DNA of 64,000 nt. Source: an uncultured Hyphomicrobiales bacterium. Its GTDB lineage: Bacteria > Bacteroidota > Ignavibacteria > Kapaibacteriales > UBA2268. The translations under genes and the position numbers were made by a program. The notes under the pieces are model-generated. The model saw only the letters and a program-made list of their open reading frames with translations. It had not been told where the DNA came from and did no database searches. Location: NCBI GenBank assembly GCA_964544155.1, contig CAZJAH010000005.1, positions 13,420 to 77,419 of the forward strand, in the 5' to 3' direction. Of the stretch, positions 1-64,000 are shown in pieces (the first letter of the stretch is position 1; each line of letters starts with the position of its first letter).

Positions 1-194
1 AGGCCGCCAAGCCCTATTGAAAAACCGCCGCCGACGTCTGTCGCCACAACTGAGAGCCCCACATGGAAAGGCTTAATCGACCTGCCACCAACGTAGTAGT
101 CTTCGCGGTCTTTATTTTTCCTGAAAAAATAGATACCAACGAGGAAAACCAAAAGCATGTAAAACATGAAAATGGAATAATCAACGATACTCAT
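1..194 (-). CDS. Sodium:solute symporter (SSS family), N-terminal part; runs off the window start
   Basis: Manual translation from ATG at 194: [66 protein letters not shown]1 followed by DYYVGGR and S-x-x-A-T is typical of SSS transporters. Start overlaps the end of alr. Absent from the ORF track. Confidence 0.85.
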
Positions 195-1371
195 GTGAAA
201 GCCCTGAGTTTTCCTTGTGTACTATTCTTCTCGGAATTTCCAGCGGAAGCCTGGTAAGCTGCTCATAATTCACATAGCGCGCCATATCTGAAAAGCTCGC
301 AACTGTAATTTCCTGCTTGCCCTGCCTTCCTATCAGCACAACTTCATCGCCTTTTTCTACAACCGGAATATTCGAAACGTCAACCATCATCATATTCATA
401 TTGACCATGCCCGCGACAGATGCTTTTCTGCCGCCGATGAGCACATGGCCCAGATTGCTCAACCCCCTGGGGAAACCGTGAGCGTAACCTATTGGTACTG
501 TGGCAAATTTCCTAGTGCGGGAAGTCATGTATGAATTACCATAGCCGATGAATTGCCCGGGCCTGACTGTTTTTAAGCTCATAACCCTGCTTTTCCAGGA
601 TAGAACCCTTTGCAGGGGGTCATGCTTAAACTTGCTGTCTTCCGTAAGCAGGTTGTACATACGGGTTTCCCTGCTTGGCCAGAATCCGTATTGCGCGATA
701 CCTATCCTTACGAGGTCGAGCATGGTTTCGGGGTATGTTAGAGTAGCGGCGGAACTCGCCACATGCCTGTACTTAGGGATAATATTATTATCCATGAGCA
801 GGCCGTAGTAGTGGTGGTACATATCCTTTTGCTTTTGTATCCTGAGGTAATTTGCCACGCTTTCTGCCCCGGCGAAATGCGTGCACACGCCTTCCACAAA
901 AATAAACTCGCGGTTTCTGTTTATTAGCTCTATTGCCTTTAAGATTTCGCTTTCTTCAAGGCCTGTCCGGTTCATTCCCGTTTCCAGCTCAAGATGTATC
1001 CGGGCGGCTTTATTAAGCTTTTTCGCTGCTTTGATAGTTTGATAAAGCCTATCCGGCTCAAAGATAAAATATGTCAGGTTATTTTCTATGGCCCAGTAGA
1101 GGTCTTCATTATCGATCATTGTCATGATCATAACATTCGTTTCGGGCTTTTTTATCTTCAGGGTGATCTCTGCTTCGTACGCGTCGGAAACAGCGAAGTA
1201 ATCAATTCCACACTGTTCCGCGAGCGGGAGGAAGTATTTTATCTTATGGCCATAAGCATTGCCTTTGATAACTGAAGTGAACTTAACATCCGGCCCCAGT
1301 TTTGTTTTCAGGAATCTGATATTCTTCGCAAGTGCGGTTTTATTCAGCTCTATATACGAGGTATTTTTCAT
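181..1371 (-). CDS. alr: Alanine racemase (PLP, fold III)
   Basis: [12 protein letters not shown]-lysine motif, [16 protein letters not shown] catalytic Tyr region, PIGYAHG. Confidence 0.9.
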
Positions 1372-1399
1372 CTACGCGTATATTTGTTATCCCTTAAAT

Positions 1400-2548
1400 T
1401 CATTTAAAATCTTTCAGCAACTTAGAAAAAATCTCATAGAATATATTAACGCCGCTGTCAAGTAATTCATCGGGGAAATCATAATCCGGATTATGCAGCT
1501 GCCTGGTATCTACCCCCGCGCCAAGCCCGAAAAAGCCTCCGCGATAATTTTCAGTGTAATAGGCAAAATCTTCCGACCAGGGAAAAGGTTCGGGTTTATT
1601 CACGATTTCCACACCAAGGCTGCGGGCAGAATCTCTGATCAGTTTGACGCATTTATCATCATTCAGCATAGCCGGGAATACTTCAACCCATTCTGTTTCG
1701 TAATCAAGCTTATGTGCCTCGGCCAGTTTCCCCGTAAGATGTAAAGCGGCGGTGCTCATTTTTTCCATGTCTTCGTTAGTATGAGAGCGAAATGTAGCCA
1801 TTACTTCGGCGAATCCGGGTGAAGTTCCGAAAGCTTCCTCGCCGAGCCTCGCGTGGATAACGGTGATCAGAGCTGATGCCGAAAAGCCGGTTTCCATCTG
1901 CGGTATGGCTATAAGTCCGTTAATGAGCGATACCATAGCCAGTACGGGGTTTCTGCCGTTCTCAGGGTGGCCGGCATGGGAGGTTTCCCCCATCAGCCTT
2001 GCCTTAAATCCGTTCGAGGCTGATGCGAAAACTCCATCTCTGGCAATTATCGATCCTTTAGGATAGCCCGGCAGGTTATGCAGTCCGAAAATGTAATCCG
2101 GTTCAATATCTTTGAATTTTTCATCCCTGACGATAGCTTTGGCGCCGGCGGCAATTTCCTCCGCGGGCTGGAAAAGCATCACTGCCTCTCCGGCGAAATC
2201 GCCATGCAGAGCGCTTATCTTTTCCGCCAGGCCTAGCATTATCGTCATGTGTCCGTCATGGCCGCATTTATGGCCTACTCCAGCTTTCGTGCTTTTATGC
2301 GGAAAATCGTTTATTTCCTGTATAGGGAGCGCGTCCATATCAGAGCGGAACATTATACGCGGCCCGGGATTCTTCCCCCTGAAAATGGCTGCAACACCAT
2401 AGCCGCCGAGCTTTTCTATTAGCCCGGCGGGTTTTAGCGTATTGATCTTGTCAATAATGAATTTCGAGGTCTCGGCCTCATTGCCGGAAAGCTCCGGCAT
2501 ACTGTGTAAGTACCTGCGTATTTGAGGCAGGCTGCCTAATTTGCTCAT
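1400..2548 (-). CDS. M20D-family amidohydrolase (aminoacylase/hippurase-like)
   Basis: LHSMPELSGNE, RSDMDALP, HKCGHDGH, FQPAEE, SEDF, LHNPDYDF. Confidence 0.9.
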   Translation of the reverse strand: MSKLGSLPQIRRYLHSMPELSGNEAETSKFIIDKINTLKPAGLIEKLGGYGVAAIFRGKNPGPRIMFRSDMDALPIQEINDFPHKSTKAGVGHKCGHDGHMTIMLGLAEKISALHGDFAGEAVMLFQPAEEIAAGAKAIVRDEKFKDIEPDYIFGLHNLPGYPKGSIIARDGVFASASNGFKARLMGETSHAGHPENGRNPVLAMVSLINGLIAIPQMETGFSASALITVIHARLGEEAFGTSPGFAEVMATFRSHTNEDMEKMSTAALHLTGKLAEAHKLDYETEWVEVFPAMLNDDKCVKLIRDSARSLGVEIVNKPEPFPWSEDFAYYTENYRGGFFGLGAGVDTRQLHNPDYDFPDELLDSGVNIFYEIFSKLLKDFK

Positions 2549-2551
2549 TTA

Positions 2552-3652
2552 TTACACAACTTTCTTTTCAATAAATTTAGAATTCATAAGGCGGGCAACA
2601 CCCATATAATTAGGTGTGAAAATGATTTTGTCCCCTACCTTATATTTTTTTCTTCCTGATTTCGTGAGGTTTTTGCCAAGATCATATACAGTCAGGTCGG
2701 ACGTAGTTCCGATGAAATTGACATCTGTATCATTTGCCTCGATTTCATTAACGTCCACGTCGAGTATGCCGAAGTCAAGTATTGCTTTATAGCTTGTGCC
2801 GTCTTCGCGGCCGTTCAGGTCTTCTTCGGAAATGTGGCCTATGCTGGCTTCACTGATGATTCCGTCAGGGACATATTCTTTTTCTTCGAGTTCGAGTATA
2901 TTTGATTCATACTCAAAGCAATCCATCGATAAGTTCCTGAACTTCTTATTATCATAAGGTGAAGTTCCGAGGAACGCGGCTTCACCTATTCTGAAGTGAT
3001 TTACCGCCACGGGTATCTTCTTCTGACTCACAAGGGGCAAGGTAATTGAGCTTCCGCCTGAAACAAGTTCCATTTTGCGGCTGAACATCTGCTCGAGAAG
3101 TTGCTTATAGAGCGAAAGCTGTATGAGCTTGTCGTAAGTGGGCTCTACTCCGTACATGCAGCCCAGGTTCGTCCCTATACCGGCAATTTTGATATTGCTC
3201 AGCTCGAATACACTTTTATAGAATTCTACCAGATTATCCCTCATAATTCCTTCTCTGAGTTCGCCGAGCTCGATCATAATGATGATCTCATGTATTTTAT
3301 CCTGTTCAAGTGCCTCTTTGTTCAGAGATTCTATAGTGGAAAAGGAAGTATTGAGTGAAATATCGGCAAACTGCACTACCGATTTCGCATGCTGGATAGC
3401 CGGTGGCTTAATGTACATTGTTCTGATCTTTGGATTGATCTGCTTTATTACTTTTAAACTCGAGAGCCTTGAATCTCCTATCGAATGTACTCTTTGTATC
3501 TCTTCGCTTTCCATAACCTTTTCGAGTGCGCCTTTATGGCCGCAAAGTATCTTTGTAATAAGCGACCATTTGATGCCGTGCTTTTCAAGGTGATCATTGA
3601 TTTTTTTAATATTCTGGACCACATGCCTTGTTTTAATTTTTAGGTCTGCCAT
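2552..3652 (-). CDS. Alanine/ornithine racemase-family PLP enzyme (Orr-like)
   Basis: ITKILCG (PLP Lys), GDSR, IELGELREG, GTNLGC, SGGSS, HFRIGE, TSDL. Confidence 0.85.
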   Translation of the reverse strand: MADLKIKTRHVVQNIKKINDHLEKHGIKWSLITKILCGHKGALEKVMESEEIQRVHSIGDSRLSSLKVIKQINPKIRTMYIKPPAIQHAKSVVQFADISLNTSFSTIESLNKEALEQDKIHEIIIMIELGELREGIMRDNLVEFYKSVFELSNIKIAGIGTNLGCMYGVEPTYDKLIQLSLYKQLLEQMFSRKMELVSGGSSITLPLVSQKKIPVAVNHFRIGEAAFLGTSPYDNKKFRNLSMDCFEYESNILELEEKEYVPDGIISEASIGHISEEDLNGREDGTSYKAILDFGILDVDVNEIEANDTDVNFIGTTSDLTVYDLGKNLTKSGRKKYKVGDKIIFTPNYMGVARLMNSKFIEKKVV

Positions 3653-3665
3653 TATAATTTTCTGC

Positions 3666-4109
3666 TTATTTAGTAAATCTCATTTCAGCGTATTTGTTAG
3701 TAAATCCAATCCTTTCATACAGCCTTTTGGCAGGATTGTCATATTCCACGTGGAGCTTGACATCTCCGTCGCACATCTCGATGCATTTTTCGCAGAGCTT
3801 TCGGCCTAATCCTTTTCCTCTGGCGTCTCTGTGAACAGCTACATAAACGAGTATATTAGTAGGTATGTATCCCTCAGTTCTTATTTTATTGTGTATGAGT
3901 GCCCCCAGTAGTTTTCCGTCTTCAAATGCCGCTAAGGCAAATCCGCCTTTGCCCGGTTCATCCGAAAAAGCGTATGAAAGACAGTTATTAATGGCATCTT
4001 TGGGATCTCCGAACTTATCTAAATGCTCATATAAAAAATCAATGAACTGCTCTCGGGTAAAATCTCCGTTAAAATCCTTCTCACTGTGAATTTCTTTGAT
4101 TTCGATCAT
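3666..4109 (-). CDS. GNAT-family N-acetyltransferase
   Basis: VAVHRDARGKGLG acetyl-CoA motif A, NPAKRLYERIGF motif B; GGAGG SD upstream. Confidence 0.9.
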   Translation of the reverse strand: MIEIKEIHSEKDFNGDFTREQFIDFLYEHLDKFGDPKDAINNCLSYAFSDEPGKGGFALAAFEDGKLLGALIHNKIRTEGYIPTNILVYVAVHRDARGKGLGRKLCEKCIEMCDGDVKLHVEYDNPAKRLYERIGFTNKYAEMRFTK

Positions 4110-4212
4110 TTTTCCTCCAAATTATGTAAACTTCCTACTTATACAAATGTTACTATTAATCTATAAAAACGTCATTATATACAAATTATGATTTACTTCT
4201 CTTATGAACGGG

Positions 4213-4263
4213 AACGCTTAACCCCCGGCCTGGTGAAAACGCTTAACCCACCGGCCTGGTGAA
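4213..4263. repeat. Tandem direct duplication of a 25/26-bp unit
   Basis: AACGCTTAACCCCCGGCCTGGTGAA (4213-4237) directly followed by AACGCTTAACCCACCGGCCTGGTGAA (4238-4263). Confidence 0.9.
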
Positions 4264-4353
4264 TTAGAAAACAAGCCGATTTTTGGCCGTTTTTATATTA
4301 AGCGCGTTTTTTGCTGTATTTTTTTTTGAATCTTCTGAATTCTGACAAAAGTC

Positions 4354-4369
4354 AGGCATAGAAATTGCT
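4354..4369 (+). promoter_or_regulatory. Putative sigma54 (-24/-12) promoter for the macA/macB/tolC-like operon
   Basis: AGGCATAGAAATTGCT: GG-N10-GC with GGCA and TTGC, about 155 bp upstream of the ATG at 4524. Confidence 0.55.
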
Positions 4370-4523
4370 TATTTTAAAAGACATATATTCACAAAATTAT
4401 GAATAAAAATTCAATTAAAGAAATACAGCTTTATTATATAAAGGATTAATGGCCATTAATTATGGGCAAAGGCTGTATTCATTTTTACGAGACTGATTTT
4501 TTCTAATTCAAAATATAAAAATC

Positions 4524-5792
4524 ATGAAAAAAATCATTTTACCGGTAGTATTATTGTCAGCCCTGGCTGCGGCGGCAGTCTGGTATTTTTATTTTAGGGC
4601 AGACGAATTCGTTGACGAGCTTACCATAAAGCCGGAAAAAGGCGAATTTGTCCTCACCGTGATGGGTACAGGCGAGCTGCAGGCAAAGAACTCCATAGAC
4701 ATAAAAGGCCCTTCCAGGGCGCAGATGCTAAACATCTACCAGCTAAAGATATCTAAGCTGGTGCCCGAGGGTACTATCGTTAAAGAAGGCGACTTTGTAG
4801 CCGAACTGGATCAATCCGAAGTGCTCAACCAGCTCAAAGAGCTGGACCTTTCTATTGACCAGAGGCGCTCAGAGCTGCAGCAATCAAAGATCGATACCAC
4901 TCTGGAGCTATCCCAGGCACGCGACCAGCTCATAAACTTAAAGTTCAGCCTTGAGGAAAAAAAGCTCATGGTAGAGCAGTCCATGTATGAACCGCCTACA
5001 GTTATCAGGCAGGCCGAAATTGATTACGACCGTACTCTTAGAAGCTTCAATCAGTCACTCAGGAACTACGACCATCAGGTCAAAAAAGCCGAAACCAAGG
5101 TGAGCATACTCCAGACCAGGCTGAATATGGAGCTTCAGAAAAAAGCACAGATAATGGAAATTCTCGAAGAATTCACCATAACCGCACCGGCTCCCGGTAT
5201 GGTAATTTACGCCCGGGAATGGGGCGGAAGAAGAAAAGTCGTAGGCTCGACTATTTCGGCATGGAATCCAACTGTCGCTAAGCTGCCCGACCTTTCACAA
5301 ATGGAATCCCTGACGTATATAAACGAAATTGACATTCAGAAAATTAAAAAAGAACAAAATGTAAATATAAGCCTTGACGCCCTGCCCGATAAAAAGCTCA
5401 GCGGCAAGATAATAAAAGTGGCAAATATAGGAGAGCAGCTTCGCGGAAGCAACTCTAAAGTATTCGAAGTGATTATCGACATTGAGCAGAAAGATACTAC
5501 CCTGCTTCCTGCCATGACTACAAGTAATGAAATCATTGTCAGCAAAGTCCCCGGAGCGCTGTACATACCCCTGGAATGCCTCCACGCCCTTGAGCAAAAG
5601 GAAGGCAAGCTTACTTATGTTTACAAAAAAGACGGTTCAGCTATTATCCGTCAGGAAGTATTAACTGGAATGATGAACGACAACGAAGTCATTATCGAGG
5701 ATGGACTTAACGCTGAGGACGAAATCCTGCTAAGCGTCCCTGTCGAAAACAAAAATTACGAAATCCACTATCTGAAAGATAAAAATGCTTAA
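4524..5792 (+). CDS. Periplasmic adaptor / membrane fusion protein (MacA/HlyD-like)
   Basis: N-terminal TM, lipoyl-like VPEGTIVKEGD, long coiled coil, ITAPAPGMV, INEIDI. Confidence 0.88.
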   Translation: MKKIILPVVLLSALAAAAVWYFYFRADEFVDELTIKPEKGEFVLTVMGTGELQAKNSIDIKGPSRAQMLNIYQLKISKLVPEGTIVKEGDFVAELDQSEVLNQLKELDLSIDQRRSELQQSKIDTTLELSQARDQLINLKFSLEEKKLMVEQSMYEPPTVIRQAEIDYDRTLRSFNQSLRNYDHQVKKAETKVSILQTRLNMELQKKAQIMEILEEFTITAPAPGMVIYAREWGGRRKVVGSTISAWNPTVAKLPDLSQMESLTYINEIDIQKIKKEQNVNISLDALPDKKLSGKIIKVANIGEQLRGSNSKVFEVIIDIEQKDTTLLPAMTTSNEIIVSKVPGALYIPLECLHALEQKEGKLTYVYKKDGSAIIRQEVLTGMMNDNEVIIEDGLNAEDEILLSVPVENKNYEIHYLKDKNA

Positions 5793-7119
5793 AATATTCT
5801 TCTACAATTTCAGGGTAGCAGTTGAATCTATGACGCAGAATAAGCTCAGGGCCGTGCTGACATCCCTGGGAATCATATTCGGTGTGGGCTCGGTTATTTC
5901 CATGCTGGCTATAGGAAAAGGAGCCGAATTTGAGATTGTAGAAAAAATGAAGCTGCTCGGAACGAATAATATAATCGTCAAACCTATTGATAAAAACAAG
6001 CCCCGGCCAATAGGCGAAGAAACCGAAGAAGAAACCGAATCAACCGACAAAAAGCAATCAGGCGCCAAAAAGTATTCACCGGGGCTTAGCCTGGAGGATA
6101 AATTAAGCATCGAAAACGTTATCCCCGATATTAGGTACGTAAGCCCTGAGATAGTACTGCCCACAGAAGCCATCAGAAGCGGTAAAAGCCGCGAGATTAA
6201 CCTTGTAGGCATAGACAGCTCCTATTTTCGGGTTAATGCTTCAAGAATTAGCAGTGGTTCGAGCTTCACGCCTTACCATGAAGAAAGGCCAGTTTGTATC
6301 ATAGGTCAGAAAATTGCCATCAGGCTATTCGCCGGTGAAAATCCCGTCGGCAAAAGGATCAAATGCGGAAAGGAATGGCTAACGGTTATTGGTATTACCG
6401 GCGAACTGAAGCTAAGCAATGAGAATATTTCAAACCTGGGCCTTAGAGATCTGAATAATGATATTTATGTACCTATCAACACAATGCTGCTAAAATTCAT
6501 TAACCGCTCATTAATTACGGAAGAAGACCTCGACAGAAGGCAACAAAATGAAAATATTGAGATAAACAACCACCAGATCGACAGGATGGTTGTACAGGTT
6601 GAAAACACAGAAAAAATTAAAACAGTTGCAGCAGTAATTGAAAACATGCTGTTAAGAAGGCACAATGACAATAAGGATTTTGAAGTAATTGTACCTGAAC
6701 TGCTTTTGGAGCAGGAGCAGAGCACCAAAAGGATATTTAATATAGTCCTCGGAGCGATCGCATCCATTTCACTGCTGGTCGGTGGTATCGGTATCATGAA
6801 TATCATGCTTGCTTCTGTACTCGAACGGACAAAAGAGATTGGCATAAGGAAAGCAGTAGGAGCCAAAAGAGCAGACATATTACTTCAATTTCTGATCGAA
6901 GCCGTCAGTATAAGCCTGACGGGCGGCCTGATAGGTATAATAATAGGTGTAGGAGGCAGTATTTTGATTGAATCACTTACTGATATACAGACCATAGTAT
7001 CGCCATTTTCAGTAGCCCTGGCATTTTTGGTATCTATCAGTATTGGCCTTATTTTTGGAATTACGCCCGCTCGCAAGGCGGCACAACAGGATCCTATCGA
7101 TCTTCTGAGGTATGAATGA
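5785..7119 (+). CDS. MacB/FtsX-like ABC transporter permease (no NBD)
   Basis: LRAVLTSLGIIFGV, GGIGIMNIMLASVLERTKEIGIRKAVGA, PARKAAQQDPIDLLRYE. Confidence 0.92.
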   Translation: MLKIFFYNFRVAVESMTQNKLRAVLTSLGIIFGVGSVISMLAIGKGAEFEIVEKMKLLGTNNIIVKPIDKNKPRPIGEETEEETESTDKKQSGAKKYSPGLSLEDKLSIENVIPDIRYVSPEIVLPTEAIRSGKSREINLVGIDSSYFRVNASRISSGSSFTPYHEERPVCIIGQKIAIRLFAGENPVGKRIKCGKEWLTVIGITGELKLSNENISNLGLRDLNNDIYVPINTMLLKFINRSLITEEDLDRRQQNENIEINNHQIDRMVVQVENTEKIKTVAAVIENMLLRRHNDNKDFEVIVPELLLEQEQSTKRIFNIVLGAIASISLLVGGIGIMNIMLASVLERTKEIGIRKAVGAKRADILLQFLIEAVSISLTGGLIGIIIGVGGSILIESLTDIQTIVSPFSVALAFLVSISIGLIFGITPARKAAQQDPIDLLRYE

Positions 7120-8588
7120 TAAGGTATTTGATAATATCGGCAGTAGTTTTTTTTTCAATAATAAATAATTCACTTTCGGTAGAATACAATTTTACCCTTG
7201 AAGAATGTATTGAATTCGCAAAAAACAAAAGCCCTGAAGCTGTTATAGCAAAGAACAACTATTTGAATAACCTGTATTCTTACGAATCATTCAAAGCTGG
7301 TTATCTGCCGCAGCTTTCATTATCGGGCTCAGGTCCGGGTATTTTTCGTGCCATCGACCAGATCACGCTCGATGACGGATCAATCATTTATACCCAGCAA
7401 AATAGAAGTACGGCTTCAATGGACATGTCTATAAGCCAAAGGATTGCCTTAACCGGCGGTGAATTCTTTATCTCAAGCGGAATAAGCAGAATAGATATAT
7501 GGGGAAGCCGCGATGATTTATTTTATAGAGCCACTCCGATGCAGATTAGCCTCAGCCAGCCCCTTTTCCGGCATAATGATATGGGATGGCAGCATAAGAT
7601 CAGAGACCTGCGCAATCTCAATTCAAAGAAAAAATTTACAGAATCAATTGAAGATCTTAGTATTAACATCACTGATGCTTTTTTTAATCTTTACATTTCC
7701 GAAATGAATCTTGCAAATGCACGGTTCAATGTTGAGATCAACGATACACTTCTGGCTCTTTCGCAAGGCAGGTACTCGGTGGGAAAAATTGCTGAAAATG
7801 ACCTGCTGCAAAGCGAGCTTGCGGCTACACAATCCCGCATTGAACTTGAACGCTCCGAAATGAACTTCGCAGAAGCACGCGAACAGCTTAAAATAAGCCT
7901 TGGCATGAATAATGACGATGTAATAAATATAATTCCGGAAACTGAGGCCGAATTTCCGGCTATTAATGTTGATATTGCCATAAACAAAGCTCTGGAAAAC
8001 AACTCCACAATAACCGACCAGAATATAAGCAAAGTCGAAGCCGAAAGAAATCTCCAACAGGCTAGAAGCAACAATAACTTCACTGCAAGCCTTACAGCGA
8101 GTTTCGGATTGAACCAGAGTGCCGGGAACCTGCCTGAGGCTTACCGGGAACTGCTCGACCAGGAAAGGCTGGATCTCACTTTCATGGTACCCCTTTATAC
8201 ATGGGGCAAGGGCTCGGCCGAGATTGATGCCGCACTTGCCAATGAGGAAGTAGTAAGAACCGAAAATGAAATAAACCGCGATCAGTTTATTTTGAATGTT
8301 AAATATCAGGTTCTCAGGTTCAATCAGCTTCAGAAACAGGTTATTATTGCCGCAAAAGCTGATACTATCGCAAAAAAAAGATTCGAGCTTGCAAGAAAAA
8401 GATATATGGTCGGCAAAATTGACCTGAACTCCCTTTTTATAGCCCAAAGGGAAAGGGATAACGCTTTTCAGTCCTATATACAAACGCTTCGCAGCCTCAA
8501 GGTGGCTTATTACAGGCTCCGCAGATTAACACTTTTTGATTTCAGGGAAGAAAGAAATATTGAACATCCTGTACCCGGCCGCTTTTAA
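7116..8588 (+). CDS. TolC-family outer membrane channel
   Basis: Signal peptide, two OEP repeats (YLPQLSLSG, RYSVGKI, RYMVGKI); start overlaps the permease stop. Confidence 0.88.
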   Translation: MIRYLIISAVVFFSIINNSLSVEYNFTLEECIEFAKNKSPEAVIAKNNYLNNLYSYESFKAGYLPQLSLSGSGPGIFRAIDQITLDDGSIIYTQQNRSTASMDMSISQRIALTGGEFFISSGISRIDIWGSRDDLFYRATPMQISLSQPLFRHNDMGWQHKIRDLRNLNSKKKFTESIEDLSINITDAFFNLYISEMNLANARFNVEINDTLLALSQGRYSVGKIAENDLLQSELAATQSRIELERSEMNFAEAREQLKISLGMNNDDVINIIPETEAEFPAINVDIAINKALENNSTITDQNISKVEAERNLQQARSNNNFTASLTASFGLNQSAGNLPEAYRELLDQERLDLTFMVPLYTWGKGSAEIDAALANEEVVRTENEINRDQFILNVKYQVLRFNQLQKQVIIAAKADTIAKKRFELARKRYMVGKIDLNSLFIAQRERDNAFQSYIQTLRSLKVAYYRLRRLTLFDFREERNIEHPVPGRF

Positions 8589-8782
8589 TCGATTATATTA
8601 AATATAGTTCACAATAAAACAATCCAATCTCCGCCCTATTACTCATTGTTAAGATATGGTTAGATTATTAACATAAACCGGTATTACATCTTAACAGTGA
8701 CTGATTAAATAATAATAGCAAATTAATTATTTATGATTTTTTTTTAATTTTAATGCCTAAATATTGTTATATTGCAATTAAA

Positions 8783-8798
8783 TGGCATTTTTGATGCT
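8783..8798 (+). promoter_or_regulatory. Putative sigma54 (-24/-12) promoter for the inositol cluster
   Basis: TGGCATTTTTGATGCT: TGGCA and TGC with exact GG-N10-GC spacing, about 100 bp upstream of the ATG at 8897. Confidence 0.5.
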
Positions 8799-8896
8799 AT
8801 TATTGTGTGGATTGTGTTAGTTTTTGGTGAACATTTAAAACGATTAACCGTATTCAATAATTAACACTCAGAATAAAGAGGAGTAATAAACTAGGA

Positions 8897-9601
8897 ATGG
8901 ATTTTGCAATAATCGCAGCTGGTGAAGGAAGCAGGCTAAAGGAGGAAGGAATTGACTTCCCAAAAGGCCTTGTAAAAATAAACGGCAGGCCTATGATAGA
9001 AAGGCTTGTCGAGATAGCCGCAAGGCATGGTGCCGATTCACTTAGCTGCATCGTTAACGACCATTCGCATGATCTGCTGGGATGGTTTGTTAATAACAAT
9101 CATCCGATAAAAATCAATCTTACCGTTAAAAGCACCGCCAGTTCCATGCACAGCCTTTTCGAGCTGAGACGGTTCCTCGAAGGCAGGGATTTCTGCCTTA
9201 CAACTGTAGACACAATTTTCAAAGAAGATGAATTCAATGATTTCATCAACTATTGTAAAAATAATAATGGCAAGGCAGTTATAGCCGTAACGGATTATAT
9301 TGACGACGAAAAGCCGCTTTACACAAGGATAGACAACGATATGAATATCCTGTCCTTTGATGACGAAATCAATGGCCATACATATGTAACCGGCGGTATT
9401 TACTACCTCCCTGGAACAATATTCGGCCTTCTAGAAAAACTAATAAATTCCGGCGAAATGCACCTCAGGAATTTCCAAAGATCGCTGATCAGCGCCGGAT
9501 ATGAAGTTAAAGCATGGCCTTTCACAAAAATAGTAGATGTGGATCATATCAGCGATATAAAGGCAGCCGAAGAATTTGTTTCGGCTTACACCAAATATTG
9601 A
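8897..9601 (+). CDS. NTP transferase (inositol-phosphate cytidylyltransferase/LicC-like nucleotidyltransferase)
   Basis: AIIAAGEGSRL...PKGLVKING, TVD, DVDHISD; GGAG-like SD; clustered with MIPS. Confidence 0.8.
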   Translation: MDFAIIAAGEGSRLKEEGIDFPKGLVKINGRPMIERLVEIAARHGADSLSCIVNDHSHDLLGWFVNNNHPIKINLTVKSTASSMHSLFELRRFLEGRDFCLTTVDTIFKEDEFNDFINYCKNNNGKAVIAVTDYIDDEKPLYTRIDNDMNILSFDDEINGHTYVTGGIYYLPGTIFGLLEKLINSGEMHLRNFQRSLISAGYEVKAWPFTKIVDVDHISDIKAAEEFVSAYTKY

Positions 9602-9620
9602 AAAAAACTCAGGTAAAAAA

Positions 9621-10448
9621 ATGAAACTAAAATTTGCCGCAATTAAAAGAGATACCAAATTTTCACCTAATCATGTCGAAACTGACGACAGGATCATCCA
9701 GAGCACAGCCGCCGCGCTAAGAGAAAAAGGCGCCGAAGTTAATATATATGAAGAATGTGACCTTAACAATGGCGGTATTAAAGAAGAATTCATATTTAAC
9801 ATGACTCGCAGCAAAGCAGCACTCAGTTACCTAAGCAGTAAGATCAGCAGCGGAGCTTTTGTTATTAATTCTCCCGAAGCAATTTTGAATTGCTATCGCG
9901 AAAACATGACCCGAATGCTTCCGGATAGCGGCATCCCATTTCCTAAAAATAAGATCATAAAAACAGGAGAGCACCAGAACGGAAGCCTGAACGGCTTTAC
10001 AAACGGCAGAATATGGGTCAAGCGCGGGGATGTACACGCTTTGCACAGAGAAGATGTAGCCGCGGTATTCGGCCCTGATGAAAGAGACCAACTCCTGATG
10101 GAATTCAATAAACGCGGCATAGAAAAAGCCGTTCTCCAGCAGCATCTGGAAGGCGATGTAGTTAAGTTCTACGCCGTGCGCGGAACGGATTTCTTCCATT
10201 GGTACTATTTCGACCGTAAGGAAGGCATACATTTCAGTGAGAAAAAGCTTCATGAGATCGCCATCGCTTCAGCAGAAGTGCTCGGTGTTGATATATATGG
10301 CGGTGACGCTGTAATATCTCCCGACGGCAGTATAAGGGTGATCGACCTGAACGACTGGCCGAGCTTCGCGCCCGTACGCAAACATGCCGCATCAGTGATA
10401 GCGGATTTTATTTTTACCAAAGCGCAAAGTTTTCTTAAGCAAAATTAA
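9621..10448 (+). CDS. ATP-grasp fold protein with ITPK1-like (inositol phosphate kinase-like) motifs
   Basis: VINSPEAI, GIPFP, WVKRGD, LQQHLEGDVVKFYAV, LGVDIYGGD, VIDLNDWPSF; ATG at 9621 preferred over the TTG at 9576. Confidence 0.7.
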   Translation: MKLKFAAIKRDTKFSPNHVETDDRIIQSTAAALREKGAEVNIYEECDLNNGGIKEEFIFNMTRSKAALSYLSSKISSGAFVINSPEAILNCYRENMTRMLPDSGIPFPKNKIIKTGEHQNGSLNGFTNGRIWVKRGDVHALHREDVAAVFGPDERDQLLMEFNKRGIEKAVLQQHLEGDVVKFYAVRGTDFFHWYYFDRKEGIHFSEKKLHEIAIASAEVLGVDIYGGDAVISPDGSIRVIDLNDWPSFAPVRKHAASVIADFIFTKAQSFLKQN

Positions 10449-10603
10449 TAATTTTCATTATTTTTGAACGCTCAATTTTAAATTATTTTTCTGAGCGATA
10501 AATGATTTTGTTTACTTTTGCCGATTCACTGAGCAAATCAACGGAATCATTCTTAAATATTAAACAGGATGAAATTACGCAACTTTTTTGAAGTGAAATC
10601 ATT

Positions 10604-11548
10604 ATGCCTGAAAAGCGCAACATAAGCCTTGAATCGACTTTTAAATCCAAAGACACAGAAGAATTTATAGACATATATTTCTACCGCCCGATCGGCTTAA
10701 AGACTGCCTTCCTCGCTGAAAGGCTGAATTTGACGCCAAATGCTGTTACCTATGTAAGCATTGTGCTTGGCTCCGTTGCAGGACATTTGTTTTTTTATGA
10801 TAATATATGGATAAATATCGCCGGTATGCTGCTGCTTATATGCGCCAATATACTCGACAGCGCGGACGGACAACTGGCCCGTATGACCGGGCAAACGACC
10901 AAAACAGGCCGATTCCTCGACGGGTTCGCCGGTAATCTTTGGTTCCTCAGCATTTATGTGCATATTGGCCTCAGGGTAATATCAGGCGGCGGCCCTCTGG
11001 CAGTGTTCCTGCTGCTGCTTGTTACGGGAGTTAACCACTCATTCCAGGCCGCTCTGGCAGACTATTACAGGAACTTTTATCTGTATATTGTGGCAAGGGT
11101 AAAAAATTCCAGGCCGGATGATTCTAAGGATATCGACGAAGAATTAAGCCGGATAAGATTTCAAGAAAATCCCGTCGGAAAAATTTTTACTAAACTATAT
11201 TCAAATTATACCAAGCAGCAGGAGCTCTTAACTCCCAAGCTTAATAAGCTCTTCAGATATATTCAGGATAAGTTCGATTACCCCTATCCCACAGACTTCA
11301 GGCAAGAGTATAAAAAATATAATAAGCCGCTTTTAAAATATACAAATATCCTTACTACAAATACCAGGTTTATTGCCTTATTTATATCGCTTTTCCTTGA
11401 TAGTGTTCTGCTTTATATTTATTTTGAACTGACTGTACTAAACGTGATCTTTGCTTACATGGTTATCAGGCAGGAAAGCACAAGCAATAGGCTTTTGCGG
11501 GGGCTTAAAAAATCGGAAACTGAAGAAATTCCGGAATACAGCAAATGA
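10604..11548 (+). CDS. CDP-alcohol phosphotransferase (DIPPS/PIPS-like)
   Basis: LTPNAVT and DSADGQLARMTGQTTKTGRFLDG signature. Confidence 0.88.
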   Translation: MPEKRNISLESTFKSKDTEEFIDIYFYRPIGLKTAFLAERLNLTPNAVTYVSIVLGSVAGHLFFYDNIWINIAGMLLLICANILDSADGQLARMTGQTTKTGRFLDGFAGNLWFLSIYVHIGLRVISGGGPLAVFLLLLVTGVNHSFQAALADYYRNFYLYIVARVKNSRPDDSKDIDEELSRIRFQENPVGKIFTKLYSNYTKQQELLTPKLNKLFRYIQDKFDYPYPTDFRQEYKKYNKPLLKYTNILTTNTRFIALFISLFLDSVLLYIYFELTVLNVIFAYMVIRQESTSNRLLRGLKKSETEEIPEYSK

Positions 11549-12582
11549 AGGGGACAAAATTATCGGGGATGATATTTTTTGTCCTGGGATTCGCAATCCT
11601 TACCTACCTTGTAATAGACTTAGGCGTTGATAAAATCTATGAAAATATTCTAAAAACCGGCTGGTGGTTTATACCGGTTGTCGGTATATGGCTATTTATC
11701 TATTTGTTGAATGCCTTTGCATGGAATTACATTATCGGCAGAAAATATTCACCAGGCTATGGACATGTCCTAGGCATAACCGTCAGCGGCTTCGCGATTA
11801 ATTACATCACTCCTTTTGTAAATCTTGGCGGGGAGCCATACCGCATAATGGCATTAAAAGAAGCCACAGGTATTCATAAGGCAGTATCATCGGTTATCCT
11901 TTATACCATGATGCATATGTTTTCGCATATCATCTTCTGGGTGATAACCATTTTCCTGTATCTGATATTCTGGCCGATGAGCGATTTTCTGTTTACATTT
12001 TTAAGTATATCACTGGCAGTTCTACTCTTACTGCTGTGGTTTTTCTTCACAAGGTATAAAGCAGGCGTCCTACTTTCTTTCACTAATCTAGTCAAAAAGC
12101 TGAAATTTCTTAAAAAGATCAACAAAATTATAGAGAGCAAGCAGGATAGCCTGAAAATGATAGACGATCAGATCAAGTACCTTTACTTCAACAGGCCGAA
12201 AGCTTTTATTATAGCATTGGGGCTCGAGTTCATCGGCAGGATAATGGCAGCCAGCGAATTTTACTTTATAATTCTGGCAGTGAATATCGAAGCCAGCTTC
12301 CCGGATACACTTATGGTCTATTCCGGCGTAACATTATTTACCAATATATTATTCTTTATGCCGCTGCAGCTGGGCTCGCGCGAGGGCGGGCTGTATATTG
12401 TTTTCGAAAGTATGGGCATTAGCCCTGAGATGGGGGTATTCGTAAGCCTTATAACCAGAATTAGAGAATTATTTTGGATTCTGATAGGGCTTCTTTTAAT
12501 TAAAATAAATAACTTAGGAAATCATAAAAACAGGATCCCCGAACTTAGCGGAAAGGAAAAAGAATTATTAGATAAGACCTAA
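11545..12582 (+). CDS. Lysylphosphatidylglycerol synthase TM-domain (flippase-like, UPF0104) protein
   Basis: About 8 TM segments, NYITPFVNLGGEPYR, PLQLGSREG, LITRIREL. Confidence 0.85.
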   Translation: MKGTKLSGMIFFVLGFAILTYLVIDLGVDKIYENILKTGWWFIPVVGIWLFIYLLNAFAWNYIIGRKYSPGYGHVLGITVSGFAINYITPFVNLGGEPYRIMALKEATGIHKAVSSVILYTMMHMFSHIIFWVITIFLYLIFWPMSDFLFTFLSISLAVLLLLLWFFFTRYKAGVLLSFTNLVKKLKFLKKINKIIESKQDSLKMIDDQIKYLYFNRPKAFIIALGLEFIGRIMAASEFYFIILAVNIEASFPDTLMVYSGVTLFTNILFFMPLQLGSREGGLYIVFESMGISPEMGVFVSLITRIRELFWILIGLLLIKINNLGNHKNRIPELSGKEKELLDKT

Positions 12583-12701
12583 TTATCAAATAAATTAATA
12601 TTTAGTATATTTCCTAACACAAAATGAATAAACTTCTTGGTAAATTGAAATTCAATATTTAAATTAAAGTTTAGCGGCGATAAAACGATTATTTTTAAAA
12701 G

Positions 12702-12734
12702 GGATCAGCCGGATTGCTATTCAGCTGATCCTTT
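12702..12734 (+). terminator. Stem-loop (possible terminator or processing hairpin) inside the inositol cluster
   Basis: GGATCAGC...GCTGATCC stem with a 14-nt loop followed by TTT. Confidence 0.4.
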
Positions 12735-12817
12735 AATATAAAAAACAGTGATTTGTAGTGTTTTTTAAATTAGGAAGGGAAAAATAAAGAACTAATGGAT
12801 ATTCCGGAGGCAAATTA

Positions 12818-13561
12818 ATGCGAATTAAAGCTCTTTTATTTGATTTTGGCGGAACCATTGATACTGATGGTATGCATTGGAGCGAAAAATTTTGGGAAGC
12901 GTATACACTTAAAAATATCCCAGTATCCAAGGAAGATTACGAGAAGGCGTACGTGTGGGCTGATGAGCAGATGAACAGGATGGAAATTAATGAGAATATG
13001 AAATTCCGCCAGATAATTGAAAGTAAGATATCACTTCAATTGCAATTTTTAGAAAAAAATAGCAGGCTAAAAGTTAAAAAAGATACGAACGAACTGATCG
13101 AAGACCTTACAGGCCTTCTTTACAGCGAAGTATCAAAAAATATACTGCGCAATACAAAGCTTCTGATGGAATTAAGCATGAAATACCATATTGGTGTTGT
13201 TTCCAATTTTTACGGCAATCTGGAAACAGTCATGCAGGAATTTAAATTGCAGAATTTTATCACAACGATAATAGATTCAAAAGTTGTCGGATTACGAAAG
13301 CCCGACCCCGCCATATATAATGAAGCATGCGAGGATATCGGTATAAGTACGCGAGAGGCCATAGTTATCGGTGATGATTACGAAAAGGACATTGAAAGCT
13401 CCAAAAAGATCGGCTGCTCTACTGTGTGGCTGGACGGCCAGAGCTGGAAAAAACCTAATACCACTCCGGACGCCGATGTGATAATCAAATCCCTTGATCA
13501 GGTTAGAAATGCCATCAAAAGAATTGAATCAAAACTGGAAGATCAGAATGAAGCTCAGTAA
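12818..13561 (+). CDS. HAD-superfamily hydrolase
   Basis: FDFGGTIDTDG motif I, VVSN, RKPDPAIY, IGDDYEKDI. Confidence 0.9.
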   Translation: MRIKALLFDFGGTIDTDGMHWSEKFWEAYTLKNIPVSKEDYEKAYVWADEQMNRMEINENMKFRQIIESKISLQLQFLEKNSRLKVKKDTNELIEDLTGLLYSEVSKNILRNTKLLMELSMKYHIGVVSNFYGNLETVMQEFKLQNFITTIIDSKVVGLRKPDPAIYNEACEDIGISTREAIVIGDDYEKDIESSKKIGCSTVWLDGQSWKKPNTTPDADVIIKSLDQVRNAIKRIESKLEDQNEAQ

Positions 13562-13609
13562 TCGGAAGCTTCTGATGAATAAGAATTTAAAGATATTTAC
13601 GGAGTAATA

Positions 13610-14917
13610 ATGGATAAGAAAGATATTAAGGGCCCCCAAGGAAAATTAGGAGTTCTGATAGTTGGTTTTAACGGTGCGATATCTACTACTTTTTTAGCAG
13701 GAGTGATGTCTATCAAACAGGGCAAAGCTCTGCCAATCGGTTCACTTACACAAATGGCCACTATAAGAATAGGCACACGAATCAAGAAGCAGTTCCCTAA
13801 GATTAAAGATTTCGTTCCTCTTGAAAGCCTGGAAAATCTTGTTTTCGGCGGTTGGGATATCAGGGATGAAAATATTTATGATGCTGCGATCGATAACAAA
13901 GTGCTCGATAGCCGCGATATTGAACCATTTAAGAACGAACTTACGCAACTTCATCCTATGAAGGGGGTTTTCCAACAAAAATATGTTGCCAAACTTAAGG
14001 GCGATTACATAAAGAATGGCTCTAACAAGTTCGAACTCATGGAAATGCTCAGGGAAGACATCAGGAATTTCAAAAAAGAAAACGCCTGTGACCGGCTAGT
14101 CATGATATGGTGCGGAAGCACGGAAATATTCCAGTCAAAACATGAAGTTCACGAAAGTATTGAATCTTTTGAACAAGCTATGAAGGATAGCCACGACTCT
14201 GTTTCACCCAGTATGCTTTATGCCTGGGCCGCGCTATCGGAAGGAATACCATATATTAACGGCGCTCCAAACCTGACTATCGACATGCCGGCTATGAGAC
14301 AGCTTGCCGAAATAAACCAGGTACCATTGGCAGGCAAGGATTTCAAAACCGGCCAAACCATGATAAAAACAGTTATCGCTCCCATGCTGAAAGCAAGAAT
14401 GATTGGCCTGGAAGGCTGGTTCTCAAGTAATATACTGGGTAACAGGGACGGCGAAGTGCTGGACGATCCGGATTCCTTCAAAACAAAGGAGGAAAGCAAA
14501 CTCTCGGTTATAGATGATATTCTTCAGCCGGATATTTACCCCGATCTGTACAAGGATTATTATCATAAAGTACGTATACACTACTATCCGCCCCGCGGCG
14601 ATAACAAAGAAGGCTGGGATAATATTGACATTTTCGGCTGGTTGGGCTACAAAATGGAACTGAAAATCAATTTCCTTTGCAGGGATTCCATACTGGCTGC
14701 GCCCATAGTACTCGACCTGGTTCTGCTTTCTGATCTGGCACAGCGCTGCGGCATGAGCGGCATACAGGAATGGCTCTCATTCTACTTTAAAAGCCCCATG
14801 CACTCAGAGGAAATCATTCCCGAGCACGATCTGTTCATACAGCTCATGAAGCTTAAAAACACCCTCAGGGAAATAATGGGCGAAGAAGTTATAACTCATT
14901 TAGACTATAAACCGTAA
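13610..14917 (+). CDS. ino1: myo-Inositol-3(1)-phosphate synthase (MIPS)
   Basis: FGGWDI, WCGSTE, NGAPN, GKDFKTGQT, NILGNRDG, GDNKEGWD, CRDSILAAP, SFYFKSP. Confidence 0.95.
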   Translation: MDKKDIKGPQGKLGVLIVGFNGAISTTFLAGVMSIKQGKALPIGSLTQMATIRIGTRIKKQFPKIKDFVPLESLENLVFGGWDIRDENIYDAAIDNKVLDSRDIEPFKNELTQLHPMKGVFQQKYVAKLKGDYIKNGSNKFELMEMLREDIRNFKKENACDRLVMIWCGSTEIFQSKHEVHESIESFEQAMKDSHDSVSPSMLYAWAALSEGIPYINGAPNLTIDMPAMRQLAEINQVPLAGKDFKTGQTMIKTVIAPMLKARMIGLEGWFSSNILGNRDGEVLDDPDSFKTKEESKLSVIDDILQPDIYPDLYKDYYHKVRIHYYPPRGDNKEGWDNIDIFGWLGYKMELKINFLCRDSILAAPIVLDLVLLSDLAQRCGMSGIQEWLSFYFKSPMHSEEIIPEHDLFIQLMKLKNTLREIMGEEVITHLDYKP

Positions 14918-14935
14918 TTTATTGCTTCTGGTAAT

Positions 14936-14960
14936 GGCGGGGTAATCCCCCGCCTGTTTT
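14936..14960 (+). terminator. Intrinsic terminator after MIPS
   Basis: GGCGGGG-TAATC-CCCCGCC followed by TGTTTT. Confidence 0.7.
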
Positions 14961-15087
14961 GTTTCGTACAAGATTCGGCTGAGCTAATGCGCTATGGCCT
15001 GCCACCCGGGGCATGAGTAAGGTTTTACACAGCACTGGCCGGCATATACCGGTATCAAAACTAAATATCAAAAAAAAGGATCAGCTC

Positions 15088-15561
15088 TTATTTTTTTTTC
15101 CTGAATATTAACGGCGTTATCAGAGACAGTATAAGGCCGATCAGGAAACTGCCTCCGGCTACCTGTATCAGGTATGAAGGAGTGTTGAAATAAGCCTCCA
15201 TACTTTCGGCTGTCACATCCGGGTCATGTTCCGCTAAATATGCTTTCATTGTTTCGAAAAAATCCGGATTGATTATTTCGTGATAGACTATCTGGCCCGC
15301 TAGTGAAATAACTATTACTATACCGGTAATTGCCATGCCTGATTTGAATCCCTGCCCGTACGGAAGGCCTTCAGTAAATTCACTGTCACGCTTTTCCTTC
15401 ATGGCGAAAACATAGCCGAGAACCGGTATCAAAAAGGCGAAATTCGTAATTATGGGATGCATGGCGATATTTGTTGTATGAAATCCCAAAAAATACTCCA
15501 GCACAACCCAGATAAACATACCAAGCCCGATTATAACACCGAATTTAAGTTCAGTTTTCAT
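15088..15561 (-). CDS. DUF4199-like membrane protein
   Basis: Four TM segments, YGQGFKSG, YHEIINPDFF. Confidence 0.7.
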   Translation of the reverse strand: MKTELKFGVIIGLGMFIWVVLEYFLGFHTTNIAMHPIITNFAFLIPVLGYVFAMKEKRDSEFTEGLPYGQGFKSGMAITGIVIVISLAGQIVYHEIINPDFFETMKAYLAEHDPDVTAESMEAYFNTPSYLIQVAGGSFLIGLILSLITPLIFRKKK

Positions 15562-15639
15562 TTTATTCCCTTATGTTAAAATATTTTTCATGCTTTAAGC
15601 TATACGAATATAAGGTTATTTCTTTCAATGAAGAAGAAA

Positions 15640-15670
15640 AATTTCGGCTAAAATAATTTTAGCCGAAATT
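15640..15670. repeat. Perfect 31-bp palindrome in a divergent intergenic region
   Basis: AATTTCGGCTAAAAT-A-ATTTTAGCCGAAATT (15-bp arms, 1-nt centre). Confidence 0.9.
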
Positions 15671-15744
15671 ACGTCAGAAACAATGGATTTTTTATATTTG
15701 TCGTTTGATGAAAAGGCAAATCACTAATTTAAGGGAAGAAAGCC

Positions 15745-16050
15745 ATGCCTTTATATGATTACAAATGCGAGACATGCGGCAAAACTTTTGAATACAGGCA
15801 GAGCATTAATGACGAGCCGCTTACCACGGCGCCTGCCGGAGTATGCGATTGCGCTGAAGGGCAGGGCAAAGTGCACAGAATATTAAGCAGTAATATTGGC
15901 CTTGTATTTAAGGGTTCGGGATTTTACCTTACTGATTACGCCAAGAACAGCACAAGCGCCGCTGACAGTAACGGCCATAGCAAGGTTAAATCCGAAGCAT
16001 CTAACGGCGCTGCCAGTCCATGCGCTTCATGCGATGCCGCTAAAAACTAA
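15745..16050 (+). CDS. FmdB-family zinc ribbon protein
   Basis: MPLYDYKCETCGKTFE...C..C...FKGSGFYLTDY, C-terminal CASC. Confidence 0.88.
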   Translation: MPLYDYKCETCGKTFEYRQSINDEPLTTAPAGVCDCAEGQGKVHRILSSNIGLVFKGSGFYLTDYAKNSTSAADSNGHSKVKSEASNGAASPCASCDAAKN

Positions 16051-16072
16051 AAGACGATCTTGATAATAGACG

Positions 16073-16101
16073 AAAGCCGCCCTTTTCAGGACGGCTTTTT
16101 T
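16073..16101 (+). terminator. Intrinsic terminator
   Basis: AAAGCCG...CGGCTTTTTT. Confidence 0.75.
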
Positions 16102-16403
16102 GATAGAATTAACTGCTATCACAATTAATTTATTCTTGCTTTATATCTCTTCTATTTATCCTTTAACTCTGAGTCTCAAGTTTAATCTGCTCCTACAGGC
16201 GCATATTCTATTCTTCGGCGCGGTTAATTATTGAAAATGTATGTCTTCCTTCAATTCGGAATATTTGTAATCAATTGATCTGTTCATCAAAGTTTTAAAT
16301 CAATATTAACCAAAATCTAATATATAATGATAATATTTTTAAAATAAGCGGATAAACTTAAGGTTTCAATTAATTAAAACCGCCCCGAAGGAAACGGAGC
16401 CTG

Positions 16404-16476
16404 AGCCAACAAGCGGACTCGAACCGCTGACCTATTCATTACGAGTGAATTGCTCTACCAGCTGAGCTATGTTGGC
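16404..16476 (-). tRNA. tRNA-Thr(CGT)
   Basis: GCCAACATAGCTCAGCTGGTAGAGCAATTCACT-CGT-AATGAATAGGTCAGCGGTTCGAGTCCGCTTGTTGGCT: complete cloverleaf, TTCGA T-loop, CCA not encoded; TAAATTTG promoter-like element just upstream. Confidence 0.97.
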
Positions 16477-16532
16477 ATAATTACAAATTTACAAAATCCG
16501 GGGCTTTTCTTCAAGGGATAAATTATGCTGAG

Positions 16533-17441
16533 TTAATGGCAGAAAAGTTTCGATCCATGCCCCGAGCGAAATTCCGGCTGTATTGTCACGTGCGTTATGT
16601 CGAAATTTTCAATCAGGAATTTTTCAATATTTACTCTGATCTCATCTATACGGCTAATATTGAGGTCTTCTTTGAGATCCAAATGACAGTCGAAATGCAA
16701 ATGCTTGTCATCGAGCTGCCACAAATGAATGTGATGAATGTTTTCAATTCCGTCGATGCTTTCGATATGTCGCCTCAATTTCTCTACATTGATTCCTTTG
16801 GGAGCTGCCTGCATAAGTATATCAATAGTTTCCCGGAGCACGGAATAAGTTTCTTTTATTATATAAGCACTGATAAGCACGGTGATAAGAGGATCAATCC
16901 AATACATTTCATAAAAATATATAAGAATTCCGCCGATAACTACCGCCACCGATGAAAGAGTATCACCGAGTAAATGCAGGTAGGCAGCTTTAATATTAAT
17001 ATTCCTGGCTTTATCCTTGTGCAATAGTAATACCGCGACTAAGTTCGCCAGCAGGCCGATCAAAGCCACAATGAACATCAGCAAGCCTTTTATCGGCTCA
17101 GGGTTCTGAAAGCGAAGCCATGCCTCGTAGAATAGGTATAAACATATAGCTATAAGGGTAACGGCATTGAAAAGTGCGGCGAGAATCTGTATCCGCCTGT
17201 AACCGAAGGTTTTACGTTCATTGGATTTTCTTTTGCTTATCTTAAAGGCCGCCCAGGCAATAAATACCGAAACGGTATCTCCCAGATTATGAATAGCATC
17301 GGATAGAAGAGCGAGTGAGTTAGAAAGAAGGCCGCCGATAATTTCGGCGGCCGTAATGATAAAATTCAGAAAAACCGTGGCTAATAGCTTGCCGCCGCTG
17401 ACTTCATCATGAGTATGATTTCCGTGGGATTGCCCGGGCAT
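16533..17441 (-). CDS. Cation diffusion facilitator (CzcD/ZitB-like metal exporter)
   Basis: SLALLSDAIHNLGD, TFGYRR, AAYLHLLGD, HHIHLW, HVTIQPE. Confidence 0.92.
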   Translation of the reverse strand: MPGQSHGNHTHDEVSGGKLLATVFLNFIITAAEIIGGLLSNSLALLSDAIHNLGDTVSVFIAWAAFKISKRKSNERKTFGYRRIQILAALFNAVTLIAICLYLFYEAWLRFQNPEPIKGLLMFIVALIGLLANLVAVLLLHKDKARNINIKAAYLHLLGDTLSSVAVVIGGILIYFYEMYWIDPLITVLISAYIIKETYSVLRETIDILMQAAPKGINVEKLRRHIESIDGIENIHHIHLWQLDDKHLHFDCHLDLKEDLNISRIDEIRVNIEKFLIENFDITHVTIQPEFRSGHGSKLFCH

Positions 17442-18112
17442 TATTCAGCGTCCTGAGTTTCCTTCACGGGTTCAACATAAATATTTCCGGCAATTTCATG
17501 ACCGATTATTTTATTCTGTTTGTTATAATTGATTGTAATTGGCCCGTTGAAAGGGGCTTTATCTATAACTATCACGTTAACATTAGGTATAAGCCCCATT
17601 TTTTCGAAGTAAGCAAGCATTTCGGGGTCTTCATCCGAGAGCCTTTTGATGATCACTTCTTTTCCCGGGTCAATATCGAGTAGTTTTTTCTCATTATGCT
17701 CCGGTAAGCGGCCTTCTTTGTTCGGTATGGGATGTCCGTGGGGATCATACTGCGGCTTACCTAATAACTTATCGATCTTATCCACAAATTCATCTGAAAT
17801 GGCGTGCTCGAGCCTGCAGGCTTCATCATGCACTTTTTCAAGTGAAAATCCGAGCATTTCTTTCAGGTAAAGCTCCAACAGCCTGTGATGCCTGATGATT
17901 TCAAGGGCTATTTTTTTCCCTTCGCCGGTAAGCCTTACTCCTTTGTAAGAGTTATAATCCACCATCCCCATAGTGGAAAGCCTTTTAAGCATACCTGTTA
18001 CCGACGCGCCGGATATATTCAGCTCCTTCGCTATCTTTGTTGTCGAAACCGGGCCGTTTTCTTCCAGCTTATAGATTGTTTTTAAATAATCCTGTACTGC
18101 CTGACTTAACAT
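17441..18112 (-). CDS. DtxR/MntR-family metal-dependent repressor with C-terminal FeoA domain
   Basis: QDYLKTIY, RHHRLLELYL, VHDEACRLEH, DPHGHPIP, APFNGPI. Confidence 0.93.
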   Translation of the reverse strand: MLSQAVQDYLKTIYKLEENGPVSTTKIAKELNISGASVTGMLKRLSTMGMVDYNSYKGVRLTGEGKKIALEIIRHHRLLELYLKEMLGFSLEKVHDEACRLEHAISDEFVDKIDKLLGKPQYDPHGHPIPNKEGRLPEHNEKKLLDIDPGKEVIIKRLSDEDPEMLAYFEKMGLIPNVNVIVIDKAPFNGPITINYNKQNKIIGHEIAGNIYVEPVKETQDAE

Positions 18113-18172
18113 TTCTCTTCACTTTTTCTAATTTATACACTCTATATCATTTTGTACAAAACTAAGAAATTT

Positions 18173-18188
18173 TTTAAACTTATCTAAA
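18173..18188. promoter_or_regulatory. Putative DtxR/MntR operator upstream of the repressor-CDF genes
   Basis: Minus strand TTTAG-ATAAGT-TTAAA, one mismatch to TTTAG-N6-CTAAA; a TAGTTTTG -7-like element lies just downstream. Confidence 0.55.
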
Positions 18189-18224
18189 TATTTGATAATA
18201 ACAAGCCTAAATTAATACTCGTGA

Positions 18225-20741
18225 TTAAAAAATAATCGATCCGATCTGGAATACCATAAATGACAATAACCACGCCAGGATCGTTGTATAGGCCATGCTG
18301 AACAGTGACCACCTCCAGCCGCCGGCTTCTCTTTTAATGGCAGCGACCACTCCTATACATGGGAAATAAACAAGTATAAATATCATAAAGCTCATAGCTA
18401 CCAAAGGTGTAAATACTTTTTCGCCCTTTCTTCCGCCGTGGAGGTATTCCTGTTCCTGAATTTTCTTTACAAGGGACTGCTCTTCACCCATGGGTTCATC
18501 GGTTGCCTGGTAGAGAACCCCAAGGGTACTAACAACAACTTCTTTTGCCGATACACCGGCTATAAGGCTTATTGTCATTTTCCAATCGAAGCCGAGCGGC
18601 GCCATCAAAGGCTGCACTGCCCTGCCGAGGTGTCCGATGTATGACTGAGACTGCCTCTCTGATTCGGATTCCAGTTTCAGGTCGTTTATTTTTAGTTCTT
18701 TTTCTGCAGCGAGCTCTTCTGCTTTGACAGGCGGAGCTTGCTTTATCATCGCGGAATATTCGGACTTGACCTGTTCAATCTTGCGGTCATATTTCTCCGT
18801 GATTTCAGGATGTCTGGGGAAATAGCCTAATGCCCAGATCACTATCGAAGCCGCTAGTATTACTCCGCCGATTTTTTTTATGTACATTGAAGCCCTGAAC
18901 CACATGTGCCTTAATATCGCGCGGGCTGTTGGAAATCTGTATGGAGGAAGCTCCATTACAAAGGGTATATCCTGCGTTTTGAAAAGTGTTTTATTAAAAA
19001 TGACAGCTGTGATTATAGCAAGAAGCACTCCCGTCAAATAAATACTAAAAAGAATGGTTCCTCTATAATCCACAAAGAACGCACTTATAAAAAGCACATA
19101 AACAGGCAGCCTGGCGCTGCACGACATAAAGGGGTTTATCAATATAGTCAGAAGCCGGTCGCGCTTGCTTTCTATAATCCTTGCCGACATAATTGCCGGC
19201 ACATTGCAACCGAAGCCCATAAGCAGTGGTATGAACGATTTGCCGTGAAGGCCTATCTTGTGCATGGCTTTATCCATTATGAATACGGCTCTTGCCATAT
19301 AGCCGGTATCTTCCATCAGGGATATGAACATATACAGCAAGATAATATTCGGCAGGAATATCAGCACGCCGCCGACACCGCCGATTATTCCGTCAATAAG
19401 CAGGTCTTTGAATAATCCATCGTTTAATATGCTGCCAAAGAATCCGGCGGCAGCGCCTACTCCTGCTTCGATCAGCTGCATTGGCAATTCGCCCAGTGTA
19501 AATGTGGCATAAAATGTCAGCCACATAAAAAAGAGGAATGTGGGTATTCCCCACAGCTTATGTGTAACAATTTTATCGATTACTTCTGATCTTGTAAGCT
19601 TTTCCTCAGGCCTGTGCTCGTATGTTTCCTGAAGCGCTCCCTGAATGAAGCCGTACTTGGCGTCAGTGATGAGAGTCTCGGTATCTTCCCTAAGGTCTTT
19701 TTCAATTTTTTTAATTTCCCGTTCGGCTACGTCAATTATTTCATTGCCGTTCTTTAGGCCGGAAACTTTTTTCTTGACTTCATTGTCTTTTTCGAGCAGT
19801 TTAATGGCAGTGAAGCGGGTAGAATACCTGCTGGTAAATTCAATATTATCTTGATGATTAATTTTATCCTGAATAATACTTATAGAGTTTTCTATCCTGT
19901 GGCCATAATTAATATGTATGTGCCTGACGGTATTGTCTTTACCTTCATAAACCTGTATTATTCTGGCAAATAGTTCCTTTACTCCCTTGCCTTTGCTGCT
20001 GACGGTTGGCACCATGGGAATGCCGAGCATTTTACCCAGTTCCTCATATTTAAATTCGTCGCCCCTCTTTGTAAGTTCGTCGTACATATTAAGCGCGACG
20101 ATCATCTGCAGGTCCATGTCAATGAGCTGAGTAGTCAGGTACATATTCCTTTCCAGGTTGGTAACGTCAACTACATTTACAACCAGATCGGGCATATTCT
20201 CATTTAAGTAATTCCTGACAAATAGCTCTTCGGGTGAATAAGCAGAAATGGAATAAGTCCCGGGCAGATCCACTATGTTAAATGTATATCCGTTCATTTT
20301 AAAAGTAGCCTGCTTGGAATCTACCGTAACGCCACCGTAATTACCGACTCTTTCGCGCGAATGAGACGCGTGGTTGAATAAGGTGGTCTTACCGCTGTTG
20401 GGATTGCCCACGAGTGCGATATTGATGACTTTTTCTTTTTCTCTAGCTCTCTGCTTAAGGAGGTCGCCGTTTTTAAGGCTGAAATTCTTCGATTCTGTTG
20501 GGAATTGTAAGGCTTCTTCGGGCGTAATGATATCTATAAGCTTAGCTTCACTGTTTCGCAAAGAAACATGGTAATCCATGATCTTGTATTCAACGGGGTC
20601 TTTGAGAGGGGCTTCTTTAAGGGATTGTATCTCCCTTCCCGCTATGAAGCCCATCTCAAGGATCCTTTTGCGGAATGCTCCGCGGCCCCGTACTTTTGTG
20701 ATTATCGCTTTTTCGCCTTTATTCAGGTCATAAAGTGTCAT
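18225..20741 (-). CDS. feoB: Ferrous iron transporter, FeoA-FeoB fusion
   Basis: N-terminal FeoA (RKRILEMGF...APLKDP), GNPNSGKT, VGNYGGVTVD, DLPG, NMYD, GFGCNVPA, FMSCSARLPVY, YFPC. Confidence 0.95.
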   Translation of the reverse strand: MTLYDLNKGEKAIITKVRGRGAFRKRILEMGFIAGREIQSLKEAPLKDPVEYKIMDYHVSLRNSEAKLIDIITPEEALQFPTESKNFSLKNGDLLKQRAREKEKVINIALVGNPNSGKTTLFNHASHSRERVGNYGGVTVDSKQATFKMNGYTFNIVDLPGTYSISAYSPEELFVRNYLNENMPDLVVNVVDVTNLERNMYLTTQLIDMDLQMIVALNMYDELTKRGDEFKYEELGKMLGIPMVPTVSSKGKGVKELFARIIQVYEGKDNTVRHIHINYGHRIENSISIIQDKINHQDNIEFTSRYSTRFTAIKLLEKDNEVKKKVSGLKNGNEIIDVAEREIKKIEKDLREDTETLITDAKYGFIQGALQETYEHRPEEKLTRSEVIDKIVTHKLWGIPTFLFFMWLTFYATFTLGELPMQLIEAGVGAAAGFFGSILNDGLFKDLLIDGIIGGVGGVLIFLPNIILLYMFISLMEDTGYMARAVFIMDKAMHKIGLHGKSFIPLLMGFGCNVPAIMSARIIESKRDRLLTILINPFMSCSARLPVYVLFISAFFVDYRGTILFSIYLTGVLLAIITAVIFNKTLFKTQDIPFVMELPPYRFPTARAILRHMWFRASMYIKKIGGVILAASIVIWALGYFPRHPEITEKYDRKIEQVKSEYSAMIKQAPPVKAEELAAEKELKINDLKLESESERQSQSYIGHLGRAVQPLMAPLGFDWKMTISLIAGVSAKEVVVSTLGVLYQATDEPMGEEQSLVKKIQEQEYLHGGRKGEKVFTPLVAMSFMIFILVYFPCIGVVAAIKREAGGWRWSLFSMAYTTILAWLLSFMVFQIGSIIF

Positions 20742-20787
20742 TTTATCTAATTCGCTTTTCTTTTTTAAGTCTAAACGTTAATATTAC

Positions 20788-20803
20788 TTTAGGATTATCT
20801 AAT
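20788..20803. promoter_or_regulatory. Putative DtxR/MntR operator upstream of feoAB
   Basis: TTTAG-GATTAT-CTAAT, about 47 bp upstream of the start codon. Confidence 0.6.
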
Positions 20804-20874
20804 AAGCAAGATAGATAAAACTAACACAATCAAAAAATAATTTTTTTTAATGTAATCAAAATGTTGTTTATTTT

Positions 20875-23169
20875 TTACATTTCAGTTTTTATGCCTATGT
20901 AGTAAGTTCTGGGCAGATCCGGGCCGTATATATAGCCGGCATCACGGTTCATGCCTTTATCGAAATCATCCTGATAGCTGTTCAGGAAATTAAGTACGCC
21001 TAAAGTCATAGAAATATTAGGCGCGGAATATATTCTGTATGTTACCTTAGCGTCAAGATCGAGAAAAGTACCTGACCTTTCGAGCACGTCGGAAGCCACT
21101 ACATTACCCTGTGGATCCAATCCGCCGGCATAATGAGGCACATACATCGGGCCGGTCAGCACAGCCGAAATATCAAGCAGAAGTTTTTCATTTGCTTTAT
21201 ATGAAGCATTCATATAGCCATACCAGTCAGGTGAACGGAGTATATTCTCGCTGGCGGGGGCGTCTTCCGACCATGCCTCGGGGCTGTCATATATACCCTG
21301 CTGATAGGTAAATCCAGACATAAGGCTGAATTTATCACTCAGCATTGCCTTCATTTCAAGTGTTGTTCCCGAAACGGTTGCTCCTTCGCCATTCCTCCTT
21401 TCGAGTATTGTTCCTTCGGTGGTAGCGTCAATTTCGACATCGACGAATACATCTTCAAGCCTTGTATAGAAGTATTCAGCCGAAATACTCAAAGGCAGCC
21501 CGAAAAGATTGTTCGACCAATCGGCGCTGAATGTTAGGCTTTTGGAGTATTCAGGCCTGAGTCCTTCACCAACGGTTATGTAATAAGGCTCGGCATTTAC
21601 AAATCCAATGTGGAGGTCTTCATCGAATGCCTGCGGCGCTCTGAAACCGGTTGAATAGCTTGATCTCAGGTTTATCCGGCTGTTCATTTTATAGAGCAGG
21701 TTTACCCTTGGGCTAAAGATAACATCTTCAATCTTGTTATGCTTATCTACCCTGCCACCATAAAGCAGGCAGAATTTACTGAAATCCCAGTCATCCTGCA
21801 GGTAAAATCCGTGTGAAATCGATTCCTGATCAATAAACCTGTCATAAGCCGGATAGTTATCCTCAATATGATCGGCAGTGTATTCATAGCCCATAGTTAT
21901 AACATGCCCTCCTGCAAGATTTTCAATAACGTGCGAATAAAGGGCTCCGGCTGCCAGTGTATTATTATCTGTTGTTCCATAAGCATTTATATCCTGTCCT
22001 GCTCCGTAATAAGAATCCCTGATGGTGGCCTGATATGATGCATAGGCATTAATCTTATTTTTACCTTCATTAATAAACCTTTCATAGTTTATGCCGCCTG
22101 AATATGTTTTATGAGCAGCGGCTTCGGATATGTTTGCCTGGTGGGGCTGAAGATCGAATGCATCCCCTCCCCGCCTGTCGTCAAATACAGTAGAGACGTC
22201 TAATGTAAATTTTGAGATATGGTCCGGCTTATAGAACATTTTTCCGCCGAAAGTATTTACTGTTAATTCTGCTATTTCAGAAAAGCCGTCATCATTTGCA
22301 TCATAATGTTCTCTTTCGCGGTGAAGCCCATAAAGGAAAAGCCCGTACTTCTGCTCGCTGTCAACAATTGTAGATGATATTTGTATTATTCCGTCATTTG
22401 CTGTTCCGCCTACAAAGGAATTCTTATATGAAGCCTGGAAAGTGTTCTGTGATGGCTCTTTTGTTATGATATTAACCACACCGCTGACAGCGCTCGGCCC
22501 GTATAATGAAGATCCGCCGCCGCGTACAACTTCCACTCTGTCTATCATGTTCGCCGGTATCTGCTCCAGTCCGTAAACCGACAGCAATGATGAGAAAACA
22601 GGGCGGCTGTTTATCAATACCTGTGAATACTGGCCGTCGAGGCCATTTAGCCTTATGCTGTTAACTCCGCAATTCTGGCAGGTATTCTCAATTCTAAGCC
22701 CGGGCTGGAAACGAATACCTTCTTTCAGGCTTCCGGTTGCAGTTGAGCTGAAAACCAGATCGTCAACAACAGATATTTTAACAGGTACATCATCGTAAAG
22801 CTTTTCGGTTCGTGTACCGGTTATAACTACCTCTTCTGTTTGAGAAACAGATTCCAATAATGTTACCTCAAGCTCGGCGTCAAAAATTTCTTCCGATTTT
22901 ACAGTATCGATAAATCGGGTGAACCCAACAGAGGTGATCTGCAAAATCTGTCTTCCCGCGGGAACATTTTTTATCTCGAATTCACCGTTTTTATCGGCAA
23001 CATCGCCTAATACGGTTTTATCTATTCTGACGCTGGCGCCGGCAACTGGCTTGCCTTCAGCATTTTTTACTTTACCTTTTATGGAGAAATTCGTTCCGGC
23101 GAATGATACGGATCCCGCCATAATGAGGCACAATAATGCCACACTTGATTGATATAATAGAGTTTTCAT
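20875..23169 (-). CDS. TonB-dependent receptor with N-terminal carboxypeptidase-like domain (metal/siderophore uptake)
   Basis: EEVVITGTR TonB box, plug CQNCG...IRLNGL...IDRVEVVRGGGSSLYG, GFRAPQAFDEDLH, C-terminal PRTYYIGIK. Confidence 0.92.
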   Translation of the reverse strand: MKTLLYQSSVALLCLIMAGSVSFAGTNFSIKGKVKNAEGKPVAGASVRIDKTVLGDVADKNGEFEIKNVPAGRQILQITSVGFTRFIDTVKSEEIFDAELEVTLLESVSQTEEVVITGTRTEKLYDDVPVKISVVDDLVFSSTATGSLKEGIRFQPGLRIENTCQNCGVNSIRLNGLDGQYSQVLINSRPVFSSLLSVYGLEQIPANMIDRVEVVRGGGSSLYGPSAVSGVVNIITKEPSQNTFQASYKNSFVGGTANDGIIQISSTIVDSEQKYGLFLYGLHREREHYDANDDGFSEIAELTVNTFGGKMFYKPDHISKFTLDVSTVFDDRRGGDAFDLQPHQANISEAAAHKTYSGGINYERFINEGKNKINAYASYQATIRDSYYGAGQDINAYGTTDNNTLAAGALYSHVIENLAGGHVITMGYEYTADHIEDNYPAYDRFIDQESISHGFYLQDDWDFSKFCLLYGGRVDKHNKIEDVIFSPRVNLLYKMNSRINLRSSYSTGFRAPQAFDEDLHIGFVNAEPYYITVGEGLRPEYSKSLTFSADWSNNLFGLPLSISAEYFYTRLEDVFVDVEIDATTEGTILERRNGEGATVSGTTLEMKAMLSDKFSLMSGFTYQQGIYDSPEAWSEDAPASENILRSPDWYGYMNASYKANEKLLLDISAVLTGPMYVPHYAGGLDPQGNVVASDVLERSGTFLDLDAKVTYRIYSAPNISMTLGVLNFLNSYQDDFDKGMNRDAGYIYGPDLPRTYYIGIKTEM

Positions 23170-23211
23170 TTTTAGTCCGGTTATTTACGTTAAAAACAAT
23201 TTAATTTGAAT

Positions 23212-23580
23212 TTATTGAAACTGGATATACAATGAAAACGCAGGCGGTGCCCTCTCCTGAGTAAATATATTCTTGAGTAATGATTTGCAACTGACTGAGT
23301 CAGAAAAAAAATGCTTATAAACAAATTTGATATTCACCGAACAATTTTCCGGCAAAATAGCTATATTGAAAATTTTATCGAGAAGATTGAAAAAATTAAA
23401 CTCATTTTCCGAATGGAAATGCCCCTTGCCTTCTGAACCTATATCATCATAGAAATGAGAATGTGCTACAATCTGGCCGTTTGGAAGTATATGAAAATGC
23501 ATGTTTTTAAGATTAGCGTAACCCCCTGCTGTTATAAGCAGTATCAAAAAGGCAGCAATATGTTGATTAAGTTGTTTCAT
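23212..23580 (-). CDS. His-rich small protein with N-terminal hydrophobic segment and C-terminal RAPP motif (candidate arrest-peptide upstream ORF)
   Basis: IAAFLILLITAGG, HFH/HSH/HFH, ERAPPA near the C-terminus; ends 42 bp upstream of the TonB receptor. Confidence 0.72.
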   Translation of the reverse strand: MKQLNQHIAAFLILLITAGGYANLKNMHFHILPNGQIVAHSHFYDDIGSEGKGHFHSENEFNFFNLLDKIFNIAILPENCSVNIKFVYKHFFSDSVSCKSLLKNIFTQERAPPAFSLYIQFQ

Positions 23581-23613
23581 AAATAAAATTGTTTGCTAAT
23601 CTTACAGTTCTAA

Positions 23614-23629
23614 TTTAGTGATAACTAAA
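23614..23629. promoter_or_regulatory. Putative DtxR/MntR operator upstream of the RAPP ORF-TonB receptor unit (also upstream of the divergent sufC-like gene)
   Basis: TTTAG-TGATAA-CTAAA palindrome, 34 bp from the start codon at 23580. Confidence 0.65.
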
Positions 23630-23745
23630 GAATTTAAAAATTAATTTTTAGTTATGTAATCATTGTGTTGTTTCAACTGATAGTTTGTTATTTCCCTGCT
23701 TTTTCATAATATTGTTCATTCGATTTTTATAAAAAGGAAAAGCAT

Positions 23746-24507
23746 ATGGGCAGGCTTCAGTTAAAGGATATTAAAATAAAATTAGGCGAGAAACAAGTAC
23801 TCAACGGAGTAACCATCGATCTGTGGGACGGGCACATTCACGCCATAGTAGGCCCGAACGGCGCCGGTAAATCGACTCTTGCTTCTATTATAATGGGCAG
23901 GGAAGGCTACCGGCATTTCGAAGGCGACATAATTTTTGACGGAGTATCAATCAGGGATGTTCCCATAGATGAAAGGGCTCGGCTCGGGATAACTATGGCC
24001 TGGCAGGAACCCGCCAGGTACGAAGGCCTTAGCGTCAAGGCTTTCATAATGGCGGCCGCAAAAAAGAAAACTAATGAAGTTGTGGATAGCGCACTTGAAA
24101 CCGTTGGGCTGGATCCGGAAAAATACCGAAACAGATCTGTTGATAAAACACTCAGCGGCGGCGAAAGAAAAAAAATCGAGCTGGCATCTATACTTGTTAT
24201 GGAACCGGCAATAGTTATGCTCGATGAACCGGATTCAGGAATAGATGTGGCTTCCCTGATAAAGATTTTCGATGTGATGAGAATTTTGAAAGATAAAGGC
24301 AGTACCATCGTATTAATTACTCACAGCGAAACCGTTCTTAAAGAAGCCGAACATGCTTTTCTGCTTTGCAACGGCAAACTGTTAAAAAAAGGCGTAACAG
24401 ATTCCATTCACTCATATTTTGTGGATGTCTGCGACAGTTGTGATCATCAGAATGAACCAAGAATAGAAGAATTAACCGGAGAAAGTGAAAACAATGGCTC
24501 TAATTGA
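23746..24507 (+). CDS. sufC: SufC-like ABC ATPase (SmsC of the SUF-like minimal system)
   Basis: GPNGAGKST, ERARLGITMAWQEPARYEG, LSGGE, LDEPDSGID, ITH, C-terminal CDSCDH. Confidence 0.85.
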   Translation: MGRLQLKDIKIKLGEKQVLNGVTIDLWDGHIHAIVGPNGAGKSTLASIIMGREGYRHFEGDIIFDGVSIRDVPIDERARLGITMAWQEPARYEGLSVKAFIMAAAKKKTNEVVDSALETVGLDPEKYRNRSVDKTLSGGERKKIELASILVMEPAIVMLDEPDSGIDVASLIKIFDVMRILKDKGSTIVLITHSETVLKEAEHAFLLCNGKLLKKGVTDSIHSYFVDVCDSCDHQNEPRIEELTGESENNGSN

Positions 24508-25429
24508 CCTTCAAAATGAAATGCTGCATACGGCTGAATTAAGCCGGCATGCTATAGATGACCCGGATACTGCTTATTTATCCGTTCACCTTAATAAAGT
24601 TACCGGATCAAGGCTGGTGCCGGGATTTCATGTAGATACTAAAGAACTTGAAGACGGCATCCGGGCGGATATCACTCTTGATGAAGGAGTAATAATTCCT
24701 AAAACCGTCCATATGTGCTTTGGAGTTATGCCGGAAACAGGCGTGCAGAGGATCATCATGAATGTGCTGCTTAAGAAAAATTCCTCAATATCGATCAGAG
24801 CGCATTGCGTATTCCCCAACGCGCTCGATATTATCCACAAAATGGATGCTGAAATAATATTGGAAGAAGGCGCGAAATATCATTACGAAGAAACACATGT
24901 GCACGGTAATACCGGCGGCATTCAGGTTATACCCAAAGCAATTGTCACTTTAGGGAAAAATGCTAAATTTAAAACAGATTTTAACCTGCTGGAAGGCCGC
25001 GTAGGCAAAATCGATATTGACTACCATACAGACTGCGGCGAAGGCTCTGTGCTCGAAATGAATGCTCGAATATACGGCAAAGCGGATGATTATATTAAAA
25101 TAAGCGAAAGCGGCGCTCTGCTGGGAAAAAATTCAAGAGGTGTGCTGACTTCTTACATTGCTGTCAGGGACAACGCTAAAGCAGAAATTTATAATAAGCT
25201 CACTGCGAACGCTCCCGGAGCCAGAGGCCATGTGGACTGCAAGGAGATCATAAAAGATAACGCCACGGCTCAGGCTGTGCCGGTTGTAGAAGTAAATAAC
25301 CCCAAAGCCCACATCACTCATGAAGCCGCTCTGGGAGCTGTTGACAGCCGCCAGCTGGAAACACTTATGGCTCGCGGGCTTAACGAAGATGAGGCCACAG
25401 ACCTTATCATCAGCGGGCTTTTATCGTAA
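24485..25429 (+). CDS. sufB: SufB/SufD-family scaffold (SmsB)
   Basis: VHMCFG, HCVFP, ARGHVDCKEI, AHITHEAALGAVD, LMARGLNEDEA; alternative ATG at 24494. Confidence 0.85.
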   Translation: MKTMALIDLQNEMLHTAELSRHAIDDPDTAYLSVHLNKVTGSRLVPGFHVDTKELEDGIRADITLDEGVIIPKTVHMCFGVMPETGVQRIIMNVLLKKNSSISIRAHCVFPNALDIIHKMDAEIILEEGAKYHYEETHVHGNTGGIQVIPKAIVTLGKNAKFKTDFNLLEGRVGKIDIDYHTDCGEGSVLEMNARIYGKADDYIKISESGALLGKNSRGVLTSYIAVRDNAKAEIYNKLTANAPGARGHVDCKEIIKDNATAQAVPVVEVNNPKAHITHEAALGAVDSRQLETLMARGLNEDEATDLIISGLLS

Positions 25430-25456
25430 ATCTGTTTAAAAATAATATTTAATATT

Positions 25457-25486
25457 AAACCGTACTAAGAAGTACGGTTTTTTTTT
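25457..25486 (+). terminator. Intrinsic terminator after the SufB-like gene
   Basis: AAACCGTACT-AAGA-AGTACGGTTT followed by a T run. Confidence 0.85.
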
Positions 25487-25518
25487 AATCATTAATAATA
25501 ATCATTAATAGATAATAA

Positions 25519-27459
25519 ATGGTTCCGCATCTTTTAACAGAGATAGTCATAATATTCGGCGTATCGCTCCTAGTAGTCCTGATATTTAATAAACTAAAGT
25601 TACCACCAATTGTAGGCTTTCTATTAACGGGTATAATAGCAGGCCCTCACGGTTTCAAGCTTGTATCCGCGATCCATGAAGTCGAGGTGCTTGCAGAGAT
25701 AGGCGTAATACTTATACTTTTTTCAATCGGGATAGAATTCTCATTCACTAAATTGATGCGGATTAAGAAGAATATCTTTATCGGCGGCTCGGTACAGGTA
25801 CTTACAACAATAGTCATAGTTTATATAGTGGCTTGGCAAACAGGTTTTGACCCTAATATTTCAGTATTTCTGGGCTTCCTGGTGGCGCTTAGCAGTACCG
25901 CGCTTGTACTGAAGCTTTATTTAAGCAAAAGCCTTATTGATTCGCCGCAGGGCAAAATTTCGCTTAGTGTTCTTATTTATCAGGATATAGCCGTGCTGCC
26001 GATGTTCCTGCTTGTTCCTATACTCGCGGGCACAGGGGCAGATACAGGCGCATCAATATTGAACCTGCTGCTAAAAGTTGCCGCTATACTTGTCTTTCTA
26101 TTTGTTACCATAAGGTACGTAATGCCCAGGCTAATGTACTTTATAACAAAGACAGGAATAAGAGAGCTCTTCCTGCTGAGCATATTGCTTATATGTTTTA
26201 GTATTGTATGGCTTTCTTCATTGATGGGAATATCGCTGGCATTGGGAGCATTCCTCGCCGGAATCATAATATCCGAAACGGAATACAGCCATGAAGCTCT
26301 AAGCTTTATAGAGCCTCTCAGAGATGTTTTCGCGAGCTTCTTCTTTGTTTCTATCGGTATGCTGCTCAATCTTTCGTATTTTGCTGATAATATCCCCTTC
26401 ATACTTTCTTTGTCAGCAGGATTGATTATCCTCAAAGCGTTAACGGCAACAGCCGCGGCAAAGGTACTTGGTTTCCCATGGCGGATTTCGGTGATGGCCG
26501 GTTTATCGCTGGCGCAGATCGGTGAGTTTTCTTTCGTTCTCATGCAGGTAGGTTTAGATGTCGGACTTCTTGAAGGAAGTATTTACCAGAATTTCCTGGC
26601 GGCCTCAGTTATTTCACTGGCAGCGACACCTTTTATGTTTAACTTTGCGCCGAAAATTGCCTCTGTATTCAGGGATATACGGGAATTACCCAAAGAACCG
26701 GTAAGTTCTGAAGGGCACATTATTATTATCGGATACGGCCTGAACGGGAGGAATATTTCTCACGCCGCAGAATATGCGGGTATAAAATATACAGTCATTG
26801 AAGTCAATCCGATGACGGTAAGGCAGGAAAAAGCCAAAGGAGTAAATATAATTTACGGCGACGCTACCAATGAAACTATACTGCATGCAGCAGGCATCGA
26901 AAAAGCGCGAATAGTGGTATCTACTATTCCCGATCCAAGCTCTGACCGCAGAATTACGCAGCTTGCCAAAAGAATGAACCCCGAAGTTCATTTGATTATC
27001 AGAACAAGATATATTTCCGAGGTTGATGAACTTTATAAACTTGGCGCCGATGAAGTTATTCCCGAAGAATTTGAAACTTCGCTCGAAATTTTCGTGCGCG
27101 TACTGAACAAATACATGATACCTCGCGATGAAATCAATAAACTTGTATCCGATCTTAGGCAGAGCGGTTATAAAAGATTCCGCGATAAGCCCGGCACCAA
27201 GGATTTCAGCAGCCTGGCATTTCACGCTCCTGATCACGATATCAGCTCATTTAAAGTTAAGGCGGGTTCGTTCGCAGAGGGTTCCAGCATTAAAGAGTTA
27301 GCCGTCAGAGAAAAGTATAATGTTACAATACTTGCCGTCAAAAAGAACAGCAATGTGAACCCCAATCCCGGCCCGGACGAGAAATTAAATGAAAACGACC
27401 TGCTTATTGTTTACGGCAGGCCGGAAGATATTAATAAATTCTCAGGCCTGCTGGAATAA
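25519..27459 (+). CDS. CPA2/Kef-type K+/H+ antiporter with TrkA-N and TrkA-C domains
   Basis: LAEIGV, ALSSTA, QD, LGAFLAG, AQIGEFSFV, IIGYGLNG, YGDA. Confidence 0.92.
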   Translation: MVPHLLTEIVIIFGVSLLVVLIFNKLKLPPIVGFLLTGIIAGPHGFKLVSAIHEVEVLAEIGVILILFSIGIEFSFTKLMRIKKNIFIGGSVQVLTTIVIVYIVAWQTGFDPNISVFLGFLVALSSTALVLKLYLSKSLIDSPQGKISLSVLIYQDIAVLPMFLLVPILAGTGADTGASILNLLLKVAAILVFLFVTIRYVMPRLMYFITKTGIRELFLLSILLICFSIVWLSSLMGISLALGAFLAGIIISETEYSHEALSFIEPLRDVFASFFFVSIGMLLNLSYFADNIPFILSLSAGLIILKALTATAAAKVLGFPWRISVMAGLSLAQIGEFSFVLMQVGLDVGLLEGSIYQNFLAASVISLAATPFMFNFAPKIASVFRDIRELPKEPVSSEGHIIIIGYGLNGRNISHAAEYAGIKYTVIEVNPMTVRQEKAKGVNIIYGDATNETILHAAGIEKARIVVSTIPDPSSDRRITQLAKRMNPEVHLIIRTRYISEVDELYKLGADEVIPEEFETSLEIFVRVLNKYMIPRDEINKLVSDLRQSGYKRFRDKPGTKDFSSLAFHAPDHDISSFKVKAGSFAEGSSIKELAVREKYNVTILAVKKNSNVNPNPGPDEKLNENDLLIVYGRPEDINKFSGLLE

Positions 27460-27487
27460 TTTATTCTTTGCCGCGGCCAAATAAAAT

Positions 27488-28588
27488 TTATTCCATGTCG
27501 CGGCCAAGATAAGACGATGGATGCTCTTTAAGCTCTTTATCGAGGCTATTGTATATTATGGAACTTATATCATAAATAGCCTTGTTCATATGCTCACGGC
27601 TGTCTCCCCTGGTCATGATCGCTAGCAGATAGGGTTTGTTTTCCATATAAACTATTCCCGCGTGGTGCAGCTGACGGAATATGTTTTGTTCACCGTCGAA
27701 ATAAGAATTTATTCCCCATTTGTGAGCAACTTCGACATCTCCGGGTACCGCTTCACGTATGCCGAAGGGATAATTGGCAGAAGCTAAAAGTTCCAGCGCT
27801 TTCTGTGAATACCCGGGAGAAAGGTAAGAAGCATTATACAGTACTCTGAAGAAAGACGAATAGCTTTTTACAGACATGATATTATCGCCATAAGAAACAT
27901 TTTTTTCAAGCTGAAAACCAAGATCTTCCTGCACTTGGATCAAAAAGTCTTTATCATAGGCAAAAAGCAGGTCATACAAAAGAATTGTGGCTTCATTATC
28001 AGAATTGACTATCATGTACTCAATAAGCTGTTCCACACTGTATGATTCGCCTTCAACAAGTTGGGTTTCAGTAGAATTTTGAGAATGATTTCCAAGTACA
28101 ATACCCGCCCTGCTGTTAATGTATTTAATCTGCTTTTCAAGGATTGCCGAATTCGTTTCAGCAATTTTGAATATGGCTATCAGGATGGGCACTTTCATTA
28201 GACTGGAGGGGCTAAACTTTTCTTTTTCATTAATTCCGAACCAGTATCCCGAATTTAAATCTCTATAATATACTGAAATATGAAAAACAGTATCCTGCAT
28301 TTCAAAATTCTTTATGTAATTTCTGATATCGCTTTCGAATGTCTTTATTTCTCTAAAATTCAATAAGCGGTATTCTTCGCAATCATACAGGGGATTTACA
28401 AGAAAATTTTTATTCCCCGGCGCAGGGTGCGATGTTTCACTATAGCTGATATCAAGATCGGCGCTGCTTTTGCCTCTGAAAGCAAAAATCGCGAGAGCAG
28501 TAATCGCGGCTCCGGCAATAAATGAGATAAGGCTTAAAAGAAGCCTTTTGGTGATATTACTGTTTTGTTCAGGCGTAACGTTTTTCAT
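27488..28588 (-). CDS. Class A beta-lactamase-like serine hydrolase with N-terminal membrane anchor
   Basis: PSSLMK (SxxK), SDN, HKWG in the KTG position. Confidence 0.8.
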   Translation of the reverse strand: MKNVTPEQNSNITKRLLLSLISFIAGAAITALAIFAFRGKSSADLDISYSETSHPAPGNKNFLVNPLYDCEEYRLLNFREIKTFESDIRNYIKNFEMQDTVFHISVYYRDLNSGYWFGINEKEKFSPSSLMKVPILIAIFKIAETNSAILEKQIKYINSRAGIVLGNHSQNSTETQLVEGESYSVEQLIEYMIVNSDNEATILLYDLLFAYDKDFLIQVQEDLGFQLEKNVSYGDNIMSVKSYSSFFRVLYNASYLSPGYSQKALELLASANYPFGIREAVPGDVEVAHKWGINSYFDGEQNIFRQLHHAGIVYMENKPYLLAIMTRGDSREHMNKAIYDISSIIYNSLDKELKEHPSSYLGRDME

Positions 28589-28701
28589 TAACCGGTCCGT
28601 TTTAATAATAATTTTTATAACAATAAAAGCTTTAAAACAGCCTCTCTTAAATAGATGAACAAAAATAATATATTTTTTGGTTAACGAGAGATGAAATAAT
28701 T

Positions 28702-29559
28702 ATGCCTGATAAAGTATTTGTTGTAGGCGGTACCGGGAACGCTGGATCGGAAGTCGCCAAAAAGCTTGCCTCTGAGGGTTATATAGTCCTGGCGGCATCG
28801 AGAAATCCCGGTAATGTAACTGTCTGGCATAAAAAAATTCAGCCTTATGAATTTGATTATAATAAACCTGAAACCTACTCGGATATACTCAAAGAGATGG
28901 ATTACGTATTCATGCACTCACCGCCGGCCCATCCCGATAATCACAAATTGATGATCCCCTTCATCGATAAAGCTATTGAAAGCGGAGTAAAAAAAATCAT
29001 CTTTATGTCCGCCATGGGCGTGGAATTTGACGAAAACCTGCCTCTGAGAGCAACTGAGATACACCTGGAAAAATCGGGTTCTGATTACGTTGTATTCAGG
29101 CCGAACTGGTTTTTTCAGGTATTCAACAGCCAGTACGCCGGCCAGATCAATAAAACGGGAAGGTTGATGCTTCCCGCAGGAAACGCTCAGATATCATTCA
29201 TTGATACAAGAGATATTGCGGCATGTACCAATGCGGCACTTAAAGATAATTCACTGGATAATAAGGCTTATACACTGACAGGCCCCATGCCGCATTCGAT
29301 TGATGAAGTTGTTAAAGAGATTAGTGAAGTAAGCGGCAAAAACATTCAATATAAATCTGCCGAAGCTGACGAATTCCGGCAGTATCTTCTGGAAGCGGGA
29401 GTACCACCGGAATCTGTCGATATAGTTGACAGGCTCTTTACGGTAGTAAGGCACGGGCACGCCAATAAGGTAACTGATGAAGTAGAAAAGATAAGCGGGA
29501 ATAAACCACGCTCTTTGAGGGATTACGTAAAAGATTATCGCAAATACTGGGAACTATAA
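28702..29559 (+). CDS. NmrA-like / atypical SDR NAD(P)-binding oxidoreductase
   Basis: VVGGTGNAG, RPNWFFQ, SFIDTRDIA, YTLTGP. Confidence 0.88.
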   Translation: MPDKVFVVGGTGNAGSEVAKKLASEGYIVLAASRNPGNVTVWHKKIQPYEFDYNKPETYSDILKEMDYVFMHSPPAHPDNHKLMIPFIDKAIESGVKKIIFMSAMGVEFDENLPLRATEIHLEKSGSDYVVFRPNWFFQVFNSQYAGQINKTGRLMLPAGNAQISFIDTRDIAACTNAALKDNSLDNKAYTLTGPMPHSIDEVVKEISEVSGKNIQYKSAEADEFRQYLLEAGVPPESVDIVDRLFTVVRHGHANKVTDEVEKISGNKPRSLRDYVKDYRKYWEL

Positions 29560-29586
29560 CTTATTATGCATAAGCATGGAGATTAG

Positions 29587-30327
29587 TTACTCAACAGCTA
29601 TAGCGCTGATATCAGAGGATATTTGGATTGATTCGCTGCCGCCTGCTACGACATTGAATCTGAATGTAGCAGCATAATTACCGGCTTCACCGGGCTTGAA
29701 ACTCACAAACATCTGCTTTGGTGAATTACTGTTGATAATAAAAGGAAAGTCTGTTTCAACTTTGAAATTAGAATAATCATTATTCATGCCGATATCATCT
29801 ATTCTGACTTCCATTCCCGTATGATTATAAATATTTATTGCCTGGATATGCAGATTATTAACCTTGCGCTGGCCGAAATTAAGATCGCTGATAAAAACAG
29901 GCGGCGCGGATGCCTTTACATTATATTTCAATGATGTCAGGTCATTGAAGTATATCTGTTGAGAAATATCGCCGGGTGATACTGCTTTAAATAAAAGCAG
30001 CAGGGTATCTGTATCGCCAATATAATCTCTTGGTTCGAGAGTAAAAGGCAGGGAATCCCTTAGCTGGATCTCTGCATTACCTGATTCGGCATGAAATTCA
30101 GTAATTTCAAGTTCACCCATGGTTATATTTTTAATAATTATTTTCTGCAAATAGAAATTATTAACATTAACAACTCCAAAATCAATCGTACCGGGCTGAA
30201 TTTCAATAGGTTTCTGATTATTACTAACCCTGTTTGCCTGTACATCAGTAGGCGATTTGCAGGCTGCCAGAGCGATCATGGCTATGGCAGCAGCGAGCAT
30301 CAATATATGCTTTACGGCTATCATCAC
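29587..30327 (-). CDS. Lipoprotein with two Ig-like (ASH/choice-of-anchor D-like) domains
   Basis: LAAC lipobox; repeated IDFGVV...IKN / LNFGQR...IYN units with PFTLEP / PFIINS and FKP. Confidence 0.65.
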   Translation of the reverse strand: MMIAVKHILMLAAAIAMIALAACKSPTDVQANRVSNNQKPIEIQPGTIDFGVVNVNNFYLQKIIIKNITMGELEITEFHAESGNAEIQLRDSLPFTLEPRDYIGDTDTLLLLFKAVSPGDISQQIYFNDLTSLKYNVKASAPPVFISDLNFGQRKVNNLHIQAINIYNHTGMEVRIDDIGMNNDYSNFKVETDFPFIINSNSPKQMFVSFKPGEAGNYAATFRFNVVAGGSESIQISSDISAIAVE

Positions 30328-31565
30328 AAATTGACCCTGATGCCGGCCGTTAACCCTGCCTTATCACTATTGAAGGTATTACCTGAGAAGAAATACCAAA
30401 GGCGGGTATATTCTAAAGCTCCGTAAACTGAGATCTTGCCAGTACGTATTAACTCTGCTCCGATCATGGGCCTGATAAGAGGCCCTACTTCCGTGCCTCC
30501 AACTAATATTCGCGCGAATGGCTGCAGATTAACAATATCAAATTCTGCTACCGACCCGAAATCGTACTGGTAATATAATCCTCCCCAAAATCCCAGATAG
30601 TTAATATTTTCGTCAACAAAGATATTATCAACTTTCCCGCTGTAATTCATCATGAAATTTTCCTGGCCTACTTCTACTCCGAGAGAATTATTTTCGTCGA
30701 ATTGATATGCAAGGCTGATCCCCATATTGTTTATGGTTGGTTCTGAAAGCGGTGCAACATCATTACCGTTAATAGGGTTTGTAAAATTATATCTGAATTG
30801 CAGGGAGAAATTCCTGATATATTGCCCGTAATTTCTATATTCAATCGGCATATTAGGCTGAGGCCTCTCAACAGTATTGATCGAAAGCTGCTCACGGCGG
30901 GAATTCGAATAAGTAAGCATGGCTATTTCCGGCTGTATTACAGGCATGCCGGGTTGCAAGCTTACATTGTCGTTCGCCTTTTCGGTTTTGGGATTGTTAA
31001 GGGAGGCCTGCGCTTTATTCGCCGCTTTATTAGTGCCTGCTGAAAGGCTTTGGCTTATTTCCGAAGGAGCCGCGGTAGTCAGTGACGCCGGTTCGGTATA
31101 ATTGATTTCAGGCCTGTCTGATGATTTATCTTCAAACGATTGTATAAGTGGCTCAAGATCTTTAGATGCAAGTTCAGCCTGTAGATTATCATCGGCCGTA
31201 TTAAATATCAAATACGCCCCCAAAAAAGCGAGCAATGCCGACATACCTGCTATAAAAGGCTTACCGGCAAAAAAACCTCCCTGACTACCGGATGAACCGC
31301 CTGCGGGGGTATCGGTTGTTCCGCCTGAAGCCAGGCCCGTACTCATTAGGATATTTTGTTTAAGGGCTGCCGGCGGCTGACTCATCGAGCCTTTGTACAT
31401 ATTCTTAATTAGCACGTGCTCCCTCATTTCAGACTGAAGCTCCGGATTCTGTGCCATATCGAAAAAGAGCTGTTCAGCGTCAGGGCCTGATAGCTCGCCA
31501 TCAAGGAAAGCTATCAACTTTTCCGAATTTGTGAGAAATTCACCGTTATTATGTAACTGGTCCAT
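30324..31565 (-). CDS. Putative anti-sigma factor fused to a C-terminal outer-membrane beta-barrel
   Basis: N-terminal LIAFLDGELS anti-sigma-like domain, one TM (FIAGMSALLAFLGAYLIF), low-complexity linker, amphipathic beta strands ending GLTAGIRVNL; directly downstream of an ECF sigma. Confidence 0.7.
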   Translation of the reverse strand: MDQLHNNGEFLTNSEKLIAFLDGELSGPDAEQLFFDMAQNPELQSEMREHVLIKNMYKGSMSQPPAALKQNILMSTGLASGGTTDTPAGGSSGSQGGFFAGKPFIAGMSALLAFLGAYLIFNTADDNLQAELASKDLEPLIQSFEDKSSDRPEINYTEPASLTTAAPSEISQSLSAGTNKAANKAQASLNNPKTEKANDNVSLQPGMPVIQPEIAMLTYSNSRREQLSINTVERPQPNMPIEYRNYGQYIRNFSLQFRYNFTNPINGNDVAPLSEPTINNMGISLAYQFDENNSLGVEVGQENFMMNYSGKVDNIFVDENINYLGFWGGLYYQYDFGSVAEFDIVNLQPFARILVGGTEVGPLIRPMIGAELIRTGKISVYGALEYTRLWYFFSGNTFNSDKAGLTAGIRVNL

Positions 31566-31580
31566 TATATTTAACCATTA

Positions 31581-32159
31581 TTATAGATTATTATTTTTTT
31601 CACTTTTAAAATCTTTCATATACGGAGCCATAAGCTCTTTGATTTTATTTCTTGCTCTGTATATTCTTATTCTTATTACCGGCATTGTTGTATTCAGAGT
31701 TTCAGCGATATCTTTATAAGACATATCGAAATATTCTTTTAGAATTATTACTTCTCTGTACTGATCCGGCAGATCCTCTATAGCTGTTTCGAGCAGGTCG
31801 GCAAGCTCTTTTTTATCATAATTTGTGTCATAAGTGGGAAAATGAAAATCCTCTAAAGGAACGTTATCATTATGTTTTTTAACTTTCTCATTAAGGCAGA
31901 GATTTCTCGCTATCCTCACCAAATATCCCGCTACGTTGGACATGGGCCTGTCAACCTGAGCACTTTCGTAAAATCTTGTAAATGTTTCCTGAAAAATATC
32001 TTCTGCTAGCTCCTGATTATTCAATATTTTCCGGCAATAGTTATATAGTTTGGTTGAATACCTTTCGTATAGCTCATCAAACGCTGCCTTTGCCGAGGTT
32101 TTGTTCTTCAGCAGAGCATACAGCTGTTCATCGCTTTTATGTTTTAATTCATTTTTCAT
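31581..32159 (-). CDS. ECF RNA polymerase sigma factor
   Basis: SDEQL, AFDELYERY, AEDIFQETF, IARNLCLN, LPDQYREV, SYKDIAE, RIYRAR. Confidence 0.93.
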   Translation of the reverse strand: MKNELKHKSDEQLYALLKNKTSAKAAFDELYERYSTKLYNYCRKILNNQELAEDIFQETFTRFYESAQVDRPMSNVAGYLVRIARNLCLNEKVKKHNDNVPLEDFHFPTYDTNYDKKELADLLETAIEDLPDQYREVIILKEYFDMSYKDIAETLNTTMPVIRIRIYRARNKIKELMAPYMKDFKSEKNNNL

Positions 32160-32339
32160 TTATTGATCTTAGTCAAATAAAAGCTTTTTATTGACTTAAC
32201 AGTTTCTACAATTAATAAACAGTTGAATATAACATTTGTCACATTTTTTAAACGTTTTTTTAGTTTTTTTTATTAAATCATTTGAGCCATGCCTAAATTT
32301 TAGTAAAAACCTTAAGCGGCAATTCCATAAAAATCGAAA

Positions 32340-32359
32340 GGGCTGCCATTTGGCAGCCC
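32340..32359 (-). terminator. Intrinsic terminator after the T9SS cargo gene
   Basis: GGGCTGCCA-AA-TGGCAGCCC followed by TTTCGATTTTT on the minus strand. Confidence 0.75.
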
Positions 32360-32369
32360 GTAATTTTAA

Positions 32370-35300
32370 TCATTTCGTGATCTGTATTTTAATACCGGAT
32401 AATTTTCCTTTGTGCCTAATCATCAGGAAATATAGTCCCGAGCTTAGCCCGGACGATTCTATTTGAAATCTGTGGCTGGCCGCGGCCGTATAGCCTTTTG
32501 CAATTTCTTTAACCTTTAAGCCATTCAGATCATTCAGGTATATTTTGTAATCTCCGCTGCTGCCGAATCTTATTTCAATATCTGAAACCTCATTTACTGG
32601 ATTAGGATTTACTGAAAGTTCAATGCCGATTGCTTCCGGCTGTTTCACACTTTGACCCGGCTCGGAAATTGGGATGCTGCCGTCTGTCTTATAATTATAA
32701 GTGTTGGAGTTGGTATTGTTCCAGTTATAGGGCACTAACATGAAAGTATAATTGGAATAATTATCTTCGGCAGCAATAACGAAGCTTTCTGCATCCGGAT
32801 TAATTATAACGGCCATAACCATGCTATTGCCGATCATATTCCCGCTCAGGTATGATTTGCCGTCTTCGGGGAGTTCTTCGGGTATTTGCCCGTCCCTGCC
32901 AATTATAATATATCCTTTTGCATTACCGATTGAGGCAGCGGGAGGAAAATTGAAAACCACATCATCGCCTATTATTGCAGAAAAGCTATCGGCGTGGGAT
33001 TCAGGTTCCGGGGAAAATGTCCAGAATGATTCTGCTTTGCCATAGCCCGTGCCGCCGTTATTAATAGCGTAAGCCCTGACTGAATATCGTTTTTGCGGTT
33101 CCAGTTCATCAATATCTACCGAGTAAGCGCCTGCCTGATATTCTCCTGTTTCACTTATTAGTGTTACTCCTTCATCGCCGATGAATTTACCCTGTAAGTC
33201 GTAATCGTAATAAATTACACCTCTCTCATAAGCACTCTCTCCTCCGGTAGCATTTATCTCAGCTTCGATAATAACTGAAGAAGAGCTGATCACATTGGCA
33301 TTTAAAGTAACGACTCCCGGAGGGCCCGGAAATGTGGTTGCCGTGGTTTGCGGTACTTCGCCGTCAGTTTTGTAATCAATATCATCATCATTATTGCTAT
33401 ACGGATACACATAGAATGTGTATTCTGTGTTGCCGTATAATCCGTTTATAGTACTAGAATTTGACCCCCCGAAGTAATCCACGTTCGCAAAACCAATTCC
33501 ATCACTGAAATCACTGTCATCATCGTAAGGTATGCCGTCTTCAATAAGGGGCATTTCAGTGCCTGTTTCTACGATTACGACTAGATATTTATCCGGTACA
33601 GGCGGAACAACGGATTCCTGCCAAAGCAGCTTAATGCTGTCAGAACTGATCACTTCAGTAATAAGTGTTGTTACATGCTCTGCAGGTTCTTCTTTTAAAG
33701 TTGTTCCTGAAAGTTCAGGTAATTCTCCGTCAAGTTTGTAATTGATGGCATCGCCTGTATTTGTGTAGGGATATATCCTGATGTTGTATTCTCCGCCTGA
33801 AAGAAGTCCTGTTATTTCAAAATCGATCATGCCGCTTTTATGATCAATATTATAGGCCACTATTCCGTCGGAAACATCACTGTCATCGGTGATCGGCAGT
33901 CCGTCTTCAACGACCGGCCATGAAGATGCCTGAGATGACCTGGTAAGTATCAGATAAGAATGAGGAATAACTCCACCAAAAGACCCTCTGAATCTTAAAG
34001 TTAATGATGTTTGCGACCTTGCAGTAATAGAATAGTCGGTTACATGGTTGGAAGGTTCGGCTTCGTATGTCTTGAATGATACTTCCGGTGCATCATTTGG
34101 ATTAAAGTTGATATCCACGCTATTATTTGTATAAGCAACTATCTTGGCTCCGAAATTCGTATTAGGATCAAGATTATCAAAGGAATAGCTCGTTACATCT
34201 TCATCATAATCGATGTAAACAACAAAATGATTAAAATGCCAGTTTGTATCTGTTGGAATTTCCGTGCCGTCGGCAAATGAAGCATATGAGCTGGCTCCTC
34301 TTTTTCCAAGAAGCAGATAGCCGTCCGGCAGCACCTCTCCTGTTGAATGTTCCCATTCAACTGTCGCGCTATTAGAACCTACTGTAACTAATCTCAGTTC
34401 AGCCGGATTAGATGAAGGCTGTTCTTTTAGTTCAGTCAGCCTGTAAACTCCATTATCTTTTGAAGCAGCATAAACTTCTTGATCGATTACTGATAATTCG
34501 TAAACAGCAGATGATATTTCATTTAAATTGTAGTCTTCCCAGCTGGAGCCTTTGTCTGTACTTCTCATCACTCCCAGTTCTGTGGCAATAAACAAAAATC
34601 CCTTATTAACTACCAGGCTATTAACCTCTGCCCCGCCGATGCCGTTATTGATTTCGACCCAGTTAGCGGCTTTGTCGGTGGATTTAAATACTCCGTCCTG
34701 TGTTACCGCGTATAGGGTGTCATTATCCCGATCGAGGTCTATTACATTTAATGAAGTCAGGCCGTTATTGTGAGAAGTCCAGTTCAATCCGGTGTTTGTA
34801 CTTCTGAAAATCCCCTGGGCCGTTGCTATATAGTAAAAAGTGTCCATGATGATTAGCGAATAAATATCGATTGTGGGCAGCCCTGAATTGATCCCCGACC
34901 AAACAACGCCATTATCTGTGGATTTGAACAGTCCCCCTAAATTGCATGAGACATACAGAATGCTTTCGTAATGCTGTATGTTGTTTATTTTGTTTGAACC
35001 AAGTCCGATATTAACCTGCGACCAGTTATTACCATCGATACTTTTGTACAAACCGTTGGTTTCAGTTCCGATATAATAATATCCATCTATGCCTAATGAA
35101 GAAAGATAACTTACATTATTATCGGCCAGATGAGTCTTTTTCCACTGTTTGCCTTTATTATCTGAAACAAACACTCCTTCCTGATCGGTTCCTGTAAAAA
35201 TAACATTAGAATATCCGCCGACCGTAGTCGAGCTGTATCTGTTAATTATCGAAGCTACTAAATCCCAATTGCTCGAAACCGGGTCAAATTTAACAATACC

Positions 35301-36176
35301 ATTTTCAACCACCGCGAAAGGAACATCGGTAACAACCATATCCTCAGGTGATGAAAGCGCGGCGACAGACGTGCCTGACCACGAAGCTCCGGTATTTGTG
35401 GATTTATAGACCGTAGTAGATGACAGCGCGTAATAAGTATTTGATTTAAGCTCAATATCAATAATAGGATTCAAAGACCCCGAATTAGTATTAGTCCAGG
35501 TCTGGCCATGGTCAGAGGATCTGTAAATTATACCTGAAGCCGCGCCTGCCAAAACTATCGAACCGTTATAATTAACGCAGCGGAGATCTTTATCAGTCAT
35601 ACCCTGGCTTGCGTCCATCCAATCCGATCCATTATTTGATGATCGAAACATTCCATTTTCTGTGGCAGCAAATACCCAGTCTCCGGATTTAACAACCTGA
35701 CGGACATCGTCGCTTGCCAGGCCATTATCAAGAAGATCCCATGATTGCCCAACGTCATTCGACCTCAGCACACCTGAATTAGTAGCAACAAAAATGCTAA
35801 ATTCGTACTTGGAAATGCCTGCTAAAGTATAAGCCTGCGGTGAATGTACGCTTACCCAGGAGTTTCCGTTATTGGTGGATTTAAATATCCCCCCGTCGTG
35901 TGTAGTTAAAAATAATTTATTATCCTGCTGAACAAATCCCGTGATTTCATAGCCGTTCGCATCCTGGGAAATATTCATCCAAAGTGATCCTCCATCTGTT
36001 GACTTATAGACGTCACCGGTATAAGTCCCCGCGAATATTTCATCCCCGAATACTGCAATTGCGGTAAATTTAGTCTCCGAAATATTCCTTATCCACTGCT
36101 GAGCGGATAACTCTTGTGTTATAAAGCTTAAGCTCATAAGAGCCAATAAGAATAAACCGAGTTGAACTCTTTTCAT
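32370..36176 (-). CDS. Secreted protein with BNR/Asp-box beta-propellers, FN3-like repeats and a T9SS type A C-terminal domain
   Basis: Signal peptide, many S-x-D/N-x-G-x-x-W boxes, repeated FN3-like modules, VNPNPV...LSSGLYFLMI...KIQITK CTD. Confidence 0.85.
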   Translation of the reverse strand: MKRVQLGLFLLALMSLSFITQELSAQQWIRNISETKFTAIAVFGDEIFAGTYTGDVYKSTDGGSLWMNISQDANGYEITGFVQQDNKLFLTTHDGGIFKSTNNGNSWVSVHSPQAYTLAGISKYEFSIFVATNSGVLRSNDVGQSWDLLDNGLASDDVRQVVKSGDWVFAATENGMFRSSNNGSDWMDASQGMTDKDLRCVNYNGSIVLAGAASGIIYRSSDHGQTWTNTNSGSLNPIIDIELKSNTYYALSSTTVYKSTNTGASWSGTSVAALSSPEDMVVTDVPFAVVENGIVKFDPVSSNWDLVASIINRYSSTTVGGYSNVIFTGTDQEGVFVSDNKGKQWKKTHLADNNVSYLSSLGIDGYYYIGTETNGLYKSIDGNNWSQVNIGLGSNKINNIQHYESILYVSCNLGGLFKSTDNGVVWSGINSGLPTIDIYSLIIMDTFYYIATAQGIFRSTNTGLNWTSHNNGLTSLNVIDLDRDNDTLYAVTQDGVFKSTDKAANWVEINNGIGGAEVNSLVVNKGFLFIATELGVMRSTDKGSSWEDYNLNEISSAVYELSVIDQEVYAASKDNGVYRLTELKEQPSSNPAELRLVTVGSNSATVEWEHSTGEVLPDGYLLLGKRGASSYASFADGTEIPTDTNWHFNHFVVYIDYDEDVTSYSFDNLDPNTNFGAKIVAYTNNSVDINFNPNDAPEVSFKTYEAEPSNHVTDYSITARSQTSLTLRFRGSFGGVIPHSYLILTRSSQASSWPVVEDGLPITDDSDVSDGIVAYNIDHKSGMIDFEITGLLSGGEYNIRIYPYTNTGDAINYKLDGELPELSGTTLKEEPAEHVTTLITEVISSDSIKLLWQESVVPPVPDKYLVVIVETGTEMPLIEDGIPYDDDSDFSDGIGFANVDYFGGSNSSTINGLYGNTEYTFYVYPYSNNDDDIDYKTDGEVPQTTATTFPGPPGVVTLNANVISSSSVIIEAEINATGGESAYERGVIYYDYDLQGKFIGDEGVTLISETGEYQAGAYSVDIDELEPQKRYSVRAYAINNGGTGYGKAESFWTFSPEPESHADSFSAIIGDDVVFNFPPAASIGNAKGYIIIGRDGQIPEELPEDGKSYLSGNMIGNSMVMAVIINPDAESFVIAAEDNYSNYTFMLVPYNWNNTNSNTYNYKTDGSIPISEPGQSVKQPEAIGIELSVNPNPVNEVSDIEIRFGSSGDYKIYLNDLNGLKVKEIAKGYTAAASHRFQIESSGLSSGLYFLMIRHKGKLSGIKIQITK

Positions 36177-36322
36177 AACTTTCTCCCCAAATATTAAAAA
36201 GCAGATAATATTGTATTATAGTATATATCATTCTTTGCAATCAGGTACAGCTATCCCTTAATGAACAATAATACGTAAAATAATGAAATATTTTCAATAA
36301 TTATGCTTTGATTATGAAAATA

Positions 36323-38389
36323 TCATGATGAGGGCAGTTCAAAACAGAAAGAACTGCCTTTACCGGGCGTGCTTTCTACTTTAATTTCTCCATCGTGCTT
36401 TTCAATAAATTCTTTGCAGAGTATAAGTCCCAGTCCGGTTCCTTTTTCCTGATTTGTCCCGTCTGTTGTATGGGTTTTATCAAGTCTGAATAGTTTTGCC
36501 AAGTCTTCTTCACTAATGCCGACGCCGGTATCCTGCACACACAGGCCAAGCTTATTTCCATTCTTTTGAGTCTGTCCGATTATGACTTTTCCGCCTTCGC
36601 CGGTAAATTTGACGGCATTTGAAATAAGGTTACGCATGACTGTGGAGATCATATTAGGATCAGCATAGGCATAAGCATCTTCGGGCAATTTGTTTTCAAT
36701 GTCAATTTTTTTTGTTTTAATATTCATCTTCAGAACGTCTAAAACATTAGCTGTTATATTATAAACATTTACATTCTCAGGGCGGTATTCTATCCTGCCG
36801 GTTTGCGAACGCGACCATATAAGCAGATTATTCAGAAGTTCATACAAGCGCTTCGAAGATGTATGAAGTTCATCTAGGAAATCATCCATTTCTTCATGCG
36901 AAAAATCTTTGTAATCATTTTTGAGTACTTCGGCTATGTTGATGAAAGCGCCTAGAGGATTCTTAAGGTCATGAGCTATGATTGAAAAGAATCTGTCTTT
37001 GGTGTCATTCAGAGTTTGGAGGTTATCTCCGTATTCCTTAAGTTTTTGATTTGCTTCATTAAGCTGCCGGTTTTTAATTGCCAGTTCTTTAGAATGCTTT
37101 TTATTTTCTCTTAGCAGCAGGTACAAATTAAATGCTATTATCAATACAAGGGAAATAATAACATATAGAAAGGTTCTGATATTACTTTCGTTTTCCCGGC
37201 TGGCCTTTAGGGCAATGATCTCTTTTTCCTTGTTTTCGGTATCATACATCATTTTCAATTGTTCAAACTGGCGGTTACGCTCGATATTGAAGAGTGTGTC
37301 GCTGATATCGGCAAATTTGTTAAGATAATGAATCGCGGAATCCTTCATATTTTTCTTTACATAAAAGTCAGCTCTGGTTTTATAATAATTTGACAAAGGA
37401 TAAATGTCGCTGTTGTTTTCAAGTATACTGCCGGCGATATCAAGATAGTATTGTGCTGAATCAAGTTTATTTAGATTTACATAATTCATTCCAATATTTG
37501 ATGCGGTAATTGCATGAGTGATATAGTTTTTCATTTTTTTTGAATACCGCATCGATTCCTGTGCTATTTTAAGAGCTTCATCGGTTTCACCCTTTTTGAA
37601 AAGGATATTGCTAATATTGCCTGTAATTTTGGAATAAAAAATAAAATTACTTGCGTCGAGCGTGTATCTCGCGGCTTTTCTGTAATTATTCAAAGCTTCA
37701 TCCCTGTTTCCTTTTTTCTGATGGAGCATTCCGAGATTTGAATATGTACCGGCTAAGCGCGATCTGTGATCAATGACTTTGCCTATTTGAAGAGCTTTGT
37801 TAAAATACTGTTCGGCCCTTTGATAATCTCTGGTTTCATAATAAAGCAAGCCTAAATCATTATAGATCATACCATAGATTTTCAGAGTTTTATAATTATC
37901 CTCATCCGGCGCCCTTAGATCATAATCATCTAAAATATTCTCTATTTCATTTTCAGGATATACTTTCAGTGCTTTGAGAAAAAATTCCATTGAGTGAGTA
38001 TAATGGCCTCTAACCTGCTCTATCAGGGCAAGTTGTGAATAAGTAAATGCTGCGGCCTGTTTATCGTCAATCGATAATGCTGTTTCATTGGCAAGAATCA
38101 GATATTCTGAAGCTTTATTGATGCTGTCTATTGAGTTGTAATTAGCGCCAATATTTGCCAAAGCTTTTATTTCGGCCTTTTTATCACCGGATTCAATGGC
38201 AGCTTTGTATGCTTTTTGGTAAAATTCCTGACTTTTATCAATATTATTACTCGCGTAATAGAGCCCCGAATCCAGCAGAGTGCCTGCGTTAAGGCCGTCT
38301 GATAGCCCTGAGCCGGGGTTTGGATTTTTCTCAGTACAGGATATCAGCGTTATAAATATAACAAGAGAAACAGAAATTCTATAAAACAT
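36323..38389 (-). CDS. TPR-containing membrane sensor histidine kinase
   Basis: Periplasmic TPRs, TM, FFSIIAHDLKNP, RNLISNAVKF, DTGVG, GTGLGL. Confidence 0.92.
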   Translation of the reverse strand: MFYRISVSLVIFITLISCTEKNPNPGSGLSDGLNAGTLLDSGLYYASNNIDKSQEFYQKAYKAAIESGDKKAEIKALANIGANYNSIDSINKASEYLILANETALSIDDKQAAAFTYSQLALIEQVRGHYTHSMEFFLKALKVYPENEIENILDDYDLRAPDEDNYKTLKIYGMIYNDLGLLYYETRDYQRAEQYFNKALQIGKVIDHRSRLAGTYSNLGMLHQKKGNRDEALNNYRKAARYTLDASNFIFYSKITGNISNILFKKGETDEALKIAQESMRYSKKMKNYITHAITASNIGMNYVNLNKLDSAQYYLDIAGSILENNSDIYPLSNYYKTRADFYVKKNMKDSAIHYLNKFADISDTLFNIERNRQFEQLKMMYDTENKEKEIIALKASRENESNIRTFLYVIISLVLIIAFNLYLLLRENKKHSKELAIKNRQLNEANQKLKEYGDNLQTLNDTKDRFFSIIAHDLKNPLGAFINIAEVLKNDYKDFSHEEMDDFLDELHTSSKRLYELLNNLLIWSRSQTGRIEYRPENVNVYNITANVLDVLKMNIKTKKIDIENKLPEDAYAYADPNMISTVMRNLISNAVKFTGEGGKVIIGQTQKNGNKLGLCVQDTGVGISEEDLAKLFRLDKTHTTDGTNQEKGTGLGLILCKEFIEKHDGEIKVESTPGKGSSFCFELPSS

Positions 38390-38487
38390 AGTTTATTAGC
38401 GAAGCAATGAAAAAAACCTGAAATTATGCAATTTTTATCAATAAAAAATAACTTTCAGTTTAATTATCGAAATATTTAAGAAGAAAT

Positions 38488-39537
38488 TTAGTTTGCTAAA
38501 GGTTCGATCATTACGCCTTTTCCCAGAGCCGGTATAATGAACTCATTGAGGCTAATACCCTGTTTGATCAGCTCATCGCGAAGGTCATAAACAGGCTGTA
38601 GGCGCATATCGTCTGCCTGCTGGAATGATCCGAAATGAATACCCATGCTCAGTACCGATTGCAGGTCCCGGTGCGCCATTACAGCTTCCACCGGCGATAC
38701 ATGCACGGGGTACATAAACCACCTGGGAATATAAGCTCCTATAGGTATCATTGAAAAACGAAATTTGCCGTATCTTTCGTTTAACTCACGAAAATGTATG
38801 CCGTAGCCGGTATCTCCCGCGAAGTAAACAGGGCCGCCTTTGGTTTCGAACACAAAGCCGCCCCAGAGGGTTTTATTTCTGTCGCATATTCCCCTGTTCG
38901 AAAAATGCCTGGCTGGCACAAAGCTGTAATCCATGCCTTTAACTGTATGGCTCTGCCACCAGTCAAGCTCAAGAACATTTGTCATCCCCTGTTCAATGAG
39001 ATAGTCCTTATTGCCGAGTCCCGCCACGATCACAGGCTGCCACTTTTCATCGATTTTTTTTAAAGTGCTGATATCCATGTGATCATAATGATTGTGACTA
39101 ATTACTACCAGATCAATTCGGGGAAGATCTTCGAGGCGGATCCCCGGCGGCCTTTTGCGAACAGGGCCGGCGAAAAATACTGGGCTTACTCTATCCGAAT
39201 AGACAGGATCGGTAAGTATATTAACTCCGTCTGCCTGTAAAAGTAATGTTGAATGATTTATATGCGTTACCCTCAGGCTGCCGTCTTCTACTGATTCCGG
39301 AGGCGCGGGCCCGGGTTCGGATTCGATCCAGGGGTGCCATTGCGGCCTTTGCCTTGTAATGAACCAGCCCATAAGATCCCATAAGCTGTGCTTTTTTGTA
39401 TCATCGTAATTAACAAATTCCTCTCCATTAAAATGGCCTGACTCAGGCCCTTCATATTCCGAGCCGGAAAAGGTGCAGCATGAACTCAATAAAATAGAAA
39501 TACCTGTAATTAGTAAGGTGAATTTTACAATTTTCAT
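38488..39537 (-). CDS. MBL-fold hydrolase, NAPE-PLD/RomA-like lipoprotein
   Basis: LSSC lipobox, LTDPV, SHNHYDH, PARHFS, FAGDTGY, PIGAY, IHFG. Confidence 0.88.
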   Translation of the reverse strand: MKIVKFTLLITGISILLSSCCTFSGSEYEGPESGHFNGEEFVNYDDTKKHSLWDLMGWFITRQRPQWHPWIESEPGPAPPESVEDGSLRVTHINHSTLLLQADGVNILTDPVYSDRVSPVFFAGPVRKRPPGIRLEDLPRIDLVVISHNHYDHMDISTLKKIDEKWQPVIVAGLGNKDYLIEQGMTNVLELDWWQSHTVKGMDYSFVPARHFSNRGICDRNKTLWGGFVFETKGGPVYFAGDTGYGIHFRELNERYGKFRFSMIPIGAYIPRWFMYPVHVSPVEAVMAHRDLQSVLSMGIHFGSFQQADDMRLQPVYDLRDELIKQGISLNEFIIPALGKGVMIEPLAN

Positions 39538-39743
39538 AATCTTATTATTGCTTCAACATAATGTAGTTACTAAATGATGACGCAAGCAAAATTTAATTAT
39601 TTAGGTATGCTTAAATTCGAGCCGCGTCACGCCGTATAAAGAGTACCTTTTGGTACAATTTGTTGGTTTAGTGGTTTTTCCATTTGGAATTACTCCTTAA
39701 TTTATTATATTGCTTTTAAACTTATCATATATAAGGTGACAAC

Positions 39744-39938
39744 ATGAAAGAACTTTACAAGCCCTGGACAAAAAAGTGGGTTGACCATGTGTTTCCCGAA
39801 CATAAAGAAGAGATGCAGAAAGTCGGCGAAGCATACGCTAAGGCAGTCGAAAGAGACATGCCTAACGCATCGGATGAAAAGAAGCTTAATGAATTTCGCG
39901 TACGTATGAATTTTCATGCCCGGGCCGTTTTGTATTAG
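39744..39938 (+). CDS. Small hypothetical protein (64 aa)
   Basis: AAGGTG SD-like element before ATG, protein-like helical composition, fills an otherwise empty gap. Confidence 0.55.
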   Translation: MKELYKPWTKKWVDHVFPEHKEEMQKVGEAYAKAVERDMPNASDEKKLNEFRVRMNFHARAVLY

Positions 39939-40088
39939 TTTATGCCAATTCTAAACCTTTGTTGAGGATCATTAACAAGAAGCTTTTTTTTTGAGCTGAA
40001 ATGACGTAAAGATTAATAATAAGGAAACAAGGATAGCTTTCTTACGTATAATTCGCAAATATTTAATTGCAAATTATAGAGGTTTTGA

Positions 40089-40787
40089 ATGATAAGAGCA
40101 GTGCTTGTAATTTCTTTAATGATTTTCATTTCCGGATGTGACCCGGATGACGACTGCATAAGCGGAAATGGTAATTATGTGGTAGAAGAATACCGGCCGG
40201 GATATTTTGAAAATGTCAGCAATCCCTTTTCAGGGTCTGTCAGGCTTAAATCAGGTGATAGCAAAGTAAAAGTAAGCGCTGAAAGCAATCTGATTCATTA
40301 CCTGGATATCCGCGCCGAAGGCGTTGATTTAAGGCTTGGCAGTGATGACATTTGCTTTAGCAGCCACGGAATAGACTTTACTTTTTATTCTCCGGCTTAT
40401 AAAGTACTTAACAATAATGGCAGCGCTGACTGGACTTCGGATTATCTGGAATTAGATCCGGTTATTATTTCGAATGGATCGGGCGATATCGAGCTTACTG
40501 GAGAATCGGATGAGCAGGATATCCGTTCTGCAGGATCGGGCGATATTGACCTTCGTAAAATGCCGGCAAATTCTGTTGATATCGAAGTAAACGGTTCCGG
40601 TGATGTAAGCGTAATCGCGCGCGAATATGCTGAAGTAAAAATTAACGGCTCAGGTGATGTATCCATTGACAGCCTTTCGGGCATATTGAAGGTATTCATC
40701 AATGGCAGTGGTGATCTGTATTACAGCGGCAGTCCTGCCGAAAGTCATATCACCACAAACGGTTCGGGCAGAGTATACAGAAAATAA
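40089..40787 (+). CDS. DUF2807 (GIN-domain) beta-helical lipoprotein
   Basis: ISGC lipobox, CISGNG, repeated NGSGD units. Confidence 0.85.
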   Translation: MIRAVLVISLMIFISGCDPDDDCISGNGNYVVEEYRPGYFENVSNPFSGSVRLKSGDSKVKVSAESNLIHYLDIRAEGVDLRLGSDDICFSSHGIDFTFYSPAYKVLNNNGSADWTSDYLELDPVIISNGSGDIELTGESDEQDIRSAGSGDIDLRKMPANSVDIEVNGSGDVSVIAREYAEVKINGSGDVSIDSLSGILKVFINGSGDLYYSGSPAESHITTNGSGRVYRK

Positions 40788-40800
40788 TTTATATTAAACA

Positions 40801-40832
40801 AAAATGCCGCGATGATTATAACGCGGCATTTT
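40801..40832. terminator. Bidirectional terminator between convergent genes
   Basis: AAAATGCCGCG...CGCGGCATTTT. Confidence 0.8.
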
Positions 40833-40852
40833 CGCATAGCTTTTCTGTCTGA

Positions 40853-41569
40853 CTACTCTTCATGAACCTGGTAGTTCTTTGACGCTTCCTCCCAGTTAAC
40901 AACATTCCACCAATTATCAATATATTCGCCGCGTTTATTCTGGTACTTAAGGTAATAGGCGTGTTCCCAGACATCAAGGCAGATCAGGGGAACGGAGTCC
41001 TGCGTGAAGTATTTTTCATGGTTATGCACGGCAAAGATAACGAGCCGGTTATCTCTCGGCCTGTGCGCGAGAATGCCCCAACCGCTGCCCTGCACTGTTT
41101 TGGCGGCCGCTCTGAACTGCGCCTTCATATTATCGAAACTTCCGAAGTCATTATTTATCTTCTGAGCGAGTATGCCTATAGGGCTTCCGCCGCCATTCGG
41201 TGACATAACAGACCAGAACAGCCTGTGCAGATAGTCACCGGCGCCGTTAAATGCAAGCTGGCGCGTCCAGTGCCCGGCCATGGAATAATCGCCTGTTACT
41301 CTCATTTTTGCTAATGCTTCTTCGGCTTTGTTCAATCCGTTTACGTAACCCTGGTGGTGCATATCGTGATGCAGGCGCATGGTCTGCGCGTCTATGTATG
41401 GTTCAAGGGCGTCATAATCATAAGGTAGGGGCATTAATTCGTGTTTAGTTACTCTGCCGCCTTCATTTGATTGGGAATAAAGTTTGGAGCTCCCTGCTCC
41501 ACCTCCTACCATTGCCGCGGCAGTAAGGCCTCCTGCTGCCGCAAGGAAATTACGTCGTTTTGAATCCAT
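40853..41569 (-). CDS. sod: Fe/Mn superoxide dismutase with a twin-arginine signal peptide
   Basis: SKRRNFL Tat motif, LPYDYDALEP, HHDMHH, LHRLFW, DVWEHAYY; ATG at 41569 preferred over 41602. Confidence 0.92.
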   Translation of the reverse strand: MDSKRRNFLAAAGGLTAAAMVGGGAGSSKLYSQSNEGGRVTKHELMPLPYDYDALEPYIDAQTMRLHHDMHHQGYVNGLNKAEEALAKMRVTGDYSMAGHWTRQLAFNGAGDYLHRLFWSVMSPNGGGSPIGILAQKINNDFGSFDNMKAQFRAAAKTVQGSGWGILAHRPRDNRLVIFAVHNHEKYFTQDSVPLICLDVWEHAYYLKYQNKRGEYIDNWWNVVNWEEASKNYQVHEE

Positions 41570-41646
41570 AGAATACTCCGGTGAATATGAATAATTTTTC
41601 ACCGAAATATATGAAATTTTGCGGATTATTAAAAATTTATTAATTA

Positions 41647-42162
41647 CTAGTCGAAATAAAATTCCGAAAGGTCGTCAAACCTCAGGTTTGTCACGATCCA
41701 TCCTCTTTCAGGCGATCTGTAATAGGTAAAAATCCATCTGACCGGATAATCGGCATGAAGCCCGAGATAGTGCAGCTTAAAGAATGAATCCGTTACCCTC
41801 TCAGCCATAACAGGCTCAAAATCGAGAAGGCTGCCGTAGACTTCCATGGCTTTTTCAGTTTCAGCGATAAGCCTCCTGATTTTGTCCTTTTTCTCGGATA
41901 GAGGGCTCAGGTTGAGAATCTTGTCGTAAGCTTCGAAAATTTTTTCATCTCGAATGAGGTTAAAAAAGCGTTTTATTTTGATATTAAGCTCTTCGGGAGC
42001 TTCACCGGCGGCAATTGCTTCGCCCATATCAACGGCGCCCTGGGCTCTATCCTGTGCCATGACTTTTACTGTAGTAAATAAAAGTAAAGCTATAATTGTT
42101 ATCCTGAATATTGCCATATCATTATCCCGAAATTTTTTAAAACTCTTTTTTTTTGAACTCAT
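41647..42162 (-). CDS. Hypothetical exported protein
   Basis: Long ORF, signal-peptide-like segment from the alternative start at 42117 (MAIFRITIIALLLF...VMAQ). Confidence 0.65.
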   Translation of the reverse strand: MSSKKKSFKKFRDNDMAIFRITIIALLLFTTVKVMAQDRAQGAVDMGEAIAAGEAPEELNIKIKRFFNLIRDEKIFEAYDKILNLSPLSEKKDKIRRLIAETEKAMEVYGSLLDFEPVMAERVTDSFFKLHYLGLHADYPVRWIFTYYRSPERGWIVTNLRFDDLSEFYFD

Positions 42163-42176
42163 TTTTTTATAAGCGC

Positions 42177-42932
42177 TTATAATCCGGCTATCCGGCGCAG
42201 CTTGGTTATCTCTTTTCTGTTAAGGTACCGGTATTGGCCTCTTTTCATGCCTTTGGTAGTTAATGACGCAAAAATTTCGCGGTCAAGCTGCTTAACCTTA
42301 TACCCGAAATGAGCGAAAATATTCTTCACTTCGTGATTTTTACCTTCGATAAGGGTTATGGTCACCTTCGACTTATCGTCAGGATTAATAAAAACTTCAC
42401 AGGGAGATGTGATCATATCTTCAAGTTCCACTCCTTTGGCAATCTCGGCTGCATGATTGAATTGCAGTTCTTTATCAAGCAGGACTTTGTAAACGCGGGG
42501 TATCTTGTATCTCGGGTGGGTAAGCCTCTGGGTAAGCTCACCGTCGTTGGTGAGCAAAAGTACTCCTGTTGTGTTTCTGTCCAGCCTTCCTACGGGGAAT
42601 AGCCTCTCCTTCCTTTTAACAATGTCGAGAACTGTCTTACGGTTCAGTTCGTCATCAGTTGTAGAGATATGGTCTTTGGGCTTATTTAGCAGTATATAAA
42701 TATTATTCTTGTCTTCCTTAACAGGGTTTCCGTTAACTGTAACTAGGTCTCCGGGATGAACTCTGGCGCCCATTTCGGTGACTTTTTTTCCGTTGATCTT
42801 AACAACGCCCTTGGCTATAAGCTCGTCTGCTTTACGGCGCGAAGTTAGCCCGGAATCCGCTATATACTTATTAAGCCTGACTTCCTGCTTATCTGGCTCA
42901 ATAATTTTTCTGCCGAATCTTCTCTTCTTCAT
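42177..42932 (-). CDS. rluB: RsuA/RluB-family pseudouridine synthase
   Basis: S4 domain RLNKYIADSGLTSRRKAD, LNKP, PVGRLDRNTTGVLLLTNDG, EGKNHEVK. Confidence 0.9.
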   Translation of the reverse strand: MKKRRFGRKIIEPDKQEVRLNKYIADSGLTSRRKADELIAKGVVKINGKKVTEMGARVHPGDLVTVNGNPVKEDKNNIYILLNKPKDHISTTDDELNRKTVLDIVKRKERLFPVGRLDRNTTGVLLLTNDGELTQRLTHPRYKIPRVYKVLLDKELQFNHAAEIAKGVELEDMITSPCEVFINPDDKSKVTITLIEGKNHEVKNIFAHFGYKVKQLDREIFASLTTKGMKRGQYRYLNRKEITKLRRIAGL

Positions 42933-42994
42933 TATCCTTTTAAACCGCTATTACAAATTGATTAGAGAAGTATCTAAGGCCTTAATATTATAAT

Positions 42995-43150
42995 CTATAC
43001 TTCCGGATTCTCTTCAAAAATTTTATTATCTTCTTCGAGATCGACTTTAGCTGTCATTACCTTATAGACGCAGAATCCTGTAAGAGCAAATACGCTTCCC
43101 CAGGCAATTATCAGGAAGATTATTCCTTCGGTTGTTAAATGTTCGAACAT
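42995..43150 (-). CDS. Small single-TM peptide (51 aa), MetS-like NSS transporter small subunit
   Basis: Manual translation MFEHLTTEGIIFLIIAWGSVFALTGFCVYKVMTAKVDLEEDNKIFEENPEV; GGGAG SD; 15 bp downstream of the NSS gene; below the ORF track cutoff. Confidence 0.7.
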   Translation of the reverse strand: MFEHLTTEGIIFLIIAWGSVFALTGFCVYKVMTAKVDLEEDNKIFEENPEV

Positions 43151-43165
43151 ATTCAAGGCTCCCGG

Positions 43166-44728
43166 TTATTTATTTATAAAATGTTCGTATGTCGGTTTAT
43201 TTCTTTTCCATGCAACTGCTATCATAATAAGCAGTCCCACTGCCAGCAGAAACATGAATGCACGGGCGGCCCAGCGGTAGGGAACATCTTCCGCGGCTAC
43301 GCCTTCCATCATGAGTACTCCGATCGCGTCCTGATAAGTCCAGAATACAAGTATTAATATAAGGTATATCGGTGTTACCCATTTGATTATATAATAGAAA
43401 AATTTTGGAACTTTTATATCAGCGCCGTGGTTAATTTCAATCCAGGCCTTATCCATTCCGAAAAGCCAGGCAAATACAATTACTTCAACCAAAGCCACAA
43501 TAACAAGGCCGAATGTACCCGCCCAGTAATCCAGCTCTTCAAGAAATCCGTACTGAAGGAATAACACAACAAGGTTTACGGAAATAAAGACAAGTATGCC
43601 TATTGCTATAGTTGCTTTTTTATGGCTGAAATTAAACTGCTCTTTTAAGAATGATATCATAGGCTGGGCCATGGCCACGGATGAAGTTATCCCCGCAAAA
43701 AAGAGCAGGAAAAACCAGAGGAATCCGATAAATTCCCCAAAGGGTATCTTTTGGAATATAATTGCCATCGAGACAAATCCCAGGTTGTAAGCTCCGCCCT
43801 CGGCTATCTGCTGAGTCATGGCCACTCCGAAGAAAGCCACGGCAACCGGAATTGCTATTGTTCCTCCGAGAACGACTTCTGTAAATTCATTCAGGGTAGC
43901 AGTGGAAAGCCCCGAGAGAACAATATCGTTATTCTCACGGAGATAGCTGGCGTAAGCCTGAAGAGTCCCCATTCCCACACTCAGAGTAAAGAATACCTGC
44001 CCGGCCGCGGCAAGCCATATCTTTGAATCGCTCAGCAGCTCGAATTTGGGATTCCATATAAAAGCAAAACCTTTACCTGTACTCCAGTCAGGATGTACAT
44101 ATGGATCGGGCGTGCCGATAGTAAATACCCATACAGCCAAAACGGCACCAAAAAGTAAAAGCATGGGCATGGCTATTTTGGCGAATATCTCTATGCCCTT
44201 GCTCAGGCCGCGCAACAGCACATAGAAATTCAGAGCTAATGTTATTAACAGGAATAAATACGCGGTTTGCAGTCCACTGAAGTATCCGTTTTCTTCACCC
44301 TGATAGCTTGTAAGAAAGGAACTCATATCGTTTAGCGAAGCCAATCCGAAGTACTGTTTGGTAATTGAAAAAAAGCTGAAGCCCAGGCACCAGGATTCAA
44401 TGTAAGTGTAATATATCATTATAATGGTAGATACAAAAAGCCCGACCATACCGAGGTATTTGGCGGCGGGGTTATTCCATAGAGAATCGAGCATACCGGG
44501 CAGGCTGCCATGATTGTATTTGCCGCCGTGCCTTCCGATGGCCCATTCTACCCACATAAGCGGTATGGCCAGTAAAATAAACGCGATAAAATATGGTATC
44601 ATAAAAGCGCCGCCACCATTTTGCGCGGCTTGTACAGGAAACCTCAGGAAATTGCCCAGGCCGACCGCGTTACCTGCCATAGCCAGTATCAGGCCAATAC
44701 GGCTTCCCCATTGTTCACGCTGTTCCAT
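43166..44728 (-). CDS. Sodium-dependent amino acid transporter, NSS family (LeuT-like)
   Basis: REQWGSRIGLILAMAGNAVGLGNFLRFPVQAAQNGGGAFMIPY, AAGQVFFTLSVG, YASY, FFAGITSS. Confidence 0.95.
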   Translation of the reverse strand: MEQREQWGSRIGLILAMAGNAVGLGNFLRFPVQAAQNGGGAFMIPYFIAFILLAIPLMWVEWAIGRHGGKYNHGSLPGMLDSLWNNPAAKYLGMVGLFVSTIIMIYYTYIESWCLGFSFFSITKQYFGLASLNDMSSFLTSYQGEENGYFSGLQTAYLFLLITLALNFYVLLRGLSKGIEIFAKIAMPMLLLFGAVLAVWVFTIGTPDPYVHPDWSTGKGFAFIWNPKFELLSDSKIWLAAAGQVFFTLSVGMGTLQAYASYLRENNDIVLSGLSTATLNEFTEVVLGGTIAIPVAVAFFGVAMTQQIAEGGAYNLGFVSMAIIFQKIPFGEFIGFLWFFLLFFAGITSSVAMAQPMISFLKEQFNFSHKKATIAIGILVFISVNLVVLFLQYGFLEELDYWAGTFGLVIVALVEVIVFAWLFGMDKAWIEINHGADIKVPKFFYYIIKWVTPIYLILILVFWTYQDAIGVLMMEGVAAEDVPYRWAARAFMFLLAVGLLIMIAVAWKRNKPTYEHFINK

Positions 44729-45083
44729 TTATCAATGCCCCTCTAATCGGTTTCAACATGAATTGGACATCAAATAAACCGGATACAATGAAAAATAAAT
44801 ACAGAATAGGGCTGAAGTCTATTCTTCATGCTGCTTTTTTAAGTATGCCGGAATATTAATGTAAGTACAAAGGTAACAAAAAAATTTAACAGACTGTTAA
44901 TTAATTTCAAAACTTTTATGATTTCACTTGTTTTTTTCATTAACCATAGATTAGCGCCCCTGCCTTTCATTAATCTTTCATCAAAAAATAATTTTTAGAT
45001 AAGTTAATAAATATTTAATTTAATGTTAGCGTACAGTTAAGAAATATCTTTTTATTTAGTAAAATTAATAATTGAGAAAAGTT

Positions 45084-46646
45084 ATGAAAAAAATTCTCCC
45101 ATTTCTGATCGTATTAATCATATTTGGATGTGATGAAGACAATCCTGCAAATGTCAGGCAAGCTAAACAAATCGAATTATCAGAATTTACCGAATCAAGT
45201 ATTCATACCGAGCTAAACAAATTCGAAATAGCTCCTTTAACAGTCAATATTTCAGTTTGGGGTAAGATTGATGCCATGCTTGAACTCCGCGTTATCGATG
45301 ATATGGATAAAAGAGTGCAAAAAGAATCAGTTATAGCTGATGATACAACAGAGTTTACTTTTCTTGGCCTCTTCCCTGGAAAGGAGAATTTTATCGAACT
45401 GAAATTCATCAGGGGTAACGGAGATTACGCTCTTGATACCGTTTCGGTTACGACCGATCCCCTGCCAGAATTTATGCCCGACGTTAGTATTGTTACTCCG
45501 GGATCAGATAATATTGAACCCGGCTGGAATTTATGCAATTTCAGCATTCGTGAGAATAACACACATCATTCATATCCTTATGCCTTCGATAAATACGGTA
45601 ATGTCCGCTGGTATATGGATGTAAACTTCTATAATAACTTTGTATTCCCAATCGAACTGACCCCTGATAAAACCCTGCTATTCGGATATGGCAATTATAT
45701 CTGGGAAGCAGATCTTTCCGGTGAGATAGTCAAAGAAATTCACCTGCCCGAAGTAGGGAACATACATCACGACATAATCAAACTGGATAACGGCAATTAT
45801 ATAGTATCTGTAGCCATGGGAGGAACAGTAATTGACTCAAGCGGCAATACAATTGAAACTATGGATGACAATGTTATAGAAGTTGATCAAAGCGGCGCTA
45901 TTCTGACGACCTGGGATCTCAGGGAAATTCTTGATATAGACAGGTATGATATAGTACAAAACCCTCAAGACTGGTTCCATATGAATGCTATTGCTTATGA
46001 TGCTTCCGATCATAGCCTGATTATTTCGGGCAGGCATCAGGGAGTTATTAAAGTTGACTGGAATAATAATTTAAAATGGATCATGTCCCCTCACAGGGGA
46101 TGGGGTAAATCAGGAAGGGACGGAACCGGGCCCGACACAAAGCCTTATCTTCTGACAGCAGTTGACGGAGCCGCTAATCCATACAATGAAAATGTACAGT
46201 CAGGAACTGAGAATATCAGTGAATTTGAATGGCCATGGGGACAGCATGATCCTGAACTTCTTCCTAACGGCAATATAATTATATTCGATAACGGCACAAA
46301 CAGAAACTTCGGTATGTTCGATCAAAATACGAATTATTCCAGGATGGTAGAATATAAGATCGATGAAGAAAACATGACAATCCATCAGGTGTGGTCTTAT
46401 GGCAGGGAAAGAGGAAATGAACTCTTTTCTCCTATAGTAAGCGCGGTATCATATCTGCCGGAAACACAGAATTATTTGTTCGTACCCGGTGTACTTAATA
46501 ATTTTAACGAAGCCGGAATTATTGAGATAGAACCGGCTACCAAGCAGGTAGTCTTCGAAGCCAGAATGCTGATCAAACATCTTTACGGAAGCAACGACTG
46601 GGGTAATTTTGATCTTACTTACAGGATTACAAGAGTAAAAATCTAA
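45084..46646 (+). CDS. Aryl-sulfate sulfotransferase (ASST family) lipoprotein
   Basis: IFGC lipobox, GNVRWY, IHHD, DWFHMNA, ISGRHQ, WGQHD, FDNG, YSRMVEYKID. Confidence 0.85.
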   Translation: MKKILPFLIVLIIFGCDEDNPANVRQAKQIELSEFTESSIHTELNKFEIAPLTVNISVWGKIDAMLELRVIDDMDKRVQKESVIADDTTEFTFLGLFPGKENFIELKFIRGNGDYALDTVSVTTDPLPEFMPDVSIVTPGSDNIEPGWNLCNFSIRENNTHHSYPYAFDKYGNVRWYMDVNFYNNFVFPIELTPDKTLLFGYGNYIWEADLSGEIVKEIHLPEVGNIHHDIIKLDNGNYIVSVAMGGTVIDSSGNTIETMDDNVIEVDQSGAILTTWDLREILDIDRYDIVQNPQDWFHMNAIAYDASDHSLIISGRHQGVIKVDWNNNLKWIMSPHRGWGKSGRDGTGPDTKPYLLTAVDGAANPYNENVQSGTENISEFEWPWGQHDPELLPNGNIIIFDNGTNRNFGMFDQNTNYSRMVEYKIDEENMTIHQVWSYGRERGNELFSPIVSAVSYLPETQNYLFVPGVLNNFNEAGIIEIEPATKQVVFEARMLIKHLYGSNDWGNFDLTYRITRVKI

Positions 46647-46693
46647 AAAAATTTAAATCAGGCTTAAACTAAGCCCCTACCTTATTAAAAATC

Positions 46694-46722
46694 AGCGCCG
46701 GAGTAATTTCCGGCGTTTTTTT
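46694..46722 (+). terminator. Intrinsic terminator
   Basis: GCGCCGGA...TCCGGCGT followed by a T run. Confidence 0.75.
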
Positions 46723-46963
46723 ACTTACCATTAATATCGGGTTGCTGACGATAATACCGGGATATTACCGATAAATCAACCTGCTGACTATTATTAAATT
46801 AACTTTGCAGAATTTTTTTAATAATCAGTTAATTTCTTATAAGGGATTATCAGATAATTTTATTATTTTGAGCGTCAGGTAAGGCTGATTTGGATGATTT
46901 TCCGGCTTGATTTCGGCTTTGCCGCTAAGGCATCTTTATTATTCAAAAACAATTCAGGGTACT

Positions 46964-47662
46964 ATGGGACTAACAAACTTCCTGAAATCATCATTACTGA
47001 GCAAGTTTGTCATGGCTGTGACGGGCATCATTCTTGTAGCTTACATTATAGGCCACACACTGGGTAATCTCCAGTTCTATCTGGGGCCGGATGTTATTAA
47101 CGCATATGCCAGTTTCTTGCGCGGTACAGGAGAACTGCTTTGGGTTGTACGCTTTGTACTTTTCGCGGCTGTAATTTTGCATATCATAACCTCTATAAGG
47201 TTATCTATGCTAAACCAATCGTCAGGCGGCAAGTATAATGTCAGGCAATATGTAAAAACAAGAATTTACTCACGCACAATGCTTGTGACGGGTATTACCA
47301 TCGCCGCTTTTGTAGTATATCATATACTGCATTTCACAACCGGTGATATTGATCCCAGCAATCACGGGCTTGTTGATCATTACGGGCCTAATAACTTATT
47401 CGAAAGGCATGATCTTTACTACAATATGGTTATGAGCTTCCGCCAGCCGCTAATATCGGCAATCTACATAATCGGAGTGCTGGGAGTAGGTTTCCATCTT
47501 ATGCATGGCTCAAAAAGTTTTTTCCAGACCCTGGGCATTACCGGGCCGAAATTCACTCCGGCCATGGACAAAATCAGCCTGGCGTTCGGTGCGATCATTG
47601 CCTTATTATTAATTTCAATTCCGGTTTCTGTGTTATTAGGACTGGTAGGAGGTGAATTATGA
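46964..47662 (+). CDS. sdhC: Succinate dehydrogenase/fumarate reductase cytochrome b subunit
   Basis: [37 protein letters not shown]; ATG at 46964. Confidence 0.92.
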
Positions 47663-49571
47663 CTTTAGATTCAAAAGTTCCGGGCGGGCCTATTCAGGAT
47701 AAATGGGATAAACACAGGTTTGACCTCAAGCTTGTCAATCCCGCAAATAAAAGAAAATATAAAATACTGGTTGTAGGCACAGGACTCGCGGGTGCCTCAG
47801 CAGCGGCAACTCTTTCGGAATTAGGCTATGTAGTCGAGGCTTTTACTTTCCACGACAGCGCGCGCAGAGCGCATAGCATTGCCGCCCAGGGCGGTATCAA
47901 CGCCGCGAAGAATTATCAGAACGACGGCGACAGCATTTGGAGGCTATTTTACGATACCGTTAAAGGCGGAGACTTTCGTTCCCGTGAAGCCAACGTTTAC
48001 AGGCTGGCTCAGGTAAGCAATGCTATAATCGACCAGTGCGTGGCTCAGGGCGTTCCCTTTGCAAGGGAATACGGCGGCACACTGGCTAACAGGTCATTCG
48101 GAGGCGCTCAGGTTTCCCGCACATTTTACGCCAGAGGTCAAACCGGGCAGCAGCTTCTGCTCGGAGCTTATTCAGCTCTGATGAAACAGGTTGCTTCGGG
48201 TGGAGTTAAGCTGCATACACGCAAGGAAATGTTCGACATTGTGCTTATAAACGGCAAGTGCCGCGGCATTATTACCCGGGACCTGCTTACCGGTAAGATA
48301 GAATCTCACTGGGGCGATGACGTCATACTCGCCACAGGCGGATACGGCAACGTGTTTTTCCTTTCCACTAACGCCCAGGCATGTAACGTTACTGCCACTT
48401 ACAGAGCATACAAAAAAGGCGCTTTCTTTGCAAATCCATGCTTCACGCAGATACATCCTACATGTATACCACAGCACGGCGAATACCAGTCCAAGCTGAC
48501 ACTTATGTCGGAATCTCTCAGGAATGACGGCAGGATCTGGGTTCCAAAGAAAAAAGGCGAAACACGCCCGCCAAATGATATTCCCGAAGAAGAACGCGAT
48601 TACTACCTTGAAAGGAAATACCCGAGCTTCGGCAACCTTTCACCGAGAGATATTTCATCCCGTTCAGCAAAAGAAGTATGCGACGAAGGACGCGGTGTAG
48701 GCTCGACGGGTTATGGCGTTTACCTGGACTTCAGGGATGCCATTCAAAGGCTTGGAAAGAATACTATCGAAGAAAGATACGGCAACCTTTTTGAAATGTA
48801 TGAAAGAATAACAGGCGATAATCCTTATGAAACTCCAATGATGATCTACCCTGCTTCCCACTATACCATGGGAGGATTATGGGTGGATTATAATCTTATG
48901 AGCACTATCCCCGGGCTGCACGTGCTCGGCGAAGCTAACTTCTCCGACCATGGCGCGAACAGGCTCGGCGCCAGCGCGCTTATGCAGGGATTAGCCGACG
49001 GATATTTCGTTATTCCCTATACTATCGGGCATTATCTTACTACTTCCAAATTGGAAAAAATTGATATTTCTCATCCCGAATTCAAAAAAGCCGAAGAGGA
49101 AGCTCATAATAAAGTAAATAAACTGCTGTCGATAAACGGCAAACGCACGGCTACGGAATTCCACAGAGACCTCGGCAAGGTCATGTGGAATAATGTTGGT
49201 ATGGCCAGAAACGAAAAAGGCCTGAAAGAAGCTCTTGAAAAAATTCCACAAATCCGTGAGGAATTTTGGCAAAACCTGAACGTTACGGGTACAAACGAAC
49301 AGCTAAATATTGCCCTGGAAAAAGCATGCAGGGTAGCAGATTTTCTCGAATTCGCAGAAATTATGGCTTGGGATGCCCTTGAAAGGGACGAATCCTGCGG
49401 CGCCCACTTCCGCGAAGAACATCAGACAAAAGACGGCGAGGCCAAACGAAACGACGAGGAATTTACTTACGTATCGGCCTGGGAACACAAAGGCGTCGGC
49501 GAAAAACCCGTTATGCATAAAGAAGAGCTCGAATTTGAAAATGTGCAATTAGCCGTAAGGAGCTATAAATA

Positions 49572-49572
<1 letters not shown>
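47659..49572 (+). CDS. sdhA: Succinate dehydrogenase/fumarate reductase flavoprotein
   Basis: [22 protein letters not shown] (covalent FAD His), [28 protein letters not shown]. Confidence 0.96.
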
Positions 49573-50330
<758 letters not shown>

Positions 50331-50353
50331 AACCCTTCTTACAGATAAATTAT

Positions 50354-50385
50354 AGCCCGTGGTATTTGCCGCGGGCTTTTTTTTT
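50354..50385 (+). terminator. Intrinsic terminator after sdhB
   Basis: AGCCCGTGG-TATTTG-CCGCGGGCT followed by a T run. Confidence 0.85.
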
Positions 50386-50522
50386 ATTAAAAATAATTCA
50401 AAGATTATTAGCAGTCTTTACTATTTATTAGCAGTTTTTATAATATAATTCTGCAATTTTTTTTGAATATAAAACAATCCCTCATTATATTTGGATTAAT
50501 TATTAATTAAAAAGAACCTTAA

Positions 50523-50960
50523 ATGAAAAAATACCTATTTCTCATATTACCGGCCGCTGTGCTTATAATTTTAACATTATCAGCTCAGGATAACGAAGGA
50601 GATAAAATCATCGGAAAGTGGTTTTCACATAATAATGATTTTGTTACGGATATTTATAAGAAAGACGGGAAATATCACGGAAAGATCATTTGGCTAAGAG
50701 AACCGCTAAAAGACGGCCGGCCCCGGATAGATGAGAACAACCGCGAATTCGGCAAAAAAACCCGGAAACTGTTGAACCTGGAAATAATCAGCGATCTCAA
50801 GTATAATGGCAATGGTGATTATAATGCCGGAATTTTTTATAATATTGAGAGAGGAGCAAAAGCAAAAATGACTGCCGAACTGAAAAATGATAAGCTCCTA
50901 ATACATGCCACCACCGGCTTTTTCCGCAGAAATTTTGAATGGAAACGGAAAAAAAACTAA
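50523..50960 (+). CDS. DUF2147-family exported protein
   Basis: Signal peptide, IIGKW, YHGKIIWL, DENN, LLNLEII. Confidence 0.8.
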   Translation: MKKYLFLILPAAVLIILTLSAQDNEGDKIIGKWFSHNNDFVTDIYKKDGKYHGKIIWLREPLKDGRPRIDENNREFGKKTRKLLNLEIISDLKYNGNGDYNAGIFYNIERGAKAKMTAELKNDKLLIHATTGFFRRNFEWKRKKN

Positions 50961-50962
50961 AC

Positions 50963-51421
50963 TTAAACGAACTTCATTATGATCTTCAGATTAAGGGTAT
51001 CCTGCTCTAACTTAAACTTACAATCATCGAAATCAGGTACGCTCAGAAAAATCTTCGGATTCATCGAAAGCCCGAAACCTTCATCGGGATAACCAATCCA
51101 GGTTTTATCCATTTTCTCATTCTCATTTTCATCATGATGAACTGTAAGCGCGTAAGTGCCGTAAGGTATATCAGGAAAAGCAATCCTCGATCTTTGATTC
51201 TTAATTTTTTCGCTGGTATAAACAAGAGCGTGCTTTGATTTGGTCGGAAAATACTCCATCAGGCTGTCATTAAAAAGGTGCGCCCATACTACGCCCTCAT
51301 TATTTGGGAATTTCTCGATATTGAGTATAATCACTCCTTTTTTTTGTTTTTCACCCGGAAAAATTCCGGCAGGTATTAAAAAAATTAGAACCAGAGCCAG
51401 GATATTATTAATTTTCATCAA
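50963..51421 (-). CDS. DUF2141-family exported protein
   Basis: IPYGTYALTVHHDENENEKMD...PDEGFGLSMNP...PDFDD. Confidence 0.85.
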   Translation of the reverse strand: MMKINNILALVLIFLIPAGIFPGEKQKKGVIILNIEKFPNNEGVVWAHLFNDSLMEYFPTKSKHALVYTSEKIKNQRSRIAFPDIPYGTYALTVHHDENENEKMDKTWIGYPDEGFGLSMNPKIFLSVPDFDDCKFKLEQDTLNLKIIMKFV

Positions 51422-51606
51422 TATTCTATTTGATTATTAGTTAATGCCATATTTGTAAATATATAGAATTATTTTTAAAGAACTAATAAGTTCAGGTTAA
51501 ATTTATGTTAAAATGAGAACAGTCTGCTATAAGCTAATTGTGTGAGATACGCGCTTATGGATCTGACTCTACTTAATTTTACAATATTAATAAAAAATCA
51601 AATCAT

Positions 51607-51668
51607 TTTCCCCTCCACCCAAAGGAGCGGCGGCACGCAGAAAGCGTGACGGGGTGGTGCGGCAGGGG
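51607..51668. repeat. GC-rich structured intergenic element, REP-like
   Basis: TTCCCCCTCC...GGAGCGG, hairpin CACGC-AGAAA-GCGTG, then ACGGGGTGGT; single copy in the window. Confidence 0.4.
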
Positions 51669-51775
51669 ATCATTACCTTTATACAGGCTGGCGCGGGTGA
51701 ATTTATAGCAAAGAAACTTTACTGCTTTAGCCATTTCCTTTAAAGATTTTTATTAATCGCACGATAATTAAGCCC

Positions 51776-52135
51776 ATGGGAATATATGATGAATTCGATA
51801 AGCGGAGGGAAAAAGGTAACCGGAGGATATCCGGTGAATCCTACCTGCCTTTTAACAGGTTTATGGCACTCGATACAAAGTGCTATGAAGGCGGCGCCGT
51901 ACCCGGAAAGTTCAAGGAGCTGGCAGGGCTTTCGGCTTCGGCTGTGCTTCGATGCAATGACTGCATACTCTATCACATACGCACGGCTAAGGATGCAGGC
52001 GCGTCGCGTCAGGAAATCATCGAAACGCTGAATATCGCCCTTGTTGTCGGAGGATCTATAGTAATTCCCCATCTAAGGTTTGCTTTGGAAGCTGTTAATG
52101 AATTATATGGTGAAGTAAATGACCAGGATGCATGA
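51776..52135 (+). CDS. Carboxymuconolactone decarboxylase / AhpD-like protein
   Basis: KFKELAGL, LRCNDCILYH, GASRQEIIE, VVGGSIVIPH. Confidence 0.88.
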   Translation: MGIYDEFDKRREKGNRRISGESYLPFNRFMALDTKCYEGGAVPGKFKELAGLSASAVLRCNDCILYHIRTAKDAGASRQEIIETLNIALVVGGSIVIPHLRFALEAVNELYGEVNDQDA

Positions 52136-52946
52136 ACCGCCCTTTATCACTGAACTCAGGGAAGAGATTGAGATAAATAAAAAAGAGCTGCTGCAAGTGC
52201 TTCAGCAGTGGCATTATAAAAATACCATCGATAAGCAGAGGATAAGCTTCCTCTATGATAATAAATTCGGCAGACTCGAAGATGAGCTTAAATCCAGGCA
52301 GCTCAAAGCCAGCTCTTTAGAGAAAAAGCTTGATATGATAAGGATGAAAAAGAAAAGCGGAGAATCCTTAACGGCGAGCAGTTCAAAGTTTATAGAATCT
52401 TTGCTTAAAAGAAATTCCGTCAGGCAGCCTTTGCGGGTGCAGGCCCCGGCTCCAAGCAGCGCTCGCCCCGGAAACGCCCAAATCAGTGATACGCGCAGTG
52501 AAGAATCAAAATACCATATTTCAAAAGCACCGGCGCTTTACAGGCGTATAGTTAAAACCGTACACCCGGATGTAAGTGCCGAAAGCAGCCTTTACTCGCA
52601 ATACTGGGATAATATACAGGATGCCTGGAAAGAAAAAGATATTCGCAGACTGAAACTTTTCCATGATCTACTCTGCCCGTGTGAAAGCCAAACCGGCAGG
52701 GAAAGCATGGAATTAGCCGGTGAACTCAAGCAGGAACTCAATTCTATCCGGGAAAATATTGCCCTTGAAAAAAACCGTATTAAAGAATTAAGCTATGCCG
52801 AACCTTTTAATTTAGAACAAAAGCTGGATGATAATTTTTGGGTTACAAGAAGAAAGCAAAGCCTTAAACAGAAGATCAGCTCCGCCGATCGGAAGATAAA
52901 ACACCTCGAAGCCATGCTTGCCGTGCATGAGAAGAAAACATCATAA
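52119..52946 (+). CDS. Coiled-coil protein with an internal J-domain-like segment
   Basis: LYRRIVKTVHPD...WDNIQDAW (HPD motif) flanked by coiled coils. Confidence 0.65.
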   Translation: MTRMHEPPFITELREEIEINKKELLQVLQQWHYKNTIDKQRISFLYDNKFGRLEDELKSRQLKASSLEKKLDMIRMKKKSGESLTASSSKFIESLLKRNSVRQPLRVQAPAPSSARPGNAQISDTRSEESKYHISKAPALYRRIVKTVHPDVSAESSLYSQYWDNIQDAWKEKDIRRLKLFHDLLCPCESQTGRESMELAGELKQELNSIRENIALEKNRIKELSYAEPFNLEQKLDDNFWVTRRKQSLKQKISSADRKIKHLEAMLAVHEKKTS

Positions 52947-53194
52947 TTGTCACCTGCATTGTTAAATGATTTTCATGTACGCAAAGCGGTAAAATGTTTC
53001 GTCATAATAACGTCAGTAAAACAAAATGAAATGTTGCTAATATTAGCCAATTTGTTTATCTTTGATTATGTGATTAAATTCACTATTTAAGGTAAATTAA
53101 TTGAATTTCTTATATTAAAATAGCCTTATTGATAAATTTTGTTTAAATGTATTGGCGAATTAATTTACCGGATTGCTCATAATATTATATTGGC

Positions 53195-55357
53195 ATGAGA
53201 TCAAAATTATTAAAAATATTCATATTCGGCACCCTGATGATATTCGGGGCGGCCTGCCATCAGTGGGATAACTTCACCACTTACTTCAATACTTATTACA
53301 ACGCTGACCGGCTGATGGATGAATCTGAGGATGAATTTGATTACCAGGACGAAAAAATACGCGTTACCCCAACGGTTTACGTTCCGGAGCCCGAAATCAA
53401 AAAGGATGATATAGAAACAGGCCCACCCCCCTTTGCAAGAGAATTCATTATTTCGCAGCAACAGCTTCAGCCTGTCAAGGTAAAGCTGGATTCGGTATTG
53501 ATAAAAGGCTCTAAAATACTGGCCAATCACCCTAAAAGCGATTTTGTGGAGGGAACATTATACTTGATGGCCAAGACCTATTTTTATAAGGGAGAATGGC
53601 TTCCTTCCCAGATAAAATGCAGCGAACTGGTTGATAAATATCCTGACGGCGAGTACTCTCCTGACGCCCATTTGCTATTATCCAAAAACCTGCTGATACA
53701 AAGGAAGTTTTACGCGGGTGAGATTATGCTTTCAAGGACGGTTGATGTAGCCTGGCAGCTTGGGAGGTATGATATCCTTTCAGAAGCTTTCAGGCTTGAA
53801 GCCGAGCTGGCACTGTACCAGGATGACCTCGATAAAGCGCTGAGGCCTTATAAGCAGGCAGTAGCGCAGGGTGACGACGGCGAAATGCGCGCCCGCTGGC
53901 AAGTCGATCTGGCCGCCTTACTTTTCAGAATGCACGAATTTGAAAGAGCCGAAAGAGAATTTTCCAAAGTGCACGACTACAGCCCCGATTACCTGGCATA
54001 TTTCGAAGCTAAGCTATACCGTGCTGCTTCACTTATTAGGCTTGAAAGATTTGGCGAAGCGGAAAAAATACTCGAACAGCTGGAAAACGACGGCAAATTT
54101 GAAGAATGGACTCCCCATATTTTTTCCCAGAGGCTGCAGCTTCTCAGATTTCAGGAAAAAGAAAACGACCTTATTGAAGCCGAAAGATTCGCCGATTCAG
54201 CCTATGTTAATAATCCGGCTATAATGACTTATTATTATGAAAGGGGCATGGACTTCTACGAGCAGGATAATATGCTCAATGCCAGAAATTACTTCTCAAA
54301 ATCCAGGACATTGAGGACGCCCGTATTCGATGCCTCTCAAAAAATGTATAACCTCCTGACTATATACGATCAGCGCCGGAAACAGATAACAACTTCTTTC
54401 ACAAAATTCAAAGCCGGAGAAGAACTTTCTGACAGCGCCAGGGTAAATATGGCCATGAAACTGTTTGAGATAGGAAGGGTACAGGAGCAATTAGGCAAAA
54501 CTGATTCAGCAGAATATTACTATGAAATGTCAGCTAAAGCCGCCCCGCCTGAACATTCGGATTCGCCGAGGTTTTACTATTCTTATGCCCGCTCCATAAG
54601 GGATAAAGACCCCTATAAAGCAGATTCCCTGCTTGAGCTGATAGTTAATTATCATCCCATGACTGAATACGGCAAAGAATCAAGAATAGAACTCGGATTT
54701 ACGGAAGCCTTTGTAATCGATACAGTAGGAGAGCTTTACCGCTCAGGCAAAAGCTTACTCGAACACGGCGAATATGATTACGCCGAGGAGCAGCTAAGGA
54801 AAATCTACAGCAAATATCCCGAAGATGATCTGGCTCCGAGGTCGCTTTACGCTTTAGGCTGGCTTTACGAAAATGAAGTACATAATGTTGACAGCGCTCT
54901 GTATTTCTATAAAATATTAATAAGAAAATATCCGCGATCAGAATACGCAAAGGATGTAAAACCCGGCGTCGAATACCTGCTCGCTGTTCGAAACGGCGAA
55001 GAGCCGCCTGAAGACAGCCCCTCGCCAAAGAATATAAATGACAAAAGTGAACAAGAAATAAGAGACGAGGTTAATCAAAGAGAAATGCTGAAAATGCAAC
55101 AGCATATACAGCAGGCGCCTCCGGGGAATCTGGATATTAACCGCTCGAAAGACATACAGATCCAGGACGCGGTTAAAAATCCCGGCAGCCTGCTCGAAGG
55201 AGCTAAGGACGCCATTAAAAATCCAAAAAATCTACTCGAAGAAATGAAACTGCCTTCACCTTCAAGTATTTTCGGTGGAGAAAAAGACGAAAACAAAAAC
55301 AAAGAAATTAAAGAAAATAATAAATCCAACGCCCCTGATACCAGTGGCGCTAAATAA
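53195..55357 (+). CDS. TPR lipoprotein, SprE/PorW-like (T9SS-associated)
   Basis: GAAC lipobox, NFTTYFNTYYNA, SKILANHPKS, multiple TPR/YP-x-S repeats, low-complexity tail. Confidence 0.7.
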   Translation: MRSKLLKIFIFGTLMIFGAACHQWDNFTTYFNTYYNADRLMDESEDEFDYQDEKIRVTPTVYVPEPEIKKDDIETGPPPFAREFIISQQQLQPVKVKLDSVLIKGSKILANHPKSDFVEGTLYLMAKTYFYKGEWLPSQIKCSELVDKYPDGEYSPDAHLLLSKNLLIQRKFYAGEIMLSRTVDVAWQLGRYDILSEAFRLEAELALYQDDLDKALRPYKQAVAQGDDGEMRARWQVDLAALLFRMHEFERAEREFSKVHDYSPDYLAYFEAKLYRAASLIRLERFGEAEKILEQLENDGKFEEWTPHIFSQRLQLLRFQEKENDLIEAERFADSAYVNNPAIMTYYYERGMDFYEQDNMLNARNYFSKSRTLRTPVFDASQKMYNLLTIYDQRRKQITTSFTKFKAGEELSDSARVNMAMKLFEIGRVQEQLGKTDSAEYYYEMSAKAAPPEHSDSPRFYYSYARSIRDKDPYKADSLLELIVNYHPMTEYGKESRIELGFTEAFVIDTVGELYRSGKSLLEHGEYDYAEEQLRKIYSKYPEDDLAPRSLYALGWLYENEVHNVDSALYFYKILIRKYPRSEYAKDVKPGVEYLLAVRNGEEPPEDSPSPKNINDKSEQEIRDEVNQREMLKMQQHIQQAPPGNLDINRSKDIQIQDAVKNPGSLLEGAKDAIKNPKNLLEEMKLPSPSSIFGGEKDENKNKEIKENNKSNAPDTSGAK

Positions 55358-55381
55358 TAATTTTTTGAATGAAAACCTTAT

Positions 55382-56524
55382 TTGCTTATGGAAATTTCTA
55401 CTTCCTCGAAAAATAAAAACCAGGAAAATATAGAAAAAATCGTATTTAACGGTCTGCATGATCGAATAACTTTGCTTGAAAAACAGCTGGCCTGGTATAA
55501 ATCTTTTTTTGATAATGCCACCGATGCGGTATTTATGGTCCAGCCGGAATCATGGAGTATTCTGGATGCCAATGATTACGCTGCCGTACTGCTGAATACC
55601 GAAAAGAACGAGTTGATAGGCTCAATTCTTCCCCAGTTCAGAAGAATTTTTAAATTACTGAAAAAAAGCAGTTCGCCGAGTGTTCTTAGCGAGCTTACAT
55701 TAGATAAGCCCGACGGCAGTTCTATCATGGTCGAGGTATCAGCCAGGTTTATGAAATACCACGACCAAAAGCTTATACAGGCGATCGCCAGAGACGTCAG
55801 CGAGCAGCACGCGCTCACTGATAAGCTGGTACAGGCCGATAAGCTCGTGCTGCTCGGACAGCTTTCGGCAGGTGTAGCCCATGAGATAAGAAATCCTCTG
55901 GCAGCTGTCAATCTGAATCTTCAGATGCTTAAAAGGAATATGAATGAGGATTCGCCAAATCAAAGCTATCTGCGAACGGCCCTGCAGGGAGTTGACCGAA
56001 TATCAAGAATAGTAGAGGTAACACTCAATTTCTCGAGGCCAACCGTAGCTGATATTAAAGAAATAAATCTGAATTTGCTTCTTCCCGCAGCTCTTGAACT
56101 TGTATCATCGATGCTTAAACGGAAAGAAATCAGGATAGAGCTCGATTTTGATGATAAACTTCCTGCCGTTCCCGCTGATTATAAACAGATGCAGCAGGTA
56201 TTCATCAATCTGATCACTAACGCTGCCGACGCCATCAAAACCGGGGGCAGCATCAAAATAAAGTCTTATCTTGAACATACAGGCGGGCCAAAAGGCGGTA
56301 ATTTTGCCGTAGTGGCCATTCAGGACTCAGGCTGCGGCATTCAGCCCGAAGACCTCCCTAAGATATTCAACCCGTTTTTTACAAGAAAAGCGGAAGGTAC
56401 CGGACTCGGACTGCCGATAACACAAAGAATATTATATAATCATAATGGTATAATTGATGTTGAAAGCGCCACCGGTAAAGGAACGACTTTTTACGTCAAG
56501 CTGCCTTTGCCCGATAATAATTAA
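55382..56524 (+). CDS. Cytoplasmic PAS sensor histidine kinase
   Basis: PAS/PAC, LGQLSAGVAHEIRNPL, QQVFINLITNA, DSGCG, FNPFFT, GTGLGL; no TM segment. Confidence 0.93.
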   Translation: MLMEISTSSKNKNQENIEKIVFNGLHDRITLLEKQLAWYKSFFDNATDAVFMVQPESWSILDANDYAAVLLNTEKNELIGSILPQFRRIFKLLKKSSSPSVLSELTLDKPDGSSIMVEVSARFMKYHDQKLIQAIARDVSEQHALTDKLVQADKLVLLGQLSAGVAHEIRNPLAAVNLNLQMLKRNMNEDSPNQSYLRTALQGVDRISRIVEVTLNFSRPTVADIKEINLNLLLPAALELVSSMLKRKEIRIELDFDDKLPAVPADYKQMQQVFINLITNAADAIKTGGSIKIKSYLEHTGGPKGGNFAVVAIQDSGCGIQPEDLPKIFNPFFTRKAEGTGLGLPITQRILYNHNGIIDVESATGKGTTFYVKLPLPDNN

Positions 56525-56548
56525 TTTTTAAATTTTAATGGAAAAATC

Positions 56549-57970
56549 GTGGGAAAATTAAATTACAGCATAGTTGTTATCGAGGATGACCCTCTTGTTA
56601 ATTCGACGGTAAGGGATATTCTAAGTTCAAAGTATAATAAGGTCACAACCTTTACCGATGCTGAACAGGCACAGGATGAACTCCACATGATAGGGCCCGA
56701 CCTGGTGCTGCTTGATATTTTCCTCGGCCATGCCAACGGCCTTGATATATTAGAACAGCTCAGAAAGCAGGGCTATACGATGCCCGTAATAATGATGACC
56801 GCTTTTTCCGATATTAAAATGGCAGTCAGGGCCATGAAGCTCGGCGCTGAAGACTTTATTGTGAAGCCGCTCGACTTAGAACAGCTGGAAGTTTCGGTAG
56901 AAAGATCACTTAAGAACTATGACCTTAAACGCCAGGTGGATATACTTTCCGAACAGATTAAAGAAACCCGTCCCAGCCAGATTCTCGGCAATTCCAGCGG
57001 AATGGCCAAAGCGCTTGACATGGCCAAAATAGTAGCTTCCGCTGAAGACACAACAGCTCTTATTTTGGGTGAATCAGGCACCGGCAAAGAACTTATCGCA
57101 AGATTTATACATGACAATTCGCCCAGGAAAAACGGGCCATTCATAACTATTAACTGCGGCGCGATCCCCAAAGAGCTTGCCGAAAACGAACTTTTCGGCT
57201 ACGAGCGCGGAGCTTTTACCGGCGCTACCGAAAAAATCAAACAGGGCAAATTCGAACAGGCCCAGCACGGAACAATTCTACTTGATGAGATAGCCGAGCT
57301 CAGCCTTGAATTACAGGTAAAACTGCTGAGAGTACTACAGGAAAAAAAGTTTTACAGACTGGGCGGCTCTAAAGAGATTTCTGTTGATGTGCGGGTAATT
57401 GCCTCTACTAACAGAGAGCTTGAAAAGCTTGTCGAAGAAGAAAAATTCAGAGAAGACTTATTTTACAGGCTTAATGTGGCTCGTATTAAATTGCCGCCGC
57501 TAAGAGACAGAGGCGATGATATAATCCAGCTTGCAACTTCGTTTATCAATGAATTCAATAATAAGTTCGGAAAAAATATCAGCGGTTTTACAAAAGAAGC
57601 CACAGATATTATGAAGAACTATTACTGGAAGGGCAATGTCAGAGAACTGCGTAATGTAATCGAAAGAATTGTACTGCTTGAAAACGGAGACCTTATCACC
57701 AAAGAATCCCTCGATTTTCTTAAAAACGGTATCAGATCGACAACGGCGGCAAACGCTGATATTCACCTTTCGGAAGGACAGCATTACCTTAAGATAGCTC
57801 CTAACGGAGTTACTATGAATGATGTGCTTAAAGACCTGATAATACAGACTTTGAAGATCACCGGTGGTAATCAGATCAAAGCAGCTAAATTACTGAGTAT
57901 ATCAAGAGCAAAGCTCAGATACAGGATTGAGCAGCTCGGTATTAACATTTCCGGTAAAAATATTACATAA
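56549..57970 (+). CDS. Sigma54-dependent response regulator (NtrC family)
   Basis: REC (EDD, LLD, KP), GESGTGKE, GAFTGA, LLDEI, FREDLFYRL, GNVREL, Fis-type HTH. Confidence 0.95.
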   Translation: MGKLNYSIVVIEDDPLVNSTVRDILSSKYNKVTTFTDAEQAQDELHMIGPDLVLLDIFLGHANGLDILEQLRKQGYTMPVIMMTAFSDIKMAVRAMKLGAEDFIVKPLDLEQLEVSVERSLKNYDLKRQVDILSEQIKETRPSQILGNSSGMAKALDMAKIVASAEDTTALILGESGTGKELIARFIHDNSPRKNGPFITINCGAIPKELAENELFGYERGAFTGATEKIKQGKFEQAQHGTILLDEIAELSLELQVKLLRVLQEKKFYRLGGSKEISVDVRVIASTNRELEKLVEEEKFREDLFYRLNVARIKLPPLRDRGDDIIQLATSFINEFNNKFGKNISGFTKEATDIMKNYYWKGNVRELRNVIERIVLLENGDLITKESLDFLKNGIRSTTAANADIHLSEGQHYLKIAPNGVTMNDVLKDLIIQTLKITGGNQIKAAKLLSISRAKLRYRIEQLGINISGKNIT

Positions 57971-58086
57971 AAATTAATTTTTAGTCAAATATTGCTCGGC
58001 AATAATATTCTCATTGTTTAATAGTAACAGTTAATTATATTTATACTCAAACTATATTAGAAGAGTATTTCTAAAAAAATATTAAT

Positions 58087-58115
58087 TAATTATCGGACAG
58101 AAAGTTCCGATAATT
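58087..58115 (+). promoter_or_regulatory. Sigma28-like promoter embedded in a 10-bp inverted repeat upstream of the chemotaxis operon
   Basis: TAAT-N15-TCCGATAA versus consensus TAAA-N15-GCCGATAA; AATTATCGGA-N8-TCCGATAATT perfect inverted repeat. Confidence 0.5.
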
Positions 58116-58168
58116 TAATTAATTAAGAAAGAAAGAATTTTAATAATTGCTTTTATAAAATTTAAAAG

Positions 58169-59524
58169 ATGACAACTAAATCGGAAGCCGAAATATTAAT
58201 ATCTGATCCTAATGCTGAACATCGAAAGAAAGCTGCTGACAACATATTGAAAATGCGGGCTTTTGACGAAGCATCCATTAGCGCTTTGATCCTTGGCTTA
58301 TCTGACAGCGACCCGGGGGTTAGAGACAGTTGCGCAAGAGCATTATCAGTTCAGGATGCCGTTCACGCAGGAGAACGAGCCGCAGCAGCAGCTCCGTTAA
58401 TAGCCAATGATGAAATTGTGGTGCGCAATCTGGCCGGAGAAATTCTAATCAAGCTCGAAGCATCGGCCCATCCCAGCCTTATTCCGCTTTTAAAGCATCC
58501 AAACAAAGATGTCAGAAAGTACGCTTGCGATATATTGGGGATTACCGGCAACAGCTCAGTCAGTAATTATTTATACCCTCTTCTTGAAGATAATGATATA
58601 AATGTTGCCGCTTCGGCTGTTGAAGCATTAGGAAATACCGGATCTGAAAAAGCAGTAGATTTCTTAATAGATAAATACGAAAAGAATGAAGACCTAAAGC
58701 CATTCATAATCGAAGCAATAGGTAAAATCGGGGGTATTAACGCTCAGGCTTTTCTAATAGCCAAAATGAAAGAAGAAAAGGACAGGTTCCTGAATACCGC
58801 CTGCATAGACGCGCTTGCATACAGCGGCGAAGATATTTCGCTCAGCTGGCTGCTAATAGACGAATTAGAGAATACTCCCAAACAGCTTCAACCCGTTCTG
58901 CTTAAAACCATTTTTGCAATTGCTCACAGAACCCGCGGCAGTATCGAATTCCCCGTGAAATACAAACCTTTGGCAAGACAAGCAGCTAATGACGATGACC
59001 CTGAAATAATGGCGGCAGGCCTGATAGCCTTAGGTGACTGCTACGATATTGAAGACCTTCCCTATATCATTAAAATTCTGAACATTGATGATACTGATAT
59101 ACAGGAACATATATTTTACAGGCTCCTGGTGAATTCCGCCCCCGAAGTGATCAGAGAATTTATGGTTACATATTACAACAGTATCAGCACAGACGGGATA
59201 TTTCATGAATTCATAGCATTTTCTGTTTCGTATATGGACAAAGCGCCTGAGAAAAACATTGTAGAAGTAATTAATACAGCCTTAGATCTGAGTATAAGCG
59301 GCCCTCCGACTGATAAAAACAAAATCGCAGTTCTGCTATCCGGATATGGATCATTATTTACCAAGTCGTTAAAGGAAAAAATATTAATTTCAAAAATCGG
59401 CGATATTGAAGATATCATAGACTTTACAAAAGGCATCCCAAATGAAGGAATTATAAACGAGATACTGTCATTCAAAATAGAAAATCGGGAAATAAAAGAT
59501 AAACTCAGAAAAATCAGGAATTAG
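58169..59524 (+). CDS. HEAT-repeat protein (chemotaxis-associated)
   Basis: Repeated L-x-D...VR...A..AL motifs (LSDSDPGVR, LKHPNKDVR, LEDNDINV). Confidence 0.85.
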   Translation: MTTKSEAEILISDPNAEHRKKAADNILKMRAFDEASISALILGLSDSDPGVRDSCARALSVQDAVHAGERAAAAAPLIANDEIVVRNLAGEILIKLEASAHPSLIPLLKHPNKDVRKYACDILGITGNSSVSNYLYPLLEDNDINVAASAVEALGNTGSEKAVDFLIDKYEKNEDLKPFIIEAIGKIGGINAQAFLIAKMKEEKDRFLNTACIDALAYSGEDISLSWLLIDELENTPKQLQPVLLKTIFAIAHRTRGSIEFPVKYKPLARQAANDDDPEIMAAGLIALGDCYDIEDLPYIIKILNIDDTDIQEHIFYRLLVNSAPEVIREFMVTYYNSISTDGIFHEFIAFSVSYMDKAPEKNIVEVINTALDLSISGPPTDKNKIAVLLSGYGSLFTKSLKEKILISKIGDIEDIIDFTKGIPNEGIINEILSFKIENREIKDKLRKIRN

Positions 59525-59533
59525 CATATACTT

Positions 59534-60445
59534 ATGTCACAATTGTTTAAATTTGGCCCTAAAAAGCAGCCCCCGGCAAGCAGAATACCGCAGCCGGGAG
59601 TCCCTGACAGCAAGATGGAAATGGACGATGAGATATTTGCCCGACTCCGGGATACCATTTATAACCTGTGCGGGATTTACTACACCGAAAGCAAGAAATA
59701 CCTTCTCGAAGGCAGGATATTAAAAAGGATTGCCGCCCGCAACTTGAAATCTTTTGAGGATTACCTCAGCCTGCTTAATTCTCCTGCCGGCAGAACCGAA
59801 CTGAATGACCTCTTTGAAGCCATAACCATCAACGAGACATATTTTTTCAGGGCTCCGCAGCAGTTCACGGCTTTCGAAGAAGTTGTGGCTCCAGAGATCA
59901 TTGAAAACAAAAAGGGGCTGATTAAACCGGTTTTCAAAATTTGGAGCGCAGCCGCTTCTACCGGCGAGGAAGCCTATACCCTGGCTATCCTGATAAAGGA
60001 AAAACTTCAGCCTAAATTTCCTAATGTTACATTCCAGATATTTGGCAGCGATATTAATAATCAGGTTCTTGAAAAAGCTAAAACAGGAATTTACAAAGAA
60101 TACGCTATCAGGAACATGCCCCCTGAATATCTAAAAAAGTACTTCATCCAATCGGGAAATACTTACGCGCTTAAAGATGATATCAAAAGAATGGTAAAAT
60201 TTGCTAATTTAAATCTATATGATGAACATTCTGTCAGATCGTTAAATAACTGCGATATAATTTTTTGCGCCAACGTTCTTATTTATTTCGATATTCCGTC
60301 GAAACAAAAGGTAGTATCGAATCTTTATGATACATTAAACAAAGGCGGCTACTTATTCATAGGTTATTCGGAGTCGCTGCACGGGATAAGCAAAGCTTTT
60401 AAGCTTATTCATTTACCCAAAGCAATGGTATACAAAAAAGAATAA
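59534..60445 (+). CDS. cheR: Chemoreceptor methyltransferase CheR
   Basis: TINETYFFR, IWSAAASTGEEAY, GSDIN, DIIFCANVLIYFD, GGYLFIGYSE. Confidence 0.95.
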   Translation: MSQLFKFGPKKQPPASRIPQPGVPDSKMEMDDEIFARLRDTIYNLCGIYYTESKKYLLEGRILKRIAARNLKSFEDYLSLLNSPAGRTELNDLFEAITINETYFFRAPQQFTAFEEVVAPEIIENKKGLIKPVFKIWSAAASTGEEAYTLAILIKEKLQPKFPNVTFQIFGSDINNQVLEKAKTGIYKEYAIRNMPPEYLKKYFIQSGNTYALKDDIKRMVKFANLNLYDEHSVRSLNNCDIIFCANVLIYFDIPSKQKVVSNLYDTLNKGGYLFIGYSESLHGISKAFKLIHLPKAMVYKKE

Positions 60446-60468
60446 ATTAAACATAGAAGTGTTGTTAA

Positions 60469-60837
60469 ATGTCAAAAACAATATTGGTAGCTGAAGATTC
60501 CGCCTCTGTGCGGAAATTTATAACCCTTGCCTTAAAAATCAAAGGTATGAAGGTTATTACGGCTGTAGACGGAATGGAAGCCCTGGAACTTTTGCCAAAA
60601 GAAAGGATTGATCTTTTAATAACTGATCTCAATATGCCTAACATTGACGGCCTGAGATTAATTAAAGCAATCAGAAGCGACGCCCAGTATTCGGCGCTTC
60701 CAATTATTGTGTTGTCTTCATTATCTAAAGCCGAAGACGTTGATGCCGGGATCAAGGCTGGCGCCAATTCATATTTAATAAAACCTTTTAATACCAAAAG
60801 GATCCAATATGAAGTGGCTAAATACTTGGATATATAA
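60469..60837 (+). CDS. cheY: Single-domain response regulator (CheY-like)
   Basis: AEDS, ITDLNMPNIDG, LSS, IKPF. Confidence 0.85.
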   Translation: MSKTILVAEDSASVRKFITLALKIKGMKVITAVDGMEALELLPKERIDLLITDLNMPNIDGLRLIKAIRSDAQYSALPIIVLSSLSKAEDVDAGIKAGANSYLIKPFNTKRIQYEVAKYLDI

Positions 60838-60864
60838 TATTTGGAATTTTATAAAGGATTAGAA

Positions 60865-61239
60865 ATGCGTTTTCTTGTTGTTGATGATTCTCCTACTATG
60901 AGAAGAATTGTAATAAACGCCTTAAAATCTTTCGGACATACCGAAGTAGTGGAAGCAGGCGACGGACAGGAAGCTATTGATAAGCTCGCTGTTGAACCTG
61001 TGGATTTCGTTATTACCGATTGGAACATGCCGAATATGTCCGGGCTCGATCTTACCAAAAGTATAAGATCAAATGATAATTTAAAGCACCTGCCCATACT
61101 TATGGTCACTACACGGGGCCTTAAACAGGATATAATTGAAGCTTTAAAAGCAAAAGTAAATAATTATGTGGTCAAACCATTTACACCACAGGTTTTAAAG
61201 GAGAAAATTGAAGCCATTTTAAATGCAATAAAAAAATAA
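60865..61239 (+). CDS. cheY: Chemotaxis response regulator CheY
   Basis: MRFLVVDDSPTMRRIV, ITDWNMPNMSG, PILMVT, YVVKPFT: close to canonical motor-binding CheY; ATG at 60865. Confidence 0.92.
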   Translation: MRFLVVDDSPTMRRIVINALKSFGHTEVVEAGDGQEAIDKLAVEPVDFVITDWNMPNMSGLDLTKSIRSNDNLKHLPILMVTTRGLKQDIIEALKAKVNNYVVKPFTPQVLKEKIEAILNAIKK

Positions 61240-61256
61240 ACGGAGCCCGCTATAAC

Positions 61257-62414
61257 ATGAATAACAAAGATATATCAGCATTGCTGAAAAAAGCCGAAGA
61301 ACTTAAAGCCCTTTTCATTCTGGGGCAGAGAGTTATACCGTTTCTCGAAGAAATTTTTATGTTCGTTAACGAAATTCAGCCGCTTTTGGATGATATTAAT
61401 AAGTCTATCGAAGATAATTTATCCAGAATGCCAAATGCCTCAAAACAGCTTTCAAAAGTAACCGAAGCAACTGAACTTGCCACTACCGAAATCATGGATA
61501 TTGTGGACGGCATTGTGTACAAAAGCGAGGTGATATCCAATAACGTCAAAGATCTGTGCGAGCTTAATAATAACAAAAGTGAAGCCCCCCTTCAAATACT
61601 CGAGTTGCTCAATAAGGCAATTAAGCAGGATAGTAATATGAAGGAAATTCAGCCCCTGCTTAGTTCCGCCATAAAAAATTTGAAAGAAAAAAACAAAAAA
61701 GAGCAGGACCAACTTATTGAGAATACAGATGAGCTGCTTCATAGTATCAGCAATGACTCTCAGTCCATCATGATGTCGTTGCAGGTGCAGGATATTACTT
61801 CTCAACAGATTGCCGCAGTGAATAATCTGCTGGAAACTATACAGAATAAGCTGAAAACTATTTTGAGCCAGTTCAGAAATACTGAAATCGGCGATCTGGT
61901 CTCTAAAGATAAATACACTGAAAGAACAAATGTATCCAGACTACACAGAGAAATTGCTTTCGACCCCGAAGCTGTCGATTCTCTTACTTCCAAAGATATA
62001 AGGCAGGACCGTGTGGATGATTTCATGAAGCAGCATATTGAATCAGAAAATTCCGGTTCAGCTTCACAGGATGATATTGACGCCATTTTTGAATCAGGCG
62101 ATTCCGGAGAAGATCAGCCGCGCAAAGATACTGAAGAAAAGCAAAATGAAGAAATCTCTGAAGATGACATAAATGCTATGTTTGCAGGACAGGCAGGCGA
62201 AAAAGAAAAATCTTCCAAAGCAGAAAACATAGAAGATATAAGCACCGAAACAGAAGATTTGAACGAAGAAATATCTCCTGACGATATAGACGCCATGTTC
62301 GCAGGCGGCGCCGAAGAAGAAAGCTCAGAAGCTTCGCAGGATGATATCGATGCCATGTTCGAACAAATGAATGAATTAGACAGTAAAGATAGTGAAGAAA
62401 ACAACGATAAGTAA
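61257..62414 (+). CDS. cheZ: CheZ-like CheY phosphatase with an extended repetitive acidic tail
   Basis: VTEATELATTEIMD, IMMSLQVQDITSQQI (catalytic DxxxQ), repeated S-x-DDI-D/N-A-x-F. Confidence 0.85.
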   Translation: MNNKDISALLKKAEELKALFILGQRVIPFLEEIFMFVNEIQPLLDDINKSIEDNLSRMPNASKQLSKVTEATELATTEIMDIVDGIVYKSEVISNNVKDLCELNNNKSEAPLQILELLNKAIKQDSNMKEIQPLLSSAIKNLKEKNKKEQDQLIENTDELLHSISNDSQSIMMSLQVQDITSQQIAAVNNLLETIQNKLKTILSQFRNTEIGDLVSKDKYTERTNVSRLHREIAFDPEAVDSLTSKDIRQDRVDDFMKQHIESENSGSASQDDIDAIFESGDSGEDQPRKDTEEKQNEEISEDDINAMFAGQAGEKEKSSKAENIEDISTETEDLNEEISPDDIDAMFAGGAEEESSEASQDDIDAMFEQMNELDSKDSEENNDK

Positions 62415-62457
62415 AAGAAAATATTCTTTTATTCAATCATTCAAACGGATTTGAAAG

Positions 62458-64000
62458 ATGTCAGCATTTAACGATCCTGATATGCAGGAAATTTTTGAAG
62501 GCTATTTAATTGAAACTCAGGAACTGCTCGATACAGTTACACCTGATCTTATGCAAATGGAAGAAACTCCCGAGGATAAGGAACTTCTAAACAGAATTTT
62601 CCGCAGTTTCCATACTATAAAAGGCACATCATCATTCATGGGATTTGATCATATAGCCGGCCTGACCCACCACGCAGAGGATCTCCTCAATAAAATGCGC
62701 CGAAGCGAGATTGCAGTCAACAGGCACATAGTTGACGTTCTACTCGATGTTCAGGATCAGATACAGCTGATGATCGATAATCTCAGGGAAGGCGATGATG
62801 CCGCCCCAGACCACTCACAATTGATTGAAACGCTAAACAAATTAAGTAGAGGTGAACAGACAGCAGATTCAGGTGAAGAAAAACACGAAGCAGACAGCAT
62901 TACCGGAGAAACTGATGATAAGACTGAAGAAAAGGCTCTGCCTGGCGAAAGCGCTGTGGATAAAGTACTTTCGAATGAAGCTATTGCTGCCGGCACAGGC
63001 GATTTCAGCGAGGACGAACTTGATTTGCTTCAACAGGCATTCGCCGAAGTGAATGCATCATTTTCCAGCGATAGCTCAAGCAGAGGTACACCCGCTTCTG
63101 AAGAACCGTATCAAGAAGTAAAAAAGACAATCCCAATTGACAGCTCCGAAAAATCCGGGCAACAAACATCAAGCGCGGAAAGTCAGGAATCCGAAATAAA
63201 AGACGGCTCTGCTCATGACAAGGCCTCACCCCAGGTTCATGAAGCCGCGAAAGGCAAAAAACCAAAGATAAGCTCCGAAACAATAAGAATAGATGTCGCC
63301 AGAGTTGAATCACTGATGGACCTCTCTGGTGAGCTCGTACTCGGAAGGAACAGGCTTGCACAGCTAACCGAGCAGCTAGAAGAAGATAATTCCAACAGGG
63401 ATGTAGTCCGTGAGCTTATTGAAAATACCGCCCAGATAGATTTCGTTACATCGGAAATCCAGGCCGCCGTGATGAGAATGCGTATGGTGCCTGTAGGAAA
63501 GCTCTACCAGAAAGCACCCAGGATAGTTCGCGATCTTTCAAAAGAATTCAAAAAAAATATCAGGCTCGTAGTAAAAGGCGAAGAAACAGAAATCGACAGA
63601 GGCATAATCGAAGAACTGAACGACCCTTTGGTGCACATGATACGAAATTCCTGTGACCACGGAATTGAATCGCCCGAAGAACGCAAAGCCAAAGGCAAGC
63701 CCGAGCAAGGCACGGTAACTCTTGATGCCGACCAGGAAGGTAATAACATTGTTCTAAAAATAAGCGATGACGGCAAGGGTATGGACCCTGAAAAGCTCAG
63801 ACAAAAAGCTATCGAGAAAGGCATCATAACTAAGGATCAGGCAGGTCAGATGTCCGACCGCGAGGCTTATCAGCTAATATTCATGCCCGGATTCAGTACA
63901 GCCGCCCAGGTATCCAATGTATCAGGCAGAGGCGTGGGCATGGACGTTGTACGCACTAATATACAGCACCTGAAAGGTATGATAGATATCGAATCGGGTA
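62458..64000 (+). CDS. cheA: Chemotaxis histidine kinase CheA; runs off the window end
   Basis: Manual translation from ATG 62458: Hpt IFRSFHTIKG, TIRIDV...LMDLSGELV, MRMRMVP, DPLVHMIRNSCDHGIE, DDGKG, IFMPGFSTA, SGRGVGMDVV. Absent from the ORF track because no stop codon lies in the window. Confidence 0.96.
   Translation, partial: MSAFNDPDMQEIFEGYLIETQELLDTVTPDLMQMEETPEDKELLNRIFRSFHTIKGTSSFMGFDHIAGLTHHAEDLLNKMRRSEIAVNRHIVDVLLDVQDQIQLMIDNLREGDDAAPDHSQLIETLNKLSRGEQTADSGEEKHEADSITGETDDKTEEKALPGESAVDKVLSNEAIAAGTGDFSEDELDLLQQAFAEVNASFSSDSSSRGTPASEEPYQEVKKTIPIDSSEKSGQQTSSAESQESEIKDGSAHDKASPQVHEAAKGKKPKISSETIRIDVARVESLMDLSGELVLGRNRLAQLTEQLEEDNSNRDVVRELIENTAQIDFVTSEIQAAVMRMRMVPVGKLYQKAPRIVRDLSKEFKKNIRLVVKGEETEIDRGIIEELNDPLVHMIRNSCDHGIESPEERKAKGKPEQGTVTLDADQEGNNIVLKISDDGKGMDPEKLRQKAIEKGIITKDQAGQMSDREAYQLIFMPGFSTAAQVSNVSGRGVGMDVVRTNIQHLKGMIDIESG

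What the first reader, a model, noticed from the sequence alone, without database searches (positions are those of the whole stretch)
9621..10448. Candidate bacterial ITPK1-type inositol phosphate kinase inside an inositol lipid/solute cluster
Seen: an ATP-grasp protein directly behind the NTP transferase and in the same cluster as MIPS, with motifs VLQQHLEGDVVKFYAV, LGVDIYGGD and VIDLNDWPSF. Established: RimK/LysX/Ddl-type ATP-grasp ligases end in E-x-N, whereas inositol-1,3,4-trisphosphate 5/6-kinases (ITPK1) have Q...K-V-[FY]-V-V, LG-x-x-LFG-x-D and I-D-I-N-x-F-P-G-Y, i.e. D-x-N. ITPK1 is regarded as eukaryotic, with Asgard archaeal homologs. Inference: this gene may phosphorylate MIPS-derived inositol-3-phosphate or a derivative. 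That would give a bacterial lipid-independent route to higher inositol phosphates or to phosphorylated inositol headgroups. This is the best candidate for an undescribed system in the window.
Basis: partly seen in the sequence, partly recalled or inferred. Interest (0 to 1): 0.85.

Follow-up and report, generated by a model that had tools for sequence, protein, structure and literature searches.

The report
Overlooked ATP-grasp enzyme in inositol-lipid operon
This gene encodes a widespread but unnamed ATP-using enzyme that always sits, together with a phosphatase, inside a bacterial operon for inositol-type membrane lipids, and it most likely phosphorylates the inositol ring before it is attached to the lipid.

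Summary
ORF 9621-10448 (+) encodes a 275-aa ATP-grasp protein with the three quoted motifs, 19 nt after an IPCT-like NTP transferase. The operon is NTP transferase, ATP-grasp, CDP-alcohol transferase, flippase-like protein, HAD, MIPS.

ITPK1 membership is not shown. No Pfam model hits the protein. Profile searches place PsnB, ITPK4, RimK and ITPK1 close together. VIA Z scores tie: RimK 22.2, ITPK1 20.3. Only the C-terminal D-x-N...P-S-F motif is ITPK-like.

The family is large (993 representatives) and locked to this operon:
- HAD is present in 80 of 86 loci; the 6 without it are cut contigs.
- The protein is found fused to the NTP transferase, the CDP-OH transferase, HAD or an aminotransferase.
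- 52 of 52 MIPS loci without the ATP-grasp also lack the HAD, although 39 keep the NTP transferase.

So ATP-grasp plus phosphatase is an add-on to the basic CDP-inositol route. About two thirds of the loci also carry an inositol-dehydrogenase-like gene and an aminotransferase. Residue 63 (Arg or Gln) tracks their presence.

Best reading (about 0.5): a cyclitol kinase that feeds the cytidylyltransferase for an inositol or amino-inositol lipid head group. It is not a route to higher inositol phosphates.

The parts
8897..9601 (+). NTP transferase, IPCT-like (probable CTP:cyclitol-phosphate cytidylyltransferase)
   Evidence: Pfam NTP_transf_3 2.1e-10 and NTP_transferase 3.2e-8. The best NCBIfam hit is the archaeal bifunctional inositol-1-phosphate cytidylyltransferase/DIPP synthase, 3.4e-16 over residues 4-228. 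It is found fused to the ATP-grasp in other genomes.
9621..10448 (+). The finding: a 275-aa ATP-grasp protein of an unnamed family; proposed cyclitol kinase
   Evidence: No Pfam family. AF2 model has pLDDT 90.2 and an ATP-grasp fold. 993 representative relatives. Conserved operon position.
10604..11548 (+). CDP-alcohol phosphatidyltransferase, 314 aa (probable head-group transferase)
   Evidence: Pfam CDP-OH_P_transf 3.8e-12. NCBIfam archaetidylinositol phosphate synthase 2.1e-13, PIP synthase 4.5e-9, IPCT/DIPPS 4e-8.
11545..12582 (+). Flippase-like membrane protein (LPG_synthase_TM)
   Evidence: Pfam LPG_synthase_TM 1.7e-35. NCBIfam flippase-like domain TIGR00374 6.8e-20.
12818..13561 (+). 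HAD-IA phosphatase-type hydrolase, the constant companion of the ATP-grasp
   Evidence: Pfam HAD_2 3.7e-17 and Hydrolase 2.8e-14. Present in 80 of 86 ATP-grasp loci; the other 6 are cut contigs. Present in 0 of 52 MIPS loci without the ATP-grasp.
13610..14917 (+). myo-inositol-3-phosphate synthase (MIPS)
   Evidence: Pfam NAD_binding_5 3.1e-103 and Inos-1-P_synth 5.2e-33.
14936..14954 (+). Terminator-like G+C hairpin with T tail, the likely operon end
   Evidence: Seven G-C pairs and a T-rich tail, 19 nt after the MIPS stop. This is a consensus match only.

Best explanation
The gene encodes a soluble ATP-grasp enzyme of a large, unnamed family. It is a fixed component of a bacterial operon that builds a CDP-activated cyclitol head group and transfers it to a membrane lipid.

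Most likely it is a cyclitol kinase working as a pair with the operon's HAD phosphatase. The proposed order is:
1. MIPS makes inositol-3-phosphate.
2. The HAD enzyme removes that phosphate.
3. In most relatives a GFO/IDH/MocA dehydrogenase and a class-III aminotransferase then convert the free ring to an amino-inositol.
4. The ATP-grasp puts a phosphate back on the ring.
5. The IPCT-like NTP transferase makes the CDP-cyclitol.
6. The CDP-alcohol transferase attaches it to diacylglycerol or ceramide.
7. The flippase-like protein (and Mla genes in relatives) move the lipid.

In the window's reduced operon, which has no dehydrogenase or aminotransferase, the same pair would move the phosphate to another ring position, or would also salvage free inositol. 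A variant order is not excluded: the ATP-grasp phosphorylates inositol-3-phosphate to a bisphosphate, and the HAD removes the extra phosphate from the finished lipid.

Shown: the fold, intact ATP/Mg residues, operon conservation, fusions, and co-occurrence with HAD. Inferred: phosphotransfer rather than ligation, the substrate, and the order of steps.
For: (1) Active-looking ATP-grasp. The model has pLDDT 90.2 and an ATP-grasp fold. Over 121 representatives the invariant or near-invariant residues include K134, K182, H175, G227-G228-D229, D242 and N244.

(2) Fixed operon membership. Among 80 loci from different species, the gene has on the same strand a CDP-OH transferase in 75, HAD in 74, NTP transferase in 72, flippase-like protein in 69 and MIPS in 66. 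The same order recurs in five other families of the phylum.

(3) Fusions.
- Of 12 long representatives, 6 are NTP transferase + ATP-grasp, 1 is NTP + ATP-grasp + CDP-OH transferase and 1 is HAD + NTP + ATP-grasp.
- Of 18 longer homologues, 13 carry NTP-transferase domains, 1 NTP + CDP-OH, 1 Aminotran_3, 1 CDP-OH, 1 HAD and 1 none.
- The ESM Atlas lists fused clusters of 127, 92 and 60 members.

(4) Add-on module. In 401 genomes of the phylum, 23 have the gene and 74 have MIPS.
- All 52 MIPS loci in genomes without the ATP-grasp also lack the HAD. Yet 30 keep MIPS + NTP transferase and 9 keep CDP-OH transferase + MIPS + NTP transferase (Pfam checks).
- HAD is in 80 of 86 ATP-grasp loci. The 6 without it are contigs that end within about 4 kb.

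(5) Phosphate bookkeeping (inference). The single phosphate of inositol-3-phosphate ends up in the CDP link. A dedicated phosphatase therefore needs a second phosphorylation, and the ATP-grasp is the only ATP-using enzyme in the operon.

(6) Sub-operon. L065 has ATP-grasp, aminotransferase, dehydrogenase and HAD together, with no NTP transferase, CDP-OH transferase or MIPS within 8 kb.

(7) Residue 63 tracks the presumed substrate.
- It is Arg in 25 of 26 rows from loci without the aminotransferase.
- It is Gln in 60 of the 66 aminotransferase-locus rows that cover the position.
- Of the 6 Arg rows there, 5 are second copies of tandem pairs.

(8) The catalytic motif is D-x-N-x-W-P-S-F, as in ITPKs and not E-x-N. 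RimK's loop around F-R-S-N-L-H-R-G-G has no counterpart in the family (alignment).
Against: No test here separates a kinase from a ligase directly.
- The highest structural scores are to ligases: RimK Z 22.2, LysX 21.9, against ZmITPK1 20.3. The differences are within the tie range. Foldseek's top hits are PsnB, ArgX and Ddl.
- The best PDB profile hit is the ester-forming ligase PsnB at 3.1e-8. RimK aligns over 205 residues, whereas the ITPKs align only over the last 50-100.
- NCBIfam's only hits are RimK-type models, far below their cut-offs.
- The gene is often next to, and once fused with, an aminotransferase. That would also suit an amide ligase.
- The HAD/ATP-grasp co-occurrence and the residue-63 pattern rest on few independent events: 2 to 3 independent pairs, and the sign test cannot reach significance.
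- In the window's own operon, phosphatase followed by kinase looks futile unless the ring position changes. That is not shown.
- The HAD absences rest on an HMM built from cluster HADs. A very divergent HAD could be missed.
Confidence: 0.5

Rival explanations
1. It is an ATP-grasp ligase. It forms an acyl-phosphate from a carboxylate (for example an amino acid) and joins it to a hydroxyl or amino group of the inositol or amino-inositol head group. The result is a charged lipid that the MprF-like flippase domain protein exports.
For: - Best structural and profile neighbours are ligases: RimK Z 22.2 and LysX 21.9, PsnB 3.1e-8 and RimK 1.2e-5 over 205 residues.
- NCBIfam hits the RimK family at 4.7e-7.
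- 27 of 132 representatives weakly hit ATPgrasp_ST and 20 hit RimK.
- The gene is directly followed by a class-III aminotransferase in most loci and is fused to one in P0275.
- An LPG_synthase_TM protein is in the operon.
Against: - The gene is kept, with the same invariant residues, in 26 rows from loci that have no aminotransferase, and the window's genome has no cluster-type copy. The amine therefore cannot be the core acceptor.
- D-x-N replaces E-x-N in 119 of 121 representatives.
- The Gly-rich loop and the R-x-N...G-G loop of RimK are not matched.
- A ligase role gives the strictly co-occurring HAD phosphatase nothing to do, and does not explain the fusions to the NTP transferase.
Confidence: 0.25
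2. It acts late, on the lipid. It would be a head-group kinase that makes a phosphorylated inositol lipid (PIP-like), with the HAD enzyme as the opposing phosphatase.
For: The strict ATP-grasp/HAD pairing fits a kinase/phosphatase couple. Lipid transport genes are in the operon.
Against: - The protein is soluble, with no membrane segment in the model.
- The fusions are mostly to the soluble NTP transferase, which acts before lipid attachment.
- No ATP-grasp lipid kinase is known to me (recalled).
- The sub-operon with dehydrogenase, aminotransferase and HAD in L065 points to soluble ring chemistry.
Confidence: 0.1
3. It is a true ITPK1 orthologue that builds higher inositol phosphates (InsP2 to InsP6) from inositol-3-phosphate, independently of lipids.
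For: - The C-terminal motif is ITPK-like.
- AtITPK4 is the second-best PDB profile hit at 5.4e-7.
- One fused subfamily carries PF05770 on 51% of its 92 members.
- Asgard ITPK clusters are among the nearest named clusters, at 0.95.
- ITPK1 is reported to phosphorylate inositol-3-phosphate (PMC6900528, abstract and passages read).
Against: - PF05770 does not hit the protein.
- The central domain gives no ITPK match.
- No conserved basic residue is seen where the AtITPK4 alignment places its Lys-Lys.
- All conserved neighbours are lipid head-group and lipid transport genes.
- No IPK, IPPK or PPIP5K partner was seen in the loci.
Confidence: 0.05

Closest known systems
ITPK1 / inositol 1,3,4-trisphosphate 5/6-kinase family (Pfam PF05770; human, Entamoeba, plant and Asgard enzymes)
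   Same: ATP-grasp fold (ZmITPK1 Z 20.3). Both have the G-x-D ... D-x-N-x-aromatic-P-[SG]-[FY] catalytic end. Both have an inositol context. ITPK1 accepts inositol monophosphates (PMC6900528, passages read).
   Different: Not detected by PF05770. Only the last 50-100 residues align. The central domain is unrelated at sequence level. The family is bacterial, embedded in a lipid head-group operon and often fused to a cytidylyltransferase. The expected product is a monophosphate for CDP activation, not polyphosphates.
RimK / LysX / ArgX alpha-L-glutamate-type ATP-grasp ligases (PF08443), and PsnB
   Same: Highest structural scores (Z 21.6-22.2). RimK aligns over residues 70-274 of the profile. 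Similar size, about 280 aa.
   Different: D-x-N in place of E-x-N (119 of 121). K-R-G-D-x-H-A replaces the Gly-rich loop, and RimK's R-x-N...G-G loop is missing. PF08443 does not hit the protein. No peptide or protein substrate genes lie nearby.
Putative 'alternative' (Bacteroides vulgatus-like) inositol lipid cluster of Heaver et al. 2022 (PMC9246714)
   Same: [quoted passage not shown]
   Different: The paper's main text never mentions an ATP-grasp gene (0 occurrences). It guesses that the HAD is a PI-ceramide synthase. Here the ATP-grasp and HAD appear as a coupled add-on that the simpler MIPS + NTP + CDP-OH clusters lack. Whether the B. vulgatus gene between the published NTP and transferase locus tags is this ATP-grasp is my inference. 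Figures and supplements could not be seen.
Archaeal IPCT/DIPPS (CTP:inositol-1-phosphate cytidylyltransferase fused to a CDP-inositol transferase)
   Same: The neighbouring NTP transferase and CDP-OH transferase both hit this NCBIfam model (3.4e-16 and 4e-8). PDB entries 2xme and 4mnd are hit by the fused-form profile. Domain fusions occur in both systems.
   Different: As far as I recall, the archaeal system uses the MIPS product directly and has no ATP-grasp. Here an ATP-grasp sits between the two domains in the triple fusions (P0235, P0273).

Membership tests
ITPK1 / Ins134_P3_kin (PF05770) | Match to the curated family model above its cut-off | tested here: not met
   No Pfam hit for P0001 even at E 10. 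PF05770 finds nothing at the gene in the window's genome at E 10. Among 132 family representatives, 21 give weak hits, best E 0.0022.
ITPK1 / Ins134_P3_kin (PF05770) | Mg/ATP ligands as G-x-D ... D-x-N (not E-x-N), followed by aromatic-P-[GS]-[YF] | tested here: met
   HMMER alignments to human ITPK1, Entamoeba ITPK1 and AtITPK4. Over 121 representatives: D229 in 120, D242 in 119, N244 in 121, P247 in 121, S248 in 116.
ITPK1 / Ins131_P3_kin (PF05770) | Conserved inositol-phosphate contact residues H167, K199 and R212 of human ITPK1 (listed in PMC6900528, passage read) | tested here: inconclusive
   K182 aligns with the Lys of AtITPK4's K-F-Y strand, but RimK has Arg there too. At the place where AtITPK4 has K-K the family has W/F/Y and no conserved base. 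No alignment covers the H167 region. The mapping of AtITPK4 residues onto human numbering is recalled, not computed.
ITPK1 / Ins134_P3_kin (PF05770) | Structure closer to ITPK1 than to other ATP-grasp families | tested here: inconclusive
   VIA-align: ZmITPK1 Z 20.3 (rmsd 3.1, 247 aligned), RimK 22.2 (rmsd 3.5, 251 aligned), LysX 21.9, CPS 21.9, Ddl 21.3, synapsin 20.1. Foldseek ranks ITPK1 35th at 9e-13, against 1.3e-14 for the top hit.
RimK-type ATP-grasp ligases (PF08443 / TIGR00768) | Match to the curated family models above their cut-offs | tested here: not met
   No PF08443 hit. TIGR00768 scores 29.4 bits against a cut-off of 143.4, on the C-terminal stretch only.
RimK-type ATP-grasp ligases (PF08443 / TIGR00768) | E-x-N Mg site, Gly-rich ATP loop and the R-x-N...G-G substrate loop | tested here: not met
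   D-x-N in 119 of 121. In the alignment to 7qyr, RimK's G-T-Q-G-I-G-V faces K-R-G-D-x-H-A, and RimK's 11-residue stretch with F-R-S-N-L-H-R-G-G is an insertion relative to the family profile.
ATP-grasp superfamily | Three-domain ATP-grasp fold with the two ATP-binding lysines and acidic Mg ligands | tested here: met
   Model pLDDT 90.2. At least 500 PDB ATP-grasp matches at E <= 0.001. Z above 20 to many families. K134 in 121 of 121 and K182 in 120 of 121.
'Alternative' inositol lipid cluster (Heaver et al. 2022) | MIPS next to an NTP transferase, a CDP-alcohol phosphatidyltransferase and a HAD hydrolase, with a lysyl-PG-synthase-like gene nearby | tested here: met
   All five are present on one strand at 8897-14917. 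The description of the published cluster was read.
Cyclitol kinase activity (function, not a family) | ATP-dependent phosphorylation of inositol, inosamine or an inositol monophosphate | not testable with these tools
   Needs an enzyme assay. Only context evidence is available.

The most novel reading that the evidence does not exclude
This is the founding member of a bacterial ATP-grasp cyclitol-kinase family, a distant sister of eukaryotic and Asgard ITPK1. With a HAD phosphatase, an inositol dehydrogenase and an aminotransferase, it makes CDP-activated scyllo-inosamine for an undescribed amino-inositol phospholipid in Ignavibacteria and relatives. In reduced operons such as the window's, it re-phosphorylates myo-inositol at a ring position other than the one MIPS provides, and so sets the head-group stereochemistry of bacterial inositol lipids made by the CDP-inositol route.
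Probability: 0.3. Interest if true: 0.8.

Novelty: new variant of a known kind. Interest (0 to 1): 0.62.

Why it matters
The CDP-inositol ('alternative') route to bacterial inositol lipids has so far been described only as an in-silico prediction with three enzymes (PMC9246714; the 2023 review PMC10191378 says it is 'not yet fully characterized').

This work shows that the commonest form of that operon carries two further fixed genes: an unnamed ATP-grasp enzyme and a HAD phosphatase. The simpler clusters lack both, so the published scheme is incomplete for these organisms.

If the enzyme is a kinase, it would be:
- a new bacterial inositol or inosamine kinase type;
- an evolutionary link between RimK-like ligases and ITPK1;
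- a handle on the stereochemistry of bacterial inositol lipids.

The dehydrogenase and aminotransferase found in about two thirds of the loci point to an amino-inositol phospholipid that has not been reported in the papers I could search. The family is large (993 representatives at 50% identity, at least 566 species genomes) and has no Pfam model, so naming it would improve many annotations, including host-associated Bacteroidales such as Alloprevotella.

Tried and rejected
- Alternative start: the TTG at 9576 was rejected (see the observation check).
- Single-sequence PDB search gave only insignificant hits: PsnB 0.015, ITPK1 0.17.
- The A1 profile put AmpC beta-lactamases (0.012) among the ITPK1 hits (0.006-0.04), so those values are at noise level.
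- The A2 profile was dominated by the fused NTP-transferase part. It was repeated without the fused rows as A3.
- Foldseek and VIA-align could not separate ligase and kinase families.
- PF05770 and PF08443, searched over the window's own genome, did not hit the gene.
- ESM Atlas nearest named clusters are a mix of RimK and Asgard ITPK clusters.
- A profile of the central domain alone (A4: the window plus 46 of the 80 loci) found no ATP-grasp chain in the PDB. The H167 region could therefore not be aligned.
- Three weak genome hits (G172, G312, G380; E about 1e-11) sit in roughly 490-aa open frames. The one scanned with Pfam (G172, L115) is an RLAN + RimK protein next to GCS2 and a C39 peptidase, so it is not this family. 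G312 looks alike by BLAST. G380 was not examined.
- The class-III aminotransferase near the three-gene clusters of family f19 sits among haem genes and PEPCK, and is unrelated.
- The careful tree of 121 representatives did not finish. Only the quick tree was seen.
- The residue-63 association has only 2-3 independent pairs.
- Complex prediction, sequencing-run and read-laying tools were not used.
- Literature searches for the ATP-grasp in this pathway found nothing. A search on Ignavibacteria/Melioribacter lipids listed eight papers, none with these terms in its title or abstract; none of them was opened.
Full report
**The object.**
The ORF runs from the ATG at 9621 to the stop ending at 10448 on the + strand and encodes 275 residues. 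The longer TTG start at 9576 would overlap the stop of the upstream gene. The 52 homologues aligned all begin at the position of the ATG, so 9621 is the start.

The neighbours on the same strand are:
- an NTP transferase (8897-9601), whose best NCBIfam hit is the archaeal inositol-1-phosphate cytidylyltransferase/DIPP synthase at 3.4e-16;
- a CDP-alcohol phosphatidyltransferase (10604-11548);
- an LPG_synthase_TM flippase-like protein (11545-12582);
- a HAD-IA hydrolase (12818-13561);
- MIPS (13610-14917).

A terminator-like hairpin follows MIPS at 14936-14954. Upstream lies an unrelated HlyD/MacB/OEP efflux set.

**Which family?**
- P0001 hits no Pfam model even at E 10.
- NCBIfam gives only a C-terminal RimK-family hit of 29.4 bits, against a cut-off of 143.4.
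- PF05770 (ITPK) and PF08443 (RimK), searched over the window's own genome at E 10, do not hit this gene.
- The AlphaFold2 model, built on a 53-row alignment (P0001 plus 52 hand-picked rows from the best 120 hits), has pLDDT 90.2 and pTM 0.89.
- Foldseek ranks PsnB, ArgX/LysX and Ddl first at about 1e-14, and potato ITPK1 35th at 9e-13.
- VIA-align gives RimK Z 22.2, LysX 21.9, carbamoyl-phosphate synthetase 21.9, Ddl 21.3, maize ITPK1 20.3 and synapsin 20.1.

I built a profile (A3) of 121 diverse representatives. It started from the 150 listed. I dropped 19 short or partial rows, then 11 fused or long rows, and added P0001. Against the PDB it finds PsnB at 3.1e-8, Arabidopsis ITPK4 at 5.4e-7, Pseudomonas RimK at 1.2e-5, Entamoeba ITPK1 at 2.8e-4, human ITPK1 at 4.7e-4 and E. 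coli RimK at 1.3e-3.

Scanning 132 representatives one by one against Pfam at E 1 gives only weak hits, with best E values near 1e-3:
- ATPgrasp_ST: 27
- Ins134_P3_kin: 21
- RimK: 20
- R2K_3: 11
- TTL: 10

The ESM Atlas shows the same picture. Its nearest named clusters are RimK (0.96) and Asgard ITPK (0.95). One fused subfamily of 92 members carries PF05770 on 51%.

The protein therefore belongs to a separate, unnamed family in the RimK/ITPK neighbourhood of the ATP-grasp superfamily.

**What is ITPK-like and what is not.**
The three ITPKs share G-x-D ... D-x-N-x-aromatic-P-[GS]-[YF] with the family. RimK and PsnB have E-x-N.

In the family, D242 is found in 119 of 121 rows, N244 in 121, P247 in 121 and S248 in 116.

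Beyond this stretch the likeness fades:
- ITPKs align only over the last 50-100 residues, whereas RimK aligns over 205.
- A profile of the central domain alone finds no ATP-grasp chain in the PDB.
- PMC6900528 (passage read) names H167, K199 and R212 as the most conserved inositol-phosphate contacts of human ITPK1.
  - K182 faces the Lys of the K-F-Y strand of ITPK4, but this position is basic in RimK too.
  - Where ITPK4 has K-K, the family has W/F/Y.
  - The H167 region could not be aligned.

Against RimK, the family lacks the Gly-rich loop (it has K-R-G-D-x-H-A instead) and lacks the stretch holding F-R-S-N-L-H-R-G-G.

Family-specific invariants are R10, D22, W132, Y184 and W246, with near-invariant S15, P16, M61, N83, R93 and D145. 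This set has more aromatic than basic residues.

**Size and range of the family.**
- 2709 proteins at E 1e-3 in the 90%-clustered collection.
- 993 representatives at 50% identity, of which 244 score below 1e-30.

The titles of the best 80 loci name mostly Ignavibacteria/Melioribacteraceae and Bacteroidales. One 90% cluster holds an Alloprevotella protein annotated 'hypothetical protein'.

**Operon conservation.**
In the 80 loci, tblastn with the window's proteins finds on the same strand the CDP-OH transferase in 75, HAD in 74, NTP transferase in 72, the flippase-like protein in 69 and MIPS in 66.

Most loci are longer than the window's. L007 reads: NTP transferase, MlaE, MlaF, MlaD, ATP-grasp, class-III aminotransferase, CDP-OH transferase, GFO/IDH/MocA oxidoreductase, flippase-like protein, HAD, MIPS.

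By clustering ORFs, the aminotransferase is in 58 and the oxidoreductase in 55 of the 80 loci. The window's genome has only distant paralogues of these two, at 31% identity or less.

In five further families of the phylum the order NTP, ATP-grasp, CDP-OH transferase, (flippase-like), HAD recurs.

**Fusions.**
- Of 12 long representatives scanned, 6 are NTP transferase + ATP-grasp, 1 is NTP + ATP-grasp + CDP-OH transferase, 1 is HAD + NTP + ATP-grasp, 1 is a PAS histidine kinase + ATP-grasp, and 3 have no other domain or an HTH.
- The search for longer proteins gave 18: 13 with NTP-transferase domains, 1 NTP + CDP-OH, 1 Aminotran_3, 1 CDP-OH, 1 HAD and 1 with none.

**The ATP-grasp and the HAD come and go together.**
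In an even sample of 401 genomes of the phylum, 26 match the family profile at 1e-10. Of these, 23 are strong (E 1e-76 or better). The 3 weak ones are RLAN/RimK-type frames; one was checked by Pfam.

MIPS is present in 74 of the 401. Of the 23 ATP-grasp genomes, 22 have MIPS; G371 has none at 1e-40.

I fetched the MIPS neighbourhood (about 9 kb each side) of all 52 MIPS genomes that lack the ATP-grasp. I scanned them in six frames with HMMs built from the operon's own gene families. The 52 loci divide as follows:
- 30 have MIPS next to an NTP transferase only.
- 9 have CDP-OH transferase + MIPS + NTP transferase.
- 9 have only a weak CDP-OH transferase hit.
- 4 have none of these.
- None of the 52 has the HAD or the flippase-like gene.

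Pfam checks on three of these loci agree:
- L161 is CDP-OH transferase, MIPS, NTP transferase, then a histidine kinase.
- L200 is the same trio flanked by haem genes and PEPCK.
- L174 is a TagF-like Glyphos_transf, MIPS and NTP transferase inside a polysaccharide locus.

Conversely, HAD is present in 80 of 86 ATP-grasp loci. The six without it (L016, L032, L040, L054, L055, L060) are contigs that end shortly after the gene.

So CDP-inositol chemistry works without these two genes, and the two form an add-on module.

Two caveats apply. The clusters with and without the module are different lineages (CDP-OH transferase identity 24-34% against 40-50%), so the number of independent gains or losses is small. 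The HAD HMM could also miss a very divergent HAD.

**Mechanistic inference.**
A dedicated phosphatase in the same operon therefore implies a second phosphorylation somewhere. The ATP-grasp is the only ATP-dependent enzyme present. This is inference, but it holds whichever way the steps are ordered.

Two orders are possible:
(a) HAD first, then ring chemistry on the free cyclitol, then the ATP-grasp kinase, then CTP activation.
(b) The ATP-grasp phosphorylates Ins3P to a bisphosphate, and the HAD removes the spare phosphate from the finished lipid.

Order (a) is favoured by L065. There the ATP-grasp, aminotransferase, oxidoreductase and HAD form a block of their own, with no NTP transferase, CDP-OH transferase or MIPS within 8 kb. 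Order (a) is also how I recall the scyllo-inosamine branch of streptomycin biosynthesis running (phosphatase, dehydrogenase, aminotransferase, kinase). That is recalled, not checked here.

**A residue that follows the presumed substrate.**
I took 95 ATP-grasp rows from the 86 loci plus the window and labelled each by whether its locus has the aminotransferase.
- Position 63, in the conserved M-x-R/Q turn, is Arg in 25 of 26 rows without the aminotransferase.
- It is Gln in 60 of the 66 rows with the aminotransferase that cover the position. Three of the 69 rows with it are fragments.
- Of the six Arg rows in aminotransferase loci, five are the second copy of a tandem pair (L027, L045, L043, L117, L063).
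- Position 13 also shifts, from K/Q/R to E/D.

A loss of positive charge where the ring would gain an amino group fits direct binding of the cyclitol.

The support is limited. On a quick tree built without these columns and without the three fragments, the aminotransferase label changes 3 times. Only 2-3 independent pairs exist, and these mostly go the same way, so the sign test cannot reach significance. I treat this as a lead.

**Literature.**
Heaver et al. 2022 (PMC9246714; passages found by term search) describe the 'alternative' cluster as NTP transferase, CDP-alcohol phosphatidyltransferase and HAD next to MIPS, with a lysyl-PG-synthase-like gene nearby. They call it unconfirmed. 'ATP-grasp' occurs 0 times in the main text.

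Their locus tags leave one gene between the NTP transferase and the transferase. That this gene is the ATP-grasp is my inference. The figures are not held and the supplements were closed, and these may bear on the point.

A 2023 review (PMC10191378, passages) repeats the three-enzyme scheme as 'predicted in silico'.

Full-text searches for the ATP-grasp together with inositol and cytidylyltransferase, or for inositol kinase with the alternative cluster, returned no paper. A search on CDP-inositual with kinase returned only the two papers above and an unrelated one.

**Verdict.**
This is an inositol-pathway ATP-grasp with an ITPK-like catalytic end and probably a kinase, but it is not a demonstrable ITPK1 member. 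Its context is lipid head-group synthesis, not soluble inositol polyphosphates.

It is a new, unnamed family whose function is open. My odds are about 0.5 for a cyclitol kinase, 0.25 for a ligase, 0.1 for a lipid head-group kinase and 0.05 for a true ITPK1-type polyphosphate route.

Noticed in passing
L007:8812-10164 and L007:11071-12090 (also 58 and 55 of loci L001-L080): Most relatives of the operon carry a class-III aminotransferase directly after the ATP-grasp, and a GFO/IDH/MocA oxidoreductase after the CDP-OH transferase. This suggests an amino-inositol (inosamine) lipid head group. The window's genome lacks cluster-type copies.
   Followed up: partly
L007:5471-7977: MlaE, MlaF and MlaD (phospholipid ABC transport) lie between the NTP transferase and the ATP-grasp in roughly 47-54 of the 80 loci. 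This points to export of the lipid product to the outer membrane.
   Followed up: no
L117:8965-10634 (G377), and also G101, G173, G381, L027, L043, L045: Tandem duplicates of the ATP-grasp gene. In most pairs one copy has Gln63 and the other Arg63.
   Followed up: partly
L002:7363-8004 (15 of 80 loci): A second, short (213 aa) CDP-alcohol phosphatidyltransferase lies immediately upstream of the ATP-grasp, in addition to the roughly 310-aa one.
   Followed up: no
L174:7783-11102 (30 of the 52 MIPS loci without the ATP-grasp are of this MIPS + NTP type): MIPS and an NTP transferase lie next to a TagF-like Glyphos_transf, glycosyltransferases and a Polysacc_synt flippase. This looks like CDP-inositol used to decorate a polysaccharide rather than a lipid.
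   Followed up: partly
L115:7656-11761: A separate cluster of an RLAN + RimK ATP-grasp protein, a GCS2 glutamate-cysteine-ligase-like gene, an N-formylglutamate amidohydrolase and a C39-like peptidase. It looks like a peptide-modification system unrelated to the finding.
   Followed up: no
window 4524-8588: A HlyD-type adaptor, a MacB/FtsX permease and an outer-membrane efflux protein lie just upstream of the operon on the same strand. None of the 80 related loci has them near the operon.
   Followed up: partly
G000 and its family f1: None of the 6 other sampled genomes of the window's own family has the ATP-grasp, the CDP-OH transferase or MIPS. The operon is therefore patchily distributed and may have been gained by transfer. 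GC content of the region is not unusual.
   Followed up: no
L010:7369-7968 and L010:12911-16130: Bacteroidales versions insert a TetR regulator between the NTP transferase and the ATP-grasp. They are followed by DUF4833 and a CarboxypepD_reg/DUF5686 protein. The latter matches the BT_1527-like neighbour mentioned by Heaver et al..
   Followed up: no

Follow-up and report, generated by a model that had tools for sequence, protein, structure and literature searches.

In the DUF2946 prototype CruR (Bp2923) of Bordetella pertussis, a CXXC motif is located 45 ± 1-2 residues from an RAPP tetrapeptide and, according to the available text of its description, the TonB transporter encoded downstream stays on as long as the translating ribosome is arrested, and is turned off when copper relieves this arrest (PMC9426467). 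In the accessible part of the report on CutF, an exported DUF2946 leader of Rhodobacter capsulatus that senses periplasmic metal as a nascent chain, copper-induced stalling melts a stem-loop over the ribosome-binding site of the next gene (10.1101/2025.02.05.636593). According to the available text of a 2025 survey, RAPP and RGPP are robust, EF-P-resistant arrest cores in several peptide contexts and are otherwise excluded from proteomes (PMC12992588). The same text reports a strong enrichment of RAPP ORFs upstream of genes annotated as 'TonB-dependent receptor' (5,450 RAPP versus 722 AAPP; Figure 4B therein), and this RAPP-TonB receptor class was found across Gram-negative phyla.

Here, we analyzed a short ORF (hereafter the leader) located directly upstream of a TonB-dependent receptor gene in a 64,000-nucleotide stretch of DNA, the whole of which is referred to as the window. 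Similar to CruR as published, the leader is a small exported ORF preceding a TonB-dependent transporter, with a metal motif separated by a constant number of residues from an RAPP shortly before the stop. In contrast to the published features of CruR, three HxH motifs (six His) take the place of the CXXC motif, the spacer comprises 50-55 instead of 45 residues, the intergenic gap measures 42 instead of 162 nt without a sign of Rho at the leader, and the host belongs to a Bacteroidota-type phylum rather than to the Proteobacteria. With CutF, as far as described in the accessible text, the leader has in common an exported nascent chain with a C-terminal proline motif, and the 9-bp start-codon pairing predicted for the leader is comparable. 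CutF, however, controls a copper-detoxifying oxidase, its stalling is metal-induced, and its motif and sensor chemistry differ from those of the leader. As the target of the leader is an importer, a sign of regulation opposite to that of CutF is expected. The RAPP/RGPP arrest core and the N-terminal export segment are further shared with ApdA, ApdP, ApcA and SecM (PMC12992588, PMC10987492); as portrayed in the available texts, these peptides monitor export, precede Sec/YidC genes and carry no metal motif, whereas the leader precedes a receptor.

The leader is a small ORF that carries an export signal and a C-terminal RAPP and is followed directly by a TonB-dependent receptor gene, and thus falls into the published RAPP/RGPP-uORF class. 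The general class of RAPP leaders placed before TonB receptors is already published, and the putative His6 sensor with its 50-55-residue spacer sets the present family apart within it. The available text of PMC12992588 arranges its classes by downstream annotation only and does not mention a six-His family, a fixed spacer or the corresponding distribution; a description of the six-His family was likewise not found in full-text searches of the literature, a scope that did not include the largest supplements of PMC12992588. What the present window adds to the published class is the strict 50-55-residue spacer, an Fe/Mn-type operon, a predicted start-codon pairing, an operator-like palindrome and a sister copy located before an efflux pump.

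Several aspects make such a leader worth a closer description. To our knowledge, arrest-peptide metal sensing has been demonstrated for copper only, with the Cys-based DUF2946 leaders of Proteobacteria, and a His-only family with an equally strict sensor-arrest spacing in another phylum would show that the design is general. In Bacteroidota, Shine-Dalgarno-based control is largely missing, and the leader would give metal uptake in this group a translational control layer. Moreover, it would serve as a compact natural system for studying how extra-membrane events are passed to the ribosome, and the approximately 120-amino acid leader genes, which are now unannotated 'hypothetical proteins', could be named by annotation pipelines.

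The leader ORF and its gene neighbourhood

The leader is an ATG-initiated ORF of 122 amino acids encoded on the minus strand at 23212-23580, as are all features of the leader and of the genes behind it described in the following. Its translation reveals a hydrophobic stretch at residues 8-22, followed by the three HxH motifs HFH (residues 28-30), HSH (residues 40-42) and HFH (residues 54-56; H54 and H56 at 23413-23421). After a spacer formed by residues 57-109 (23254-23412), the R-A-P-P codons, residues 110-113, are found at 23242-23253 and represent the presumed arrest site. A nine-residue tail and the TAA stop codon (23212-23214) complete the ORF (23212-23241). The two Cys residues of the leader are isolated, and a CXXC motif is absent.

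The stop codon of the leader is separated by 42 nt from the ATG (23169) of a 764-amino acid TonB-dependent receptor (20875-23169), as recognized by the Pfam domains CarbopepD_reg_2, Plug and TonB_dep_Rec_b-barrel. Accordingly, the description of the ORF and of the downstream receptor given in the initial annotation of this locus agrees with our reading in all particulars, including the hydrophobic export segment, the order of the three His motifs, the position of RAPP nine residues before the stop and the intergenic distance; the DtxR gene which it had invoked is also present. Behind the receptor, the same strand encodes a FeoA-FeoB fusion, a ferrous-type inner-membrane transporter (18225-20741), followed by a DtxR-family metalloregulator with a C-terminal FeoA/SH3-like domain (17441-18112) and by a cation diffusion facilitator (CDF) for metal efflux (16533-17441). 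A Sec/YidC component does not directly follow the leader, the next gene being the receptor.

On the other side of the leader, the plus strand (23746-25429) encodes an ATPase resembling SufC and a short SufB/D-like protein, the genes of which overlap by 23 nt. These genes are divergent from the leader and begin 165 nt upstream of it. For the SufB/D-like protein, SmsB of the SUF-like minimal system is the top NCBIfam match, with a score far under the cut-off.

To put the motif into the context of the genome, we counted its occurrences among the 11,410 six-frame ORFs of at least 50 amino acids in the 3.22-Mb genome. Both motifs are rare: RAPP was encountered five times and RGPP twice, and three of these seven occurrences, that of the leader included, lie within 12 residues of the stop. 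The other two ORFs of this kind (155 and 64 amino acids, on genome contigs C9 and C34) have a composition resembling non-coding or antisense frames.

A divergent family with invariant histidines and a fixed spacer

The leader showed no match above threshold to Pfam (E ≤ 1) or NCBIfam, and a word-index protein search returned only the leader itself, the family being too divergent for that type of search. An exhaustive HMMER search (E ≤ 1e-3), in contrast, defined a family of 76 cluster representatives, the members of which share 19-32% identity with the leader. In spite of a mean column identity of only 17% in the alignment of these representatives, six histidines (H28, H30, H40, H42, H54 and H56) are invariant in 76/76, although the third HxH is degenerate in a few distant genome copies, and at least 90% of the representatives share G35, R110, P112 and P113. 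A conserved Cys column is absent from the alignment. The 30 nearest clusters of the protein atlas are all unnamed 'hypothetical proteins', mostly from Bacteroidota. DUF6769, a lead provided by the protein atlas (score 0.95), was discarded, as 0/61 relatives match it.

At the C-terminal end, a motif of the R/K/N-x-PP type is found 1-10 residues before the stop in 75/76 representatives. RAPP predominates (46/76), followed by RGPP (15/76), RSPP (9/76) and KAPP (2/76), with NAPP, RDPP and RPPP occurring once each and one representative lacking such a motif. The A-to-G variation within the family agrees with the experimental tolerance of the RAPP/RGPP arrest cores; RSPP, KAPP and NAPP lie outside the motifs for which the available text of PMC12992588 reports arrest assays. 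From the last His to the Arg of the motif, the spacer comprises 50-55 residues in 75/75 cases (53 in the leader) and is unconserved in sequence, and the same lack of sequence conservation applies to the tail of 1-10 residues after the motif. Since several matches align over the N-terminal half only and yet carry the motif at the same distance, this spacing is no by-product of the search.

Distribution and gene order among relatives

Next to the search of representatives, the distribution of the family was determined by profile searches of genomes. Of 401 genomes sampled from the phylum, with up to 10 candidates scored in each, at least 14 contained members. Within the order, 31 of 254 genomes were positive, all of which belong to the taxonomic family of the window (30/129 when the genome of the window is excluded), and no member was found by the profile search in 124 genomes from ten other families of the order. 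Some genomes contain two leader copies.

Across 43 distinct genome loci, R/K-x-P-P is present within 12 residues of the stop in 42, and a receptor homologous to that of the window lies directly downstream in 38, mostly with E < 1e-80 over approximately 470 amino acids; contig ends account for two of the five loci without a downstream receptor. Conservation of HxH and RAPP upstream of homologous receptors had been put forward in the initial annotation as a check of its proposal, and a loss of RAPP in homologs as an argument against it. With the invariant histidines and the C-terminal motif kept in the family and the motif and the receptor recurring at these loci, the outcome of this check is positive, and RAPP is retained in homologs. 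These results also bear on the trivial explanation that the leader is a functionless chance ORF or a mis-called frame, which would be in line with the lack of Pfam and NCBIfam matches and with a word-index search that found the leader alone. This explanation is refuted by 76 representatives with invariant residues and by 43 loci with conserved gene order, and we assign it a practically negligible probability; the leader is a real member of a conserved, unnamed family.

A Pfam scan of the neighbours at 20 loci with wide flanks identified a TonB-dependent receptor as the next gene at 18/20, a T9SS-tailed protein followed by a receptor and HmuY at one, and an RND efflux set (HlyD/CusB-type, AcrB-type, OEP) at another. 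The remaining neighbours are variable and include MntP, ArsP_2 and thioredoxin-like proteins, with the Feo/DtxR/CDF arrangement being restricted to the window among these 20 loci. Conversely, receptors 42-43% identical to that of the window occur without a leader at three loci in the genomes of two relatives. The existence of such homologous receptors without a leader indicates that the latter is dispensable and constitutes an optional add-on.

Individual loci depart from the common arrangement in several ways. At the efflux locus (L074, G091:C8), the leader (approximately 1990-2350) is followed by the RND genes at 2485-7950, encoding HlyD/CusB-type and AcrB-type proteins and an outer-membrane factor. 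Just upstream of this leader, the third His motif of which is degenerate, lies an IS21 IstB gene. Given this efflux set, one sensor type may govern export besides import. The sole motif-less locus among the 43 (L023/L065, G197:C22) reads R-A-S-P, and its frame extends by approximately 35 residues to the receptor start; this leader may be decayed or rewired. A further leader homolog (L098, G002:C30, ORF at approximately 302-730) ends in R-A-P with the stop codon immediately after, which may represent a termination-stall variant of the motif. A second leader copy that was missed by the profile search (L097, G026:C34, ORF at approximately 380-808) has a degenerate second HxH (H-S-M), with RAPP and the downstream receptor intact. 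In addition, the receptors of eight loci (L035, L038, L039, L042, L053, L056, L059 and L061) display H-N-H-T or H-Y-H-T right behind the signal peptide, a feature absent from the receptor of the window.

Predicted structure of the leader

An AlphaFold2 model computed with the family alignment (mean pLDDT 77.3, pTM 0.44) comprises an N-terminal helix (residues 2-25), a hairpin (27-31/37-41), a long helix (58-95) and a low-confidence C-terminus. The N-terminal hydrophobic helix (23506-23577), which could serve as a signal anchor or be cleaved off as a signal peptide, is predicted with a pLDDT of approximately 90, in agreement with the hydrophobicity profile of the family. The predicted beta-hairpin (23455-23499) holds the first two HxH motifs (28/30 and 40/42), with G35 in the turn, so that the first four histidines are placed on two adjacent strands, again with a pLDDT of approximately 90. 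In the family mean profile, aligned on the Arg of the motif, the N-terminal membrane segment is followed by the His region, which is polar (-85 to -52), and by another hydrophobic stretch (-48 to -26), with the last 25 residues being neutral. This second segment is strongly hydrophobic in roughly every second member and weakly so in the leader (maximum mean hydropathy 1.08).

Such a fold would also be compatible with a stable small membrane or periplasmic metal-binding partner of the receptor, acting as a metallochaperone, in docking or in handing metal towards FeoB, with RAPP being a structural or interaction motif or a site of slow translation. Six invariant histidines on a confidently predicted hairpin would make a plausible metal site, the second hydrophobic stretch of the family mean and the long model helix fit a two-helix membrane hairpin, and co-inheritance with one receptor lineage points in the same direction. 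However, the 53-residue stretch that links the sensor to RAPP is kept in length and free in sequence, and the tail varies in both respects, an uncommon pattern for a region that folds or interacts, and the second segment of the leader itself is not membrane-like. Moreover, the A-to-G variation of the motif connects the two most robust arrest cores, RAPP-like motifs being excluded from proteomes according to the available text of PMC12992588, and one family member heads an efflux pump in place of a receptor. A partner protein is therefore, in our estimation, an unlikely explanation of the family.

The hydrophobicity profile is likewise relevant to a possible function in monitoring export or membrane insertion, that is Sec/YidC capacity or envelope stress in the manner of SecM, MifM or ApdA, in which case the histidines would contribute to folding or translocation. 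The combination of an N-terminal export segment with a C-terminal RAPP is that of the Sec/YidC monitors (available text of PMC10987492 and PMC12992588), and the stretch from -48 to -26 would be leaving the ribosome at the stall. This contrasts with the genes that are found next to the leader: a metal-type receptor and no Sec/YidC gene is downstream in 38/43 loci, and the local operon is of the Feo/DtxR/CDF type. In addition, six invariant histidines in the absence of other conserved residues point to metal binding. An export monitor thus appears even less probable than a partner protein.

Comparison with the DUF2946 leaders

The initial annotation had regarded the leader as a CruR-type variant in which His replaces CxxC. 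The layout conforms to this proposal with RAPP near the stop, a fixed distance between sensor and motif, and six histidines; a match to the DUF2946 model, a CXXC motif and the 45-residue value of the spacer, on the other hand, were not recovered. In particular, the PF11162 (DUF2946) model has no match to the leader (Pfam, E ≤ 1) nor anywhere in its genome. Among the 75 other representatives, P0042 reaches 23.6 bits over its full length, with a gathering cut-off of 23.7, and there is a second match at E ≤ 0.1. A profile-profile comparison by hhalign of the family alignment with seven DUF2946-like ORFs from the same phylum gave a probability of 87.6% for 42 columns, which are confined to the TM helix and the first His region.

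A proposed model for metal-dependent arrest

An export segment precedes a metal-type motif, from which a spacer constant in length and free in sequence leads to RAPP/RGPP near the stop. This is the arrangement of the two characterised DUF2946 leaders and argues for a metal-sensing arrest peptide. We thus favour a model in which the leader is a metal-sensing RAPP arrest leader working like CruR or CutF, with a His6 sensor, and estimate its probability at roughly 70%. The corresponding proposal of the initial annotation, a His-based metal-sensing RAPP leader, is supported by motif, spacing and gene order, as far as computation reaches.

In this model, the N-terminal hydrophobic segment would send the nascent chain to the Sec translocon, which would bring all three HxH motifs, the first two of them in the His-rich hairpin (HxH-x9-HxH), to the periplasmic side. 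Approximately 54 residues further on, the ribosome would arrest at R-A-P-P with the chain still tethered, and this fixed tether of approximately 54 residues would position the His cluster immediately outside the tunnel of the ribosome and the translocon during arrest. The duration of the arrest would be set by the divalent-metal occupancy of the His cluster, and would in turn set the expression of the receptor and probably also of the FeoAB, DtxR and CDF genes behind it. As the target is an importer, a CruR-type sign is more likely: without metal, the arrest would persist and the receptor would be made, whereas metal would release the arrest and turn the receptor off.

A more specific version of this model, which we consider possible but doubtful, is a force-gated sensor for a metal other than copper. 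Here, the His6 site would fold on Fe2+, Mn2+ or Ni2+ outside the translocon, approximately 54 residues from the peptidyl-transferase centre, and the pull of folding, or a metal-dependent insertion of the next hydrophobic stretch, would free the RAPP arrest and turn the receptor off, with the same module being placed before the RND pump. Should this version be correct, a single sensor design would serve the control of both import and export in Bacteroidota.

With respect to the metal sensed by the proposed arrest leader, it is probably one other than copper, and several divalent ions could be accommodated by the six His ligands. The local context favours Fe2+ or Mn2+, as indicated by FeoAB, the DtxR-type regulator, the CDF, the neighbouring SUF-like genes and MntP beside the leader of one relative. 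A conflicting clue for Ni is provided by a weak similarity to the NCBIfam model HypB_prefix_2 (NF053668), which represents the N-terminal prefix of a nickel chaperone. The match of the leader covers residues 25-45, that is the hairpin, with 17.2 bits against a cut-off of 35 bits (E = 0.005), and sub-threshold matches were obtained for 61/76 members (best E = 9.1e-8); run on 61 relatives and 14 control genomes, the same model yielded nothing. In one relative (L077, G019:C4), the MntP-type gene, encoding a putative manganese efflux protein (1136-1711, minus strand), is divergent from the leader-receptor pair.

A predicted RNA switch at the receptor start codon

How an arrest at RAPP could be passed on to the receptor is suggested by the predicted folding of the mRNA at the locus of the window. 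Starting three bases past the RAPP codons, nine bases (23231-23239, minus strand), located within approximately 15 nt of the Pro-112 codon, are perfectly complementary to a segment of the receptor start region that includes the ATG (23162-23170, minus strand), and the MFE and centroid structures agree in pairing the two. The predicted duplex has an energy of -14.1 kcal/mol, whereas other segments of the locus average -7.25 (p = 0.022). When the footprint of a stalled ribosome with Pro112 in the P site is held open, the start region becomes more accessible, with its predicted unpaired fraction increasing from 0.38 to 0.63. At this locus, the stalled ribosome would therefore cover the nine post-RAPP bases and free the receptor start, which makes such a putative RNA switch a likely link between arrest and receptor expression. 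The fold of the whole 211-nt region, on the other hand, was no better than that of shuffled sequences (z = -1.09).

The same pairing was evaluated in 28 of the 43 loci, namely those with a recognised leader and motif and with an ATG ORF no more than 200 nt downstream. A pairing between the post-RAPP bases and the start region at p < 0.05 was encountered in just 3/28 loci, with a fourth at p = 0.05, and an accessibility gain of more than 0.15 likewise in just 3/28. With this low number of loci, a switch by which the stall opens the start codon is ruled out as a family-wide feature. Attenuation by an intrinsic terminator was also discarded, both as a general feature and for the locus of the window, as terminator-like hairpins were found in 4/32 intergenic regions, and none at the locus of the window. 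Across the family, arrest may be coupled to the receptor by an RNA switch, by Rho or by another step.

A candidate operator upstream of the leader

A possible further layer of control is indicated by a palindrome, TTAG-N6-CTAA, located 48 nt before the leader ATG (23615-23628, no strand assigned), within the 165-nt region shared with the divergent SufC-like and SufB/D-like genes. The same pattern is enriched upstream of the leader, occurring within 160 nt of it in 11/43 loci, all from the taxonomic family of the window, compared to nine further matches in the rest of those loci (approximately 130 kb by summed lengths) and to 50 sites in the whole 3.22-Mb genome. The TTAG...CTAA form resembles that of DtxR/IdeR-type operators. 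From this form and from the presence of a DtxR-family gene in the operon, we infer that the palindrome is a candidate operator of the DtxR-family regulator, an assignment which fits a transcriptional layer over the control proposed for the leader. The neighbours of the 12 extended palindrome sites of the genome, as seen in the ORF listing, were uninformative in this respect. In addition, a longer inverted repeat (23621-23655) overlaps TTAG-N6-CTAA; its 9-nt arms (23647-23655 and 23621-23629) are 17 nt apart, and the overlapping repeats may represent two operator sites or a hairpin.
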